Assembly (NCBI GenBank): GCA_965226055.1
Contig: CBDDCA010000005.1
Coordinates: 544,001-608,000 of the forward strand
Reading direction: 5' to 3'
Length of the DNA stretch: 64,000 nucleotides
Origin: Spirochaetia bacterium
GTDB taxonomy: Bacteria; Spirochaetota; Spirochaetia; WTKD01; G963693115
Below the pieces are notes generated by a model that made no database searches, was not told the DNA's origin, and saw nothing but the letters and a program-made list of their open reading frames with translations. Positions 1 to 64,000 of the stretch are shown here, piece after piece (positions within the stretch are counted from its first letter, which is position 1; every line of letters starts with the position of its first letter). Made by a program: the position numbers and the translations under genes.

Positions 1-1876
1 TCGTATATGCTTTTTTACTCAATTCTTGTGTTGCTATCCCTTTTATTGTTCCTTCTTGTGCATCAAATAATAAGCCTGTATCTGCGCTAAGTGTATTGGG
101 AGCTATACTGTATTGTCCCGTTACATTTGATGGAAATTGCTTTTTAATCCTCACTACTATATTTTGATATTGCAGCGCAGTAAGATCGTTTATGCTTTCT
201 TCTTGATATACCACATCAAACACATATGCCCATGTAGGTATCTTTTCATCAGATACACTAGAACTATCAAATATACCTGCTATGTTTACTGTCCTTCCTG
301 CTATATGCTCTCCCCATGCTTCCAAATCTTGATCAAATGCTTTTGTTGAATTAAACATATTCTCCATAGTAGTTACAGTATCAACTGCCCATCCCGATAT
401 ATCTTGATTAAAGGCTGCTGCACCATAAAACATACCTTCTATACCGTCAACTTTCTTTACGTCCCAACGTGATATATCGCCATTAAACTTTGAGTCACGA
501 AACATATTTTCCATATTTGTAACATTACTCACATCCCATTTTGATATATCTCCATTAAATTGTGAATCACGAAACGTATTGTGCATCCAATACACACTAC
601 TTACATCCCAACTTGATATATCTCCATTAAATTGTGAACCTTGAAACATATATCCCATTTCCCCCACATTACTTACATCCCATTTCGATATATCTCCATT
701 AAACTTTGAGTCACGAAACATATGGTTCATAAATTTTGCATTACTTACATCCCATTTCGATATATCGCCACTAAAATCTCTCAACATACTATCATTAAAC
801 ACATAACTCAGGCTAGTAATAGCACTTACATCAATACCATTGAGATCTGCTGTAGCATTATCAATAATGCCATTCCCATCGGTATCTAAGATAACTTTTA
901 ATATCGCTTTTAGCTCTTCTCTTGTCTTAGGTTTTGTTGAGTAATTCTTCACTGATACCGATAGGGTCGCTTTTAAATTTTTATTTACTGCCTTATCAAA
1001 TTCTCCTGTGCCATTAAAAGTAACAGTAAACCTATGAGGACTTCCCTTTGTTAGCGTTTTAAGATCTCCTGCATTTGCTGTTATTGTCCCTGTACTTGTA
1101 TCAAAATTCATCCCTGTTGGAAGTGCATCTCTCCCTGCTAACACTGGCAGCAATGTAAATGTTCCTGTTGTTGTTACTGGCCACCGAGTGATAGACACAT
1201 TCACTGCTCGTCCTACTATTGCTACTACTACCTTTGGCTCTAACAGCACCTCCAATGTCAACCATCTGGGATCCTCAGTAACCCCTGAATTCTTAAATAC
1301 ATCTTGACTCACTTTACTTACCGCAGGTGCTACTGCCCATAATTTTAAGTCCCGAGTAAAGGCAGCTGTTCCTTCAAACATACTGTTAATCTGTCTTACA
1401 TTACTTACATCCCAGCCTGATATATCACTATTAAATGATGTAGCTCCCTTAAACATATTACTCATGTTTGTTACTTTGCTTACATCCCATTTTGATATCC
1501 CTCCACGAAACCCCGTCACTCCTTCAAACATACCACTCATATTTGTTACATGGCTTACATCCCACTCCGACACATTGCCACTAAAGGTAGGAAACTGGAC
1601 AAACAAATTACTCATATCAGCAACCTTACTTACATCTATATCGTTTAAGTCTGCTGCCATATCTTTACTTAATCGCTCAGAGATAAGCTGTAATAATTGC
1701 GACTTTGAGCTAGGTTGTACCTTTCCTCCTCCCCCTCCAGGAGTAGGAGAAGAACCTCCACCAGAGCCCCCTCCCTTAGGACCTTCACAACCCAATAATA
1801 CTACTGCTATCAATAATAGTAGTATTCCTCCCACATATACACCATTACTATGTATAAACACATTATTTCTTCTCAT
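1..1876 (-). CDS. BspA/DUF285-type repeat surface lipoprotein, 3' end beyond window edge (paralog of 2086..7743)
   Basis: Not in ORF track because it runs off the edge. ATG at 1876 with AAAAGGAGA RBS; reads MRRNNVFIHSNG...LLGC (lipobox); repeats such as FNGDISKWDVSNVGEMGYMFQGSQ; N-terminal part nearly collinear with the neighbouring 1885-aa protein. Confidence 0.9.
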   Translation of the reverse strand, partial: MRRNNVFIHSNGVYVGGILLLLIAVVLLGCEGPKGGGSGGGSSPTPGGGGGKVQPSSKSQLLQLISERLSKDMAADLNDIDVSKVADMSNLFVQFPTFSGNVSEWDVSHVTNMSGMFEGVTGFRGGISKWDVSKVTNMSNMFKGATSFNSDISGWDVSNVRQINSMFEGTAAFTRDLKLWAVAPAVSKVSQDVFKNSGVTEDPRWLTLEVLLEPKVVVAIVGRAVNVSITRWPVTTTGTFTLLPVLAGRDALPTGMNFDTSTGTITANAGDLKTLTKGSPHRFTVTFNGTGEFDKAVNKNLKATLSVSVKNYSTKPKTREELKAILKVILDTDGNGIIDNATADLNGIDVSAITSLSYVFNDSMLRDFSGDISKWDVSNAKFMNHMFRDSKFNGDISKWDVSNVGEMGYMFQGSQFNGDISSWDVSSVYWMHNTFRDSQFNGDISKWDVSNVTNMENMFRDSKFNGDISRWDVKKVDGIEGMFYGAAAFNQDISGWAVDTVTTMENMFNSTKAFDQDLEAWGEHIAGRTVNIAGIFDSSSVSDEKIPTWAYVFDVVYQEESINDLTALQYQNIVVRIKKQFPSNVTGQYSIAPNTLSADTGLLFDAQEGTIKGIATQELSKKAYT

Positions 1877-1937
1877 ATTTTCTCCTTTTCATATTTACCT
1901 CTTGGACTTGCACGCCCAATCACTTTATTATTTGTTT

Positions 1938-1966
1938 ATAATAAACTATACCGCATAATATAGCAA
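1938..1966 (-). promoter_or_regulatory. Putative sigma70 promoter of first BspA gene
   Basis: TTGCTA-17 nt-TATTAT on minus strand; same boxes and spacing upstream of the paralog (7785..7813). Confidence 0.6.
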
Positions 1967-2022
1967 TACCTATATTATACGGATTCAAGGACTAAATGTA
2001 ACATCAAAGGCTTCAGCAAAGG

Positions 2023-2058
2023 AAAAAAGAGCTAGCATCTCACATAAGACAATAGCTC
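2023..2058 (-). terminator. Putative intrinsic terminator after the 1885-aa BspA gene
   Basis: Minus strand GAGCTAttgtct-tatgtg-agatgcTAGCTC followed by TTTTTT, about 28 nt after the stop. Confidence 0.55.
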
Positions 2059-2085
2059 CTCCATATCCAAGAGTAAACTTATGCT

Positions 2086-5000
2086 CTATCGAGACGATGG
2101 ACCTGTGTAGGATCCTCCTGCCCAATCTGGTATTTTGTTTGAAGCCACAGCAGAATTTGTAAATGCATTGTTAGTCTTGATGCTTCTTGATCCAAAATGA
2201 TCTTTCCATTCATAGATATCCTGATTAAAGGAGCTTGCTCCATAAAACATATAGCCCATATTAGTAAGACTACTTACATTCCAACCTGATATATCTCCAG
2301 TAAACTGCGATTCACGAAACATATTACTCATATTTGTTACTTTGCTTACCTTCCAGTTTGATATATCCCCATTAAATTGCGATTCACGGAACATCCAGTA
2401 CATCTGTTTTACATCACTTACATCCCAGCCTGATATATCTCCAGTAAACTGCGATTTATAAAACATGCCTTGCATATATCTCACATTGCTTACATCCCAC
2501 CTTGATATATCTCCAGTAAATCGACTCTCCTTAAACATATCCCGCATATTGACAACATTACTTACATTCCAACCTGATATATCTCCAGTAAAGCTCCTCA
2601 AGGCACTATCATTAAATACATAACTCATATCTGTTATGTATCCCGTATATATTTCATTCAAGTCTGCGTTATTTCCATTTGATGCCACCAGTGTTTTTAT
2701 ATTTGTTATCAAAGCATTCTTTGTTTTTGGGGAATATGTGTATGTATGTATATATATAGTAAACTCTTTTGTAAGCCTTTTTTCTGCATAATCACCAGTC
2801 CCTGTAAACACAATCATGTATTTTCTCAGTGCAAGTGCTTTTGTAGGACTACCGCTTATCGCTCCATTCACTGCACTAAATGTCAAGCCTGTGTCTGTAG
2901 TAAAGGTACTTGGCACTATACTATAGCCCCCTGTTGCATTAAATGTTGAAACTCCAGTATTAGTCAATGGAATACTAATATTCTGCTGCCCTCTTACCAT
3001 AGTAAATAATGAAGCAACATTGCCTCCATATGTCTGTGATATACGATACATCCAGCTTGGTATTCTTACACCAGAGACACCAGCATTCGTAAATATATTT
3101 CCCATAGCCACTGTTCTTCCTGCTATATGTTCCCCCCATGCTTCTAAATCTTGATCAAAGGCTGTTGCTTCGCGAAACATCTGTTCTATAGTAGTTACAC
3201 TGTCAACTTCCCACCTCGCTATATCTTGATTAAATGCTTCTGCATTATTAAACATATGTGCCATAGTAGTCACATTTCTCACATCCCAACTTGATATATC
3301 TTGATCAAACACAGTATTATCCTTAAACATATTACTCATATCGGTAACTTTTCTTACATCCCAGCCCGATATATCGCCATTAAATTGACTCTCCTTAAAC
3401 AGCTCACTCATATTGCTAACATTACTCACATCCCACTCTGTTATAGTTCCATTAAAACTTTTCAAGGCATTATCATTAAATACTCCACTCATATCCGTAA
3501 TAGCTCCTGTATATATGCTATTCAAATCGGCACTGTTATTATCAGGGGTGTCATCATCATCAGTATCCATCACATCCTTTATTGCTGCTATCAACTCTGC
3601 TTTATTGGTAGGAGAGTGGCTATACTCTCCTGCTATTACTGTAATGCTCAATGGTATCTTATAGCTCTTGCCTGCATAGTCTCCTGTTCCACTAAAGAGC
3701 AGTGTGTAGCTTTTTGTACTTTGTGTTTTCGTTGGACTCCCGCTTATAGCTCCTGTACTTGCATCTAAGCTAAGTCCTATATCTGTTATGCTCGGAGAGA
3801 TAGTATAGCTTCCCGTTGCCGTAGTAGGATACTTCTTATTTACTGTTATTACCCCATTTGCTTCTATGGCTTTGCCTACAAACCCACTTATAGTACTGCT
3901 TTCAGTTCCACCAACAGTAAGTACAAAATCATAGAGCCATGTAGGGATATTGCCTTCGGAAAGTATTACTCCACTATTGTCTACTGTATTGAATATTTTA
4001 TCTATATTTACTGTTCTTCCTGCTATATGCTCTCCCCATGCTTCTAAATCCTTATCAAAGGCTGTTGCTCCTTGGAACATTGACTCCATAGTAGTTACGC
4101 TATCAACTTCCCAGCTTGATATATCTTGATTAAATGCTCCTGCTTCACTAAACATCTGTTTCATAGTGGTTACCCCACTTACATTCCAATATAATATGTT
4201 CTGATTAAATGCTGTGTTCTTATAGAACATTGACTCCATATCTGCAACACTGCGAACATCCCATAGGCTTATGTCCTTGTTATATGCTGTTTCTCGAAAC
4301 ATCTCATTCATAGTTGTGACATTCCTTACATTCCAGCCTGATATATCACCAGCATACGATGATTTCTTAAACATATCATTCATATTTTTTACATTCCTTA
4401 CATCCCAATTTGTTATATCTCCATTTTCTCCTGTAAACTTTGACTCTTCAAACATACTGTCCATCGTAGTTACGTTACTTACATTCCAACCTGATATATC
4501 GCCATTAAAATTTCTCAAAGCACTCTCATTAAATATCCCGCTCATATCGGTTATATCTCCTGTATATATGACATTCAAATTGGCACTGTTATCATCAGGG
4601 CTACCATCCCCATCAGCATCTGCTGCCATCACCGTTTTTATATTTGCTATCAAATCTGCTTTTGTCTTAGGAAAATATGTTTGACTGCTCGTATCCTGTA
4701 TCGTGAGAGTGAGAGTAGTACTTTTTTTTCTGCCAACATAGTCCCCATTTCCTGTAAAGGTTATGGCATACTCTTTTGTAGCCAATGTTTTCGTTAGAGT
4801 ACCACTTATCTCTCCAGTTGCTGTATCAAATGTCAATCCTGTATCTGTAGTAAATGTATTGGGTACTACACTGTAGGTTCCTGTTGCTGCTTTCGGTGTT
4901 TTGTCAATAGACAGAACAATATTTTTATCACTCGTAGTAAACACTTTCTTACTTACTATACTCCCTTTCGCATCTTTATACCCAAGAGTATATACCCATG

Positions 5001-7743
5001 ATGGAATTTTTTCATCAGGTAAATGAGTAAATATGCCTTGTACATTCAGTGGTTTTCCTGATACCGTGAGTTCTGGTATATGCTCTCCCCATGCTTCTAA
5101 ATCTTGATCAAACGATGTTGCACCATCAAACATTTTATACATAGTAGTGACTTTCTTAACATTCCATCTTGATATATCCTGATTAAACGATGTTGCGTCA
5201 TAAAACATGCCTTTCATATTTAAAACATCACGCACATTCCAGCCCGATATATCACTATTAAATGGCGTACCAACAAACATCTGTTGCATCCATTGCACCC
5301 CACTGACATCCCATCTTGATATATCCCCATTAAATGGTGTATTTTGAAACATACTGTCCATATCTTCTACATCACTCACATCCCAATCTGATATATCCCC
5401 ATTAAATGGTGAGTCATAAAACATACCTTCCATATTTTTTACATTACTCACATCCCATTTTGATATATCCCCATTAAATTGCGAATAACGAAACATAATA
5501 TTCATCAAAAAAACACTACTTACATTCCAACCTGATATATCACTATTAAATTGAGATGAAGAAAACATTGTTCTCATATCTTTTACATTACTCACATTCC
5601 AATCTGATATATCCCCATTAAATCGCGATTCATAAAACATGGCACGCATGTTTGTAACATTACTCACATCCCAACCCGATATATCCCCATTAAAATTCCT
5701 CAAGGCACTATCATTAAATACATAACTCATATCTGTAATATTCCCTGTATAAATAATATTCAAATCTGCTTTATTATCATTTGGTGTCCCATCACCGTTT
5801 ATATCCATTACCTCTTTTATTACTTGTATCAACTCTGCTTTATTACTAGGAAAATATGCGTATTTCCCTTGATTGGCCTTTACCTCTAATGAAAATGGCA
5901 ATGTAATATTCTTGCCTTGAAACTTAGCATCTCCAGTAAAAGTAATCGTATATGCTTTTTTTGCTACTTCTTTTGTTGCTATTCCTTTTATTGTTCCCTC
6001 TTGTGCATCAAATGATAATCCTGTATCTGCAGTAAATGTATTGGGCTCTATACTATAGAGTCCTGTTGCACTCAATGGAATTTGCTTTTTAATCCTCACT
6101 ACTATATTTTGATATTGCAATACAGTAAGATCTTTTATGCTTGCTCCTTGATATAACACATCAAACACATATGCCCATGTAGGTATCTTTTCATCAGATA
6201 CTTTAGAATGAGTAAACATATTTGATATATTTAATGTCTTTCCTACTGTATGCTCTCCCCATGCTTCCAAATCTTGATCAAACGCTGTTGCTCCCTTAAA
6301 CATATCCTGCATAACAATTAAAGTATCAACTGACCATCCTGATATATCTTGATTAAAGGCTGTTGCTTCTTTAAACATACCTGGCATACGTTGAACATTA
6401 CTCACATCCCAACTTGATATATCTCCATTAAATTGACTCTGCTTAAACATATTGCTCATAGTTTTTACATTACTTACATCCCATCTTGATATATCCCCAT
6501 TAAACCTCGATCCTTGAAACATCTTATACATATATTTTACATTACTTACATCCCATTTTGATATATCACCATTAAAATGTTTCAACATATCATCATTAAA
6601 TAAAAAGCTCATGCTATTAATCGCACTTACATCAATGTGATTGAGATCTGCTGTAGCATTATCAATAATGCCATTCCCATCAGCATCCAAGATAACTTTT
6701 AATATCGCTTTTAGCTCTTCTCTTGACTTAGGTTGTGTTGAATAATTCTTCACTGATACTGATAAAGTCGCTTTTACATTTTTATTTATTGCCTTATCAA
6801 ATTCCCCTGTCCCATTAAAAGCAACAGTAAACCTATGCGGACTTCCCTTTGTTATCGTCTTAAGGTCTCCTGCATTTGCTGTTATTGTCCCTGTACTTAC
6901 ATCAAAATTCATCTCTTTTAGGAGTGCCTCTCCTCCTGCTAACACTGGTGTCAATGTAAATGTTCCTGTTGTTGTTACTGGCCACCGCGTGATAGACACA
7001 TTCACTGCTCGCCCTACTATTGCTACTACTACCTTTGGCTTTAACAGCACCTCCAATGTCAACCATCTGGGTTTCTCAGTAATCCCCGAATTCTTAAATA
7101 CATCTTTACTCCTTTTGCTTACTGTAGGGGCTACTGCCCATAATTTCAAATTCCGAGTAAAAGCAACTGCTCCTTCAAACATGCTGTCAATCTGTGTTAC
7201 ATTGCTTACATTCCAGCCTGATATATCACTATTAAATGATGTGGCTCCCTTAAATATATTACTCATGTTTGTTACTTTGCTTACATCCCATTTCGATATA
7301 TCACTATTAAATGATGTGGCTCCCTTAAACATATTACTCATGTTTGTTACTTTGCTTACATCCCATTTTGATATCCCTCCACGAAACCCCGTCACTCCTT
7401 CAAACATACCACTCATATTTGTTACGTGGCTTACATTCCACTTTGATACATCTCCACTAAAGGTAGGAAACTGCACAAACAAATTACTCATATCAGTAAC
7501 TTTACTTATATCTACATCGTTTAAGTCTGCTGCCATGTCTTTACTTAATCGCTCAGAGATAAGCTGTAATAATTGCGACTTTGAGCTAGGCTGTACCCTT
7601 CCTCCTCCCCCTTCAGGAGCAGGAGGAGAACCTACATTAGAGGAAACTCCCTCTGGATCTTCACAACTCAATAATACTACTAGTATCAATACTATTAGTA
7701 TTATAAAACCATTGCTATGCATAAAAAAATTATTTTTTCTCAT
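2086..7743 (-). CDS. Giant BspA/DUF285-repeat surface lipoprotein: six repeat arrays separated by putative Ig-like domains
   Basis: Lipobox LLSC; dozens of 24-25 aa repeats FNGDISxW(D/N)VSNVxxMxxMF; spacers with GL(S/T)FDxxTGxISG motif typical of putative Ig (He_PIG-like) domains; AGGAGG RBS. Confidence 0.92.
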   Translation of the reverse strand: MRKNNFFMHSNGFIILIVLILVVLLSCEDPEGVSSNVGSPPAPEGGGGRVQPSSKSQLLQLISERLSKDMAADLNDVDISKVTDMSNLFVQFPTFSGDVSKWNVSHVTNMSGMFEGVTGFRGGISKWDVSKVTNMSNMFKGATSFNSDISKWDVSKVTNMSNIFKGATSFNSDISGWNVSNVTQIDSMFEGAVAFTRNLKLWAVAPTVSKRSKDVFKNSGITEKPRWLTLEVLLKPKVVVAIVGRAVNVSITRWPVTTTGTFTLTPVLAGGEALLKEMNFDVSTGTITANAGDLKTITKGSPHRFTVAFNGTGEFDKAINKNVKATLSVSVKNYSTQPKSREELKAILKVILDADGNGIIDNATADLNHIDVSAINSMSFLFNDDMLKHFNGDISKWDVSNVKYMYKMFQGSRFNGDISRWDVSNVKTMSNMFKQSQFNGDISSWDVSNVQRMPGMFKEATAFNQDISGWSVDTLIVMQDMFKGATAFDQDLEAWGEHTVGKTLNISNMFTHSKVSDEKIPTWAYVFDVLYQGASIKDLTVLQYQNIVVRIKKQIPLSATGLYSIEPNTFTADTGLSFDAQEGTIKGIATKEVAKKAYTITFTGDAKFQGKNITLPFSLEVKANQGKYAYFPSNKAELIQVIKEVMDINGDGTPNDNKADLNIIYTGNITDMSYVFNDSALRNFNGDISGWDVSNVTNMRAMFYESRFNGDISDWNVSNVKDMRTMFSSSQFNSDISGWNVSSVFLMNIMFRYSQFNGDISKWDVSNVKNMEGMFYDSPFNGDISDWDVSDVEDMDSMFQNTPFNGDISRWDVSGVQWMQQMFVGTPFNSDISGWNVRDVLNMKGMFYDATSFNQDISRWNVKKVTTMYKMFDGATSFDQDLEAWGEHIPELTVSGKPLNVQGIFTHLPDEKIPSWVYTLGYKDAKGSIVSKKVFTTSDKNIVLSIDKTPKAATGTYSVVPNTFTTDTGLTFDTATGEISGTLTKTLATKEYAITFTGNGDYVGRKKSTTLTLTIQDTSSQTYFPKTKADLIANIKTVMAADADGDGSPDDNSANLNVIYTGDITDMSGIFNESALRNFNGDISGWNVSNVTTMDSMFEESKFTGENGDITNWDVRNVKNMNDMFKKSSYAGDISGWNVRNVTTMNEMFRETAYNKDISLWDVRSVADMESMFYKNTAFNQNILYWNVSGVTTMKQMFSEAGAFNQDISSWEVDSVTTMESMFQGATAFDKDLEAWGEHIAGRTVNIDKIFNTVDNSGVILSEGNIPTWLYDFVLTVGGTESSTISGFVGKAIEANGVITVNKKYPTTATGSYTISPSITDIGLSLDASTGAISGSPTKTQSTKSYTLLFSGTGDYAGKSYKIPLSITVIAGEYSHSPTNKAELIAAIKDVMDTDDDDTPDNNSADLNSIYTGAITDMSGVFNDNALKSFNGTITEWDVSNVSNMSELFKESQFNGDISGWDVRKVTDMSNMFKDNTVFDQDISSWDVRNVTTMAHMFNNAEAFNQDIARWEVDSVTTIEQMFREATAFDQDLEAWGEHIAGRTVAMGNIFTNAGVSGVRIPSWMYRISQTYGGNVASLFTMVRGQQNISIPLTNTGVSTFNATGGYSIVPSTFTTDTGLTFSAVNGAISGSPTKALALRKYMIVFTGTGDYAEKRLTKEFTIYIHTYTYSPKTKNALITNIKTLVASNGNNADLNEIYTGYITDMSYVFNDSALRSFTGDISGWNVSNVVNMRDMFKESRFTGDISRWDVSNVRYMQGMFYKSQFTGDISGWDVSDVKQMYWMFRESQFNGDISNWKVSKVTNMSNMFRESQFTGDISGWNVSSLTNMGYMFYGASSFNQDIYEWKDHFGSRSIKTNNAFTNSAVASNKIPDWAGGSYTGPSSR
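7220..7369. repeat. Near-perfect 75-bp tandem duplication (one BspA repeat unit)
   Basis: 7220..7294 and 7295..7369 differ at 2 positions; the paralog has a single copy. Confidence 0.9.
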
Positions 7744-7784
7744 AATTTCCTCCTGGTTTTTTTAAATTATATTAATCCTTGCTT

Positions 7785-7813
7785 ATAATAAACGATATTA
7801 TATAATATTGCAA
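7785..7813 (-). promoter_or_regulatory. Putative sigma70 promoter of second BspA gene
   Basis: TTGCAA-17 nt-TATTAT on minus strand, conserved with 1938..1966. Confidence 0.6.
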
Positions 7814-7928
7814 TACCTTTTTTTATTTTTTTTCAGATTGCAGATTCAAGGACTCAATGCGACAGCAAAGGCTTTAGTTATTACATGTACACTATTTTCA
7901 ATACACAATATGTTGTACAATAATTACT

Positions 7929-8573
7929 ATGGATTGGAAAAACGAACATCCTACATATGAATATTCACACTTAGACGATTCTGTACCCTATTCTCCATGG
8001 GAGCTATGGGAACTATGGCAACAAGAAGCAAAAAAAGTACTACAATATACCAATGAAATTGTACTAGCTACAGCAAGCAAAGAAGCAGTTCCCAGTGCTC
8101 GTATGTTACTCCTAAAATATGCCAGTAAAGAAAAAGGATTTTGCTTTTTTAGTAATAAAAAAAGCAGAAAAGGTAACGATATACATCAAAACCCTCAAGG
8201 ACACCTGCTATGGTATTGTAGCCCACTACAGAGACAAGTACGTATTGATGGCACAATATCAGAATTACCCCGCAAAGAAGCTGAAACATATGCCATAAGC
8301 CGTCCACGTAAAAGTCAAATCAGTGCGTATATATCACAACAAAGTCAGCCTGTAAAGTCAAAACAAGCTCTTCTTGATGCATATCATCAATGTGAAAAAG
8401 AGCTAAAAGATAAAAAAATTCCAGTATCAGAAAATTGGACAGGATATAGCCTACAACCTACCATGTTTGAGTTTTGGCAAGGAAATAGCAATAGATTACA
8501 CGATCGAATTGTATATACTAGAGATACACAAAAAGAAAAACAAACATGGAACATATCTCGTCTCTATCCATAA
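7929..8573 (+). CDS. pdxH: Pyridoxine/pyridoxamine 5'-phosphate oxidase
   Basis: PSARMLLLK, SRKG, RQVRIDG, SRPRKSQISA, FEFWQGNSNRLHDR and SRLYP motifs. Confidence 0.93.
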   Translation: MDWKNEHPTYEYSHLDDSVPYSPWELWELWQQEAKKVLQYTNEIVLATASKEAVPSARMLLLKYASKEKGFCFFSNKKSRKGNDIHQNPQGHLLWYCSPLQRQVRIDGTISELPRKEAETYAISRPRKSQISAYISQQSQPVKSKQALLDAYHQCEKELKDKKIPVSENWTGYSLQPTMFEFWQGNSNRLHDRIVYTRDTQKEKQTWNISRLYP

Positions 8574-8575
8574 TA

Positions 8576-9529
8576 TTAATGAGCTAAATACCACTGTTTT
8601 TTTTCACTTACCAGTAACCCTTCTTTCTCTAAACATGCTAAACATTCTTCTGCTTCACTGATAAATTGTTCTTTATTTTCTATATTTCTTTTATATACAA
8701 GATCTTGAAAAAGATGATGATACAGATCATCTTCATTTAACATCCCATGTTTTGCAAGTATACGAACTATTGCTCCTCGTATTTGTCGCTTAGATCCTTC
8801 AAACATTGATTGCTTTTTATACATATTACTTTTCCGATTAGGATTACTTACCTCAAATTTAAGCCAATACCCATAATCCATAAGTGCCCAATACCATAGA
8901 CGAGGATTTTCTGTATTCATAGTATTTTCTACATAATAGTGAACATCATGCTCTTGCACTTCGTCTTGCTGAGAAAAAAAAGTATGTATAATAGCTCTTC
9001 TAATATTAGTTTCTATCACAACACAGGGGACATTAAACGCAAATACCATTATTGCAGATGAAGTATATGCTCCAATACCTGGTAATAACTGCAATGTTTC
9101 TTTACTATCAGGAATTACACCGTTGTAGTCACTTAGTACAAGTTTTGCACAATTATGTAAAAAACGCGCTCTCCTATTATAGCCTAACCCTTGCCATTCT
9201 TTCAGTACAGCAGATAATGGAGCTAAAGCAAGTGCTTCTATAGTACTCCACCTTTCGACAAAAGACATAAAATAGGAAAGAACACGCGACACTTGTGTTT
9301 GTTGTAACATACATTCAGATACTAGCACATGATAAGGAGTGGGATGTTCTCGCCAGGGCATAGTTTCTCTCGGTCTGTTATAGAAACTATGCATAACAGT
9401 GTCCCTAAATTGTTCTATTGATACATCAGATACTTTACCATGTAATGACAAAAATTTAGCCAAAGCTACCTGTTCCTTGTTTTTTTGCTCGCTCTTCAGT
9501 TTTTCTTCGAATTTTATTCCATACTCCAC
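8576..9529 (-). CDS. mutY: A/G-specific adenine glycosylase, short MutY form (start uncertain, overlaps trpS)
   Basis: [38 protein letters not shown] HhH motif; no CX6CX2CX5C cluster after ALMDYG. Confidence 0.85.
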
Positions 9530-10520
9530 TCAACCCCATAGCTTTTTTCATTCCCATAACCGTATCTTGCCCTATCTTTTGCACTCTTTTTGTCCCTTCA
9601 TATAAAATACTCTGTGCTAATCCTGCCTGTAATTCATAGGTAGAACGCTTTTCACGAATTGGATTCAAAAAATCGTTAAGAGCAATAGCAAGTGCTTTTT
9701 TTACTTCTACATCACCAACAGTCCCTTTTCTGTACCGCTCCTTAAAATTATTTACTTGTTGAACATCAGTATTAAACAAATCATGATATATAAATACTGG
9801 ATTACCTTCTACAACACCAGGAATATCAGCACGAATTCTATTAGGATCAGTATACATGCTCATAACTTTCTTTGTTACTGTTTTTTCATCATCAGAAAGA
9901 TAAATTGCATTATTAAGCGATTTAGACATTTTTGATTGACCGTCAGTACCAACAAGTGCTTTTTCTTCTCCAATCAATATTTCAGGTATAGGAAAAAAAT
10001 CACAATCATAGTTTGTATTAAAACGTTTTGCTAACTCACGCGTAAGCTCAATATGGGCTTCATTATCCTTACCTACAGGCACAATATTTGCACGTGGAAG
10101 TAATATATCAGCAGATTGTAATACTGGATATGACAATAAACCAAGACTCATCTCTTTCATATTTGCAGCCTGAGCCATATCTTTTAAGCTAGGCAAACGT
10201 TGCAAACGAGGAACTGTGATCATCATTGATAATAAAAGCGTTATCTCAGCAACTTCTGGAACTTGTGATTGCAAATAGAATGTTATAACACTAGGATCTA
10301 AGCCAACCGAAAGATAATCAAAAACAATATCTTCAACATTTTTAGAAATAAAAGAAATATCATCTTTTGTATGACGAGTAGTAAGCATATGATAATCAGC
10401 AAGGAGAACATACGCTTGATACTCATGCTGTAAACGAACTCTTTCTTTCAGTGATCCAATATAATGACCTAAATGTAATTTTCCAGTAGGCCTATCTCCA
10501 GTCAAAAGAATTTTTTTCAT
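9456..10520 (-). CDS. trpS: Tryptophan--tRNA ligase
   Basis: [35 protein letters not shown]; start taken at MKKILL. Confidence 0.95.
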
Positions 10521-10581
10521 ATTACTTCGTAATCCTATCAATACCTAAATGTACCCACCTATAAAAAGTAAGGTATAAACA

Positions 10582-11703
10582 TCATTCCAGCTTGTTCTTT
10601 TTATCCTTTTTGTTCATTTTTGATACTGTAGAGCCATTCCCTAAAATAACCGATATTTTGTTCAAATAAGGAATATAGTCACATACAGTACGCATCAACA
10701 CAAGGAGAGGAACTGATAATAACATACCCATTATTCCCCATACATATCCCCAATACACAAGTCCAACAAAAATAATCAAAGCACTGAGGTTAAGATTATC
10801 ACCTGTAATTTTTGGATCTATTACATTCCCTATAATAACTTGTGTGAGTAAAATAACAATAGTAATGATAATAACTTCAGACCAAGACGGATAAAATTGC
10901 AGAATACTAAAGAGTATACTCACTATTGATATAATAAGAGATCCTACTGATGGAATAAAATTAAATAAAAAGGTCAAAAATCCCCACAATAAAGGAAAAT
11001 TAACGCCTATCATTTCAAAGGCAAAATAAATAATAACACCAGTACAAAAACTTATCAATGCTTTTAATAGGATAAATTTACTAACACCACCACTTATTCT
11101 CTCTAAAAAAGAATCAAAACTTTTTTCTTTTTTTTCATCAGACAAAATACGTTTCGATTTTTCTTTTATCCACGAAAGCTCAATAATGGTAAACATTAAT
11201 GTTATCGTAACTAAAAGATAATTTTTACCTATGTTTATGGCTCCTGCAGAAAACGAAAGAGCAGTATCTCTTAAAAAAGAAAATGCTCCACTTTGTAATT
11301 GGTTTATAATATCTAAGTTTACTTTATCCAGAGCGATATTAGAAAAAACAGTATCTATAATGGTAGTAACTCTATTACGATAAAAATCAAAATAATCATT
11401 AACAGAAGACAAAGAAGCATACAGTAAAGTAATAAGTAAAACACTGATACCTAAAAATACTATAACAGTACACAAAAGAGAAAGAGCAGAAGGAAAGTGC
11501 CATTTATTACGAAAAAACTTATCAAGAGGAAAAAACACTACTCCCAATAACAATCCCACAAATACCGTCACAGAAATACTGCTTGTTTGTTTTAGAAAAA
11601 AGGTAATGAGCATAAACACTATAACAATAATTGATATTCGAGAAATAAAATTTAATTTACTTGTCAAACTACTTTCTGGCTTTTCAAAAGATGATTCTTG
11701 CAT
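10582..11703 (-). CDS. AI-2E family transporter
   Basis: Multi-TM; FLFNFIPSVGS, GNVIDPKITGDNLNLS and WGIMGMLLSVP motifs. Confidence 0.88.
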   Translation of the reverse strand: MQESSFEKPESSLTSKLNFISRISIIVIVFMLITFFLKQTSSISVTVFVGLLLGVVFFPLDKFFRNKWHFPSALSLLCTVIVFLGISVLLITLLYASLSSVNDYFDFYRNRVTTIIDTVFSNIALDKVNLDIINQLQSGAFSFLRDTALSFSAGAINIGKNYLLVTITLMFTIIELSWIKEKSKRILSDEKKEKSFDSFLERISGGVSKFILLKALISFCTGVIIYFAFEMIGVNFPLLWGFLTFLFNFIPSVGSLIISIVSILFSILQFYPSWSEVIIITIVILLTQVIIGNVIDPKITGDNLNLSALIIFVGLVYWGYVWGIMGMLLSVPLLVLMRTVCDYIPYLNKISVILGNGSTVSKMNKKDKKNKLE

Positions 11704-11730
11704 ATTATGTATTATATCATATAAGTATAT

Positions 11731-13134
11731 TTATATATGTATCGCCCATCCCTCAGCAAGTCGAGCAGATTCCATAACTCCTTCTGACATAGTAGGATGA
11801 GCATGTACTAAAGTTGCTAACTCATTAGCTGTTAGTTCACCTTCACTAGCGGTCAATACATTATGTATAATTTCCGTTGCATTTAATCCTAATACATGAG
11901 CCCCTATTATTTCACCACTTTTTTTATCACTTAATATTTTAACAAAGCCATCTGTTTTACCAACTGCCACTGCTTTTCCTATGCCAATAAACGGAAACTT
12001 TGCAGACACAAAATCTTTTCCTTGTTCTTTCGCTTGTTGTTCATTTAACCCAAAACTTGCCACTTGAGGATTACAATACACAGCAGAGGGAATTTTTAGA
12101 GATTCAAGTCCATGCACTGACATACCCGAAATATGTTCAATCGCAATTTCAGATTCTTTACTTGCAACATGAGCAAGAAGAGGCGTGCCACTGACAACAT
12201 CCCCTACCGCATAAATGCCAGGAATACTTGTTTCATAATGATCGGATACACTGATAAACCCTCGTTCAGCTTTCACTCCTAATGTTTCTAATCCTAACCC
12301 TTCACTGTTAGGGCTTCTCCCTATAGATACCAGTACCTTATCTGCACTGAGCGTATCTTTTTTTCCATCAGCACTTTCAATTTCAAGCTCTACAGAATCT
12401 TTATGCTTATGTAACGCATTTGCTTTTGTGCCAAGAAAAAACTGAATTCCTTTTTTCTTCAAAATAGTCATTAAGGTGTTTGAAATATCACTATCCTCTA
12501 AAGGCAAAATAGTAGGCAACATTTCAACAACACTTACTTCTACACCAAACGAATTAAGAATATACGCAAACTCTATACCAATAACTCCTCCACCAAGAAC
12601 AAGCATCTTTTTAGGCAGCTGAGACAGAGAAAGAATACCTGTTGAAGATAATACTAACTTTTCATCAAACTCCATACCAGAAACTTCTTTTGGGCGTGAT
12701 CCTGTTGCAATAACAATAGAATTTGCGTGTATGGTTTGTTTTGAACCATCCTTTTGTGTAACCTCTATAGATTTAGGAGTTTTAATAGATGCAGTACCTT
12801 TTACTACCTCTATTTTATTTTTTTTCAATAAGCCATTTACTCCTCTCGTAAGTTTATCTGCTGCCTCACGAGATTTTTTATATACTTGAGCATACTCAAA
12901 GTTACTAGCATCAATGCTTACTCCCATATTTTGCAATAAAGGTATTTCATTAAACACTTCCGCTTGATGAATCAATGCTTTTGATGGAATACAACCCCAA
13001 TTAAGACATACCCCTCCGACATTATCTTTTTCTATAAGAACAGTTTTGTTTCCTAATTGTGCTGCTCTAATTGCACCAACATATCCACCAGGACCTGCAC
13101 CTATTATAGCTATATCATAATTTATATCACTCAT
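11731..13134 (-). CDS. lpdA: Dihydrolipoyl dehydrogenase (E3)
   Basis: GAGPGGY, GGVCLNWGCIPSK and HAHPTMSE motifs; in pdh operon. Confidence 0.96.
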   Translation of the reverse strand: MSDINYDIAIIGAGPGGYVGAIRAAQLGNKTVLIEKDNVGGVCLNWGCIPSKALIHQAEVFNEIPLLQNMGVSIDASNFEYAQVYKKSREAADKLTRGVNGLLKKNKIEVVKGTASIKTPKSIEVTQKDGSKQTIHANSIVIATGSRPKEVSGMEFDEKLVLSSTGILSLSQLPKKMLVLGGGVIGIEFAYILNSFGVEVSVVEMLPTILPLEDSDISNTLMTILKKKGIQFFLGTKANALHKHKDSVELEIESADGKKDTLSADKVLVSIGRSPNSEGLGLETLGVKAERGFISVSDHYETSIPGIYAVGDVVSGTPLLAHVASKESEIAIEHISGMSVHGLESLKIPSAVYCNPQVASFGLNEQQAKEQGKDFVSAKFPFIGIGKAVAVGKTDGFVKILSDKKSGEIIGAHVLGLNATEIIHNVLTASEGELTANELATLVHAHPTMSEGVMESARLAEGWAIHI

Positions 13135-13157
13135 CTAAACTCCTATGTATACATATA

Positions 13158-14531
13158 TTAAAAATACAAAGCTAATGTAGGATTTTCAATTATTTCTCGA
13201 AGATCCTTCATAAATACTGCTGCAACTGACCCATCAATTACCCTGTGATCACTGCTTAAAGAACAGGTCATCTTAGATTGAACTTCTATTTGCCCATTAT
13301 CATTTACGACTGGTACTTTTTTACTCATTCCTACAGCAAGAATACAGGCAGCAGGAGGGTTTATAATAGCGGTAAATTCCTCTATGCCAAATGATCCTAA
13401 ATTACTTATTGTAAATGTTGCATTCGTATACTCTTCGGGCATAATTGACTGTTGTTTTACTTTTTGTATTAACTGCTGTAACTCGCTATCAATAAGCTCA
13501 ACACTCTTAGATTGACAATCACGAACAACGGGAGTAATTAACCCATTTCCTAAATCTACTGCTAAGGCTATATCAATACTACTATGATGTACAATACTTG
13601 CTCCTTGTCCTGTTTCATACCAAGAAGAGTTAATAACTGGATTTTTTCGTATTGCTGAAGCTACTAGCTTTATAATAAATGCATTAAGCGATACCTTTTC
13701 ATCTAACAAAGAGTTAATCTTTGTACGCATAGTTACTAACGCATCTGTTTGCATACTTGTTTTTACATAAAAATGAGGCGAAGTAAACTTAGATTCACTT
13801 AATTTTTTTGCAATTACCGCACGTACTCCTTCTACAGGAATATGAGTATCATATTGACTTATAGAATGTTGAACAGGCTTTTTCACTTTTTGTTTCACTT
13901 GTCCTGATTGGACACTGCCTTCTGTAGCTACAACACGACTTTGTCCTGTACTAGCAAAGTGTTCAACATCTGCTCGTTTAATTCTTCCGTTTGCCCCTGT
14001 ACCTTGAATAAGGCTAATATCAACTCCTTTTTCTTGTGCAAGACGTCTTGCTAATGGAGTGGCTTTTATCACATCATTATTCACTGGTACTGCTTTCTGT
14101 ACTGTTGCTGACTGAGAAGCATTTGTAGCAACAGGTTTTTGTGTTGCCACTGAAGGAGCTGGAGCTGCAGGCACAGTAGCAGAAGGTTTCGGCACTTGTG
14201 CTGTAGCGGTACTCTCTGAGCTTTCTGCTGCTGGTGTTGCCTCTGGTCTTGCAGAACTAGACTCAGAAGCTATAATATCACTGATATCCTCCCCTTCTTT
14301 TCCTACTATCGCTATAGTCTGTCCTACCGTTGCGGATCCTCCTTCGGGGACTATAATCTTTAATACTTTCCCTTCATTAAGCGATTCATATTCCATAGTA
14401 GACTTATCAGTCTCCACCTCACAAATCACTTGTCCTTGAGAGATATCATCTCCTTCTTTTATGCTCCATGTATGTATCTTTCCATCTTCCATTGTTGGAG
14501 ACAATGCTATCATTACTATTTTTTCTGCCAT
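13158..14531 (-). CDS. pdhC: Pyruvate dehydrogenase E2 dihydrolipoamide acetyltransferase
   Basis: Lipoyl domain EVETDKS, E3-binding ATPLARRLA, catalytic DHRVIDG. Confidence 0.93.
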   Translation of the reverse strand: MAEKIVMIALSPTMEDGKIHTWSIKEGDDISQGQVICEVETDKSTMEYESLNEGKVLKIIVPEGGSATVGQTIAIVGKEGEDISDIIASESSSARPEATPAAESSESTATAQVPKPSATVPAAPAPSVATQKPVATNASQSATVQKAVPVNNDVIKATPLARRLAQEKGVDISLIQGTGANGRIKRADVEHFASTGQSRVVATEGSVQSGQVKQKVKKPVQHSISQYDTHIPVEGVRAVIAKKLSESKFTSPHFYVKTSMQTDALVTMRTKINSLLDEKVSLNAFIIKLVASAIRKNPVINSSWYETGQGASIVHHSSIDIALAVDLGNGLITPVVRDCQSKSVELIDSELQQLIQKVKQQSIMPEEYTNATFTISNLGSFGIEEFTAIINPPAACILAVGMSKKVPVVNDNGQIEVQSKMTCSLSSDHRVIDGSVAAVFMKDLREIIENPTLALYF

Positions 14532-14543
14532 AATTATTCCCCT

Positions 14544-15521
14544 TTAGTAATCTAATACTTTTTTCACTGCTTCTACAATTTTAGCTGCAGAAGGTTGAAC
14601 TGCAAGTTCTAATGTATGATTATATGGCATGGGAACATCCAGAGAACTTACCAGCTCTACAGGTGCTTCCAGCTCATCATAAAATTCTTTAAAAATTTCA
14701 TATGCAATATGAGATCCCATACTGCACATAGGCCACGATTCATCTACTACTACTGCTCTCCTTGTGTTCATTATGGATGCATAAATTGTTGCAGTATCCA
14801 AAGGACGCAAAGAACGTAAATCTACTACTTCTGCAGATATGCCTTCTTCGGCAAGCTGCTTAGCTGCATCTAAAGCATAATATACAGGTTTTCCATGCAC
14901 AATAATACTGACATCGGAGCCTGCCACTTTTACGTCTGCACTCCCAATAGGGATAGTATACTCTTCTTCGGGCAACTCGCCTTTCCAATTATACGCTAGC
15001 TCTGATTCAAGCACTACTACTGGATTATCATCCCGTATTGCACTTTTTAGTAAACCATAGCCATCTGCAGGAGTTGAAATTGCTACAACTTTAAGCCCTG
15101 GTATATGAGCAAAAAAACTTTGTAATGCTTGAGAATGCTGTGAAGACAGATATTCTGCAGGACCATTAGGACCTCGAAATACTATAGGACAATGTAGCTG
15201 CCCTCCTGACATATGTCGCATTTTTGCTGCATTATTTATTACTTGATCTAGCGCGAGCAAAGAAAAATTAAAAGTCATCCATTCCACTACTGGACGTAAT
15301 CCAGCCAACGCAGCTCCTATACCAAGTCCAGTAAACCCTAGCTCTGCTATTGGAGTATCTATAAGTCTTTTTTTTCCATATTTATCAAGAAGTCCTTTGG
15401 TTATTTTATATGCTCCATTATACTCAGCAACCTCTTCTCCTAAAATGAAGACATTATCATCACGTGCTAACTCTTCATCTAATGCTCTATTAAGAGCTTC
15501 TCTCATTGTAACTTCTGCCAT
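14544..15521 (-). CDS. pdhB: Pyruvate dehydrogenase E1 beta subunit
   Basis: GEEVAEYNGAYK, DTPIAELGF, PIVFRGPNG, QHSQ. Confidence 0.95.
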   Translation of the reverse strand: MAEVTMREALNRALDEELARDDNVFILGEEVAEYNGAYKITKGLLDKYGKKRLIDTPIAELGFTGLGIGAALAGLRPVVEWMTFNFSLLALDQVINNAAKMRHMSGGQLHCPIVFRGPNGPAEYLSSQHSQALQSFFAHIPGLKVVAISTPADGYGLLKSAIRDDNPVVVLESELAYNWKGELPEEEYTIPIGSADVKVAGSDVSIIVHGKPVYYALDAAKQLAEEGISAEVVDLRSLRPLDTATIYASIMNTRRAVVVDESWPMCSMGSHIAYEIFKEFYDELEAPVELVSSLDVPMPYNHTLELAVQPSAAKIVEAVKKVLDY

Positions 15522-15533
15522 ACTATCTTCTCC

Positions 15534-16582
15534 CTATACCAATATATCTTCAAACATTGTTTCAAGTGGTGGTTCAGGACTATCTTCTGCAAACTGCTCT
15601 GATCTCTTCACTTCTTCTTTCACTCTCTCAATAATGCTATCAAACTCTTTTTCACTCATTAGTTTTTGTTCTAACAATTCTGCTCGCATAGTTTTAATAG
15701 GATCTTTACTTTTGAACTCTTCTACTTCTTCTTTTATTCGATACTTTGCGGGATCACTCATAGAATGCCCATAATAACGATATGTTTCAACTTCAATAAC
15801 ATAGGGGACTGTATTGTTACGACAATGTTCTACCACTTGTTTTACATCCTCATATACTGAGAAAAAATTCATTCCATCTACCTTTATACCCTCAACTCCA
15901 TAATGTTCCCCAGACTTTGAGAAATCTAAAGCGGAAGCTCGAGAAACAGCAGTTCCCATACCATAAAAATTGTTCTCAATCACATAGATACATGGCAATT
16001 TCCATAACTGAGCTAAATTGATAGATTCATGAAACGCTCCTTGATTGATAGCACCATCTCCAAAAAAACATATTACTACACCATCTATGCCTCTGTATTT
16101 ATTAGCAAACGCTAGCCCTGTACCCACAGGAATTTGCCCCCAACGATACCGTTTCCTCCAAAAAAATTATTTTTGACATCAAAGATATGCATTGATCCCC
16201 CTTTCCCTCGAGAACAGCCAGTAATTTTTCCATACATTTCTGCCATTATACTATCAGGAGACAGTCCACATGCAATTGCATGCCCATGATCTCTATACGA
16301 TGTCAATACATAATCCTTTGAAAGATCAAGTGCTTTCACAAAGCCTAAACTTACCGCTTCCTGCCCAGCACATAGATGACAAAATCCCCCTATTTTCTTT
16401 AAGCGATATGCGAATCCTGCCTTATCTTCAAAATGCCGAATAAGCTGCATTTGATACAAAATATCAAGAAGCTCATCACGAGAAAACCCTTTATACTTCT
16501 GATCTTTTCCTTCTGTACTGTTCAATGTTTTACCTTTTGCTCCAAACTTTGACGGTACCTTGCTTACGGTTTTACTTGGCAA
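15534..16582 (-). pseudogene. pdhA: Pyruvate dehydrogenase E1 alpha, frameshifted (1-bp deletion in G run; may be an assembly error)
   Basis: ORFs 16112..16582 (GFCHLCAGQEA, YRDHGH, GKGGSMH) and 15534..16127 (GDGA...N, TYRYYGHSMSD) join into 349 aa if one G is added to G5 at 16137..16141. Confidence 0.9.
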
Positions 16583-16755
16583 AATTACCTCCTTATATCA
16601 ACAAATTTAGGATAAAATACTCTTGTAATGAAGTAGAATAATCCATAAAAAATGATTTTATACAGTATAACAGATATTTTATTTATATTCAAATACTTTT
16701 ATACTATTTTTTCCATGTAATCAAGATAACTATCATGTATCTAGTTAATTCATCG

Positions 16756-17985
16756 TTATGTATGAGCTAACTCATATGCTGTGTTGTATGATTGTACATA
16801 TTTTTGAGCAATTTCTCTTCCATCGAAGATATTTTTATACTTTTTGAGCCGTTCTACATATGTTTTATACAATACATCATCTTTTACTAAACGAACTAAC
16901 TCATTGGCAAGCGAAGTAGTATTATTTTGTTCAAAATAATGTGCTAAATCATTTGCTAGTTGTGTCATTGAAACATGATCTGCAAGTAAAGCAGGGGTTT
17001 GACAACAAATAGCTTCAGTAACTGTCATAGACCATGTTTCTGATAAAGATGCAGTACAAAATAAATACGCCTTTGATATAATTCCACTCTTTAGAATAAC
17101 ATCATGGGCAATAGCACCTAAAAAATGTGCCGATTCTTGTATTCCTAACGTATGGCTTAACGCTCGTAACTCATCCCATTGAGGACCATCACCTATTATT
17201 AACAGGTGTATATCCTTTAGTACTTTGTCCATTTTTGCTTTCGCAAAGCCCTGTAACAATATGTCAATAGATTTCTCAATTCCTAAACGACCAACATATA
17301 CAATATATTTTGTTGTACTAGTAACACTTTTAGGCAATATACTTTTCAATAGCTTTTTATCGGGGGTAGCTTGTAAAAGAGAGAGATCCACTCCATTATG
17401 AATATGCATTGTCACTTTTTTTGGAAATTTTTGTGCTAATTGTTTAGACAATACTATAGAAGGAGAAGTGAGTACATGCGAATCATAAAAATAATGTCCT
17501 AATGCTAGCCTCGTCCAAAACAAATATCGGACATATAAGCGTAATATACTCATAGGAATATGATAGAATGTATGAATATACTGTAAGTACTCATCTGTAT
17601 GCAAGTTTGTATGATAACTATGCACTCGTGCAATAGTATGTTTTTTTGCAACACGGAACAATGCTTTTCCAATAGTCCACGGAGCAGTAATATGTACCAT
17701 GTCAACGTTATGCTTACGCAGTATCTTCTCTACAAGAGGATGACGTACATTAATTTTTCGCAAATCAGGATAATAAGGCAAACTCTTACTAGGAATATAG
17801 TATACAGGGATACCTTGTACCATATTTTGTGTCTCTGAACGTACTTGTGGGGTAAAAATAATAGGGTTATGCCCCATATCCCTTAAATTAGTAAGCAAAT
17901 TCATTGATGTGGTAATAATTCCATTTACAGAAGGATAAAAAAATTCGGTACCATATGCAATAGTATATTTTCTTTGTTTTGTCAT
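16756..17985 (-). CDS. GT4 glycosyltransferase, possibly a glycolipid (diacylglycerol glycosyl) synthase
   Basis: FYPSVNGI, YHT, HNGVD, YVGRLGIEK, IGDGP, SETWSMTVTEA (EX7E). Confidence 0.85.
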   Translation of the reverse strand: MTKQRKYTIAYGTEFFYPSVNGIITTSMNLLTNLRDMGHNPIIFTPQVRSETQNMVQGIPVYYIPSKSLPYYPDLRKINVRHPLVEKILRKHNVDMVHITAPWTIGKALFRVAKKHTIARVHSYHTNLHTDEYLQYIHTFYHIPMSILRLYVRYLFWTRLALGHYFYDSHVLTSPSIVLSKQLAQKFPKKVTMHIHNGVDLSLLQATPDKKLLKSILPKSVTSTTKYIVYVGRLGIEKSIDILLQGFAKAKMDKVLKDIHLLIIGDGPQWDELRALSHTLGIQESAHFLGAIAHDVILKSGIISKAYLFCTASLSETWSMTVTEAICCQTPALLADHVSMTQLANDLAHYFEQNNTTSLANELVRLVKDDVLYKTYVERLKKYKNIFDGREIAQKYVQSYNTAYELAHT

Positions 17986-18105
17986 ATTTCTCCTGACAAT
18001 AAGTAGTATATGTACTCCCTATTTTTTATTAAAAGTACATTCTATTAAAAGTATTTCCTTTAATAATTATACCAAATATAGTATTCTATATATAGGTGCT
18101 ATTAT

Positions 18106-18801
18106 ATGAAAAGCATAAGAAAACATATAGTTACTTTCATTACCCTCTCACGTATTCCTGTTGCATTTATTTTCTTTTACATTATTGAGAGCAATACATT
18201 TTCTCTCATTTCTGTTCTGTTTGCATGTTTTATATACATAGAGTTAAGTGATTTATTAGATGGTTTCTTAGCAAGAAAATTACACGCAGTAAGTGATCTA
18301 GGAAAAGTGCTTGATCCTGCAGCTGATGTAACAAGCCATTTTTTATGCATACTTGCATTTAGTAATCATAACATGATTCCTAAAATAGTATTACTTGTGT
18401 TTGTATTACGAGAATATTGGATACTCTTATTAAGAAGCCAGCTTATTCGACAAAATATTGTCCTTGCTGCAGGGATCTTAGGAAAAATAAAAACAGTTCT
18501 TTACGCTATAGCAATCATAAGTACACTCATATTTTTTCCCAGTACACCATTGGCAACATATTTACTTTTTTATAAACCCATACTCAACGCTATATGGTAT
18601 ACAGCAACAATAGTGTCTATTATATCAGCGTTACACTATGCCATTAGTGCGTATAAAAAAATGCAGAAAAAAACAAATAATAGTAAACCTTCTACCAATA
18701 TTGAACAAAGCTCCTATTCTGAACAAGCAGACAACACACATATAGCCTCTGCTGTACCAGCTTCTCATACAGAAACTAATACTGATAAAGATAAAAAATA
18801 A
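18106..18801 (+). CDS. CDP-alcohol phosphatidyltransferase (PgsA-like)
   Basis: DLLDGFLAR...SDLGKVLDPAAD signature; GKIKT. Confidence 0.88.
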   Translation: MKSIRKHIVTFITLSRIPVAFIFFYIIESNTFSLISVLFACFIYIELSDLLDGFLARKLHAVSDLGKVLDPAADVTSHFLCILAFSNHNMIPKIVLLVFVLREYWILLLRSQLIRQNIVLAAGILGKIKTVLYAIAIISTLIFFPSTPLATYLLFYKPILNAIWYTATIVSIISALHYAISAYKKMQKKTNNSKPSTNIEQSSYSEQADNTHIASAVPASHTETNTDKDKK

Positions 18802-18812
18802 CATAGTGTATT

Positions 18813-19610
18813 TTGTCTATTCCTGCTATACAACACATCATTGATATAACAATAGCACCTTCTCAGTCTATCACAAGTGATATACAACAATGTTTAGTTC
18901 GCTGTAAACAATCACAAAAAAGCTATTTATTCAACTGGAAATACAAAATATGGACAGAAGAAGATTTTAAGAAATTGACCAATACAAAAGAATGGTACAT
19001 TCCCTCTGCGAACAAATTACTTACTATGGGTGCTTGGGCAATTATCAGTGATATACTTCGTCTGTATGCTTTATACACCTACGGTGGCATATACCTTGAT
19101 TGGGATGTAGAACTCATACAAGCGATACCTACACATATGCTTACTGGCAATACAATAATTGGGTTTGAACCTTACACATATGCAGGAAGAGCTACTGTAC
19201 AAGTAGGAGCTCACATACTGCTGAGTCAAAAAATGCAAAATATTTGGAAATATTGCTACAAAAAAATACAAGACACATTATGGACAGAACAATTTAACAT
19301 ATTACCTACATTACTTACACAGAGCCTTGAACTCCATTTCAATCTGCCTTTATTTCGTAATCAACATGGATATTATTACCTACACAAATCTAAGCATACA
19401 ACATGCAAACATGTACAAAACAGTATTATGCTACAACCACAAGAGATACTATATCCAAATATCGCATCATATATTCCTTTTGCACATCCAAGAACACGCT
19501 ATACTGTTGCTATCCATTGGGAACATTCCCAAATGGTAAAAAGGCATGCAAAACAACGAAGCTGGACTTCGTATTTACATGCCTTACAATCATCTCTTAA
19601 AACAACATAG
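18813..19610 (+). CDS. DXD-motif glycosyltransferase (GT32/Och1-like)
   Basis: WKYKIWTE, SDILRLYALYTYGGIYLDWDV. Confidence 0.85.
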   Translation: MSIPAIQHIIDITIAPSQSITSDIQQCLVRCKQSQKSYLFNWKYKIWTEEDFKKLTNTKEWYIPSANKLLTMGAWAIISDILRLYALYTYGGIYLDWDVELIQAIPTHMLTGNTIIGFEPYTYAGRATVQVGAHILLSQKMQNIWKYCYKKIQDTLWTEQFNILPTLLTQSLELHFNLPLFRNQHGYYYLHKSKHTTCKHVQNSIMLQPQEILYPNIASYIPFAHPRTRYTVAIHWEHSQMVKRHAKQRSWTSYLHALQSSLKTT

Positions 19611-19627
19611 TACTTAGCATACCTATC

Positions 19628-20572
19628 TTATTTTGTTGTTGTTGTTGCCGTTCCAGTTGTTACCTCTTTTATACCTGACAAGGGAGAAACATTAGTACTG
19701 GCCAAACTACCTGCGAATACCTTAGTGACAACATAAAATTTAGTACTATCCTTAAGATGTGTACTTGTGAACATTGTTTCTTCAGCCTTAGGAAATGCCA
19801 CAGAAACTACGTTATCTATTTCCTTCGCTAAAACTTCAGCATCAGTTAAAGGGTTAGCAATAACACTGTCTACCACTGCTTGAGCATTCCCGCTGGGATC
19901 AACAGCACTCACATAGATTAGATACGAAATATCATTTAGAGTGTTTGCTTTTGACCCTGTTGTTCCTTTTTCTGTTGGAGCTGTGATAGTTACTATTATC
20001 GAATCGCCATCTGCAGTTACCGACTTAATGGTAGCTGCCCCTGGTGCCTTATCATTCCCAGAAGGAGTGGAAGAAGAAGACTTACCTGTAGTAGCTTCCT
20101 TAATACTAGTAGGATCTGATTCTAATAGCTGTACCTTACCATTTACTGCAACTACTGTTATATAATACTTAGTCTCTGCTGACAGAGACAAGATAGTACC
20201 AGTAGAAGTGCCAGTTTTTTGTCCTGCTACTATTATTTTTCCTGCTTGCTTTTTATTTTTATCAGCACTTGATTTTGCAAAGCTTATTAAATCCAACACA
20301 TTACCGTGTTTATGAGAACTGTAATATACATGATAAATAATATCCTCATTTTTTAGCTCATCTCCTGCAATAGAAGTACCTTTTATCGTAGGGGGAGTAA
20401 TTGTCACCTGAATATTAGTAACAGCTGGTTTTACCTCAAAACTTGGTGTCTCTGGTGCAATGGCAGAATTTGATCCGAATTCAAGATCACAGCCAATAAA
20501 AAACAATGTGAGTAATATTCCTACATAAAAGAATAACACTCCTTTTCTTTGAAATAATGTATTTATTTTCAT
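19628..20572 (-). CDS. Lipoprotein with two Fn3-like domains (paralog A)
   Basis: Lipobox FFIGC; two modules with YHVYYS/YLIYVS and LxxxTK(Y/F)Y(I/V)xV motifs. Confidence 0.8.
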   Translation of the reverse strand: MKINTLFQRKGVLFFYVGILLTLFFIGCDLEFGSNSAIAPETPSFEVKPAVTNIQVTITPPTIKGTSIAGDELKNEDIIYHVYYSSHKHGNVLDLISFAKSSADKNKKQAGKIIVAGQKTGTSTGTILSLSAETKYYITVVAVNGKVQLLESDPTSIKEATTGKSSSSTPSGNDKAPGAATIKSVTADGDSIIVTITAPTEKGTTGSKANTLNDISYLIYVSAVDPSGNAQAVVDSVIANPLTDAEVLAKEIDNVVSVAFPKAEETMFTSTHLKDSTKFYVVTKVFAGSLASTNVSPLSGIKEVTTGTATTTTK

Positions 20573-20649
20573 AAATAACTCCTTATATATTTTAGTTACT
20601 TACTTATCAAGGGAATAAATAAGTATTATTATTATATCACATATATATT

Positions 20650-21603
20650 TTATTGTGTTTTTGCCGTTCCAGTTGTTACTTCTTTTATATCTGATAAAGG
20701 AGAAGTAATAAACTGTTGTCTGCTATCCAATTCCAATACTAATACCTGAACGACAACATAAAATTTAGTATTATCTTTAAGGTGTATAATCCTACTAGAT
20801 TCTTCCTCAGACAAAATAGGAAAAAATCCTCCATAAATCCCCCCATCTCTTTCTTTTGCAAAAAATTCAGCATTCGTTATAGGGTTAGTTTTAGCATCGT
20901 CTACAACAGCTTGAGCATTCCCTTTAGGATCAACAGTACTCACATAGATTAGATACGAAATATCGTTCAGAGTGTTTGCTTTTGATCCCGTTGTCCCTTT
21001 TTCTGTTGGAGCAGTGATAGTTATTCTTATTGAATCGCCATCTGCAGTTAAAGACTTAATGGTAGCTACCCCTGGTGCCTTATCATTCCCAGAAGGAACA
21101 GAAGAAGTAGAAGACTTACCTGTAGTGGCTTCCTTAATACTAGTAGGATCTGATTCTAATAGCTGTATTTTACTATTTACTGCAACTACTGTTATATAAT
21201 ACTTAGTCTCTGCTGATAGAGAAGAGATAGTACCAGTAGAAGTGCCACTTTGTCCTGCTACTACTACTTTTCCTGCTTGCTTTTTATCAGTGCTTGATTT
21301 TGCAAAACGTATTAAGTCAAACACAGTACCGTGTTTACGAGCACTGTAATATACATGATAAATAATATCCTCATTTTTTAGATCAGCTCCTGTAATAGAA
21401 ACTCCCTTTATCGTGGGAGGAGTAATCATCACCCGAATATCAGTCCCTGCTGATTTTACACTAACACTTGGTGTCCCCGGTGCAATGGCAGCGTTTGACG
21501 CAAATTCAAGATCACAGCCAATAAAAAATAATGTGAGTAATATTCCTCCATAAAAGAATAACACTCCTTTTCTTTGAGATTGAAACAATGTATTTATTTT
21601 CAT
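20650..21603 (-). CDS. Lipoprotein with two Fn3-like domains (paralog B)
   Basis: Highly similar tandem copy of 19628..20572; AGGAG RBS. Confidence 0.8.
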   Translation of the reverse strand: MKINTLFQSQRKGVLFFYGGILLTLFFIGCDLEFASNAAIAPGTPSVSVKSAGTDIRVMITPPTIKGVSITGADLKNEDIIYHVYYSARKHGTVFDLIRFAKSSTDKKQAGKVVVAGQSGTSTGTISSLSAETKYYITVVAVNSKIQLLESDPTSIKEATTGKSSTSSVPSGNDKAPGVATIKSLTADGDSIRITITAPTEKGTTGSKANTLNDISYLIYVSTVDPKGNAQAVVDDAKTNPITNAEFFAKERDGGIYGGFFPILSEEESSRIIHLKDNTKFYVVVQVLVLELDSRQQFITSPLSDIKEVTTGTAKTQ

Positions 21604-21653
21604 AAATCACTCCTTCTAGTTATTTACTTATTCATAATAAGTATTACAAGTTA

Positions 21654-21681
21654 ATTATACCAAATAAGTATTTTTTGTCAA
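21654..21681 (-). promoter_or_regulatory. Putative sigma70 promoter for the lipoprotein pair
   Basis: TTGACA-16 nt-TATAAT with TG extension (TGGTATAAT). Confidence 0.65.
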
Positions 21682-21752
21682 TATAAATTCAATATAAATT
21701 ATAGTTTTTTTAAGTTTTACCATCTCGCATAATCCCTACTCTCGTATACATA

Positions 21753-22850
21753 TTAACAAAAACATACGGGCTTTCTTATCCCTGTATACTTTTGTTCTAG
21801 TATGATAGTATCGCCCTGTATTGAAAATAGAGCTACTGTATCATCATCCTGATGAGCTACAACAAGTACTGTATAGGTATTATTTTCATCTTGATATATC
21901 TTAAAATGTCTCGGAGTCTTGCCTTCAACAGAGACTGTGCGTACAAAATTCAATGTAGTATCCTTTTCTACTCTGTATATTGAGAGAGAATCATCCCCAC
22001 GGTTTGCCATATACACATACCCATCATGATATGCAATTTCTGATGCAGAAGTTCTTGGATACGGAAACTCTTCATGAGAAAACGTTTTTACATCTTGGGT
22101 AAAACGCAATGTTGCATCACTATGAGAGGCTTCATATGCGTACACACTCACAGATGAGGATAATTCACATGATACATACAGATATGTTCCTGTAGTATCC
22201 CATGCCATATGTCTTGGACCATTTCCTTTTGGTACTGCTATTGTATGTACAAACGTGAGTGGGGGCTCATTACTCAATGATGTGCGTATCCTATATTGAT
22301 AGATACAATCACATCCTAAATCACTTACAAAAAGATATTTTCCATCTTTAGAACTTATCGATGCATGTATGTGTGGCTTTTCTTGACGTTCAGGGTGTAC
22401 GCTACTTCCTGTGTAAGAGACTGTCTGCACAAGGCTTTGTACTTTGCCTTTTTCATTTAATGAAAATACTGATATATTTCCATTGTTACGAGGACTAACT
22501 GCACTTCCATAATGAGAGACAAAAAGATATCTTTCATTGTTTGATAACGATATATGACAGGCATTGTCTCCTTCTGTTGAAAATACTGAATGTGTCACAT
22601 ATTGTTCTTTTTCTTTTTTAAGGCATACAATAGCACTGTATGTTTCATGTTCATCCATAGACATTTCATTTACTGTATACAAGTATTCTTTCGTACTATG
22701 TTGTATGAGAAACGATGGGTTTTTTCCTGCTTTTATAGACAATGTAAATGATACATTTTTTTGCTGTACATCAAGCTCTCCTTTATAGACAGAGCATGAT
22801 CCTTTATCTATATAGGTTCCTATAAATATCTCTTTTACAATATGTTGCAT
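21753..22850 (-). CDS. Lactonase family beta-propeller (6-phosphogluconolactonase-like)
   Basis: IGTY, NPSFL, ERQEKPHIH, SDLGCD, GPRHM, ANRGDD, PRHF. Confidence 0.88.
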   Translation of the reverse strand: MQHIVKEIFIGTYIDKGSCSVYKGELDVQQKNVSFTLSIKAGKNPSFLIQHSTKEYLYTVNEMSMDEHETYSAIVCLKKEKEQYVTHSVFSTEGDNACHISLSNNERYLFVSHYGSAVSPRNNGNISVFSLNEKGKVQSLVQTVSYTGSSVHPERQEKPHIHASISSKDGKYLFVSDLGCDCIYQYRIRTSLSNEPPLTFVHTIAVPKGNGPRHMAWDTTGTYLYVSCELSSSVSVYAYEASHSDATLRFTQDVKTFSHEEFPYPRTSASEIAYHDGYVYMANRGDDSLSIYRVEKDTTLNFVRTVSVEGKTPRHFKIYQDENNTYTVLVVAHQDDDTVALFSIQGDTIILEQKYTGIRKPVCFC

Positions 22851-22890
22851 ACTACTTATCTCTTGATGTGTTACATATTACTATACACTT

Positions 22891-23724
22891 TCATTGCGTA
22901 CCCTGAGATAATAAACGGTCTTTCATAGATTGCATAGCAGGAGTGATACCATAGGGTAACAATCCTTTAGAAAGCCCTCCATCTATATACATTGTTTCCC
23001 CTGTCATATACGAAGACATATCAGACGCTAAATATACACAGGTTGAAAACACTTCTTTTACATCGCCTATTTTTCCACTTCCTATCCAAGAACAAAGCTT
23101 TCCGTACCCAATCTCTTCTATTGTAGGCTTATTCATATCAGTCAAAATCGCTCCTGGAGCAACTGCATTTACCCGTATGGTATATGGAGCCCATTCCATT
23201 GCCAAGACCTTAGTAAACATATGCATAGCGGCCTTTGACATACAGTATGCTATATTATTAGAATACGGAAGTAATTGATGTACCGATGAAATATTTATAA
23301 CTGAAGCAGCAGCATTTTTCTCTATAATAGGAAATAGTCCTTTGGCAAGCTGAAGAGGACTTCTTACATTGACATGCTGCACTTTGTCATAGTCTTCCAT
23401 AGCCAATTCTTCACATGGACTCATTGCATCAATACCTGCATTGTTAATTAAAACATGCAGAGTAATATCCATAGCAAGAAGCTCTGCTATGATATACTCT
23501 ACTTCTTCATGTACAGAAAGATCTGCCACGATAAAAGGACATCCAAGCTCTTCTGCAAGTTCTTGTACTAACTGTGGTTCTTTTCCATGTATGATAACAT
23601 TTGCTCCTAGCTCAGTAAAGCCTTTTGCTAGTGCTTTGCCTATTCCTTTTGATGAGCCAGTTATAAAGATATTCTTATTCTTAAAATGCACAGAAAACAC
23701 ATTTTTTTCTATTGTATAATTCAT
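22891..23724 (-). CDS. SDR family oxidoreductase (glucose-1-dehydrogenase-like)
   Basis: TGSSKGIG, NNAG, NISSVH, YCMSK, APGAILT. Confidence 0.9.
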   Translation of the reverse strand: MNYTIEKNVFSVHFKNKNIFITGSSKGIGKALAKGFTELGANVIIHGKEPQLVQELAEELGCPFIVADLSVHEEVEYIIAELLAMDITLHVLINNAGIDAMSPCEELAMEDYDKVQHVNVRSPLQLAKGLFPIIEKNAAASVINISSVHQLLPYSNNIAYCMSKAAMHMFTKVLAMEWAPYTIRVNAVAPGAILTDMNKPTIEEIGYGKLCSWIGSGKIGDVKEVFSTCVYLASDMSSYMTGETMYIDGGLSKGLLPYGITPAMQSMKDRLLSQGTQ

Positions 23725-23746
23725 ATTACATTCCTTTCTTTCTATT

Positions 23747-24715
23747 TTACGAAATTACTGCTTTTCTATTTATTTCGTTTAGTAACACTGCAATTAAAAT
23801 AATAGAGCCACGCACAACATATTGCCAGTATTCATTGATATTGAGTAATGTCATTCCATTAAACATCACTCCCAGAAACAATACTCCTATAAAAGTACCC
23901 CATACTTTTCCTACACCACCAAACAAACTCGTACCTCCAATAATAACGGAAGCAATAACATCCAGCTCCCATCCTCGTGCTGTTCCTGCATTTCCAGACA
24001 AAATTTGTGAGCTTACAAGAATGCCACTAAATGCTGCAAGTGTCGAAGTGATAACAAATATCTGCGTTTTTATCTTCCATATCTTTATCCCTGAAACACG
24101 TGCAGATTTAATATTACCTCCCACTGCATATATAGATCGTCCAAACACGGTGTAATTCAACAGAAAATGAATAATAATAAGTATTACTATAAATATAATT
24201 GCAGGAAACGGCACTCCCAATACACGACCACTTCCTAAAAATCCAAACCAATGCGGGTATGGAGCAATAGGAAACCCTCCTGTAACTAAATTTGCAAAAC
24301 CAAAAAGAATGGTCAATAACGCTAGTGAAATAATAAATGACGGTATATTATATTTCTTTCTTATGTACCCCATAAATAACCCTTGTAGGACACCAAAGAG
24401 CAGTACAATGGCAATGGCAAGTACTACCGAAAAAACATCTCCAAGCACATCTCTTGTCATCTGTACAATAAATGCACATAAGCAACCTGCAAAAGCAACC
24501 ACAGAGCCAATGGAAAGATCAATTTCTCCCGATATGATTACCATAGTCATGCCAAATGCTATTATGCCCTGTGTTGAAACATTTCGTAATACATTAAAAA
24601 AGTTCCCAAAACTAAAAAAACCGGGAGCAGTAAACGATAAAAAAATAATCAATACCAATAAAATAATTTCTAAGGTAAAGTGTCTCACATGAGATACATT
24701 AAAATGCTTGTTCAT
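23747..24715 (-). CDS. Monosaccharide ABC transporter permease (RbsC-like)
   Basis: GEIDLSIGS, GRSIYAVGGN, ELDVIASVIIGGTSLFGG. Confidence 0.93.
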   Translation of the reverse strand: MNKHFNVSHVRHFTLEIILLVLIIFLSFTAPGFFSFGNFFNVLRNVSTQGIIAFGMTMVIISGEIDLSIGSVVAFAGCLCAFIVQMTRDVLGDVFSVVLAIAIVLLFGVLQGLFMGYIRKKYNIPSFIISLALLTILFGFANLVTGGFPIAPYPHWFGFLGSGRVLGVPFPAIIFIVILIIIHFLLNYTVFGRSIYAVGGNIKSARVSGIKIWKIKTQIFVITSTLAAFSGILVSSQILSGNAGTARGWELDVIASVIIGGTSLFGGVGKVWGTFIGVLFLGVMFNGMTLLNINEYWQYVVRGSIILIAVLLNEINRKAVIS

Positions 24716-24725
24716 ATATTCCTCT

Positions 24726-26252
24726 TTAATTTGTCATACATTTTTCATATAATTGATTGATAGTAATATCACCTGGATACACTTCTTCTGATATTACCCC
24801 ATCTCGCAACACTAATATTCTATCGCATACTTCATGAAGTTCCTCTAATTCTGAAGATACCATAATAGTGGACACTCCTTTCTTTTTTTGTTCCCATATA
24901 ATAGAAAATATCTGCTGTTTCGCTTCTACATCTATGCCTCGTGATGGTTCATCAAAAAGCATAATACGTGGTTCTGCATTAAGCCAATTTCCTACCACAA
25001 CTTTTTGTTGGTTTCCTCCACTCAATGTAGATACAGGATACTCGCTACTTGATAATTTTATCGACAGTGTAGTGATTTGATTTAAAACAAAGGGTTGTTC
25101 TCTTTTTTTTGTTATGAAATATTTTTTATATGATATTTTGTCTTCCATAGCGGCATGAATAAGATTTCTATGCGAACTTAAAAGCTGTACAAGACCTTCT
25201 TCTTTTCTGTCTTCTGATACAAAACTTAGCCCTAGCTGTTTCATGTAAGCAGGGCTAATATTGTTTCTTTCTTCTCCAAATACTGTGATTGTTCCTGAAT
25301 GAAAGGTATCTAGCCCATAAATGCTTCGCATAATTTCAGTCCTTCCTGATCCTAGTAATCCTGCAATGCCTAGCACCTCACTATCATACAAAGAAAAGCT
25401 CACTCCTTTCAATATGGGATATCGTACCATATCTTTGACTTTCAATACAATTTTTTTGTTTGTACTATTGTTTTCAATATGGTTTGTATCATGCACAGAA
25501 AGTCTTTCTTTTGTTAAAGCAGTTACTTTTCCAAACATCATTTTCAAAACTTCTTTGTGTGTCGCTTGTTTTATAGAAAGCGATCCTATGAAATCTCCGT
25601 CACGCAATACATTTACTGTGTCTGCTATTTGTGATAATTCCTGTAATCTATGAGAAATATAAATCATAGTTACTCCATGAGTTTTTAAGTTTTTCATGAT
25701 AGAAAAAAGTTTATCTACTTCTTGCAACGCTAAGGCACTTGTTGGTTCATCTAAAATAAGCAATGAAGGATTATGCACAAGTGCTTTTGCTATTTCTACT
25801 TGCTGTTTCTGTCCTATACTGAGCGAAGAAACTACTGCTCTTGGCGGTATGTGTATCCCAATTTTGTCCAGTATACTTGATGCGGCTGACTCTGTTGCTT
25901 TCCAATCTATCGTACCCCAAAACTTTTTTACCTTAAAATCACCTAAAAAAATATTTTCAGCCACCGTTAATGATGAAACAAGACTCAACTCCTGATGTAC
26001 TACCGATATTCCTTGTTTTTGAGCTTCTTGCGGTGTCTTAAAATACACTTCTTTCCCTTGCAAATAAAGAGAGCCACCTGTTGCTTCAGTAATGCCTGCT
26101 ATAATATTTGCAAAGGTGCTTTTTCCTGAACCATTTTTTCCGAGCAAAGCATGTATTTTGCCTTGCTCAAAACTACAACTAATGGTATTTAAGGCTACCG
26201 TTCCAGGATACTCTTTTCTTATGTTTGTTACTGCTAAAAAAGTATCACTCAT
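24726..26252 (-). CDS. Monosaccharide ABC transporter ATPase (RbsA-like)
   Basis: GKNGSGKST, LDEPT, EDRK, LSGGNQQKV; two NBDs. Confidence 0.95.
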   Translation of the reverse strand: MSDTFLAVTNIRKEYPGTVALNTISCSFEQGKIHALLGKNGSGKSTFANIIAGITEATGGSLYLQGKEVYFKTPQEAQKQGISVVHQELSLVSSLTVAENIFLGDFKVKKFWGTIDWKATESAASSILDKIGIHIPPRAVVSSLSIGQKQQVEIAKALVHNPSLLILDEPTSALALQEVDKLFSIMKNLKTHGVTMIYISHRLQELSQIADTVNVLRDGDFIGSLSIKQATHKEVLKMMFGKVTALTKERLSVHDTNHIENNSTNKKIVLKVKDMVRYPILKGVSFSLYDSEVLGIAGLLGSGRTEIMRSIYGLDTFHSGTITVFGEERNNISPAYMKQLGLSFVSEDRKEEGLVQLLSSHRNLIHAAMEDKISYKKYFITKKREQPFVLNQITTLSIKLSSSEYPVSTLSGGNQQKVVVGNWLNAEPRIMLFDEPSRGIDVEAKQQIFSIIWEQKKKGVSTIMVSSELEELHEVCDRILVLRDGVISEEVYPGDITINQLYEKCMTN

Positions 26253-26255
26253 ATA

Positions 26256-27224
26256 CTATTGATATGATTGTAAGTCTGCCTGATATTGTTTTATTCCTGC
26301 TGGATCATCTCTTGAAAGCAAGTAAGGAGCAACCTCAATTTTCTCTTCCACTGGTTCTCCACTTAGACTCTTAATTGCTGTTTCTGCTGCTATTTTTCCA
26401 ATAGTAAACGCATCCTGTGCTACAGAAAATTGTAACACATTATCTTCTGCAAGCAACATTTGAGCAACTTGATCACTTCCTGCAACTCCAAATACAAATA
26501 CTTTCCCCTCTAGTCCTGCATTCCTTACTGCTTGTACTGCCCCTATCAGCCCCCCATCGTTTGCTGCTCCAATAATATTGATATTTGGATTAGCGGTTAG
26601 CATATCACCTACTACTCGCACTGCCATTTCTGCAAGCCAAGCATCCTGTTCTGCTACTAAATCATAGTTTTGCATATCTTTAATTTGATCCAAGAAACCA
26701 CTTGTTCTCGCTTCTGCAGACTCTGCTAACTGTGATCGATAACTTACAGTTGCAACATATAGCTCTTGTCCTGCCATATTTTTTTCTATAAACTCTCGTG
26801 CTGCTACCCCACTTGCTTTTCCTACACTTGGATCACTTGTACCTACATGGGATACAGCAGGCACTCCTGCATAGGTATTAAAATATACAATTTTGATACC
26901 TGCATCAGCTGCCCTTTGTAATGCTGCATCTGATGTTCCTTCATTTCCAATAGGGGTAATAACAATAGCATCCACCTTTCTTGCAATATAGGTATCAATA
27001 AGACTTGCTTCCTTGTCAATTTTATTGTCAGAATTACCTAGTAATACCGTCACATTATGTTCTTTCCCTGCTGCCTGCATTCCTAACTGTACTGTCTTCA
27101 TAAACAAATCGTTTTGAAAAACAATACCTGCAATCGTAAAAGAATCATCATCTCCTCCTCCTCTTGCAAAACCACTTATAGCTACTATGATCATAAAACA
27201 TACAATCAATACATTCTTTTTCAT
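26256..27224 (-). CDS. Sugar ABC transporter substrate-binding protein (RbsB-like)
   Basis: Start re-called at ATG 27224 (GGAGG RBS); spirochaete-style signal ...GFARGGG; type I periplasmic binding motifs (DAIVITP, AANDGG). Confidence 0.9.
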   Translation of the reverse strand: MKKNVLIVCFMIIVAISGFARGGGDDDSFTIAGIVFQNDLFMKTVQLGMQAAGKEHNVTVLLGNSDNKIDKEASLIDTYIARKVDAIVITPIGNEGTSDAALQRAADAGIKIVYFNTYAGVPAVSHVGTSDPSVGKASGVAAREFIEKNMAGQELYVATVSYRSQLAESAEARTSGFLDQIKDMQNYDLVAEQDAWLAEMAVRVVGDMLTANPNINIIGAANDGGLIGAVQAVRNAGLEGKVFVFGVAGSDQVAQMLLAEDNVLQFSVAQDAFTIGKIAAETAIKSLSGEPVEEKIEVAPYLLSRDDPAGIKQYQADLQSYQ

Positions 27225-27264
27225 ATTTACCTCCAATAAATACTTTAATATGTTATTTAATAAT

Positions 27265-27293
27265 AGTATAAGAGAATTACATATACATGTCAA
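27265..27293 (-). promoter_or_regulatory. Putative sigma70 promoter of the ABC/SDR/lactonase operon
   Basis: TTGACA-17 nt-TATACT; -35 overlapped by inverted repeat CATGT-caa-ACATG. Confidence 0.7.
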
Positions 27294-27474
27294 ACATGCT
27301 CATCCGCAATGAGTAATATGCACATGAGTATATAAAGTTATTTTTTATTGTAAGCATACCTGTATCCCTTTACTTTTTTAGAGCTTTACCAAGGATATAT
27401 ACAAAATAGTAAAACTACATCCTCTTACTTTTTTATATTTACATTCAATCTATAATATCCTATACTATTAAAGC

Positions 27475-28158
27475 ATGGAACGAATAGAAAATATCAACTA
27501 TAATGATGCACTTATATTAAAAATAGGTAGATTTTTAATATATTATATTATATATAATATTCCAGTACTAGTATTAAAATTAAATATATTAGAACCTTTT
27601 ATAATTAACGCAAAATATTCTGCAGGGATTATTTTAATGATAGGAATATTTATTATATCGATTCTTTATTCTCTATATTTTTTTATAAAAGAAACGATAG
27701 CTAAAGGTGCAAAAATTATTAAAATAATACTTTCAATAATTTTGGTAATAATTTTATTAATGATTTTTTTTGCAACTGCTTTGATACCTGTAGTGGGCTG
27801 GATTATCTCAATACTCCCAGCTATATTGCTTATCATTAAAATTATTAAACTATTTCAAAATTTTATAAATATCATTACAATGTTACCTTATGTAGTTTTA
27901 TCTATATTGTTATATTTTTGTTTACTTTTACAAGATATACATAATATAAACACAGATTGGCCTATAACAACTGTTGCATTAGTTAGTTTAGCTATATATG
28001 AATTTATATCCTTGATAATCTCAATTAAATTTAGTAAATATTCTTTAAAATATGGATTTCTTAGAATAAGTTTTATTAATATAGTTTCCATAATTATTGT
28101 AATTCAGTTAATTAAACTCATTTTTAGTTTTATAAAACCTTGGGAAAATGCCTCTTAA
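27475..28158 (+). CDS. Hypothetical multi-pass membrane protein, very AT-rich
   Basis: 227 aa, about 6 Ile/Leu-rich hydrophobic segments, IPVVGW motif; no family recognised. Confidence 0.65.
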   Translation: MERIENINYNDALILKIGRFLIYYIIYNIPVLVLKLNILEPFIINAKYSAGIILMIGIFIISILYSLYFFIKETIAKGAKIIKIILSIILVIILLMIFFATALIPVVGWIISILPAILLIIKIIKLFQNFINIITMLPYVVLSILLYFCLLLQDIHNINTDWPITTVALVSLAIYEFISLIISIKFSKYSLKYGFLRISFINIVSIIIVIQLIKLIFSFIKPWENAS

Positions 28159-28348
28159 TTACTAACCGAATAATAAATACCAATAATTTTCTTTTACTAT
28201 CAATGATTACTTATAAGTAAAAAAGACAACAGCAAAAACAAAAATTAGCTTGGCATACACTATCTTTTTCTCACTTACTCCTGAAGTTTTATAAAACAAT
28301 ACTGCTTTATTGCTATTTTAAGGCCATACTACTACTATAAGTATAGGC

Positions 28349-29437
28349 TTGTATATGAATATAGGATTTGGATTATATTATCACATGTTACATGATACAT
28401 ACTTTAAGTTTGCAAAACAATGCGGAGCTACTCACATTGTAGTGCATCTTACCGATTATTTTTATCAAGGTACGCAACAAGATGATAATCAACCTGTTGG
28501 CAATAACGATGGATGGGGAACAGGAGGTAGTAATCCACATGTATGGGAATACGAATATTTAGTAGCACTAAAAGAAACGCTTGCTCGTTATGACTTACAG
28601 CTAGAAGCAATAGAGAATTTCGATCCTGTTGATTGGTATGCTGTACTTTTAGATTTACCGCAAAAACATACACAGATGGATCGTCTCAAGCAGATTATTA
28701 GAAATGTAGGAAAAGCAAGCATTCCTCTCTTTGGATACAACTTTAGCTTAGCAGGAGTGAGTAGTAGATACATACAAGATATAGCAAGAGGGGGGGCAAA
28801 GAGCGTAGGAATGAATAGCATAGATGACTCTCCTATCCCAAAAGGAATGATATGGAATATGATATATGATAGGCAAGCGTTAGGCACTGGGTATCATCCT
28901 CGTATAGAACAAGAGGAGTTATGGGAACGACTAACCTGGTTTCTCAACGAGCTTGTCCCTGTAGCAGAAGAGAGCAATGTATGTCTTGCGGCACATCCAG
29001 ATGATCCTCCCGTAGAACGAGTGCGACAGCAACCACGTTTGGTGCATAAAGCAGGGCAATATCAGCGTTTGCTTGATATAAAGAAAAGTGCTAGTAATAT
29101 ACTAGAGTGTTGTTTAGGAACATTACAGGAAATGTCAGATATGCGTGACAGATCAGGAAAGCAGAGAGAGATATACTATTGGATAGAACATTATGTTTCA
29201 CAAAATGCAATAGGCTATATACATTTTAGAAATGTAAAAGGAAAAGCCCCTCACTATGTAGAAACTTTTATTGATGAAGGTGATATTGATATGAGAAAGA
29301 TATTATCAATATTAAGACAATATAATTATAATGGGATACTTATTCCAGATCATACTCCACAGATGACCTGTGATGCTCCGTGGCATGCAGGCATGGCATA
29401 TGCAGTAGGGTATATCAAGGCTTTGTTAGAAGCATAG
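28349..29437 (+). CDS. Mannonate dehydratase (UxuA)-family protein
   Basis: [49 protein letters not shown]. Confidence 0.88.
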
Positions 29438-29453
29438 AAAAAAAGGAGATCGT

Positions 29454-30131
29454 ATGCACAACGAAACTATTGAATGGAACAACGATACTGAACTGTTTGC
29501 ACTTATAAAGAAATATCTTTATACTCCAGTAGTAGGAGATATACTTGATACATATGAATGTTTTCATCAATTTTTACCACCAACTATTCGTCCTCTATTG
29601 CCAGAGATGAAAGTGGTAGGACGAGCTATGCCAGTACTTATGATGGATGTGTACGGAACACAAGAAAAGCCTTTCGGAAAAATGATGGAAGCACTTGATG
29701 ATATTCAAGAAGGCGAAGTTTATATTGCAAGTGGCACATATCATCGATGTGCTAACTGGGGAGAAATAATGACTGCTGCAGCTCTTGCACGTAAATCTAC
29801 AGGAGCAGTGGTATATGGGTATCACCGTGATACCCCACAAGTGCTAGAACAAAATTTTCCTGTCTTTAGCTGTGGAGCATATGCACAAGACTCATCTCCC
29901 AGAATGAAAGTAGTCGATTTTAGAGTTCCCATAGAAATGGAAGCAGTATCTATTAAAGAGGGAGATATTGTCTTTGGAGACATAGACGGAGTGCTGATTA
30001 TTCCAAAAGCATGGGAAAAGGATATCATTAGCCGTGCGCTTGAAAAAGCCCGAGCAGAAAAAGTAGTACGCAGAGAAATAGAGGAAGGCAACACAGTAGC
30101 AGCTACCTTTCATAAATACGGTATATTGTAG
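29454..30131 (+). CDS. RraA family protein (HMG/CHA aldolase-like)
   Basis: [37 protein letters not shown]. Confidence 0.88.
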
Positions 30132-30188
30132 TACACTACTCAAAAAAATAGCGAGATAAAAACAATATGAATGAAAGATTATGTATTA

Positions 30189-30920
30189 TTAGGATAGAGG
30201 ATATGGGGTTTTATATGTTTTATTATCCACCTTTATCATATCAGGCATAATACTCTTCTCCATATGTATGGGCATTATTGGTTTTTGTGTTATTCTCCCT
30301 TGATATTTTTTTACTAATTCTGCATAATAACGACTCTCTTTTCCAAGACATCCCAACGGAAAAAGTACTAATACTTTTACTTTTGATTTTTCTAAAATAT
30401 TTGTAAAAACAGGATAAAAATCTGTATCATTGCTGACAATTATTATTAAATCAGGACTTTCAATGTGTAAGTCAGATATTACATTTACTCCTAGAGCGAC
30501 ATCCGTTCCTTTTTCTTCATAAGTTACAATTTTTTCATCACATTTTTTACATTTATCAATTTTTTCACCACATTTTTTACATTTAAATTGTTTTTTTTTG
30601 CGTAAGAAATTACCGTTAATCACCGTTACTTTACAGTATCTTTCCAATACTTCCATATATTGTGTATGACGCTCTTGTTGTCCTTTATCCCTATGTTTTG
30701 GAAAAGCAGTAAAAAATTTTATATTTATACAATTATACTCTTTCAAAATAAGTAAAGAAATTAATTTTGGGATATTACACCATTTTAATGTATTCTTTTC
30801 GTATTCTCTAATATGACACATACAAGATTTAGAAGCCTTATCTTTTTCATATTCACTTTTTATATAAGTTTTAAGATAATGATAAAGATTAAATCCGTCT
30901 ATATACGCAAAAGCCTTCAT
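30189..30920 (-). CDS. NYN (LabA/DUF88, PIN-fold) domain nuclease with CxxC insert
   Basis: Acidic motifs YIDGFNLY, EKGTDV and VSNDTDF intact; CKKC x2 insert. Confidence 0.9.
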   Translation of the reverse strand: MKAFAYIDGFNLYHYLKTYIKSEYEKDKASKSCMCHIREYEKNTLKWCNIPKLISLLILKEYNCINIKFFTAFPKHRDKGQQERHTQYMEVLERYCKVTVINGNFLRKKKQFKCKKCGEKIDKCKKCDEKIVTYEEKGTDVALGVNVISDLHIESPDLIIIVSNDTDFYPVFTNILEKSKVKVLVLFPLGCLGKESRYYAELVKKYQGRITQKPIMPIHMEKSIMPDMIKVDNKTYKTPYPLS

Positions 30921-30952
30921 AAAAAAAATTGCCCCGTAGCATGCTACAGGGC
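30921..30952 (-). terminator. Terminator-like hairpin plus U8 directly abutting the NYN start codon
   Basis: Minus strand GCCCTGTAG-catg-CTACGGGGC-AA-TTTTTTTT-ATG. Confidence 0.7.
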
Positions 30953-30982
30953 GATGTATTTCTCATACAACAATCTGTAATT

Positions 30983-31012
30983 ATAATACATCAATTTTAC
31001 ACTTTTTGTCAA
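30983..31012 (-). promoter_or_regulatory. Putative sigma70 promoter of the NYN locus
   Basis: TTGACA-18 nt-TATTAT (overlapping TATAAT); phased A-tracts upstream. Confidence 0.6.
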
Positions 31013-31245
31013 GCATTTTTTGGAGTTTTTTTGGAGTTTTTTTGGAATTTTATCTACTCGTATACCTCCGATATTCATGGAACAACCGCAAAAGCATATT
31101 ACAACTGGACTGATATTCTTGCAAACACACACATTGGCATTTCTTTCTGAATTATCTCATTTTTCAGTTATCCATGCCAGCCCCTATTTGTTTAGTACAT
31201 TTTTGCAGAAATTTGAGAAAAAACGCAATCTCTTTGCCTAAGATA

Positions 31246-31274
31246 TTGAAAATAATTTCATATTAGATTACAAT
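31246..31274 (+). promoter_or_regulatory. Putative promoter for the LpoB-like gene
   Basis: TTGAAA-17 nt-TACAAT, AAGGAG RBS downstream. Confidence 0.5.
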
Positions 31275-31311
31275 ACTAAATGTAAATTGATAAAAATAAC
31301 AAGGAGAAATT

Positions 31312-31923
31312 ATGCTTAAACTATTTATGAGCGTGTCATTATCATTGACACTAATAATATCTGTAATGTCCTGTGCAAGTAATTCAAAAACAGTAACTCG
31401 TACTTCTACAGATACAATAACCGATTTCAGCGGAAAATGGAACGATACTGATAGTCGTCTTGTCTCTGAGGCAATGATTGATGATATGCTAAAAGCTGCG
31501 TGGATCAGTCGTTTTAAGGCTGAAAATAACAAGGACCCTGTTGTCATTACGGGATATATTCGCAACAGAAGTTCCGAACATATAGAAACAACAGCTTTTA
31601 TTAAAGACATAGAAAGAGCTTTTATAAATTCTGGACAAGTTACTATTGTAGCAAATGCAAATGAACGATCACAAATCCGAACAGAAAAAGAAGATCAACA
31701 AACGCAAGCCTCTTTTGAAACAATAAAAAGATTAGGAGAAGAAACTGGTGCTGATTTTATGCTCATCGGAACAATTATTTCACAAACAGATGCAGTAGAT
31801 AATTCAACTGCAGTGACCTATCAAGTGGATCTTGAGCTAATAAATATAGAAAATACACAAAAAGCATGGATAGGCACAAAGAAGATTAAGAAAGTAATAG
31901 ATCAAGAAGCATATACATTTTAA
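31312..31923 (+). CDS. LpoB-family lipoprotein (PBP activator-like)
   Basis: Lipobox VMSC; DFSGKWNDTD, RNRSSEHI, ETGADFML.G.I. Confidence 0.85.
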   Translation: MLKLFMSVSLSLTLIISVMSCASNSKTVTRTSTDTITDFSGKWNDTDSRLVSEAMIDDMLKAAWISRFKAENNKDPVVITGYIRNRSSEHIETTAFIKDIERAFINSGQVTIVANANERSQIRTEKEDQQTQASFETIKRLGEETGADFMLIGTIISQTDAVDNSTAVTYQVDLELINIENTQKAWIGTKKIKKVIDQEAYTF

Positions 31924-31930
31924 TATTGCC

Positions 31931-33043
31931 ATGCATAGCAAAAAAAAGAATAGTAAAAAAAGTTCTTCATTATTTCTACTCATTACAGTGTCGCTGTTTC
32001 CACTTATTTTCATACTCTTTAGTGTTATATCCTGTGCAAGCACAAGTAATACCGCTTCCTCCTCCAGCGACACTGCACAAGATAGACCTCAAACAACCAC
32101 AGGAACATTGCCTACAGTGTTCCTAAACCCAAACGAAACATACAATAATGCCCTATACCTTGTTGCTGTAGGGAGCGGAGATAGTTTAGAACAGGCACGA
32201 CAATCTGCATTATCAACGCTTTTACAACAAATTGAAGTGAGCATTGATACTAGCTTTGAGACAAACGAAAGCTATCAAGAATCATCTGGTTCTGCAGACA
32301 TCAGTACACAAATATTTGATTCCTCTAAAAGCTCAAGTGCAGGCACACTCATAGCGGTAGAGTATGGAGAAAGCCATCAAGACAATGTGGGAAGATTATA
32401 TGCTATTGCATATATCAACAGACAGAAAGTAGCCAATATTTATCGTGATAGAATTGAAAAAAATGAAAAAGAAATAGAACAGTTATTACAAAATGCAGCG
32501 ACAAAAGAAAAGCTAGATCAATATGCTCAATATCTAAAAGCACTAAATCTTTCTAAAAAAAATCAAGCACTCATACAGCAGCTAGAGGTCATTTCTCCTA
32601 TATCAGCAACAACACAAAAAAACAGCCCTACTACCATCAATGGCTTGCTACGCTCTGCTGCACAATCTTTGCAATTTTCCATTGAAACAAACATAGACAA
32701 TGATGTAGCTGACATTGATTTACAGAATAAACTGACTTCTGCAGTGTCTGAACTCTTGAGCAATTTGCAATTTCAAATTGTAACAAGTGGAGAAACATAT
32801 AGAGCTACTGCTTCTGTAAATTGGAGTGAAGAAACAAACGATTACCCAACTATTTTTTGGAATATTAACTTTACTATATCTGAAGTGATAGATGCAGACA
32901 ATGGAGTTACCATTATTAGTAAAAACAAAAGAGGACGATCAAAGGGTATAAATACGGATGCTGCACGCAGACTTGCTATTAACGATATTTCTACAGTACT
33001 CAATAAAACATTTATTGAATACATTAAAACTACTATACCTTAG
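31931..33043 (+). CDS. LPP20-like lipoprotein
   Basis: Lipobox VISC; [27 protein letters not shown] typical of LPP20 domains; follows the lpoB-like gene. Confidence 0.7.
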
Positions 33044-33681
33044 TTGCTATCAGTAGAGTTGGTATCTGCAAGTATTTGTGGTGGAGACCTCCCTTCTTCC
33101 ACAAAAATAAGTGCTAAAGAATTCATACAATAGCGAAGTCCCGTAGGCCTTGGACCATCTTCAAATACATGTCCTAAATGAGAACCACTTTTAGAATCTA
33201 TAACCTCAATACGGATAATACCAAAACGTTTATCCACCCGATACCGTACCGCATCATCATGAATTGGTCTTATAAAACTTGGCCAGCCAGTACCAGAATC
33301 AAACTTATCTTCTGAAGAAAAGAGTGGTTGTCCTGTTGCAGCAGAATAGTATGTGCCTTTTTTATAAAATTTATCATATTCACCACTAAAAGCTCTTTCT
33401 GTTCCTTCTTCTCGAAGAATACGAAATTGCTGAGGGCTGAGTATTTGCTTCCATTCTTCTTTGCTCATTTGAACAGGAAAAGTTGCTTCTTTGGAAACAA
33501 AAAGCTCCTCTTTTATCCAATCAAGTGCTTCGGGATATGCTCTCCGCTCCACACTTTTTATAGCTTGAGAAACTAATTCCTCTTTATTAGATGAAAAAAA
33601 ACTAGAAAACATAATAGCCGTCCCTATCAGTAAAAATATATATAAAAATTTTGAGAGTCTCATACTATATATTATAATCAT
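33040..33681 (-). CDS. msrB: Peptide-methionine (R)-S-oxide reductase with N-terminal signal/TM
   Basis: [33 protein letters not shown]. Confidence 0.94.
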
Positions 33682-33701
33682 TTTGTGCTATATATCAATA
33701 T

Positions 33702-35714
33702 ATGATATCAAAAAATTTTGAATATGCTACAAAAGGACTTATCTGTTCTGCATCGGGGTGGAGAAAAAAATTTCTTCTTAGTAATAACTATTTACAAGAC
33801 TATGATGCTTTATTTTTTTATTATGCAATACAGAGCTTTATCTATCTGCAAGAAAAAGAACAAGCAAAGCTCATACACAATGCGAGCAATAGCAAAAATA
33901 CAACAGCACTTCAGTTTGCGGTTGCCCTTGATACCAGAGCAGCAAGTAAAGAGCTTGCCACCATAGCAATGTATGCTATACAACAGTATCAGTCAACAAC
34001 AATAAAGCAGCGTTCTGTGCGTCATAGCAGCAAGATGCTTGGCATAGTACCAATTCCTGCAGCACTTGCCTATACTAGCGTGCATGCAGATGCACTTATA
34101 TTTATAACAGCAAGCCATAATCCTAAAGAATACAGTGGCATAAAATTTTGTCAAGGGAATGGGCAAGTACTTGTACCAGAAAAAAATAAAAAATTGGTAT
34201 CTTTATGTATGAACACGACAAAAAAGGTATTGCATAACACCATAAGCAATGAACAAAAAGAGCTGTTATCTCTCATACGATCAAATTTAGTTACTACAGA
34301 GCATAAGAAAACATCTCATATTCTGTCAACTACTCCTGCAGACGCTACTAACAATACCATAGATATGCATACTATACATACTACGATAACAAAAGAATAT
34401 GCTACCATACTTGATAAAGCAGTACTCCGTAATAGCTCTCATCAGTCATATGAACATACTCAAAAACTTTTTATGCAAAAAATAAAAGCATACAAAAAGC
34501 ATTTACAAGTCCATCCTGCTCTGATATGGGATGTAAACGGGGGAGCTCGCTGTTGGAAAGGAGATACTACAATTTTTAAGCAATATGGAATACCAGTGCA
34601 GAGAATAAATACTAAACCAGGAGTATTTACCCATGAAATCGTCCCTGAAGGGACTGCTTTAGAACAGGCATCATACACTTTGCATGCTTATAATACAAAA
34701 AAAGCTACTTCTTCTATAAAAAATAAGAACATGTATTTATTTGCAATGATTAGCGACTGTGATGGAGATAGAGGAAATACTATACTGTATGATTTTGAAA
34801 AGCAATCATGCAAAACTTTATCAGCTCAAGAAATTTTTGCTCTTATTCTTACGATAGAGCTAGCATGGGAGCATTTTATTCAAAACAATAGTGCTTCTGA
34901 CACTACTTCTGATACTACAGCTCAAAAGAAACATGTACAGCAAACATTAGCAGTAGTGATAAATGATGCAAGTTCTGTAAGAATAGACACTATTGCACAA
35001 CAATACTCTGTTCCTGTATTTCGAAGTGAAGTGGGAGAAGCAAATATAGTATCACTTGCTTCAGAACTAAGAAAAAAGAATTTCACTATTCCATTGTCAG
35101 GAGAGGCTTCTAATGGAGGTATCATTATGCACCCTTCTTTTGTACGTGATCCTCTGCATACCAGCTTTAGTCTCTTAAAAGCAGTATTGTTTTTTGAAGA
35201 ATTATTTCCTCATCTTAGTGCTTCCAAAGTACCACATAAAACACAGCACATAAGCAATACTATAAACCCTCTTATACTTCTTGCTCGCTCTTTGCCGAAA
35301 GCGGCTAGTACTTCTACTGAGGATGCATTAGCAAAGCTCACTATTCCTATAATATCTATGTCGCAGGTATTTTACCGCATTATACATAACAGCAAACCGC
35401 TTATCAAAACTATCAGTACTCTTTTTAAGAATAAAGGCATAACACTTGATTCTCATGCTTTTATTGCCCATTCAGGAAAAAAACACACTGTTATACAGAC
35501 CGATACTCTTATAGAGAACAATACACTCAATGGTGGGCTTTCTCTCTATTTCTATGCACAGCAACACAGTCCTATAGCTATGCTGTGGTTACGAAAAAGT
35601 GCTACAGAACCAGTGGTACGTATTATTGCTGATGTTGTAGGAAACCATGCTTTCTCTCTGGAACGAGCATTATTAAAGCTATGGAGAACATACATAACCA
35701 CCATTCTTACATAA
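33702..35714 (+). CDS. Phosphohexomutase (PGM/PMM family), spirochaete type
   Basis: SASGWR, TASHNP, DCDGDR, EVGEAN, GEASNGG, RKSATEP. Confidence 0.85.
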   Translation: MISKNFEYATKGLICSASGWRKKFLLSNNYLQDYDALFFYYAIQSFIYLQEKEQAKLIHNASNSKNTTALQFAVALDTRAASKELATIAMYAIQQYQSTTIKQRSVRHSSKMLGIVPIPAALAYTSVHADALIFITASHNPKEYSGIKFCQGNGQVLVPEKNKKLVSLCMNTTKKVLHNTISNEQKELLSLIRSNLVTTEHKKTSHILSTTPADATNNTIDMHTIHTTITKEYATILDKAVLRNSSHQSYEHTQKLFMQKIKAYKKHLQVHPALIWDVNGGARCWKGDTTIFKQYGIPVQRINTKPGVFTHEIVPEGTALEQASYTLHAYNTKKATSSIKNKNMYLFAMISDCDGDRGNTILYDFEKQSCKTLSAQEIFALILTIELAWEHFIQNNSASDTTSDTTAQKKHVQQTLAVVINDASSVRIDTIAQQYSVPVFRSEVGEANIVSLASELRKKNFTIPLSGEASNGGIIMHPSFVRDPLHTSFSLLKAVLFFEELFPHLSASKVPHKTQHISNTINPLILLARSLPKAASTSTEDALAKLTIPIISMSQVFYRIIHNSKPLIKTISTLFKNKGITLDSHAFIAHSGKKHTVIQTDTLIENNTLNGGLSLYFYAQQHSPIAMLWLRKSATEPVVRIIADVVGNHAFSLERALLKLWRTYITTILT

Positions 35715-35730
35715 ACAAACAAGGCTATTG

Positions 35731-37056
35731 CTAGGAGATTTGTGATAGAGCTTGCTTAAAATCATCAATAATATCGTCACTATGTTCAATGCCAACAGAT
35801 ACTCTGATAAGTTCGGGAGAAATGCCTGTTGCTTTCATTTCGTCTTGACTTAACTGATTGTGAGTAGTTGAGGCGGGATGTATGGCAAGTGTTTTTGCAT
35901 CGCCTACATTGGCAAGATGGCTTGCAAGCTGTAATGCTTCGACCATGCTTTTTCCTGCAGTTTCTCCTCCTTTTAATCCAAAAGCAAGCATGCTTCCAAA
36001 CAAGCCTTTTCGAAAATATTTCTTTGCACTTTCATATGAAGCATGAGATTGTAGTCCAGGATATGATACCCATGCTACCTTTTTATGTGTTTCTAAATAC
36101 TGTGCTAAGTGTAAGGCATTTTCACAATGTTTTTCAATTCGTAGCGATAGGGTTTCAAGCCCTAATAGCATGAGAAATGCATTAAATGGACTGAGTGAAG
36201 GGCCGTAGTGTTTTAGTGCTTCTCTGCGTAAAAAGCTAACAAGCACAGTATTCTTTCCTGTATGAGGCCCATACTCATCCCAAAATAGTATATCTTTATT
36301 CATAGGAGAGGGTTTTGAAAAATTAGGAAATTTATCGCTGTTCCAATTAAAATTACCAGCATCTATGACTATCCCTGCCAACGCAGTGCCATGCCCTCCT
36401 ATCCATTTTGTAGCAGAATGTACTACTACATTTGCTCCCCAATCAATAGGGCGACAAATATACCCGCCTCCACCAAAGGTATTGTCAATTACCAGAGGAA
36501 TACCATGCTTTGCTGATACTGTAGCAATGGCCTCTATATCTGGTATACTCAGATTAGGGTTACCAAGTGTTTCAATAAAGATACAACGAGTATTATCGTC
36601 TATATGTTTTTCATATTCTTCTGCTTGTGTTGAATCAACAAAACGTCCTTCTATGCCAAAACGTTTAAGGGAATATTTTAGCTGTATGGTTGTTCCACCA
36701 TACAAATGCGATGTAGATACAATATTATGCCCTACCCCCGCTATTGCGGTAAACGCAAGCATGAGAGCAGACATGCCAGTACTTGTTGCAATAGCATCAG
36801 TACCGCCTTCTAGCATTGCCATACGTTGTTCAAACACCTCAGTGGTAGGGTTTTTTTGTCGCGAATAGGTATAGCCTTCTTGTTTCTGCTCAAAAAGATT
36901 GGCTGCGTGTTCAGTGCTATCAAATACATATGATGTTGTCATATAAATAGGCACTGCACGGGCATTTCTATCCTTATGTGGAATAAGTCCTGCATGTAAC
37001 TGCTGAGTTTGAAAATGACATTTTGCTAAATGTTTCTTATTATCACGGTAAGACAT
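35731..37056 (-). CDS. O-acetylhomoserine sulfhydrylase (MetY/Met17-like) PLP enzyme
   Basis: VPIYMTTSY, YSRQKNPT, DNTF, HSATKWIGGHG, LANVGDAK, IHPASTTH. Confidence 0.9.
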   Translation of the reverse strand: MSYRDNKKHLAKCHFQTQQLHAGLIPHKDRNARAVPIYMTTSYVFDSTEHAANLFEQKQEGYTYSRQKNPTTEVFEQRMAMLEGGTDAIATSTGMSALMLAFTAIAGVGHNIVSTSHLYGGTTIQLKYSLKRFGIEGRFVDSTQAEEYEKHIDDNTRCIFIETLGNPNLSIPDIEAIATVSAKHGIPLVIDNTFGGGGYICRPIDWGANVVVHSATKWIGGHGTALAGIVIDAGNFNWNSDKFPNFSKPSPMNKDILFWDEYGPHTGKNTVLVSFLRREALKHYGPSLSPFNAFLMLLGLETLSLRIEKHCENALHLAQYLETHKKVAWVSYPGLQSHASYESAKKYFRKGLFGSMLAFGLKGGETAGKSMVEALQLASHLANVGDAKTLAIHPASTTHNQLSQDEMKATGISPELIRVSVGIEHSDDIIDDFKQALSQIS

Positions 37057-37156
37057 ACCTATATATTACCATATGTTAATATAAAAAACAAGAAAATTAC
37101 AAAATGCCATTTTCTTCAATCAATATAGCATGCACTCTCTTTTTATATGTACTACC

Positions 37157-40100
37157 CTACGATGAGGGACATGCTACTTTATCAGATGTATCCCTTGGGT
37201 ACTGTGTTGTTTTCCCAAACATAGCTGAACCATCAAATATATCTTTTACTTTAACATTAATTTTACACAATTTCCATGATGATAAATCTTGATCAAAATT
37301 AATGGTATCTTCAAATATACCAGAAGCAAACCGAACATTCCCAACATTCCAATTTCCTATATCTTGATTAAAGGCTCTTGCGTCAAAAAACATAAGGGAC
37401 ATACTAGTTACTTCCTCAACATTCCAACTTCCTATGTCTTGATTAAAGGCTCTTGCTCCCCTAAACATACTATCCATAATTACTACTTTCCTTGTATCCC
37501 AATCTCCTATGTCTTGATTAAAAGCAGTTGCTTTTTTAAATACGCCCTCCATATTCGTTACATTACTGGTATTCCACCGTGTTACATCTCCATTAAAAGT
37601 ACTATCACTATCAAATAAACTTTGTATATTAGTAATGGCACTGGTGTCTATCATGTTGAGGTTGGGGCTAGGGTTACTATTCCCTCCTGTAGCTTGCCTT
37701 GTTTTTTCTTCACTGATAATAGTTTGCAGTGCTGATTTTGTCGTTGGTCTGTAATAGCTAGCTACTTGTCCTGCTAGTTTTACAAGTCCTGTCTCTACAT
37801 TGATAGTCGCAAGTGCTTTTTGTCCCGAGTATGCTCCCGCAGAAGTAATCGTACACTCCACTACCTCGTAGTTATACTCAGTTATAGCTGTATCATGTAT
37901 GTTTGATTTATTTGCTGTGCCTGTTATTGTTATTGTATTGGTATTTTTTGCAAATGTTACTGTTAGGCCTGTTTCTTCTTTGAGTGTGCTGTTATCGTTA
38001 TCTATTGTGCTTTCATCACAGGTAAAGGTAAGTCCACTAGGACTGATACTGGTAAGTACTCTCGTTGTATTTTGTGCGAGTGCTGTGCCTACTGTTGCTG
38101 ATACCTTTGTGGCATTTCCTATTGATACTGCTGGCGTACTGGCAGATACTGCTGTTGCTTCTGCTGATACCTTTGTCTTTTTGAGGCTGTTTACTGCTAC
38201 TGCGGTGATATAGTACTTTGTATTCAATCGTAGATTGCGTATTGTATAGCTTGTTGCTCCTGTTGGCACATCGTCTTTTTCTGCTCCTTCTTGTGCATCG
38301 CTTGCTGCTTTTGCCTGTGTTTTTACTGTTACTCCATCTATGTCTGTTTTTGAGGCTGCATAATACACTATATAGTCTATTTGATTATCTCTTAAATCAG
38401 TTCCTTCTGCTGTCGTTCCTTTTACGGTTGGGGCTGTTATGGTAAGTACTATGGTTACTCCTTGTGCAGTTGCTTGTATGGTAGGCTTTCCTGGTGATGC
38501 ATAGGCTTCTTTTGCGATAAACTCCTTGCGTAGTCCTGTTGCTTCTTTGTTGGTATCAGTGCTGTTTACTGCTTGCACTACTATTTCGTAGCTTGTGCCT
38601 ACTGTCAATCCTGTCAGAGTGCTGTTGGTTGTGCCTGCTGCTACTGCTGTGGAGCTTCCTGCTGCTGTTTTTATTTGTGCTACTGTCCTTGTTGTACTGC
38701 CATTTTTAGCTACTTTGTATACTTTGTACGATACTTGTGCTGTTGTTAGGGTAGCTCCTTTATTTGTTTTGTGACTTGCACTGAGGCTGGGAGCTGTCCA
38801 CGATAGCCTTGCACTTCCTCCTGTTACTCCCCCTACTTGTATGTTGCTTACTTCTGCGGGGGCAGTCGCCTGCGATGCTGTCGTTACGCTTGCCACTGTT
38901 GAGGATGCTACTTTCTTGCTAGGGTCTGTTTTTACTGCTACTTCTACCACAAAGTAATACTTTGTCGCTCCTTTTATTGCTACTACTGGTGCTGTGTCTG
39001 AAGACAAGCCTAAACTGGCAAGGGCTGGTACTGTGTACACTCCGCTACTTGCACTGCCTAGGTTTACTTTTCTGCCTGCAAGTACTTCTGCTACTGTAGG
39101 GTCAGTGTCTTTCTGTAAGCCATACACTGTGTATACTAGCTGATTACTTGCTGTTATGCTTGTGCCATCGTAGTCTTTTGCTCCTGTAAATGTGCTTAGC
39201 TCGGTAAGTACCAGCTTTATTGTTCCTGCTGTGTTTGTTGACTGTGATACTACCAACTTTCCTGTGAGTAATGACTGGCTGGGTGCTACTGCTTTGGAAG
39301 TATAGACTTCCTTTATTTCTGTTACATCGGTGTAAAAGCCTGCAGGAAAGAGCTTGTCGCTATTTGTTGCATCGTAATTGGGGGATGTCGTGTTTACTAT
39401 CCTTACTCCTATGTAGTAGTCTTTTGCTGTTTCTATGGGCGTTGCTCCTGCATTGCTTCCACTGGTGCTGTCTACTATTGCTATGGATATTGTGTCTTGA
39501 GTTGTTCCTGTTGCTTTTGTGTATTTTGCTACTCTTGTACTGCTTTTCTCTGTTGCCCATAAAGCCGATACGCTGGCAGGCTTTCCTGTAGTATCTTCTT
39601 TCTTGAGATATAGCACATAGTAGGCAAGGTCTGTCGCTTCAAGGGCATTGCCATTTGCCTTGCTCACTCCTGCTATTGCTGAGGCATTTACTTGTACTGT
39701 TATGACTTTTTTCCCTCTATTGCCTCCTGAAGTAGGCACTGCAAATACTACTGCATTACTGTTAGTGTAGGTGGTGCTTTTTGGGGTATTTGGTGGTGCA
39801 GTAAGTGTTGCTTTCTTTATTGTTGCTGATGCTCCTGTACTATACGAAGGGTTGAGGCTGTTTATCGCTTCTACTCCTGCGGTATAGTCTGCTCCTTTTG
39901 TTCCTATAAATGTTGCTTTTAATGGAGTGCTGTTTCCTGCTAGCTCCCGTGTTTGTACTCCTGCAAGGGCTTTTATTTCGTCTAGTGTCTTTGTGCTATG
40001 ATCTCCTGCTGCTATGTATACTTTGTATTGTATTTGTGCCTGTGTGAGTTTTGCTCCACTAGGTGCTTTGTTATCATTAGTAATAGTACCTGCACTAAAT

Positions 40101-42283
40101 GTATAGGCTGCTTTTGCAGTTGTTTGGGTTACTGACTCTACGGAGAGCTTTGCATCTTTTGCAGCGGGCGGTGCTGTCGAGGTGCTATCGTATACTGCTA
40201 CTGCATCAGCAAGTGCGGTTACGGGGCTTACTCTGTTATTTGCTATTTGCAGAAAATCAAAGCGATAATTCTTGGCATTTGCTTGGCTCTTGGGTACTTC
40301 TACGCCATCTGCTATCCCAAAGCTAATGGTGGTTGCTGTGTTTGTTATGCTTTTTTCTGCTATTAAGGTAGCTCCATCTTTCATACGCAAAGTATAGTAT
40401 CGTCCTATGCCTGGAGCTTGCTTAAAAGTTGCTTTTATCTGTATAGCTCCTGTTGTGTCTAGGGTAGGCTTGCTTTGAAAGAGATCTTCTGAGGGAGCTG
40501 TGAGTGAGTTGGGGGTTGTTATGTCTTTTGTTGCTTGGCTACTTTTGTTTTCTGAGTAATCAAGCGTGAGTATTGTTATGGTATATGTTTTTCCTTGCAC
40601 AAGTTCTTCTACAGAGAGTGATGTTGTGGGATAGGGTATTTTTTTTTCGCTCAGTACTGTAGTGCTTGTGTCTTTTTCTGCTATGCTCACGCTGTACTCT
40701 TTTATGTCTTTGTTGTTGGCTTTTGTTGCATCGGGGGCTGTCCATGTTATCTGTGTGCCTATCTTTGCTGCTGATACAAAAGGATAGCTTGCTTGTATGC
40801 TTGTTACTGCATCGGGGGCGGTGCTATCTGCTTCTGTGCTGACTGTGGCTGTTGCTTCTGTTCCTTTGTTGCCTGCACTGTCCATTGATACGACTGCCAC
40901 TGTATACTCGGTGGTTGCTTTGAGGCCTGGTATCTGCGTGTTGCGTACTGTTCTCTCTGTTATTGTCACTGTCTTTGCCGCGGTACTGCTGTCTTTTTCT
41001 GTTGCTGTTATAGTCACTCCTGCGTAGTCTCGTACATCGGGGGCTTGCCAGCCTACTACTAGGCTTGTTGCTCCTCCTGTGGCACTCACATTGCTTACAG
41101 GCTCTGTGCTTTTGTCGGTTGTTGCTTGTTCTTTTGATACTGCAGTGGAGTACTTTCCGTTTTTAAAAACATACACTTCTACTTTGTAGGTAAGCGTGCC
41201 ATAGAGTTTTGTGAGTGCTATGCCATCCTTTGCTACATACACAGTGGCGTACTCTCTGTTGTCTGCACTTGCTCCGCTGACATTTGTTGCACTTGTGTCT
41301 TTATCTATTGTCTCCTCTGCTACTACTGTATTTGTTGCGGTTGCTGTTACTCGTACTTGGAGGCTTTTTTCTGTACTTCCTGTTCCAAAATCAAAACTCC
41401 CCCACGTAATAAGCAGGCTTTCATCGGCTGGACTATTGCTTTTATCGTTTGCTGTTACTGTAAGGTCTGATGCGGAAAGTGGCGTTACTGTTTGTGAGAG
41501 TGCTGATGGCACTATGCCTCTGAGTGCTTGCTTTGCCGTACTTTTGTTACCATTGCTATCTTTGTACACTACCACTATATCATAGCTGATGCCGTCTATA
41601 GTGGGGACAGCAATGCTCACCTCTCCTTGTGTTACATCTTGTACTGATACTTCTGTCCTTACATTAGTAGTTCTTTCTATCACCTGTATTGTGGCTTCTG
41701 CTATGTCTGTCTTGCCTGACGAAAGCAGTGCTTTGTCCCATGTTAGCTTTATGCCATTTGTTGCTGATTCTACTGCTACCTGTGTAAAGGTGTCCTGTGG
41801 TGCAGTTTCATCGGTTAGTGTTGTCACAGAGCGGGTTGTTTTTGGTGATACTTCTGAGTCTGATTTTTGTGCTTCTATCTCTACAGTATAATCAGTGGTA
41901 GCATGCAAGCCTCTGAGGGTGTAGGGTCTGTTTTGTTGAAACAATGCACGATATTCTATTGCAGGAATACGCACTTCTATTGATTGTGCTGGTGTCGTTG
42001 ATGTAGCTTTTACGACTACATGCGTAGCATCGCTTGGAGCTTGCCAGCGTAACGAGAGTGTCCCATCGTTGCCTGCTGCTTGTATCTGCACATTGGACAC
42101 TGATGCGAGTGTCGGTGTTACTGAATTTCCCCCTCCGCCTGATGAGGAACTGCTACTCTCTGCACATCCTACGAGTACGAGGGTAGTTATTGCTAGCACT
42201 ACTAGTATAATTAGAGTTATACTATACTTACTTTGTAGCTTACCATTTATCTGATAGTTTAGTTTTTCATTACTTTTTTTCAT
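37157..42283 (-). CDS. Giant Thr/Ala/Ser-rich lipoprotein with many Fn3-like domains and a C-terminal BspA/DUF285 array
   Basis: Lipobox LVGC; Fn3 signatures (LRWQAP...GLHATTDYTV, GLKATTEYTV, GLTVGTSYEI); C-terminal FNQDIGxWNV repeats; AAGGAG RBS. Confidence 0.88.
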   Translation of the reverse strand: MKKSNEKLNYQINGKLQSKYSITLIILVVLAITTLVLVGCAESSSSSSGGGGNSVTPTLASVSNVQIQAAGNDGTLSLRWQAPSDATHVVVKATSTTPAQSIEVRIPAIEYRALFQQNRPYTLRGLHATTDYTVEIEAQKSDSEVSPKTTRSVTTLTDETAPQDTFTQVAVESATNGIKLTWDKALLSSGKTDIAEATIQVIERTTNVRTEVSVQDVTQGEVSIAVPTIDGISYDIVVVYKDSNGNKSTAKQALRGIVPSALSQTVTPLSASDLTVTANDKSNSPADESLLITWGSFDFGTGSTEKSLQVRVTATATNTVVAEETIDKDTSATNVSGASADNREYATVYVAKDGIALTKLYGTLTYKVEVYVFKNGKYSTAVSKEQATTDKSTEPVSNVSATGGATSLVVGWQAPDVRDYAGVTITATEKDSSTAAKTVTITERTVRNTQIPGLKATTEYTVAVVSMDSAGNKGTEATATVSTEADSTAPDAVTSIQASYPFVSAAKIGTQITWTAPDATKANNKDIKEYSVSIAEKDTSTTVLSEKKIPYPTTSLSVEELVQGKTYTITILTLDYSENKSSQATKDITTPNSLTAPSEDLFQSKPTLDTTGAIQIKATFKQAPGIGRYYTLRMKDGATLIAEKSITNTATTISFGIADGVEVPKSQANAKNYRFDFLQIANNRVSPVTALADAVAVYDSTSTAPPAAKDAKLSVESVTQTTAKAAYTFSAGTITNDNKAPSGAKLTQAQIQYKVYIAAGDHSTKTLDEIKALAGVQTRELAGNSTPLKATFIGTKGADYTAGVEAINSLNPSYSTGASATIKKATLTAPPNTPKSTTYTNSNAVVFAVPTSGGNRGKKVITVQVNASAIAGVSKANGNALEATDLAYYVLYLKKEDTTGKPASVSALWATEKSSTRVAKYTKATGTTQDTISIAIVDSTSGSNAGATPIETAKDYYIGVRIVNTTSPNYDATNSDKLFPAGFYTDVTEIKEVYTSKAVAPSQSLLTGKLVVSQSTNTAGTIKLVLTELSTFTGAKDYDGTSITASNQLVYTVYGLQKDTDPTVAEVLAGRKVNLGSASSGVYTVPALASLGLSSDTAPVVAIKGATKYYFVVEVAVKTDPSKKVASSTVASVTTASQATAPAEVSNIQVGGVTGGSARLSWTAPSLSASHKTNKGATLTTAQVSYKVYKVAKNGSTTRTVAQIKTAAGSSTAVAAGTTNSTLTGLTVGTSYEIVVQAVNSTDTNKEATGLRKEFIAKEAYASPGKPTIQATAQGVTIVLTITAPTVKGTTAEGTDLRDNQIDYIVYYAASKTDIDGVTVKTQAKAASDAQEGAEKDDVPTGATSYTIRNLRLNTKYYITAVAVNSLKKTKVSAEATAVSASTPAVSIGNATKVSATVGTALAQNTTRVLTSISPSGLTFTCDESTIDNDNSTLKEETGLTVTFAKNTNTITITGTANKSNIHDTAITEYNYEVVECTITSAGAYSGQKALATINVETGLVKLAGQVASYYRPTTKSALQTIISEEKTRQATGGNSNPSPNLNMIDTSAITNIQSLFDSDSTFNGDVTRWNTSNVTNMEGVFKKATAFNQDIGDWDTRKVVIMDSMFRGARAFNQDIGSWNVEEVTSMSLMFFDARAFNQDIGNWNVGNVRFASGIFEDTINFDQDLSSWKLCKINVKVKDIFDGSAMFGKTTQYPRDTSDKVACPSS

Positions 42284-42388
42284 AATGTTCTCCTTATAAT
42301 TATCTATTTATTGTATAATTATTATTATACATTATACACAAATATCATTATAGCATAAATACTATTTTTTGTGTTATATCTAAAAATT

Positions 42389-42405
42389 AAAAAAAAAAAA
42401 AAAAA
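42389..42405. repeat. A17 homopolymer upstream of the 1708-aa lipoprotein gene
   Basis: 17 consecutive A in intergenic DNA. Confidence 0.9.
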
Positions 42406-42456
42406 TGCGATGAAATACACAAAAATACATAGTAAAAAGTGATAATAACGCTACAT

Positions 42457-43395
42457 TCAATACCAAAATTCTTTTACTATATTTCTAAATTTAAGATGTT
42501 GTTTGCTCGGTTTTTTAAATAATAACTTTACTGCAGATAAAAAATATCGTATATCAATACATATACACTTTAAGAAATTTATCAGCTTGTTACCTATTGA
42601 TTCTCGCATACATATTCCATACATTTCTAATTTATTTTTTTGAGAAAAAGAGACACGTTTACTATGGATTTTTCTTACCCTATAGTATGCACTTAGCTCT
42701 ATCTTATAATTATTTTTATACCCACGTAGTCCAAAATCAAATAACTGTACCCATGGATCTAGTATAGTACTATCTATTCCTCCGATACTTAAAAAATATT
42801 CACGGTTATAAATTCCTATAAAATCATGAGGAAACAAAGTATAAGGAAAATGAGGGTTAGTATTATTTTTTGCTATTTTGATTCCACCAAAAGTCAACTG
42901 AGGCGTATACACCGAAAAAATACGATGTGCAGTCTCATCCTCAAGAGCAGGTACTGTACAAAGAGAATAATTAAAAATATCTCGCTCTAATGCTCTCACT
43001 GACATACCGTAGGGATCAATATCAGTCCAAGAAATAAATATTTTATCACTCACACAAGAGGTAAATGTTTTATTTATCACATTAGCAATAGGGCTTGTAT
43101 CTTCTGCATATTCATCTTGCACTAAATGTAAAAATTGTATTGTAGGAAATTGATCGACTAAATTCTTATCAAACTGTGTTCCATCCGAATTTGCTACCAC
43201 AATATTTTTTGTGCCAAAGGACATATATGTTTGTATACTGGCACTTATATTTAAGTCTACATTTTTCACATCATGTAACAATAGGATATGAACCTGCATT
43301 GATTTAGCAGAGTTCTTTACCCCATCCTGTGCTATATAAAATACCGGATCTATAAAATTCCGTTTTTTAGGCATTGAATGTATAGTATTCATCAC
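42457..43395 (-). CDS. Hypothetical protein, possible degenerate GT2-like fold
   Basis: TLFPHDFIGIYNREYFLSIGGID...DFGLRG resembles a GT2 C-terminal motif; overlaps the spiro-SPASM stop. Confidence 0.55.
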   Translation of the reverse strand: MMNTIHSMPKKRNFIDPVFYIAQDGVKNSAKSMQVHILLLHDVKNVDLNISASIQTYMSFGTKNIVVANSDGTQFDKNLVDQFPTIQFLHLVQDEYAEDTSPIANVINKTFTSCVSDKIFISWTDIDPYGMSVRALERDIFNYSLCTVPALEDETAHRIFSVYTPQLTFGGIKIAKNNTNPHFPYTLFPHDFIGIYNREYFLSIGGIDSTILDPWVQLFDFGLRGYKNNYKIELSAYYRVRKIHSKRVSFSQKNKLEMYGICMRESIGNKLINFLKCICIDIRYFLSAVKLLFKKPSKQHLKFRNIVKEFWY

Positions 43396-44935
43396 AATTT
43401 TTACATATCTCCTTATATTTTTCTTCTACTTGTTCACTAAAAAGTAATTCTCTTTTTTTCTGAATAGTACTTACACTATCAACAATAATATTTCCAAAAA
43501 CAGTTTCTTTATGTATATCTTGGGTACATAACTGCACATCCCCGTTTAATCTAATGAGCATATCACGCTCTAAATGACGACATGCAAACCTGTTATGAGG
43601 ACTTAAATCCACTACCTTTCTTTCTTCCAACACTCCACAATAACTATTGTATTTTTGTACCACTAATTGATACCCTTCTCGTTTACAAAACATATGTAAA
43701 GGAGCTATTTCTTCCTCATTTATATCCATTCGTGTAGCTTGTAAATAAATAGCATCTTTACTTGTCTTTTGTGAAAGAAACTGTAAAAATTCAAAGACTT
43801 TTGTGTTTGTTTTATCTTTATGAATTTGAGCGTACAACTGTTCATCTAAACTATCTATTTGTATTATCCATTGCAATTTTTTCACCCATGCTTCATTCCA
43901 CCATTGCTCTCCCATGTTCCAATCTCTTCCTTTTGTTTCCACATATACAGTATTGAACATTTCAGAAGCAAGAGATACTATGTTTCCAATCTCTGGATGC
44001 ACTGCCACTTCACCAGCATACCCTAAGGCAAGAGTGGCTTGTGGTGAATATTCCGATAACTTCTTTAGAATATCAACATATGATGCCATATCCATATATG
44101 ATACTGTATCACTATTTGTTTCCAAAAAAGGAGAATAGATACAGGCTTCATTATAATTACTTATCTGCATATAATAAAAACTTGAAGGTCCAATAAATAA
44201 CTCACTGTGCTGTTTGTATACATCTGGCAAATCATCAATAGTACGCATTCCAGATTCCCATAAACGTTTGGCTATAACATAGTTCCTTTTTGAGTTTGCA
44301 CTCAGTTCAAGACGATACAAACGCATATCTTCTGGAGCTAGTTCTGTTTGTATATCAAAGTCATGTATACGTTTCTCTAAAAGAGTAAAAAGACTATTTC
44401 TTTGTATGGGAGCATGCTGTAAAGATGAGTCCTGTGTGAGTATTTCATCCATAAGATATATGCCTTCCAGAGATATACATTCAGGACTCAGTCCTTTTGG
44501 ATATCCTTCTGTATATGTATAATGTGCCTTAAAATAATTATGAGCATCAAGGTTTTTTTTGAAAATAGCACTATCTTGAAATACATTATCTACACAAGTA
44601 ATACAAAAACTCGTATTATATTGCATATGTTGTAAAGATATATCCTCAGCCCTATGTTCATCAACAGCCGTGTTTTTGATACTGTTCTTTAATGCTCCCA
44701 ATAAAGCACTTAGTGTATTAGGAATGTGTACACTATTCACCCAATGTGGAAGAGATATGGGTTTTGATCCTTCAATGGCTATGATAGAACAGCTGCTAAT
44801 ACTACTTTCTGTGCTTGTATGTAACAAATCATGAAATAGATCTACCGTATGTGTGAAGGCACTACTCCCATCATTAAACATAGTATCAACATAATCAGCG
44901 TCTGTATGGAGTATTCCTACTAAATGTATACTCAT
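43367..44935 (-). CDS. Spiro-SPASM protein (degenerate radical SAM plus SPASM domain)
   Basis: YTYTEGYPKGLSPE, FDIQTELAPEDMR, CRHLERD..CTQD..CKNCDEYYTFNA C-terminus. Confidence 0.88.
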   Translation of the reverse strand: MSIHLVGILHTDADYVDTMFNDGSSAFTHTVDLFHDLLHTSTESSISSCSIIAIEGSKPISLPHWVNSVHIPNTLSALLGALKNSIKNTAVDEHRAEDISLQHMQYNTSFCITCVDNVFQDSAIFKKNLDAHNYFKAHYTYTEGYPKGLSPECISLEGIYLMDEILTQDSSLQHAPIQRNSLFTLLEKRIHDFDIQTELAPEDMRLYRLELSANSKRNYVIAKRLWESGMRTIDDLPDVYKQHSELFIGPSSFYYMQISNYNEACIYSPFLETNSDTVSYMDMASYVDILKKLSEYSPQATLALGYAGEVAVHPEIGNIVSLASEMFNTVYVETKGRDWNMGEQWWNEAWVKKLQWIIQIDSLDEQLYAQIHKDKTNTKVFEFLQFLSQKTSKDAIYLQATRMDINEEEIAPLHMFCKREGYQLVVQKYNSYCGVLEERKVVDLSPHNRFACRHLERDMLIRLNGDVQLCTQDIHKETVFGNIIVDSVSTIQKKRELLFSEQVEEKYKEICKNCDEYYTFNA

Positions 44936-44995
44936 CTCATAGAATATCGGTATATATGGCTTGAATAATTACTGTAAAACAAATAAAGTAAGAAT

Positions 44996-46243
44996 ATGGC
45001 TGTACTGAGTGTAAGTGAATTAAGCGAACAAATACGCGAGGCTTTGATTACAAAATTTCCTCAAGCTATTTCAGTTGAAGGAGAAATAAGTAATTTTTCA
45101 GCATCACAAAACGGGCACTGGTATTTCACCTTAAAAGATGAAACAAGCCAAGTAGCAGTAGTAATGTTCAAAGGAAGTAATACATCAGCTTCTTTTTTTC
45201 CTGCAAATGGCATGCAAATACAAATACAAGGCTCTATTTCATTTTACAGTGGAAGAGGACAATGTCAGATAATTTGTACTCATATTCAAAAACAAGGGAT
45301 AGGAAGCATTCTTGCTATGCTAGAAAAAAGAAAAGCAAAACTCTATGCAGAAGGCATGTTTGAACAAAAACATAAAAAAAATATCCCTGCTTTTCCCACT
45401 TGCATAGGTATTTTAACAAGCAGCAAAGGAGCTGCGATACAAGATATTTATAGAACTTTTACATCTCATGGGATAGCTCCTAAAATTGTGTTTTTTCATA
45501 CTGCCGTTCAAGGAGACAGTGCAGCAGAGAGTATCATTCATCAACTACACAATGCAATGGCAAGTAAGCATATACTTGATGCACTTATCATTACTCGAGG
45601 AGGGGGTTCTACCGAAGATTTATTAGCATATTCTGATGAACAGTTAGTACGAAGCATATATGCTTGTCCAATACCAATAATCACTGCAATAGGACATGAA
45701 ATTGACACATCCCTTTGTGACTTGGTAGCCGATACTAGTGTTCCAACTCCAACGGCAAGCGCACACTTTATTGCCGAAAAAATGTTACACGCAAAAAACA
45801 CCGTACACAACAATAAAGAGTACATTACTCACTTTGCATTACAAAAATTACAATCCATTAAACAAATAATAAAAAATAGCACTATCACAAACGCTATGAG
45901 AGAATTTTCATTTCAAGTATCAAATGTGAGACAGCACTTAGATTTTACAAGCGATAAAATTCGTAGCACTATCACACAAAAAATTACTGCTATACAACAA
46001 AAAATACAATACAGTAAAGAATATTTTACAAAAACATCCCCTTCTGCTATCCTTAAAAAAGGATATACTCTCATACATAAGTATGATAATGCATTGCCAG
46101 TACGCACCAATGACAATACCTCACAGAAGGAAACAGCAACATTGGTTACAAGGGCAAAGACATTACAACAAGGCGATGCTATTACCATTACTTTTTACGA
46201 TGAAAAGAAATATGCAATAATAAAAAAACATACACATACATAA
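44996..46243 (+). CDS. xseA: Exodeoxyribonuclease VII large subunit
   Basis: GEISNF, GHWYFTLKD, VQGDSA, RGGGS, GHEID, TPTA. Confidence 0.95.
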   Translation: MAVLSVSELSEQIREALITKFPQAISVEGEISNFSASQNGHWYFTLKDETSQVAVVMFKGSNTSASFFPANGMQIQIQGSISFYSGRGQCQIICTHIQKQGIGSILAMLEKRKAKLYAEGMFEQKHKKNIPAFPTCIGILTSSKGAAIQDIYRTFTSHGIAPKIVFFHTAVQGDSAAESIIHQLHNAMASKHILDALIITRGGGSTEDLLAYSDEQLVRSIYACPIPIITAIGHEIDTSLCDLVADTSVPTPTASAHFIAEKMLHAKNTVHNNKEYITHFALQKLQSIKQIIKNSTITNAMREFSFQVSNVRQHLDFTSDKIRSTITQKITAIQQKIQYSKEYFTKTSPSAILKKGYTLIHKYDNALPVRTNDNTSQKETATLVTRAKTLQQGDAITITFYDEKKYAIIKKHTHT

Positions 46244-46253
46244 GTGAACATAT

Positions 46254-46604
46254 ATGAGACAAAAAAAACAAACATTCCAAGAAAAACTAAAAACGCTTGA
46301 AACAATACAACAAGCAATACAAGACAATGAAGATGGAAATCTTGAAGCACTTGTAGAATTATACGAGAAAGGACTCACTCTTGCTACAGAACTAGAAAAA
46401 GAAATAGAAAAATATGAAAAAAAGATACTTGATATAGTCTCATCACAAGAAAATCAAGAAGAAGTAGATGAACATAGCTCTCAAAATGATACACAACACG
46501 CTATATCTCATACAAAAGTTCCCTCGCAAAAAACTTCAGCACAGAAAACAAAAGACAGTACTGGTAAAAACATCACATTGTTTGATGAACAATCAAAACA
46601 ATAA
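46254..46604 (+). CDS. xseB: Exodeoxyribonuclease VII small subunit with C-terminal extension
   Basis: FQEKLKTLETI..LEALVELYEKG; follows xseA. Confidence 0.8.
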   Translation: MRQKKQTFQEKLKTLETIQQAIQDNEDGNLEALVELYEKGLTLATELEKEIEKYEKKILDIVSSQENQEEVDEHSSQNDTQHAISHTKVPSQKTSAQKTKDSTGKNITLFDEQSKQ

Positions 46605-46660
46605 ACATAGCTCCATAACAAAGCTATCTAGTCCCTATATTGATACTTATACTGATTCTT

Positions 46661-47086
46661 TTAATGGGGCAACAACAGTTTTGTTCCTGGATAAATTCCA
46701 AAAGACGGAAACAATCCCCTCTGTATCTCTATAGCGTACTTTGCTTTTCCTACTGACACAACAGTGTCCAGAGAGAAAGGCTTCATATGTTCTATATTTA
46801 TGACTGTTCCCGAAGCATCTATAAAAGCAACGGATAATGGGATGGAAGTATCTTTCATCCAAAAAGATAGCTCTTGTTCTTGTTGAAACATAAATAGCAT
46901 TCCTGCGTTCTCATCTAACTGCTTACGAAACATAAGCCCTTTTTGACGCTGTTCAGCTGTTTTTGCTATCTCTAATAGTAATGATTTTCCATTAGGCGTT
47001 TCTAATACAAATTCCGTAGCAGTTTCGTCCTTGCAGCCCCCAACAAAAATAATGAAAATACTAAAAAAAAGATAAAAAATCTTCAC
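46661..47086 (-). CDS. DUF192 family protein
   Basis: EIAKT..QRQKGLMFR, GMLF, FWMKDTSIPLSVAF. Confidence 0.9.
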   Translation of the reverse strand: MKIFYLFFSIFIIFVGGCKDETATEFVLETPNGKSLLLEIAKTAEQRQKGLMFRKQLDENAGMLFMFQQEQELSFWMKDTSIPLSVAFIDASGTVINIEHMKPFSLDTVVSVGKAKYAIEIQRGLFPSFGIYPGTKLLLPH

Positions 47087-47753
47087 GATACTGTTCTCTC
47101 GCTTGTTGTTCTATAGTATTATATTGATCTTGTTGTGGACGAATAAAACTATTCATAATATACTTTACAGTTAAAGGTCTTTCAATAATAAGCATAGTAT
47201 TTTCATTATTCCATTGTGCCTTATTTGGAGTTATCACATTTGCATTACCATATTTTTTATCGTGTACCTCAAATAGAGAAAAATAATCAATAATATTGGT
47301 ATTCAAGGACATACTCAAAACCACAAGTCTATCATCATCATTAAACCGAAAAAATGCTTCCTGTATAAAACGATACCCTGTAGCATCATCTTTCACTCCA
47401 TCAGCTCGTATCACTTTTTGATCACTCTCAGGAACAACAAAAATTTCAGGTTCTTCAAGCACTACCAATAAAGGATCGTTTTGTAGTATCGCTACTACCT
47501 CATCAAATGTAAATCCCAATTCAACATTAAAAAACCCATTTGCAAGCGGAAGCAGAGAAGTATCATCTGTACTCAGTGTATCGTCAGTAGGCGAAGTATC
47601 ATTATATACACTCAGTGCATCATCAATACGCAAAACACTATCATTTGTACTCAGTGTATCATCAGCACTGTAAACAACAGAAGGATACACAATATTGAGA
47701 ATATACATCAATGATACAACGAGTATGCATTGCCTACTTAAAGAGTTGAACAT
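47061..47753 (-). CDS. Exported hypothetical protein
   Basis: Signal peptide; IDYFSLF..KYG and ERPLTVKY motifs; short duplicated DDTLST segment. Confidence 0.7.
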   Translation of the reverse strand: MFNSLSRQCILVVSLMYILNIVYPSVVYSADDTLSTNDSVLRIDDALSVYNDTSPTDDTLSTDDTSLLPLANGFFNVELGFTFDEVVAILQNDPLLVVLEEPEIFVVPESDQKVIRADGVKDDATGYRFIQEAFFRFNDDDRLVVLSMSLNTNIIDYFSLFEVHDKKYGNANVITPNKAQWNNENTMLIIERPLTVKYIMNSFIRPQQDQYNTIEQQAREQYREDFLSFF

Positions 47754-48060
47754 AGGTTATATACCATACTAACGCAATATTGATACCAACGATCAATATA
47801 ATAAATTTTGACAACGGGGACAAAGTCTTTATCTTACCAAAAATTCCAGATGCTTCTTTTTGTTTAGGCTTTTGTTCACTATATCTAATGTGCTTTTTTA
47901 TTGGCCTAGAACATTTTGGACACCCATTCTCAAACGACTTAATAGCACCAATAAACCCACAAGCAGGACAACGCGTATTTGAAAAAGCTAAGCCACACTT
48001 AGGACACGAAGTTGTTCCTTTGTCCACAACAGTATTACAAAAATCGCAAATAAAATGCAT
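47734..48060 (-). CDS. Double zinc-ribbon protein with C-terminal TM
   Basis: Four CxxC motifs; start re-called at ATG 48060 after AGGAGG. Confidence 0.75.
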   Translation of the reverse strand: MHFICDFCNTVVDKGTTSCPKCGLAFSNTRCPACGFIGAIKSFENGCPKCSRPIKKHIRYSEQKPKQKEASGIFGKIKTLSPLSKFIILIVGINIALVWYITYVQLFK

Positions 48061-48073
48061 ATATCCTCCTTTG

Positions 48074-49039
48074 TTACCCAATAATTGAACTAGGATCAAT
48101 ATATCGATTATTTTGCCAAACACTAAAATAAAGAATTGCCTTTTTTAATGTCGGCATTACACCAAGATTTCCAATTTCTTGTCCTTCTGCTACAGTATCT
48201 CCTTGCTTAACATACAGCTGCTTTTGTCCACCATATAGATAGATCACCCCATCATTTCCTCTGATAACCACAACATTATTAAAAGAAGAATGTAATGCTG
48301 CGTACATTACTTTTCCACTCTTAAGTGCTCTCACACTTGTATTCTCACTTCCTTCTATTACTACTCCTGGCAGAGAACCTTTCGTTTCATACAAACGCCC
48401 AGAAACAGGCCAATCCTTTGATACCACCCTACTACTGTTCTCATTGGTATCAGCAACCATCGCCAATAGCTCAATAACATTGGGAGAATCTTCTTTCTGT
48501 GGAATAAAAGAAGTATAGGGATCGCTAGCCTCATTATCAAAGTCAATATCATCATTTGATACTATTGTTCTATCATTTCTTTCTAAACGATCTATAAGAT
48601 CATCATCTAAGGACTGTGTAGGAATTTTTATCTTTTGATCTATATGTAGCACCTCAGAGCGTAAATTATTGGCATTCTTTAAGGTCGAAATTTTGACATT
48701 AAAACGCTTTGAAATCTTAAATAGCGTATCTCCTTTTATAACAATATAGGTATAGTACGGCTCTTGTTTATTATCCTGCGTATACCTTACAGATGCAGTA
48801 CTATCATTTTTCTGAGGAATAAAAATAACAGTTCCTACCTGTATGGCTGTTATATCTGAAATGGTATTGTTATCAATAATATCTTGTAACGGTACTTCAT
48901 ACTCTTTTGAAATTTTATATAACGTATCGCCTTTTTGCACCGTGTGACGAATATCTGCATATGCTGTTTTATGAACAAATAACAAAGAATAACATACAAT
49001 AACTAATAGAATACAGGCCTTATATCTATAGAGTAGCAT
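48074..49039 (-). CDS. LysM x2 plus degenerate M23 (NlpD/EnvC-like) protein
   Basis: HTVQKGDTL and YIVIKGDTL LysM domains; WPVSG...VKQGDTV..GQEIG; Zn-binding His residues absent. Confidence 0.85.
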   Translation of the reverse strand: MLLYRYKACILLVIVCYSLLFVHKTAYADIRHTVQKGDTLYKISKEYEVPLQDIIDNNTISDITAIQVGTVIFIPQKNDSTASVRYTQDNKQEPYYTYIVIKGDTLFKISKRFNVKISTLKNANNLRSEVLHIDQKIKIPTQSLDDDLIDRLERNDRTIVSNDDIDFDNEASDPYTSFIPQKEDSPNVIELLAMVADTNENSSRVVSKDWPVSGRLYETKGSLPGVVIEGSENTSVRALKSGKVMYAALHSSFNNVVVIRGNDGVIYLYGGQKQLYVKQGDTVAEGQEIGNLGVMPTLKKAILYFSVWQNNRYIDPSSIIG

Positions 49040-49140
49040 AGTTAATTTAAGTTCGACATATTTTATACTTTTCTTTATTCTAAAAATAAAAAGATAGCAA
49101 TGCTATATGAGTAAAAGAGTATATACAGTATATACAGTAT

Positions 49141-49542
49141 CTACATATAGATATTCTTTGTCTCAAAAAACATCTTATCTATTTCATAAAATTCCCGTAA
49201 CTCTTGTGTCATAAGGTGAACAATAAAATCCTTAAAATCAAGTAGCACCCACCCTCCTGTATTTGATAGCTGAGAACGATTGATACAATATTCAATGTAG
49301 GCATCTAACGATAGCTCCTGCAATAATTGAGGGAGCATCTGTATAATCCCTCTTCTTTGAATATCGGAAATAGTGGTAGCAATAATAACATAATCAGTGT
49401 AGGAAAAAATAGGAGTGACCTTATACACAGAAATATTTTGACAAAATTCATCTTCTAATTTTTTAGCAAGATCAATCATACTTTTTTCCATAGGACTATT
49501 TTCGCCCATATCTTCATCATTCTGAAATTGTTTTTCCATCAA
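49141..49542 (-). CDS. rsfS: Ribosome silencing factor
   Basis: DYVIIAT, WVLLDFKDFIVHLM...REFYEIDKMF. Confidence 0.85.
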   Translation of the reverse strand: MMEKQFQNDEDMGENSPMEKSMIDLAKKLEDEFCQNISVYKVTPIFSYTDYVIIATTISDIQRRGIIQMLPQLLQELSLDAYIEYCINRSQLSNTGGWVLLDFKDFIVHLMTQELREFYEIDKMFFETKNIYM

Positions 49543-50752
49543 AATCTTCTCCTAAAATTAATGTTACTTCTGCCCCTATATCATCAAGAACTGCAATATC
49601 TGTTAATATTGACTCTACCCCTACTACTTTCGCCACTTTCTTTGCTTTTTGCTTGTTACCAGTACGATCAAGCACAACAGAATACTGTATATCATTACTA
49701 ATGGCATTTCCTACTCCTAATATAGAGAACATTGTGTCTTGCTCGTAGAGTTCTTGTGTTGCACCAGCTAAGCCATTGAGTACTGTCCCATTGAGGATAG
49801 TAAGACTAACAGCTTCATTTGAATTTGATCGTTTTTCTTGATTGATAAAATCTTGTAGCAAAGAAAAAACTGAAAATATACTATTTACGCTATTATCTAT
49901 AAAAAGAATAGAATAGTTTGTATCCCCTATAGTTACTGTATCTATGTCTCCTTGTAAAATCTGAAAATATATATTTTCTTCTTCAAAATTCTGTGCTAAC
50001 AAAAAAATGCTTTGTAAATTATCTACACTTACATTTGTATCAACCACAGAAGCTAATTTTTTCATAATCACTGTATTTTCTATACTCTCTTTCTGACTTT
50101 TTAGAGTTTCTATCAATGCCATAATAAACGACTGTCTGCGCGAAGAAAGTACATAATCATTTTTTGTTTGAATTAATGTTCGTCTTTCAATATCCGAAAG
50201 AAACAAAGATATATCTACCCCGTCAAGCAACATTGTTTTATCAATCACAGTGTACAGAGAAGAAGATTCTTCTCTTTCATTATCTGATCCTAAAGAAAGC
50301 AAATCCCCATTCACTGGAATTTGAATGCCTCCAATAATATCCACAAACCCTTCAAGCATAGAAGACGAAACAAAAAAGTACGATATATCCTCTATACGTG
50401 ATACAGTTTTTACTACTTCAATATACCTCTCATTTCCAAAAGTATGATGATAATACGACAGCGGAAATATTGTTTCTTTTTCACTATCAAACACTCCTAT
50501 ATTAGCAGGAATTTCCAAAATCCCCACCTTCTTTGTCTTGGGAGAGTACATTATAATGAAACTTATAACAGAATTTTGCTGATAACTATCTTTGAACTCA
50601 AAAGAAAACAAAAAACTCACTTGTTCTTCTCTTAAGATGGCTTGGCTGATTGTATCTGCCTTAAAATTCTGATAAATAGTATAGGCAATTACTATAAACA
50701 AAGACAGTATAATAATCCCTAGTATAATGGATAGTACCTTAAAATTTTTCAT
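49517..50752 (-). CDS. LCP/LytR family protein with LytR_C domain
   Basis: N-terminal TM; FVDIIGGI, RRQ; ILNGTVLNGLA...ILGEDF. Confidence 0.85.
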   Translation of the reverse strand: MKNFKVLSIILGIIILSLFIVIAYTIYQNFKADTISQAILREEQVSFLFSFEFKDSYQQNSVISFIIMYSPKTKKVGILEIPANIGVFDSEKETIFPLSYYHHTFGNERYIEVVKTVSRIEDISYFFVSSSMLEGFVDIIGGIQIPVNGDLLSLGSDNEREESSSLYTVIDKTMLLDGVDISLFLSDIERRTLIQTKNDYVLSSRRQSFIMALIETLKSQKESIENTVIMKKLASVVDTNVSVDNLQSIFLLAQNFEEENIYFQILQGDIDTVTIGDTNYSILFIDNSVNSIFSVFSLLQDFINQEKRSNSNEAVSLTILNGTVLNGLAGATQELYEQDTMFSILGVGNAISNDIQYSVVLDRTGNKQKAKKVAKVVGVESILTDIAVLDDIGAEVTLILGEDFDGKTISE

Positions 50753-51137
50753 ATATCTTTTATGCTGTTACTTCATTATACAGATAAGTCATAAGTACAA
50801 CAATAGTACTTAATGGAGGTGGAAATTCCAAAACGACATGGCTCTTATCTCTAATTTTTTTATAACACTAATATTACTATCATACAGTACTTACTCTTAC
50901 TTTTTTTTGCTCCTTTGTCGCATTTAATCCTTGAACTCGTGGATAATTATAGACCGATAGCAAACATGTATAAAGTGTTGTACAATTGGATAAAGGAGGC
51001 TGGTTTAGTCTAATTTTGCTTATCCATGCCAGCCTCTAAACTAAATATAAACAAATGAAAAGAAGAAGCTAAAATGATATGGAATAAAAGGCCAAGTAGA
51101 AAAACAGCATAAAAAAATAGCTAATAAAATAGAAAAA

Positions 51138-51524
51138 ATGAAAGCTAAAAAGAATACTGCTCAAATGATCGAATATACTAAGCTTATAATTTTAGATGAA
51201 ATGTCTCGCTGTTCTGGAGGGGTAAGTATAAACATTACAGTTCTTAATGGAGAATATGAAAAGTTAAAAAAATATTTTACTATGAGTATGAAAGAACTAA
51301 TGCATAAAGACAAATATTTTTATTGCACATCATATGACGAAATGGATAATATACCACATTATTCAGGACATCTAACACCATTAGGAAAAGAGTTTTTAGA
51401 GAGTCAACAATTTTCAAATAAGTTAAAAAATTCTTATCTTTTTAATTTATTCATTCAACTTATACTAATAATTTTCGGTAGTAGTATTAGCATTTTTATA
51501 GCTAAAATATTTAAATTGGGTTAG
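51138..51524 (+). CDS. Hypothetical protein, possible winged-helix plus C-terminal TM
   Basis: LTPLGKEFLE motif and terminal hydrophobic helix; AT-rich. Confidence 0.6.
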   Translation: MKAKKNTAQMIEYTKLIILDEMSRCSGGVSINITVLNGEYEKLKKYFTMSMKELMHKDKYFYCTSYDEMDNIPHYSGHLTPLGKEFLESQQFSNKLKNSYLFNLFIQLILIIFGSSISIFIAKIFKLG

Positions 51525-51646
51525 CACTGTATATAGATTCTAATTTAGAAATATTAGAATTATATAAATATCATATAATATTTACATAGTACATACATGA
51601 AAGAAAATAATATACTATCACTCATCATACGAGGAATGATAAGAGC

Positions 51647-52585
51647 ATGAAATCAAGCACTAGACAAAATGGAATATATTATACCTCTCTTTTTAATCCT
51701 TTTGATAATGCTATTTTCAAAGATTGGATAGATACCCATGCCATACAAAAAGAAACAATACTAGAACCTTTTGCAGGCAATAACTCAATTATACATATGT
51801 TGCAAGAAATAGGAATGGCGTCTCATTATACTTCTTACGACATATATCCACAATCGAAAGAGGTACAGAAACGAGATACTATACAATCATACCCAAAAGG
51901 ATACAAGGTATGCATAACAAATCCACCATGGCTGTATAAATCATCTGCCCAAAGAAGAAAGTTATACTATCCTGATACTCACTATGATAATATATACAAA
52001 CTATGTCTTTCACTTGCTTTAGATAACAACGAATATGTAGGAGCGTTAATTCCTGCCTCATTTATACAATCGCAGCTTTTCACCGATAGATTAGAAAAAC
52101 TCATATGTATCAATAGACTACTATTTGAAAACACAGAAAACCCTGTTTGCCTTGCTCTTTTTAGCAACAGAAAAACAAAAGACATTGAAATATACAGCGA
52201 TGATAGATATGTAGGAAAATATACTGAGCTAAAAAAATGTTTACCAAAAACTCACATTAGTACCTGTAATCTTACATTCAACGATCCCAATGGTAAATTA
52301 GGGCTGATTGCCATAGATAATAATAGAGAGCCTTCTATTAGATTTTGTCATGGAGAACAATTAAAAAAATATACCATATCTCACAGTTCAAGATCAATCA
52401 CACGTATACAAGGCATTGATGTTTCTGAACCCATGCTAAAAAAACTGAATGATTGTATTGATGATATAAGAAAAAAAACAGATGATATTTTTCTCACTGC
52501 TTTCAAAGGTTTAAGAAAAGATGGAAAATACAGACGAAGAATAGAATACTCTTTAGCAAGAGACATAATACAGTATGCACAATAA
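51647..52585 (+). CDS. Putative orphan N6-adenine DNA methyltransferase (gamma-type motif order)
   Basis: Motif X GIYYT, motif I LEPFAG, motif IV NPPW, IPASF; no adjacent recognisable endonuclease. Confidence 0.75.
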   Translation: MKSSTRQNGIYYTSLFNPFDNAIFKDWIDTHAIQKETILEPFAGNNSIIHMLQEIGMASHYTSYDIYPQSKEVQKRDTIQSYPKGYKVCITNPPWLYKSSAQRRKLYYPDTHYDNIYKLCLSLALDNNEYVGALIPASFIQSQLFTDRLEKLICINRLLFENTENPVCLALFSNRKTKDIEIYSDDRYVGKYTELKKCLPKTHISTCNLTFNDPNGKLGLIAIDNNREPSIRFCHGEQLKKYTISHSSRSITRIQGIDVSEPMLKKLNDCIDDIRKKTDDIFLTAFKGLRKDGKYRRRIEYSLARDIIQYAQ

Positions 52586-52605
52586 ATACCACTCAGCAAA
52601 AACAA

Positions 52606-53319
52606 CTACAAACCCTGTAATATATAATTAATAGTACAGTATGTATACATATCCCGTGTAGTAGGGTGCGTGGCATCATATTTTTCTGAAAGAAAGTCAA
52701 TAAGAACAATACACTGTTTTGCTACACTCAAAGCACTAAGAGTATGAAGAAACGACTCCTTCATCCCCCTATCTTTCGAAGTAGCATCAGCAATAAATAA
52801 TAGCAACAACAAATCGTTTGGCACTTTCCATCCTAATGTATGATGTGCAATAGCAAAATATATGTTCTGCACACATTCCTGCACAGTAGCATACGAATGT
52901 GCAGGAGTAATATACTGCTCTAAAGGATACTCTTGCTGTAATACTGTTACCGCTGCCTTTCCATGCAGAAAAAGAGGTTGCTCCTGCTCATACAACTCAA
53001 TAGCAAAGCCTGACTGTTCTGCCAACAATAGCATCTGCTCTCCACTATGCTCTCTACAAATATCATGAGCCATCCCTGCAATCCATGCATGTTCACATGT
53101 AACTGCAACTTCATCATGTGTCAACGCTAGCTCGACACTGCGAGTTGCCACACATACACTATGCTCCATACGCAAAGGCGTCACTGTCTTTTCCACTAAA
53201 GCATATAGCTTTGCATGCTTTCGTGTGTATCTTTGCACTCGCTCTTTTACATTGCTCCTTGTATCATCAGACAGTAAAGCACTATTTTTTGTAACACCAC
53301 TATCGACACACTGCTTCAT
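52606..53319 (-). CDS. yqeK: HD-domain Ap4A hydrolase YqeK-like
   Basis: RMEHS, AGMAHDICRE, LHG, HHTLG, AD; adjacent to nadD. Confidence 0.8.
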   Translation of the reverse strand: MKQCVDSGVTKNSALLSDDTRSNVKERVQRYTRKHAKLYALVEKTVTPLRMEHSVCVATRSVELALTHDEVAVTCEHAWIAGMAHDICREHSGEQMLLLAEQSGFAIELYEQEQPLFLHGKAAVTVLQQEYPLEQYITPAHSYATVQECVQNIYFAIAHHTLGWKVPNDLLLLLFIADATSKDRGMKESFLHTLSALSVAKQCIVLIDFLSEKYDATHPTTRDMYTYCTINYILQGL

Positions 53320-53371
53320 TATACCCCTTATGTATTATCTCTCTCTATGCTATGCTGACAACATATCCTTA

Positions 53372-54019
53372 TCAATACAGATTATGTTCTTGTATATAAC
53401 GATACACTGTTGCAGGCAGTAATTTCTTAAGCTCAGACACATGCTCTTTATCTTTTTTATGCAATACCGATCGAATATCAGACGAACTTAGATCACTTAT
53501 AGGAAAGTCTTCTAAAACATGTACAGCATTTTTTTTTATAGTAGGGGGAATATGAAGCTCATACTGTTTACGCGGAATAACTAACAGCGTAACCCACTCT
53601 AGCATTTCCTGTATATGTTTCCATTTATCCAACAAATTAAGAGTATCAGCACCAATAACCAAGTGTAAGGGAATAGCAGGATGATATGTATCTTTTATAT
53701 ACTTTATAGTAACATGGGTATATGAAATAGAATCTTCTGACCTAAGCTCAAAATCATCAATAAGTATGTACGGACAATTATTTACCGCAGTATGAATCAT
53801 AGCAATACGACTATCACTCTCTACTGACATCCTATGACTCTTAAAAGGATTCTGCTTTGTGGGAACAAGAACAACATACTCTACATTACAATGCGCATGT
53901 ACATAATGTGCAATAGCAAGATGGGTAGCATGAAACGGATCAAAGCTCCCTCCAAAAAGAGCTAGAGTACTATGAGCAACAGAGACTACTTGCTTTTTAT
54001 TATCTACTATTCTATACAT
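53372..54019 (-). CDS. nadD: Nicotinate-nucleotide adenylyltransferase
   Basis: FGGSFDPFHATH, NPFK, SYT, IGAD, LSSSDIR. Confidence 0.92.
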   Translation of the reverse strand: MYRIVDNKKQVVSVAHSTLALFGGSFDPFHATHLAIAHYVHAHCNVEYVVLVPTKQNPFKSHRMSVESDSRIAMIHTAVNNCPYILIDDFELRSEDSISYTHVTIKYIKDTYHPAIPLHLVIGADTLNLLDKWKHIQEMLEWVTLLVIPRKQYELHIPPTIKKNAVHVLEDFPISDLSSSDIRSVLHKKDKEHVSELKKLLPATVYRYIQEHNLY

Positions 54020-54031
54020 TACTACATTCCC

Positions 54032-55195
54032 TTATAGAGAAACATTCTCTACAGTATCTAAACGAAGAAGCTGTTCTTTTAGCTCTTCCATTCCCATAAA
54101 ATGAAGAGCCGATACTCCAAACAATCCATAAAACAAAGAGTTTGAAAATTGATGTACTGAAGATACAGAAGATATCTCCTTATCTGTGGGAGTCATCTCT
54201 TCTCCTTCCTGTTGTCGTATACACTGTTCAAGTTGATAAAGCACCCTTTGATAATCAAAAGAAGCGTTATCATCATGTACACAATCAATTTTATTACACA
54301 CTATTAAAAACGATTTAGTAGCAAAAGACGAGTCATAACACAACACCTCATGCTGTAATATCTTAAAATTACCATACAGCATTTCAACTGCATCCTGTAC
54401 TGTATCTTTACTTGCATCACTGACATTGCTGACAATTTTTTCATGCACAAGAGAAATATCAAGCACATAACAAATGGTAGTTGCTTTTCGTATATGTCGT
54501 AAAAAACTTGTACCTAAGCCATACCCTTTTGCTGCTCCTGATAAAATACCCGGAATATCCACAAGCACTGCTTCGGTATATGCATTACGCAAAGTACCTA
54601 AATTAGGGATAAGCGTAGTAAACGGATAGTTTGCAATTTTAGGATCAGCATTGGTTAACGATTTCAACAATGTTGACTTTCCGACATTTGGTTCTCCTAC
54701 AAAACAAACATCTGCAGAAAGCTCCAGCTCTGCTCGTACACGCAACTCACTTCCGTCCATTCCTGACTGTGCATACTTTGGAGCTTGTCGCACAGAGCTC
54801 TTAAAATGAACATTTCCTTTCCCGCCTTTCCCGCCTTTTAATATACAGTATTCTGTAACACTATTATCAAAGCGTAGCAATTCAGCACCCGATACTGTCT
54901 TGATAACCGTACCAAAAGGAACTTCAATAATTAAATCTTCCCCATCCGCTCCATGTTTTTTTCTTCCTTGTCCTGGATGCCCATTTTTTGCAACATACTG
55001 AGACTTAAAGCGCAGTTTTCTTAATGTTCGTTCATGAGGGGTAGAACAAAAAATAACATCGCCCCCTTTCCCGCCATCTCCACCATCAGGTCCCCCTTTT
55101 GGGACATACTTTTCCCTTCTAAAACTTGCAGCTCCTGCACCACCTTTGCCTGACTTGAGAACAATTTCAATAATATCAATAAAATGAGTACTCAC
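54032..55195 (-). CDS. obgE: GTPase Obg
   Basis: FRREKYVPKGGPDGGDGG, GEPNVGKST, YPFTT, DIPG, NKID. Confidence 0.96.
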   Translation of the reverse strand: MSTHFIDIIEIVLKSGKGGAGAASFRREKYVPKGGPDGGDGGKGGDVIFCSTPHERTLRKLRFKSQYVAKNGHPGQGRKKHGADGEDLIIEVPFGTVIKTVSGAELLRFDNSVTEYCILKGGKGGKGNVHFKSSVRQAPKYAQSGMDGSELRVRAELELSADVCFVGEPNVGKSTLLKSLTNADPKIANYPFTTLIPNLGTLRNAYTEAVLVDIPGILSGAAKGYGLGTSFLRHIRKATTICYVLDISLVHEKIVSNVSDASKDTVQDAVEMLYGNFKILQHEVLCYDSSFATKSFLIVCNKIDCVHDDNASFDYQRVLYQLEQCIRQQEGEEMTPTDKEISSVSSVHQFSNSLFYGLFGVSALHFMGMEELKEQLLRLDTVENVSL

Positions 55196-55256
55196 TAGGT
55201 ACTTTCTGCAAATGCCTTTCTACAAAAAACAGTATGCATATAGCTACAAAGAATAG

Positions 55257-55508
55257 CTATTGAGGCAACACCGAAACAATTTTTTTTCCCATTTTTGTTC
55301 CAAACTGTAACAATCCTTCACATTTAGCATAGAGAGTATCATCACGGCCTTTCCCTACATTTATACCAGGATGAAACCGAGTTCCTCTTTGACGGACAAT
55401 AATTTCACCACCAGCAATTATCTGTCCTCCAAAACGTTTTACTCCCAATCTTTTTGATACCGAATCGCGTCCATTTTTAGTACTTCCGCCACCTTTTTTA
55501 TGTGCCAT
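55257..55508 (-). CDS. rpmA: 50S ribosomal protein L27
   Basis: [27 protein letters not shown]. Confidence 0.97.
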
Positions 55509-55565
55509 ATTTACTCCTTATATAATAACAAAACTATTTTTTAATATACATTTATATACATAGTA

Positions 55566-56057
55566 TTATACTACATCTATAGTACATTGTAACGCAGATG
55601 GAGTATTTTGTGCAATAAGCTGTATTCCCACTACAAAACTTTTCATAGCACCAAATACTTCAATATAATGATGAAGAGTATGTAACGATACAGAATGTAT
55701 CATAGCTTGATAATCAACTTTAAATTCAAAATTTCCCTCATGCTCTGCTTTTAAGGAGACTATATCTCGTATATTATGCCCCGCTACTGCAGACAACACT
55801 TTACACAGGATACTCACTGATGCACAGGCTGCTATCAATTCACGTTCCTCATTATTATGAGAGCGAGAAAGATGCTGCATAGCATGTCCCGATACCACAG
55901 CCGAAACAATCATTACAGGTTCTTGTTGTACTAACGATTGAACACAATATTTGTTTTCCTGTGTATCCTTATCATCCAACAATAACTGTGAAACTCTATG
56001 ATAAAAATCATTAAAAAACGAAGTAGATTGAAGTACAGAAATACCTACCTGTATCAT
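55566..56057 (-). CDS. Prp/YsxB-like ribosomal-processing cysteine protease
   Basis: SGHA and ACASVS catalytic motifs; located between rplU and rpmA. Confidence 0.75.
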   Translation of the reverse strand: MIQVGISVLQSTSFFNDFYHRVSQLLLDDKDTQENKYCVQSLVQQEPVMIVSAVVSGHAMQHLSRSHNNEERELIAACASVSILCKVLSAVAGHNIRDIVSLKAEHEGNFEFKVDYQAMIHSVSLHTLHHYIEVFGAMKSFVVGIQLIAQNTPSALQCTIDVV

Positions 56058-56142
56058 AATAACGAGACTACAGTAACTGTTGTGCTATAAATGTGTACTA
56101 TAAATAATTTTTGTATTGTAATTTTATATCACTAACAATACA

Positions 56143-56169
56143 TGTGTATTTCTCCAAAAGAAATACACA
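56143..56169. other. Perfect 11-bp hairpin just after the rplU stop
   Basis: TGTGTATTTCT-ccaaa-AGAAATACACA. Confidence 0.65.
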
Positions 56170-56172
56170 CAT

Positions 56173-56481
56173 TTATGCACTAATTTCTGTAACTTTTAAG
56201 AGAGTATTGGGAACTCTAAATCCCCATGATTTTTTATATTGCTTGCGTCTCTTATAAATGCGAGCAAATTGTTTTTTTCCTCTATTTTGAGCAAAAATTT
56301 CAACTTTCACTTTTGCATCAACATATGGAGTTCCAATTTTAACTTCATTATCCTTGTTATACATCAATACCGAAGAGTACTCCAATGTATCACCAACATT
56401 CCCTTTTATAGACGGTGCCTTCACTATACTATCAGGTTCTACCCGTAACTGAGAACCAGAAATTTCAACTATTGCAAACAT
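56173..56481 (-). CDS. rplU: 50S ribosomal protein L21
   Basis: MFAIVEISGSQ.RV, IGTPYV, KRRK..K..GFR; position upstream of rpmA. Confidence 0.93.
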   Translation of the reverse strand: MFAIVEISGSQLRVEPDSIVKAPSIKGNVGDTLEYSSVLMYNKDNEVKIGTPYVDAKVKVEIFAQNRGKKQFARIYKRRKQYKKSWGFRVPNTLLKVTEISA

Positions 56482-56635
56482 AATATCATCCTTGTAAAGA
56501 AAACTGTACTTATATTCTAACTTATATCTTCCCTTTAATATATCTTATTATAAGAAAGATACAATAGTCAAGTGTACAGTACTATTTTCTTCCATTAACA
56601 GTATTTTCACTTTATCTATATCTCTTAAAAGATAT

Positions 56636-56668
56636 AAAAAGCCTATAAACATAGTTTCATTTATAGGC
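56636..56668 (-). terminator. Putative intrinsic terminator of the small lipoprotein gene
   Basis: GCCTATAAA-10 nt-TTTATAGGC followed by TTTTT on minus strand. Confidence 0.6.
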
Positions 56669-56738
56669 CTTCCTCCCCCCCCACATAATAAAATACAGGA
56701 AAAATACAGGGAAAATACAGTAAAATCAATACCTAGTA

Positions 56739-57083
56739 CTAATTATTGTATTTAATAGCAGTTCCTGTTACTACATATCTTTTTTGAAAGAAAATATACC
56801 AAAAATATGATGTATATCTTTCAGAAACAGCAACATTAATAATGTCATCAGCATTATATTGTTCTTTTAGCGTATCAAGAACATCCAGATCATCTCCCCA
56901 AGAAAATACTCCTAATACTATATTGCTTGAAAATTCTCTTTCAACCTCAGCAAGTACAGTATAATCACTTTTCACAGGATTAGATGTTCCTGGCTGGTAA
57001 TTATTTATTGAAGCACAAGAAAAAAGCAATAATGTAAACAATATTCCAAACGTGCTTACAAATACAGTAGTTATTTTGTTCAT
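56739..57083 (-). CDS. Small lipoprotein of unknown function
   Basis: Lipobox LFSC; ADDIINV..VTGTAIKY; AAGGAG RBS and TTGACA-17-CATAAT upstream. Confidence 0.75.
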   Translation of the reverse strand: MNKITTVFVSTFGILFTLLLFSCASINNYQPGTSNPVKSDYTVLAEVEREFSSNIVLGVFSWGDDLDVLDTLKEQYNADDIINVAVSERYTSYFWYIFFQKRYVVTGTAIKYNN

Positions 57084-57234
57084 AATAGACTCCTTTTTAT
57101 TCTATTATGGTAGAAACTTACTTTATTGTCAATAAAACTCCAGTTTTTTTATTTTTCTAGTTCTGTTCGGTTAGTAATTAGAATTTCCACTCCCTTTAAT
57201 ACCAGCTTATGCATATTATAGTATAATAAATGTA

Positions 57235-58413
57235 ATGAAAAAATTCTCTATTCCTTTTTCCCCCCCTTCTATTGGGAGGAAAGAGATTGCTGCAGTACAG
57301 AGAGTCATGAAAAATAATTGGCTCACAAGTGGTCCAGAAACAATCGCATTTGAACAAGAATTTGCTACATACATTAGAAATCATCCTGCCGAAACGAACA
57401 AAGCACCACTCCAAGCAAGAGCTGTCATAAACTGTACTGCAGGACTACACTTAGCCTTAATGGCATTACGCGTCCCTCAATCAAAAAAAGTACTTGTTAG
57501 CCCCTATACATTTGTGTCAAGCATCTCTGTTATTCTTATAAGTGGGCTAGAATTTGATTTTTATGATATAGGCAAGACTAGTCTCTATCCTGACATTAAC
57601 GATTTTAAGAAAAAAGCAGAACAATCATACTATGCTGCAGTAATATTTATTCAAATTACAGGATTTGTTACCGAACACTATCAAGAGCTTATTGATATTG
57701 CACGATTTTATAAACTAGCTATTATTGAAGATGCCGCTCATTCTTTTCCTGCCTATAACCAACATGGCTTTCTGGGAACAATGGGAGATATTGGTGTATA
57801 TTCTTTTTATGCAAATAAAACTATTACAACAGGAGAAGGAGGTATGATTGTAAGCAGAGACACAGAACTCATAAACACTATAACATTGCTTCGTAATAAT
57901 GGTATCAATAAGAATCCATGGTACAGAAACAAGAACAATGTAGCATTGTATGATGTTGAAGCGTTAGGATATAAATACAACCTCACAGATATGCAATCAG
58001 CAATCGGAAGAGTACAACTAAAAAAAGCAAAAAAATTACAAAAAAAACGTTTGCTACTAGCCCAAGAATATATACGATTACTAAAAAATAAATCATATAT
58101 CACATTACCAGAGACCTCTTCACAGCCATATGCACATTCTTGGCATATTTTCTGTATACAGTTTGTACACCCTAGTATCACCCGCGATAGCTTTGTACAA
58201 CAACTTTCTAATTATGGCATTCAAACCTCTATTCACTACCGACCTATACACATGATGAGCTATTACAAAAAAAGATATTCTTTTCATGACACAGATTTTC
58301 CTAATGCACTTTCCCGTTTTGCCTCTACACTGAGTTTACCTTTATTTACGGATATGAAGCTAAAAGATGTACAAAAAGTATGTGAAATAATAGAAAAAAT
58401 AGTAGAAAAATAA
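57235..58413 (+). CDS. DegT/DnrJ/EryC1/StrS aminotransferase
   Basis: WLTSGP, NCTAGLHLAL, IEDAAH, SFYANKTITTGEGG, GYKYN. Confidence 0.94.
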   Translation: MKKFSIPFSPPSIGRKEIAAVQRVMKNNWLTSGPETIAFEQEFATYIRNHPAETNKAPLQARAVINCTAGLHLALMALRVPQSKKVLVSPYTFVSSISVILISGLEFDFYDIGKTSLYPDINDFKKKAEQSYYAAVIFIQITGFVTEHYQELIDIARFYKLAIIEDAAHSFPAYNQHGFLGTMGDIGVYSFYANKTITTGEGGMIVSRDTELINTITLLRNNGINKNPWYRNKNNVALYDVEALGYKYNLTDMQSAIGRVQLKKAKKLQKKRLLLAQEYIRLLKNKSYITLPETSSQPYAHSWHIFCIQFVHPSITRDSFVQQLSNYGIQTSIHYRPIHMMSYYKKRYSFHDTDFPNALSRFASTLSLPLFTDMKLKDVQKVCEIIEKIVEK

Positions 58414-58418
58414 GTATT

Positions 58419-60137
58419 GTGATTGAAATTCCCTGCCTACAAGAAAGTGAGCAGACAATTTACCTTGCTATTCCTTTAGCTTTGAACACCTCTACAACGA
58501 CAATCAATGAATATCATCAACAGAAAATACAGGTACGTTCAAGTGACTGTCTTATCATTTCTCATAACGAAATGCCTACCACAAAATTTCAATACTATAA
58601 TACTGCTATCCCTCTGTTATATAATGATAGCGAAACTGTTTCTACAACAACGAAAAATAAGCAACATATACCACAGCAGAGCAATAATACACTCATTCCC
58701 TTTACTTCACTCCTCGTAGGACCATCTTATACATGTCACGCATTGATGCAAAATTATTTTCAGTGGGCAATACTGCAACCCTATGTATTTAGCTCTCCTG
58801 CTATCACAAAGATGCACAACAAAAAACATACATACACGCATACAAAACAGAATACTACAAAAAACAAAAATAACACTAGCAAAGTATGGAGAGCAACCTC
58901 TATTCCAAAAATATGGGCACAAGCCACCCTCTCTCATGTAAAAACAACATGTATGCTAGGAGATGCACTGCAAAATGAATTAAGAAACATATTCAGTTAT
59001 CCTATCACGGTCACTCCTGTATCACCATCAAATCATAGTACTCATAATGAAATGCTCGCATGGCTTTTTACTATCTATGCCGTTACCATTGCACGCAAAA
59101 TTTTTAGAACAGTATTATGTGATTCAAGCACTATTGAACATCAGTTTCAGATATGGCAGCTACAGAAAAAAAATGCATTTCATCCATTAAACAAAATTAT
59201 ACATTTTCAAAAAAAAGCCAGTATGTCATATAGCTCGTTATCTCTAAAACAACATACAATAGACAGCTCACTCACACCTACGACAAAAGACAAAATAATA
59301 GCATCTCAAATCAACACAGAACAACAAGTACTCAACACATCAGAGTACCATAAGAGAAAAGTCATATATAATACTATCCAACATCCAGCATACAAAAAGT
59401 ACATAGGGTTCTCTTCTCAACATATTACTACATCACTTACAATAGCACAAAAATATTTTCATCCACATCAAACCATTATAAGTATAGAAAAAACTGATAC
59501 AAACATAACTATCTCAGTCCCTGTATTACCTTGCATACAAACTCAGGCAGATATAAAAAGCCTTGTTGCCCATATCTTCAAGTACACAACAGACACAATA
59601 ATACTTCATACAATACCACTTACTACTAAAGTAAACCCGCTCTACTTACATCTCCACGACTACGATATTATAACTGCCCTTGTATTTCTTATCTGCCAAA
59701 AACTAACAAAAAGCACAAAAGCAACAACAAACCTTACATTACAAGATACTATAAAACTTGCACTCAACAACTCCATTGCCATATGTATAGAGTTAGATAC
59801 CTCACTCTATAGTAAAAAAATAAATATATCTTCAGTCTATGCTGCAATACATACAGGATATGTAATACATGAAAAAAAATTTTTAGGATTAATAGAATAC
59901 AACATAATTGATGCTCTCTATTCTTTACTAGGAGTATCAAGCCTATTTAATAGAGAAAAACTACACTGGCATATAAAATTACTCCATAACAAAGAAAATG
60001 CTAACATATTCAAAATGCATACATCCACCGCTTCATTACCGTACAATTTTCATGCCTTAATACAACAAGCACTAGAAGATGCATTCGAAAAAAATAGTAC
60101 AGTAGCCCTCCGTTTTCCTACATTGGAGCATATATGA
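58419..60137 (+). CDS. Highly diverged protein, possibly remnant of xanthine dehydrogenase Mo-binding subunit
   Basis: 572-aa ORF; identity inferred mainly from the two following genes. Confidence 0.4.
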   Translation: MIEIPCLQESEQTIYLAIPLALNTSTTTINEYHQQKIQVRSSDCLIISHNEMPTTKFQYYNTAIPLLYNDSETVSTTTKNKQHIPQQSNNTLIPFTSLLVGPSYTCHALMQNYFQWAILQPYVFSSPAITKMHNKKHTYTHTKQNTTKNKNNTSKVWRATSIPKIWAQATLSHVKTTCMLGDALQNELRNIFSYPITVTPVSPSNHSTHNEMLAWLFTIYAVTIARKIFRTVLCDSSTIEHQFQIWQLQKKNAFHPLNKIIHFQKKASMSYSSLSLKQHTIDSSLTPTTKDKIIASQINTEQQVLNTSEYHKRKVIYNTIQHPAYKKYIGFSSQHITTSLTIAQKYFHPHQTIISIEKTDTNITISVPVLPCIQTQADIKSLVAHIFKYTTDTIILHTIPLTTKVNPLYLHLHDYDIITALVFLICQKLTKSTKATTNLTLQDTIKLALNNSIAICIELDTSLYSKKINISSVYAAIHTGYVIHEKKFLGLIEYNIIDALYSLLGVSSLFNREKLHWHIKLLHNKENANIFKMHTSTASLPYNFHALIQQALEDAFEKNSTVALRFPTLEHI

Positions 60138-60670
60138 GCATCACAATAACATTACACATAAACAATATGGAACGCACTATTACTCTGGAAGAAGATATTC
60201 CTCTCGCTGTACTTCTTGCACGACTTATTCCACAACATTACCAACACATAGACACGCCATTATATCCACTTCCTTTATGGGTATTACTAAATTCACAAAA
60301 TATGATTCCAGCAAACAATATCTCAGCATCACGGTTACATCATAAAAGCATTGTCACTTTTCCTTTTGCTTATAACTATAGAGCATTTCGGTATCTCACA
60401 AACATACTATGTACACACGGTATTATTATCAATACTGATACCATAGCCCTATGTACATTTACTCTGTACATATGGTTTGTACAAAAAATCAACAATCCAT
60501 TAGAAAGAGCGTTTACCCTCACACAGTTATATCCTCACCTATTTAAGCAACCACATAGTTTTGCCCATGCTTTTAGACAAATAATAAAAGATAATATATT
60601 GGAATATCCTAATGTATCATCTCCTCATTTTGCACCTACAATAAAGGGAACATACAAAGAATATGAATAA
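60134..60670 (+). CDS. Degenerate CoxS/XdhC-like subunit lacking Fe-S cysteines
   Basis: ITLHINN.ERTI....PLAVLL and VLLN...PA..ISASRL..KSIVT resemble CoxS; Cys motifs absent. Confidence 0.55.
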   Translation: MSITITLHINNMERTITLEEDIPLAVLLARLIPQHYQHIDTPLYPLPLWVLLNSQNMIPANNISASRLHHKSIVTFPFAYNYRAFRYLTNILCTHGIIINTDTIALCTFTLYIWFVQKINNPLERAFTLTQLYPHLFKQPHSFAHAFRQIIKDNILEYPNVSSPHFAPTIKGTYKEYE

Positions 60671-61484
60671 ACAACATTCTACAATACTATCAATAAAAAA
60701 TATTCATCGCCTTAAATATACTCTTAAAACATTAAAGTATGTAGTCCCTCTCTCGCAATATCCCAGTAACTACTTTAATGCCGAAAAACAAAGCGTATCT
60801 TTTGTTTCTCTCGAAAAAATAAAAGAATTTTATTCGGTAGTAGTATCACATGTTTCTCTTATTTTTGGATTACATACCAGTATACAAAAAATTATCAATA
60901 TTCATTCTCACTATCCATTACCGTACATTATCATTGACAGTATCAAAAAATTTATCCCCTACGAATCATTTCAATCTGTTCGCCTACTTGACATCATCAG
61001 CACTAATCAGCAGCATGTTCTATTACGCCTTGTTCTTTCTCTACTGAAAACAAAAGTCCTTATAGTAAAACACAATACACAGTATTGGATGAATTTTGAA
61101 GAATACATGAAAAATGAAATACATTCATACCAATCTATTCCTTTAAGTCTACGCTTTAATTTAGACATTCATACTCATCATGTTATAACAGTGAGAGATA
61201 TACAAAGCTATAGGGACCCTTCTTTTGCAATCATAGGGATAGTCCAGCTTAATGCCGAAAAAAATAAAATCATTGATGTCTCTGTATACATATACAAAAA
61301 CAAAGAATACTATGATATTTCTCAACAGCTCACTGCATTTAAGCAACGCTCTTATCCACTTAATGTATACGAGCTTCATAGCTCTGCAATGAAACAAACA
61401 CTTTCTCTTCCTTTCTTAAGCAAAATAGAGCATGGATATTTCTTAGAAAGTTTGATCATGCTCTTACATCCTAATATTGTATAA
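60663..61484 (+). CDS. Degenerate CoxM/XdhB-like FAD subunit
   Basis: VSLEKIKEF..V......LIFG..TSIQKII resembles the PCMH FAD-binding domain. Confidence 0.5.
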   Translation: MNKQHSTILSIKNIHRLKYTLKTLKYVVPLSQYPSNYFNAEKQSVSFVSLEKIKEFYSVVVSHVSLIFGLHTSIQKIINIHSHYPLPYIIIDSIKKFIPYESFQSVRLLDIISTNQQHVLLRLVLSLLKTKVLIVKHNTQYWMNFEEYMKNEIHSYQSIPLSLRFNLDIHTHHVITVRDIQSYRDPSFAIIGIVQLNAEKNKIIDVSVYIYKNKEYYDISQQLTAFKQRSYPLNVYELHSSAMKQTLSLPFLSKIEHGYFLESLIMLLHPNIV

Positions 61485-61503
61485 ATGTATGTACTGTTAG
61501 AGT

Positions 61504-61532
61504 TTGACAATTTTAGCATCTTTAACTATAGT
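61504..61532 (+). promoter_or_regulatory. Putative sigma70 promoter giving a near-leaderless transcript
   Basis: TTGACA-17 nt-TATAGT; ATG follows after an 8-nt gap; no SD. Confidence 0.55.
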
Positions 61533-61540
61533 AAAAATAC

Positions 61541-61972
61541 ATGTATAAGAAAAAAATTTTCTTTATAGTTACTATACCATATGTTTTGCTCATACTCATC
61601 AGCATACTAGGATGTGCCTCTCAAGAAAAAGAAAAAATAAGAAATACAGAATCAACAAGTATTCAGCTTCTTCTTACAAGAAACCTCATGTTTTATCAAA
61701 ATTACAACGCTGCAATAGAAATGTTTACCTATATTAGAGATGAAAACCCTGACAACATTGCTCTTAAAGTAGAAACAGAATATGAAATAGCGTTCTGTTA
61801 TTGGAAAAAAAGAGATTTACAACAATCACAACAAAAATTTGAAGAACTTATTGCTTTTTATGATACAAATGATTTTGAAGAAGAAATTCCTACGTGGCCA
61901 TACTTTCTTAGTAAAAAAATTCTTGCAGACAAAATTCTCCCTGAAATAGACAACACTACCTCATCTCAATAA
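61541..61972 (+). CDS. TPR lipoprotein, spirochaetal BamD-like
   Basis: Lipobox ILGC; EYEIAF.YWK, FEELI and P.WP..LSKKIL motifs. Confidence 0.7.
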   Translation: MYKKKIFFIVTIPYVLLILISILGCASQEKEKIRNTESTSIQLLLTRNLMFYQNYNAAIEMFTYIRDENPDNIALKVETEYEIAFCYWKKRDLQQSQQKFEELIAFYDTNDFEEEIPTWPYFLSKKILADKILPEIDNTTSSQ

Positions 61973-64000
61973 CATTATCACTCGTATGTTCTTGCATACC
62001 ATCCATCTTTCTCTGCACTAACACATCAAATAACTCATCCTCTTCCTTTTTCTGTGTCACTGGAACTAATTCGGCATTACGCAAATAATATATATAACAA
62101 CATATATGTGTGTTCTCTACTGCAGGAAACATTTTTTTTGCAGCAAGTTCATAAGAAGAAAGCTGTAAAAAATGACTCTCAGGATACCGATATGAATCAA
62201 CCTTAAAATCCACTACATATACTTTTTCTTTATCATATACAAGAAAATCAATAATACCGTTTAACCATACACCGTGTTTTTTATTCCATAACAAAAACGG
62301 ACTTTCAGTTTTCCTTATTGCGTCACTTGAAAATCCCCTATAAAAAGATGATGCTACAAACTTATACATAAGCTCTTTTGCCGTGTCAATAAATAGCTTT
62401 TGTTCATCATCGCGTAGGGTAGCAAGTACACGAGCAAGTTTGCGATTAGCCTGTTCGGGCTTTATGTGTCTTTCTGAGATATACTCGCTTATCAGGGCAT
62501 GACAGTACACACCAAAATCAGAGTATATCTTGTATTTCTTCAGTATTGCTTCACATGGTAAATCTGGAAGATGAAAACTTTTATCATAATCTTGTTGCTT
62601 TGTATAATAGGGAGATTTTGATGTTACAAACTCAATAACTCTCGTCTTCTCTGTAGACACCTCACTTTCTTGCAACGCAGTATCAATGCTCTTTTTCGTG
62701 CTTGTTGTGTGAACATACTGATTACTCAGAAGCTCCTTTGCTTGTACTTCTATTTCAGACAACATACTATTATTGACCAACATATGTATACTATCAAAAG
62801 AACGATTATCGGCATGATCAGAACCATGAGCATGGGTATGAGAGCTACTAGTAAATGGTAATGTAGTAAGCACAGTCTGTAAATAGTCAAGAAATGTACT
62901 GTGTTTTACTGTACCTTCATCAAAAAAAGATGGCTTTGCATATGCTCCACTGAGAAACAAACGCTCTTTTGCACGTGTCATAGCAACATACAATATACGC
63001 AATGGCTCGCCAGCTTGTCTATCCTCATCAAAGAGGAGAAAAGCAGTATTCATAATATCATTATCGTTCTGAGAAGTATCGTTAGTACGCAAAAGCTTAT
63101 GCGTACTAACGATACTCTTCTTATGTTCACTTGAGGACACATTCGAAGAAGATGATACAGAAGAAAGCGTTTGAGGTAAGCGCATAACCACCTGCTGTGC
63201 ATGAATGTTCACCTTATGCTTTGAAGGAGGAAAAATCTTGCTTCCCAATCCCATAACAAATACCACAGGAAACTCTAATCCTTTTGAAGCATGAATAGTC
63301 ATGATTTGCACCCCCGAACCTTGTGTACTCACATCACTGATAGGAGTAGTATGGGAAGAAATGCCATTATATACATCTAAGTTATTTCGTAGCATAGTAT
63401 GAGTATGTACTATCCCTCCTCCTTCCTGCTGTTGCTGTAAAAAAGAACGCAACACATAATAGGTATCAAGAAAACTATGATAGTTTGGATATGCTAATAT
63501 TGTGTACCTATATCCACACCGTAACCAAAAATCATCTAATATATCAACTGCCACCCCATCCTTTAACAATGTCTTAGCTTCATTATATCGCTCATGTAAA
63601 ACATGCACATGCTGTATTGCTTGGGCATACTGCAAATCTTTCTGTAACTCCTGTGGTATTGTAAAAATATCATTGTTCTCTAACAACAGAGATAGCACCA
63701 CAGAATCAGATATATTAGCAAGAGGACTTCGCAACACCGCTGCATATGCGCTTCTATCTTCAGGGTATAACAATAAGCTAAACCACGCATAAAAATCAAA
63801 CCCTATATCCATACGAAGCCCCATACCAGCTTCATTGATACTATAAGGAATACTGAGTATAGTAAAATATTTTAACAAATAAGGAAACATATTTTTGTTT
63901 TTACTCAACACCGCAATATCCTCATATGCGTATTTTTTCTCTTTCCATAACGATTGTATATTTCGAGCAATATCGTATGCTTCTAGCTCTTTAGAAGAAA
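61956..64000 (-). CDS. AddA/UvrD-like helicase-nuclease, C-terminal part (5' end beyond window)
   Basis: Frame open to the edge (EDIAVL); MTIHASKGLEF, YVAMTRAK, GIID...DFK PD-(D/E)xK nuclease motif. Confidence 0.9.
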   Translation of the reverse strand, partial: SSKELEAYDIARNIQSLWKEKKYAYEDIAVLSKNKNMFPYLLKYFTILSIPYSINEAGMGLRMDIGFDFYAWFSLLLYPEDRSAYAAVLRSPLANISDSVVLSLLLENNDIFTIPQELQKDLQYAQAIQHVHVLHERYNEAKTLLKDGVAVDILDDFWLRCGYRYTILAYPNYHSFLDTYYVLRSFLQQQQEGGGIVHTHTMLRNNLDVYNGISSHTTPISDVSTQGSGVQIMTIHASKGLEFPVVFVMGLGSKIFPPSKHKVNIHAQQVVMRLPQTLSSVSSSSNVSSSEHKKSIVSTHKLLRTNDTSQNDNDIMNTAFLLFDEDRQAGEPLRILYVAMTRAKERLFLSGAYAKPSFFDEGTVKHSTFLDYLQTVLTTLPFTSSSHTHAHGSDHADNRSFDSIHMLVNNSMLSEIEVQAKELLSNQYVHTTSTKKSIDTALQESEVSTEKTRVIEFVTSKSPYYTKQQDYDKSFHLPDLPCEAILKKYKIYSDFGVYCHALISEYISERHIKPEQANRKLARVLATLRDDEQKLFIDTAKELMYKFVASSFYRGFSSDAIRKTESPFLLWNKKHGVWLNGIIDFLVYDKEKVYVVDFKVDSYRYPESHFLQLSSYELAAKKMFPAVENTHICCYIYYLRNAELVPVTQKKEEDELFDVLVQRKMDGMQEHTSDNVIEMR

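Follow-up and report, generated by a model that had tools for sequence, protein, structure and literature searches.

The abiF RNA motif is a structured RNA candidate that lies before Abi_2 (abiF) abortive-infection genes and has been suggested to act as a type III-like antitoxin. Type I toxin-antitoxin (TA) loci carry convergent or divergent small RNAs. In type III TA systems, one promoter is followed by an antitoxin RNA gene, a Rho-independent terminator and an endoribonuclease gene, and the RNA exceeds the protein (PMC5086642). The accessible sections of this review attribute a single arrangement to all type III systems and recognize three toxin families, ToxN, CptN and TenpN (PMC5086642). 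All three were found via repeat arrays before ToxN-like genes. The antitoxins co-vary with the toxin clade, occur on plasmids as well as chromosomes and are linked to abortive infection; the repeats of ToxI and antiQ measure 34-36 nt (PMC5086642, same sections).

HEC-09 was picked as a PADLOC candidate because of its embedding in defence systems (Payne et al., bioRxiv 10.1101/2024.01.29.577857). According to the accessible text of that preprint, the protein is NYN/MARF1-like with three conserved aspartates, and a clone that included the putative native promoter region did not protect against the phages tried. Our search of the openly accessible literature found no work linking NYN or HEC-09 genes to an RNA antitoxin or an upstream RNA motif.

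Here, we describe a locus within a 64,000-nt stretch of a Spirochaetia genome (the window), in which a short structured RNA and a terminator directly precede an NYN nuclease gene, and compare it with its relatives. We lean, by a small measure, toward the reading that this locus encodes a type III-like RNA antitoxin together with an NYN RNase toxin; the toxicity of the protein and its binding by the RNA are what we infer.

Promoter, leader and nuclease gene in the window

The features of the locus, all on the minus strand, are as follows.

31016..31050, minus strand: three A-tracts (ccaaaaaaact repeated), phased at about 10-11 nt and abutting the -35 hexamer (sequence reading)
30983..31012, minus strand: sigma-70-type promoter TTGACA-18-TATTAT, with the -35 at 31012-31007 and the -10 at 30988-30983
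30921..30977, minus strand: candidate small RNA or leader of about 55 nt (5' tail, P1, P2, U-run), with predicted ends
30953..30971, minus strand: hairpin P1, TGTAT-gagaa-ATACA at 30969-30955 plus an outer G-C pair (sequence and fold)
30931..30952, minus strand: hairpin P2, the intrinsic terminator stem, GCCCTGTAG-catg-CTACGGGGC, 9 bp with six G-C pairs and a CAUG loop
30921..30930, minus strand: AA followed by U8, with the U8 tract of the terminator at 30921..30928, abutting the ATG (sequence reading)
30189..30920, minus strand: putative NYN-domain RNase of HEC-09 type, 243 aa (Pfam NYN, PADLOC HEC-09, fold)

The sequence-only reading of the window had described a TTGACA/TATTAT promoter, a leader with two hairpins and an AA-U8 run leading into the ATG without a Shine-Dalgarno (SD) sequence. 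Each of these is present on the minus strand: both hexamers, P1 together with the GC-rich 9-bp P2, and the AA-U8-ATG junction at 30930-30920. The promoter scores 11/12, the top value among 28 promoter-like sites between 29000 and 33000, and its predicted transcription start falls at about 30975-30977. The phased A-tracts are UP-element-like and may act as such an element; the block is kept in the orthologue of the one same-genus genome (G001), where the homology starts exactly at window position 31040. The start codon of the NYN gene, at 30920, has no purine-rich SD sequence before it, and the divergent lpoB gene has AAGGAG.

Folding of the 58-nt leader into P1 and P2 yields -19.3 kcal/mol (z = -3.5), a stability reached by none of 200 shuffles. 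Terminator-like sites are no more frequent in the 4-kb region than in shuffled sequence (2 observed against 1.9 +/- 1.2), so the weight rests on the placement and conservation of this terminator and not on number. A coding leader was ruled out: no start codon occurs in the frame that is open ahead of the ATG, and its register differs in G001, where the U-run is one base shorter. Tandem Repeats Finder (TRF) detected no hairpin array in the upstream region; its sole hit there, an imperfect 21-nt repeat in two copies, extends across the -10 region and P1. In a search of the leader against Rfam 15, no family reached its gathering score, the best being the trpB motif at 23.7 bits against 59.

The encoded protein matches Pfam NYN (E 1.2e-5, 26.3 bits, cut-off 24.2) and, over residues 38-189, positions 18-157 of the 203 in the PADLOC HEC-09 profile PDLC04163 (E 5.4e-25, 86.2 bits). 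Across the Pfam, NCBIfam and PADLOC profiles, NYN and HEC-09 were the only matches, with nothing of ToxN, CptN or TenpN. A sequence search of the PDB returned a weak match to 2qip alone (E 0.0064), which is also the best Foldseek match (E 2.8e-6) of the AlphaFold2 model (pLDDT 85.5); the MARF1 NYN domains 5yaa and 6fdl are matched with probability 1.00 and a TM score of 0.65-0.72 on the target. Among 23 aligned relatives, D8, E136, D140, D165 and D167 are invariant and E135 nearly so. The model and the alignment thus indicate that the protein has an NYN fold with an intact acidic metal site, and it is a putative catalyst. Both earlier claims on the protein hold up: the three acidic motifs (D8, E135/E136/D140 and D165/D167) occupy invariant or nearly invariant columns, and the profile and Foldseek matches point to a nuclease fold different from that of ToxN, CptN and TenpN. 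A Zn-ribbon was considered as a family feature and rejected, as the CxxC...CxxC of the window protein is a local 10-residue duplication that is missing in a 79%-identical relative and in the wider family, and its modelling confidence is low (pLDDT 64-77).

The gene had also been called a lone one, and its neighbours bear this out: a convergent RraA-like aldolase gene on one side and the divergent genes of the lipoproteins LpoB and LPP20 on the other. The wider surroundings hold sugar-metabolism, lipoprotein, MsrB and PGM genes, so the window gene is not embedded in Hma or another defence system in the way that marked HEC-09. The locus is syntenic in G001, at 92.8% identity over the whole region.

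The RNA in related loci

The layout of the window recurs in its clade. TTGAC is invariant in 7/7 clade leaders, and a P1 hairpin of unrelated sequence stands at the same place in all nine that were folded; across seven leaders, 96.6% of P2 cells are paired and four of the nine pairs have changed on both sides. The U-run abuts the ATG in L002, L009, L091 and L008, and also in the Leptospira plasmid locus L222. In L002 (81% amino acid identity) the layout is kept, but the leader is nearly identical to that of the window. Leaders of differing sequence with the same layout are found in L003 (40% identity), L009, L091-L095 and L008, the last of these being a decayed second NYN copy in the same genome as the window. 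The layout is conserved at 36-40% protein identity between loci with unrelated leader sequences.

Beyond the clade, a sense terminator lies within 200 nt upstream in 124 of 191 loci, against 27 of 191 with an antisense one. It stands just upstream in 111 of 175 dereplicated homologous loci and in 5 of 219 control open reading frames (ORFs). Of 110 tandem loci, 68 have a promoter-like site whose -10 ends 30-71 nt before P2 (30-43 nt in 55 of the 68), compared with 7 of 110 control windows. In the tandem relatives, the SD sequence and start codon follow directly on the terminator, leaving no room for a second promoter. Most NYN-first loci that failed the automatic criteria show hairpins by eye. 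Three Campylobacter-type loci (L021, L172 and L198) have the two hairpins and no U-run before the ATG, an observation that counts against a type III reading.

The sequence-only reading had proposed a search for conserved hairpins and covariation upstream of NYN homologues; this was carried out, and a covarying two-hairpin RNA was found across phyla. In class A (43 sequences), the two hairpins comprise 16 pairs, of which 12 have changed on both sides. Paired cells amount to 93.4% against 78.4% in shuffles (reached by 0/500), and no slid register exceeds 61.5%. Sequence conservation is seen at the P2 base and at the junction of P1 with P2 (GCGRGGC / GCCYCUGC). The related RNAs have UUCG or GNRA loops and a 5' tail of about 4-8 nt. 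Of the 206 loci searched with R1, the covariance model of this class, 92 have a match immediately before NYN. A second, divergently placed class B has 15 pairs, 11 of them changed on both sides (0/500 shuffles as high), with its strand set by G-U pairs and U-runs. RNA class follows protein clade, with 27 label changes on the tree against 87 in shuffles (0/200 reach the observed value); this protein tree was built with FastTree, and its supports are local SH-like values only. Searched against Rfam 15, the RNAs of 39 related loci gave nothing at threshold, abiF included. Most loci have a single unit of two plain hairpins, unlike the repeats of type III systems, and this too counts against a type III reading.

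The window RNA has the architecture of class A in its P1, its P2 and terminator, its promoter distance and its position, without detectable likeness in sequence. R1 has no match on the window at E <= 1, which also counts against the type III reading; what ties the window RNA to class A is therefore its architecture, its position and the protein tree, and not homology of RNA sequence. In that tree, the window protein clade falls outside the class-A clade.

Most loci have the RNA gene in tandem ahead of NYN. In eight loci, from at least two to three separate clades, it is convergent with the 3' end of NYN at a gap of -25 to +8 nt, and class-B RNA is divergent in at least 17. Judged by these convergent and divergent placements, the RNA gene is a transcription unit of its own and not only a leader.

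Members of the NYN family were found on 432 plasmids of the collection searched, including those of Klebsiella, E. coli and Xanthomonas; very small plasmids among them have three to five annotated genes, NYN included. On a 4.6-kb E. coli plasmid, the hairpin unit forms a 33-nt array of 3.5 copies (88% matches), followed by the terminator, an SD sequence and NYN, and 17 small mobilizable plasmids carry this form at >=96% identity. By analogy, the array is a ToxI-like layout. No hairpin-unit array was detected by TRF in 207 chromosomal, metagenomic and viral loci. Relatives occur in 3 of 50,697 phage genome records, and 37 IMG/VR contigs have one.

Related loci are flanked for the most part by housekeeping genes and in a few cases by mobile or defence genes, and no recurring partner protein was found among 100 flanking ORFs (loci L011-L065). 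That many loci sit among housekeeping genes and not in defence islands counts against reading them as a TA or defence module. A broken NYN gene lies beside a recognizable RNA in seven loci (L008, L009, L209, L215, L225, L226 and L227), and L214 is an orphan RNA. The pattern of a kept RNA and a broken NYN also fits neutral decay, since the RNA offers mutation a target only about one ninth as large as the ORF does.

Antitoxin, leader or cofactor

If the window locus is a type III-like module, its strong promoter would drive a two-hairpin RNA of about 55 nt, with P2 as an efficient intrinsic terminator. Most transcripts would end there, and the NYN frame, which begins directly after the U-run without an SD sequence, would be carried by read-through alone; termination at P2 and the missing SD sequence would together place the RNA in large excess over the protein. 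The RNA would bind the nuclease and hold it inactive. Should RNA synthesis stop, because the plasmid is lost or a phage shuts off host transcription, the RNA, presumably shorter-lived than the protein, may decay, and the freed NYN protein might then cut cellular or phage RNA. The idea that a short RNA is the partner of the NYN protein, proposed from the window alone, gains strongly from comparison, namely from the layout shared across phyla, the covariation, the tracking of protein clade by RNA class, the several orientations and the plasmid array; that the partnership is one of toxin and antitoxin would follow by analogy with type III systems.

An unlikely competitor is a cis-acting, autoregulatory leader, whose hairpins would serve as an attenuator and 5' UTR setting the level of NYN mRNA, the short RNA being a by-product with no role in trans; as a variant, NYN or another factor may bind or cut the leader in a feedback loop. 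Eukaryotic NYN/PIN-like RNases such as Regnase-1 recognize stem-loops in their own mRNA, and the conserved P2 base and P1-P2 junction of class A are as expected of a protein-binding site. The RNA is tandem in most loci, where NYN mRNA is reachable by read-through only, and the tandem loci taken alone fit a cis attenuator equally well; at the three loci without a U-run, the RNA can only be a 5' UTR. The relatives, however, are not restricted to an arrangement in which a riboswitch or attenuator could work solely in cis. Where its gene is convergent or divergent, the RNA has no means of gating the transcription of NYN, and it is nonetheless adjacent, promoter-driven and under structural selection. 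Additionally, it is not obvious what purpose the 3.5-unit array of the E. coli plasmids would serve in an attenuator, and no antiterminator pairing conserved across the classes was seen by inspection. Less probable again is that the RNA is not an antitoxin but a positive cofactor in an NYN-RNA ribonucleoprotein, where the nuclease would need it to fold, to find its target or to become active. That the two occur tightly together in every orientation, and that RNA classes have diversified along with protein clades, would fit any obligate RNA-protein pair, and toxicity of HEC-09 goes unmentioned in the accessible text of Payne et al. (bioRxiv 10.1101/2024.01.29.577857). Against this, the RNA has no variable, unpaired guide-like segment, its UUCG and GNRA loops being interchangeable and its 5' tail short, and a layout with RNA in excess, arrays of tandem units and enrichment on plasmids of very small size are traits of addiction modules.

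That there is nothing specific here, only a commonplace promoter and a terminator, stray or belonging to an upstream gene, that stand before the gene by chance, we regard as very improbable indeed. Terminator-like sites are as frequent as shuffling predicts, and the comparison of the window with G001, 92.8% identical across the region, is uninformative alone. The upstream gene is divergent, though, so the terminator ends no upstream gene, and the layout persists between distant proteins with unrelated leaders. The chance reading is already contradicted by the counts in related and control loci and by the covariation in both RNA classes.

Whether the antitoxin reading extends to the whole family seems to us evenly poised. 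It would define a wide and undescribed class of RNA-protein TA or abortive-infection systems, in which an NYN RNase of the HEC-09 family is checked by a cognate two-hairpin RNA of about 55-75 nt. These RNAs would form a superfamily absent from Rfam, with several co-evolving classes in tandem, convergent, divergent or arrayed placement, spread horizontally over many phyla and hundreds of plasmids. If true, the NYN proteins would be a fourth type III toxin family, and their different nuclease fold and mostly single-unit RNA would widen the concept of an RNA antitoxin. HEC-09 would gain a missing second component, which may bear on the lack of phenotype of the single-gene candidate, and an unannotated element on the 432 plasmids would acquire a role. 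The catalogue of structured RNAs would receive a new and well-supported member, and the form found on E. coli plasmids makes the module tractable in a laboratory host.

Comparison with described systems

With the abiF motif, the locus shares a structured RNA ahead of a gene of nuclease or abortive-infection type. The protein family and the RNA are different, and abiF stays below threshold on the window as on the 39 related loci. A likeness to type I TA is confined to the convergent loci, where the 3' end of the RNA overlaps that of NYN by up to 25 nt and antisense pairing with the mRNA is conceivable. In most loci, that of the window among them, the RNA stands in tandem with the mRNA and shares its sense, which excludes antisense control as a general mechanism; moreover, selection here acts on RNA structure and not on complementarity to the mRNA.

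HEC-09 and the window NYN belong to the same protein family, and the MARF1-like character and aspartates given for HEC-09 in the accessible preprint text agree with our alignment and Foldseek matches. That text treats HEC-09 as a single-gene candidate without mention of an upstream RNA; the RNA partner is the addition made here.

From type III TA, the locus differs in the fold of its protein, which is NYN/PIN-like and not that of ToxN, CptN or TenpN. The type III antitoxins known so far consist of tandem repeats, which their toxin cuts, and form pseudoknots, whereas the window and most related loci have a single unit in which two plain hairpins occur without repeats or a predicted pseudoknot, and the NYN-associated RNA gene can be convergent or divergent with a promoter of its own. 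The window nevertheless has the type III order of promoter, RNA, terminator and nuclease, an order not shared by its convergent and divergent relatives. RNA class tracks the NYN clade as type III antitoxins track their toxins in the accessible sections of the review (PMC5086642), and the 33-nt, 3.5-copy array of the E. coli plasmids comes near the ToxI and antiQ repeat lengths given there.

The NYN gene and its leader

The sequence-only reading had described a promoter, two hairpins and an AA-U8 stretch running into the ATG of an NYN nuclease gene that has no Shine-Dalgarno sequence. All of these elements were found where it had placed them on the minus strand, the A-tracts and promoter being read from the sequence.

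31050-31016, minus strand: three A-tracts, phased at about 10-11 nt
31012-31007 and 30988-30983, minus strand: promoter, TTGACA and TATTAT with an 18-nt spacer, then about 11 nt to P1
30969-30955, minus strand: small hairpin P1, TGTAT-gagaa-ATACA, separated from P2 by two bases
30952-30931, minus strand: GC-rich terminator hairpin P2, GCCCTGTAG-catg-CTACGGGGC, followed by AA
30928-30921, minus strand: U8 tract, between the AA and the ATG
30189-30920, minus strand: NYN frame of 243 codons, ATG at 30920, without a Shine-Dalgarno sequence
from 31312, plus strand: lpoB-like gene, the divergent upstream neighbour of NYN, with the Shine-Dalgarno sequence AAGGAG

With a score of 11/12, the promoter ranks first among the 28 promoter-like sites in 29000-33000. 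Two terminator-like sites lie in that interval, P2 with its tail being one of them, against 1.9 +/- 1.2 expected from shuffling; since the count is at shuffle level, it is the placement of P2, not the number of such sites, that is unusual. The 58-nt leader, the predicted small RNA before the ATG, folds into P1 and P2 at -19.3 kcal/mol (z -3.5), equalled by none of 200 shuffles. Because the lpoB-like neighbour is divergent, the P2 terminator serves no upstream gene. Its AAGGAG indicates that the organism uses Shine-Dalgarno sequences, yet the NYN gene lacks one. A coding leader was rejected: the 14 open codons 5' of the ATG include no start codon, and the U-run of the same-genus orthologue is one base shorter. 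Tandem Repeats Finder also reports an imperfect 21-nt repeat (ATTGATGTAT... / ATTGTTGTAT...; two copies, 80% matches) at 30955-30995 on the minus strand, over the -10 region and P1, which is possibly the trace of an old unit duplication, or chance.

The protein belongs to the NYN fold and to HEC-09, a candidate defence family in PADLOC. Its Pfam NYN match barely passes the threshold (26.3 bits against a cut-off of 24.2, E 1.2e-5), and the HEC-09 profile matches at E 5.4e-25. An AlphaFold2 model built from an alignment of 23 relatives (mean pLDDT 85.5) has as its top PDB match 2qip, an NYN/LabA-like protein (E 2.8e-6), and also matches the mouse and human MARF1 NYN domains (5yaa and 6fdl; probability 1.00, TM 0.72 and 0.65 on the target). 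The acidic motifs reported earlier hold up, with D8, E136, D140, D165 and D167 invariant among the 23 relatives, as are Y6-I7, G9-F10-N11, K137 and S163. A 30-nt direct duplication within the gene (about 30525-30584, minus strand) yields the tandem peptide KCKKCGEKID / KCKKCDEKIV. The resulting CxxC...CxxC knuckle is a local ten-residue duplication, modelled at low confidence; neither a 79%-identical orthologue nor the wider family shares it, and a zinc ribbon as a family trait was rejected.

The RNA across the NYN family

Relatives were collected by pattern scans, which gave the best 80 of 476 confirmed loci from genomes (563 candidate stretches), the best 80 of 261 from metagenomes (591 candidate stretches) and 37 from viral contigs (131 candidate stretches). 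Identity to the window protein was 21-38% throughout the loci returned. Among loci with at least 200 nt upstream, a sense terminator-like hairpin and T-run precedes NYN in 124/191, mostly 22-60 nt 5' of the YIDGFN motif, against 27 in antisense. With identical loci removed, the count is 111/175, compared with 5/219 among the remaining ORFs (>=150 aa) of these loci. The common form among 108 unique leaders is a short 5' tail, a C run, P1 with a UUCG or GNRA cap, GGG, one base, P2 and U5-8, with a conserved P2 base (GCGRGGC...GCCYCUGC) and the Shine-Dalgarno sequence and start codon directly after the U-run. Of 110 unique tandem loci, 68 have a promoter-like site of at least 9/12 whose -10 ends 30-71 nt before P2, and in 55 of these the distance is 30-43 nt; stretches of equal length taken from the coding region have such a site in 7/110 cases. 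In the window this distance is about 30 nt.

The covariation that the earlier reading had proposed to look for upstream of NYN homologues is present in class A, the main RNA class. RNAalifold predicted 16 pairs from 43 aligned leaders, with compensatory changes in 12. Paired cells reach 93.4% (78.4 +/- 0.9 in shuffles; at most 61.5% with slid partners) and doubly changed cells 109 (34 in shuffles), and none of 500 shuffles was as high on all five measures. R1, the covariance model of class A, was searched against 206 loci, the window and one plasmid locus; at E <= 0.01 it matches the sense strand directly before NYN in 92 loci, and it does not match the window leader at E <= 1. No Rfam 15 family matched the RNA in the window and 39 related loci. 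By-eye inspection, following no defined rule, of the 46 loci with neither a strict terminator nor an R1 match in either orientation found two hairpins in most, about five loci without evidence and three with too little upstream sequence. Among the loci with two hairpins before the ATG are L021, L172 and L198, from Campylobacter-type and viral contigs, in which P2 has no U-run (ccgagcc...ggctcgg acttATG); the RNA of this Campylobacter-type lineage may be unterminated, either a 5' UTR only or freed by processing.

The RNA is a gene in its own right, which can be relocated around NYN with the association kept. Eight convergent loci (six distinct) carry an R1 match opposite to NYN just beyond its stop codon (gap -25 to +8 nt), at no fewer than two or three separate positions on the protein tree; an opposite-strand promoter is recognisable in several, e.g. 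TTGACA-16-TATCAT (L083) and TTGACA-18-TAGCCT (L202). Class B, the divergent class, is encoded 5' of NYN on the opposite strand, and its transcription points away from NYN; the RNA reads CCCC, then a 9-bp hairpin whose loop contains AGC/AGU, then CCGACG, P2 and UUUCUUUUUU. By script, it was located in 17 of the 23 loci inspected. Sixteen aligned copies give 15 predicted pairs, 11 with compensatory changes, and 92.5% paired cells (76.9% in shuffles; reached by 0/500). The first P2 pair is G-U in 12/16 copies and U-runs follow P2 on the same strand, which together fix the transcribed strand. Two divergent loci, L038 and L165, have two tandem class B genes beside one NYN, the second copy being degenerate in L165.

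Close relatives of the window locus are few: a single protein in a large database exceeds 40% identity, and 7 of 61 related genomes contain matches. The same-genus locus L002 (81%) keeps the synteny, with 92.8% DNA identity from window position 31040 downward; this pair is too close to be informative. L002 174-1382 (genome G001) corresponds to the gap between window positions 31226 and 31041 and is an element of about 1.2 kb, placed between lpoB and the A-tracts, that has an ORF of 359 aa and is likely an insertion sequence; it spares the promoter, RNA and NYN block. The informative distant set comprises L003 (40%, another genus), L009 (a truncated second copy in the same genome as L003), the metagenomic L091-L093 (36-38%), and L094 and L095 (33-35%). 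In most, a promoter close to consensus is followed by a small hairpin unrelated in sequence, a GC-rich one and a U-run, which directly abuts the ATG in several; L095 has a weaker promoter (TTGCAT) and a poor U-run, and L094 no canonical start codon near the motif. P1 and P2 form the minimum-energy structure in all nine leaders folded (z -2.0 to -5.0). In the seven alignable leaders of the window's clade TTGAC is invariant, and P2 has 96.6% of cells paired, with both-side changes in 4/9 pairs.

Inheritance, decay and plasmids

On a FastTree phylogeny of 179 distinct proteins (local SH-like supports), labels for RNA class and arrangement require 27 changes, against 87 in shuffles (reached by 0/200). 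Class A occupies one large clade mixing many phyla, and the window's clade of seven rows is a single branch with support 91. An RNA-first search with R1 in five complete genomes, selected for holding the module, gave nine copies, six before intact NYN, two before 5' remnants and one alone; none preceded any other gene family. Across 151 genomes of one order, six R1 copies occur in three genomes, two before intact and four before broken or decayed NYN.

NYN is thus frequently decayed next to a still-recognisable RNA, in these searches as in L009 and L008. The latter, a second NYN locus in the window's own genome (contig C6:441915-445277, minus strand, about 1490-2070 of the locus), retains promoter, hairpins, terminator (GCCTATCC-tata-TGGATAGG), U8 and ATG. 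About 95 central codons are missing from its NYN frame, which is also frameshifted, so that a pseudogene stands next to an intact RNA gene. The pattern fits a costly toxin outlasted by its antidote; we give this little weight, since neutral decay of a 70-nt and a 650-nt target predicts the same. Orphan class A RNAs with no NYN after them occur at L017 2178-2247 (plus strand), where an intact RNA-NYN module stands about 600 nt upstream, and at L214 (G061).

A typical family member, P0013, matched 432 plasmid records (Klebsiella 203, Xanthomonas 61, Escherichia 36 and others) and only three phage records. In one mobilizable E. coli plasmid of 4.6 kb, annotated with five genes, a 33-nt unit comprising a P1-like hairpin and an A-rich linker is repeated in tandem (3.5 copies, 88% matches) before a terminator, a Shine-Dalgarno sequence and the NYN start; the array region folds with z -6.9. 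Seventeen small plasmids of E. coli, Salmonella and Klebsiella match this region at >=96% identity, and in two of the alignments about 30 additional nt suggest an array that differs by one unit. In Klebsiella IncR, P. aeruginosa, Xanthomonas and Leptospira plasmids NYN is immediately preceded by a promoter, at least one hairpin and a terminator; the copy from Leptospira belongs to class A, and its U-run adjoins the ATG as in the window. On P. aeruginosa plasmid NZ_CP077992.1 (L223) the module directly follows an annotated HigA-family antitoxin, another addiction-module gene. Five plasmid matches (H41, H42, H47, H62 and H72) are more distant NYN relatives annotated as fused to, or named after, DUF2384 / Xre-MbcA-ParS antitoxin domains or 'HspA/nicB monooxygenase'; such names probably stem from a second, fused domain or from carried-over annotation. 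Among 100 flanking ORFs (L011-L065) no family recurred except in near-identical loci; housekeeping genes predominate, and transposases, integrases, RloB, an MmeI-type methylase and HipA turn up in small numbers.

Proposed function and comparison with type III systems

A strongly promoted, terminator-ended and structurally constrained small RNA is a constant companion of the NYN family, and in tandem loci read-through is the sole origin of NYN mRNA. We lean slightly towards a type III logic, in which the small RNA would bind the NYN nuclease and silence it, and loss of the RNA supply would release the nuclease. Against this count the negative published test of HEC-09 and, in most loci, a single unit and no pseudoknot. 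A further point against it is that only architecture, position and the protein tree connect the window RNA with the well-supported class A.

A cis-acting or autoregulatory leader would account for the window taken alone, but is at odds with the convergent, divergent and arrayed relatives, and we consider it unlikely. That the RNA is instead an activating cofactor of NYN is compatible with their co-occurrence; the excess-RNA layout, the arrays and the enrichment on very small plasmids speak against it and make it quite doubtful. A chance arrangement is excluded by the controls and hardly credible.

HEC-09 was proposed by Payne and co-workers as an NYN/MARF1-like candidate embedded in Hma defence systems; the passages of their preprint on HEC-09 and NYN report no protection against the phages tested and do not mention RNA (bioRxiv 10.1101/2024.01.29.577857). 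Our search, from which subscription journals were mostly absent, returned no paper joining NYN or HEC-09 to an RNA antitoxin or upstream RNA motif. Type III loci were defined by the layout of tandem array, terminator and toxin (PMC5086642). Their decisive feature is neutralisation of the protein by the RNA, which is a proposal for the NYN module. The module resembles them in layout and departs from two features that define them, namely the toxin family and, in the window, the repeat array; the form on small E. coli plasmids has the defining layout itself, array then terminator, with NYN in the toxin position.
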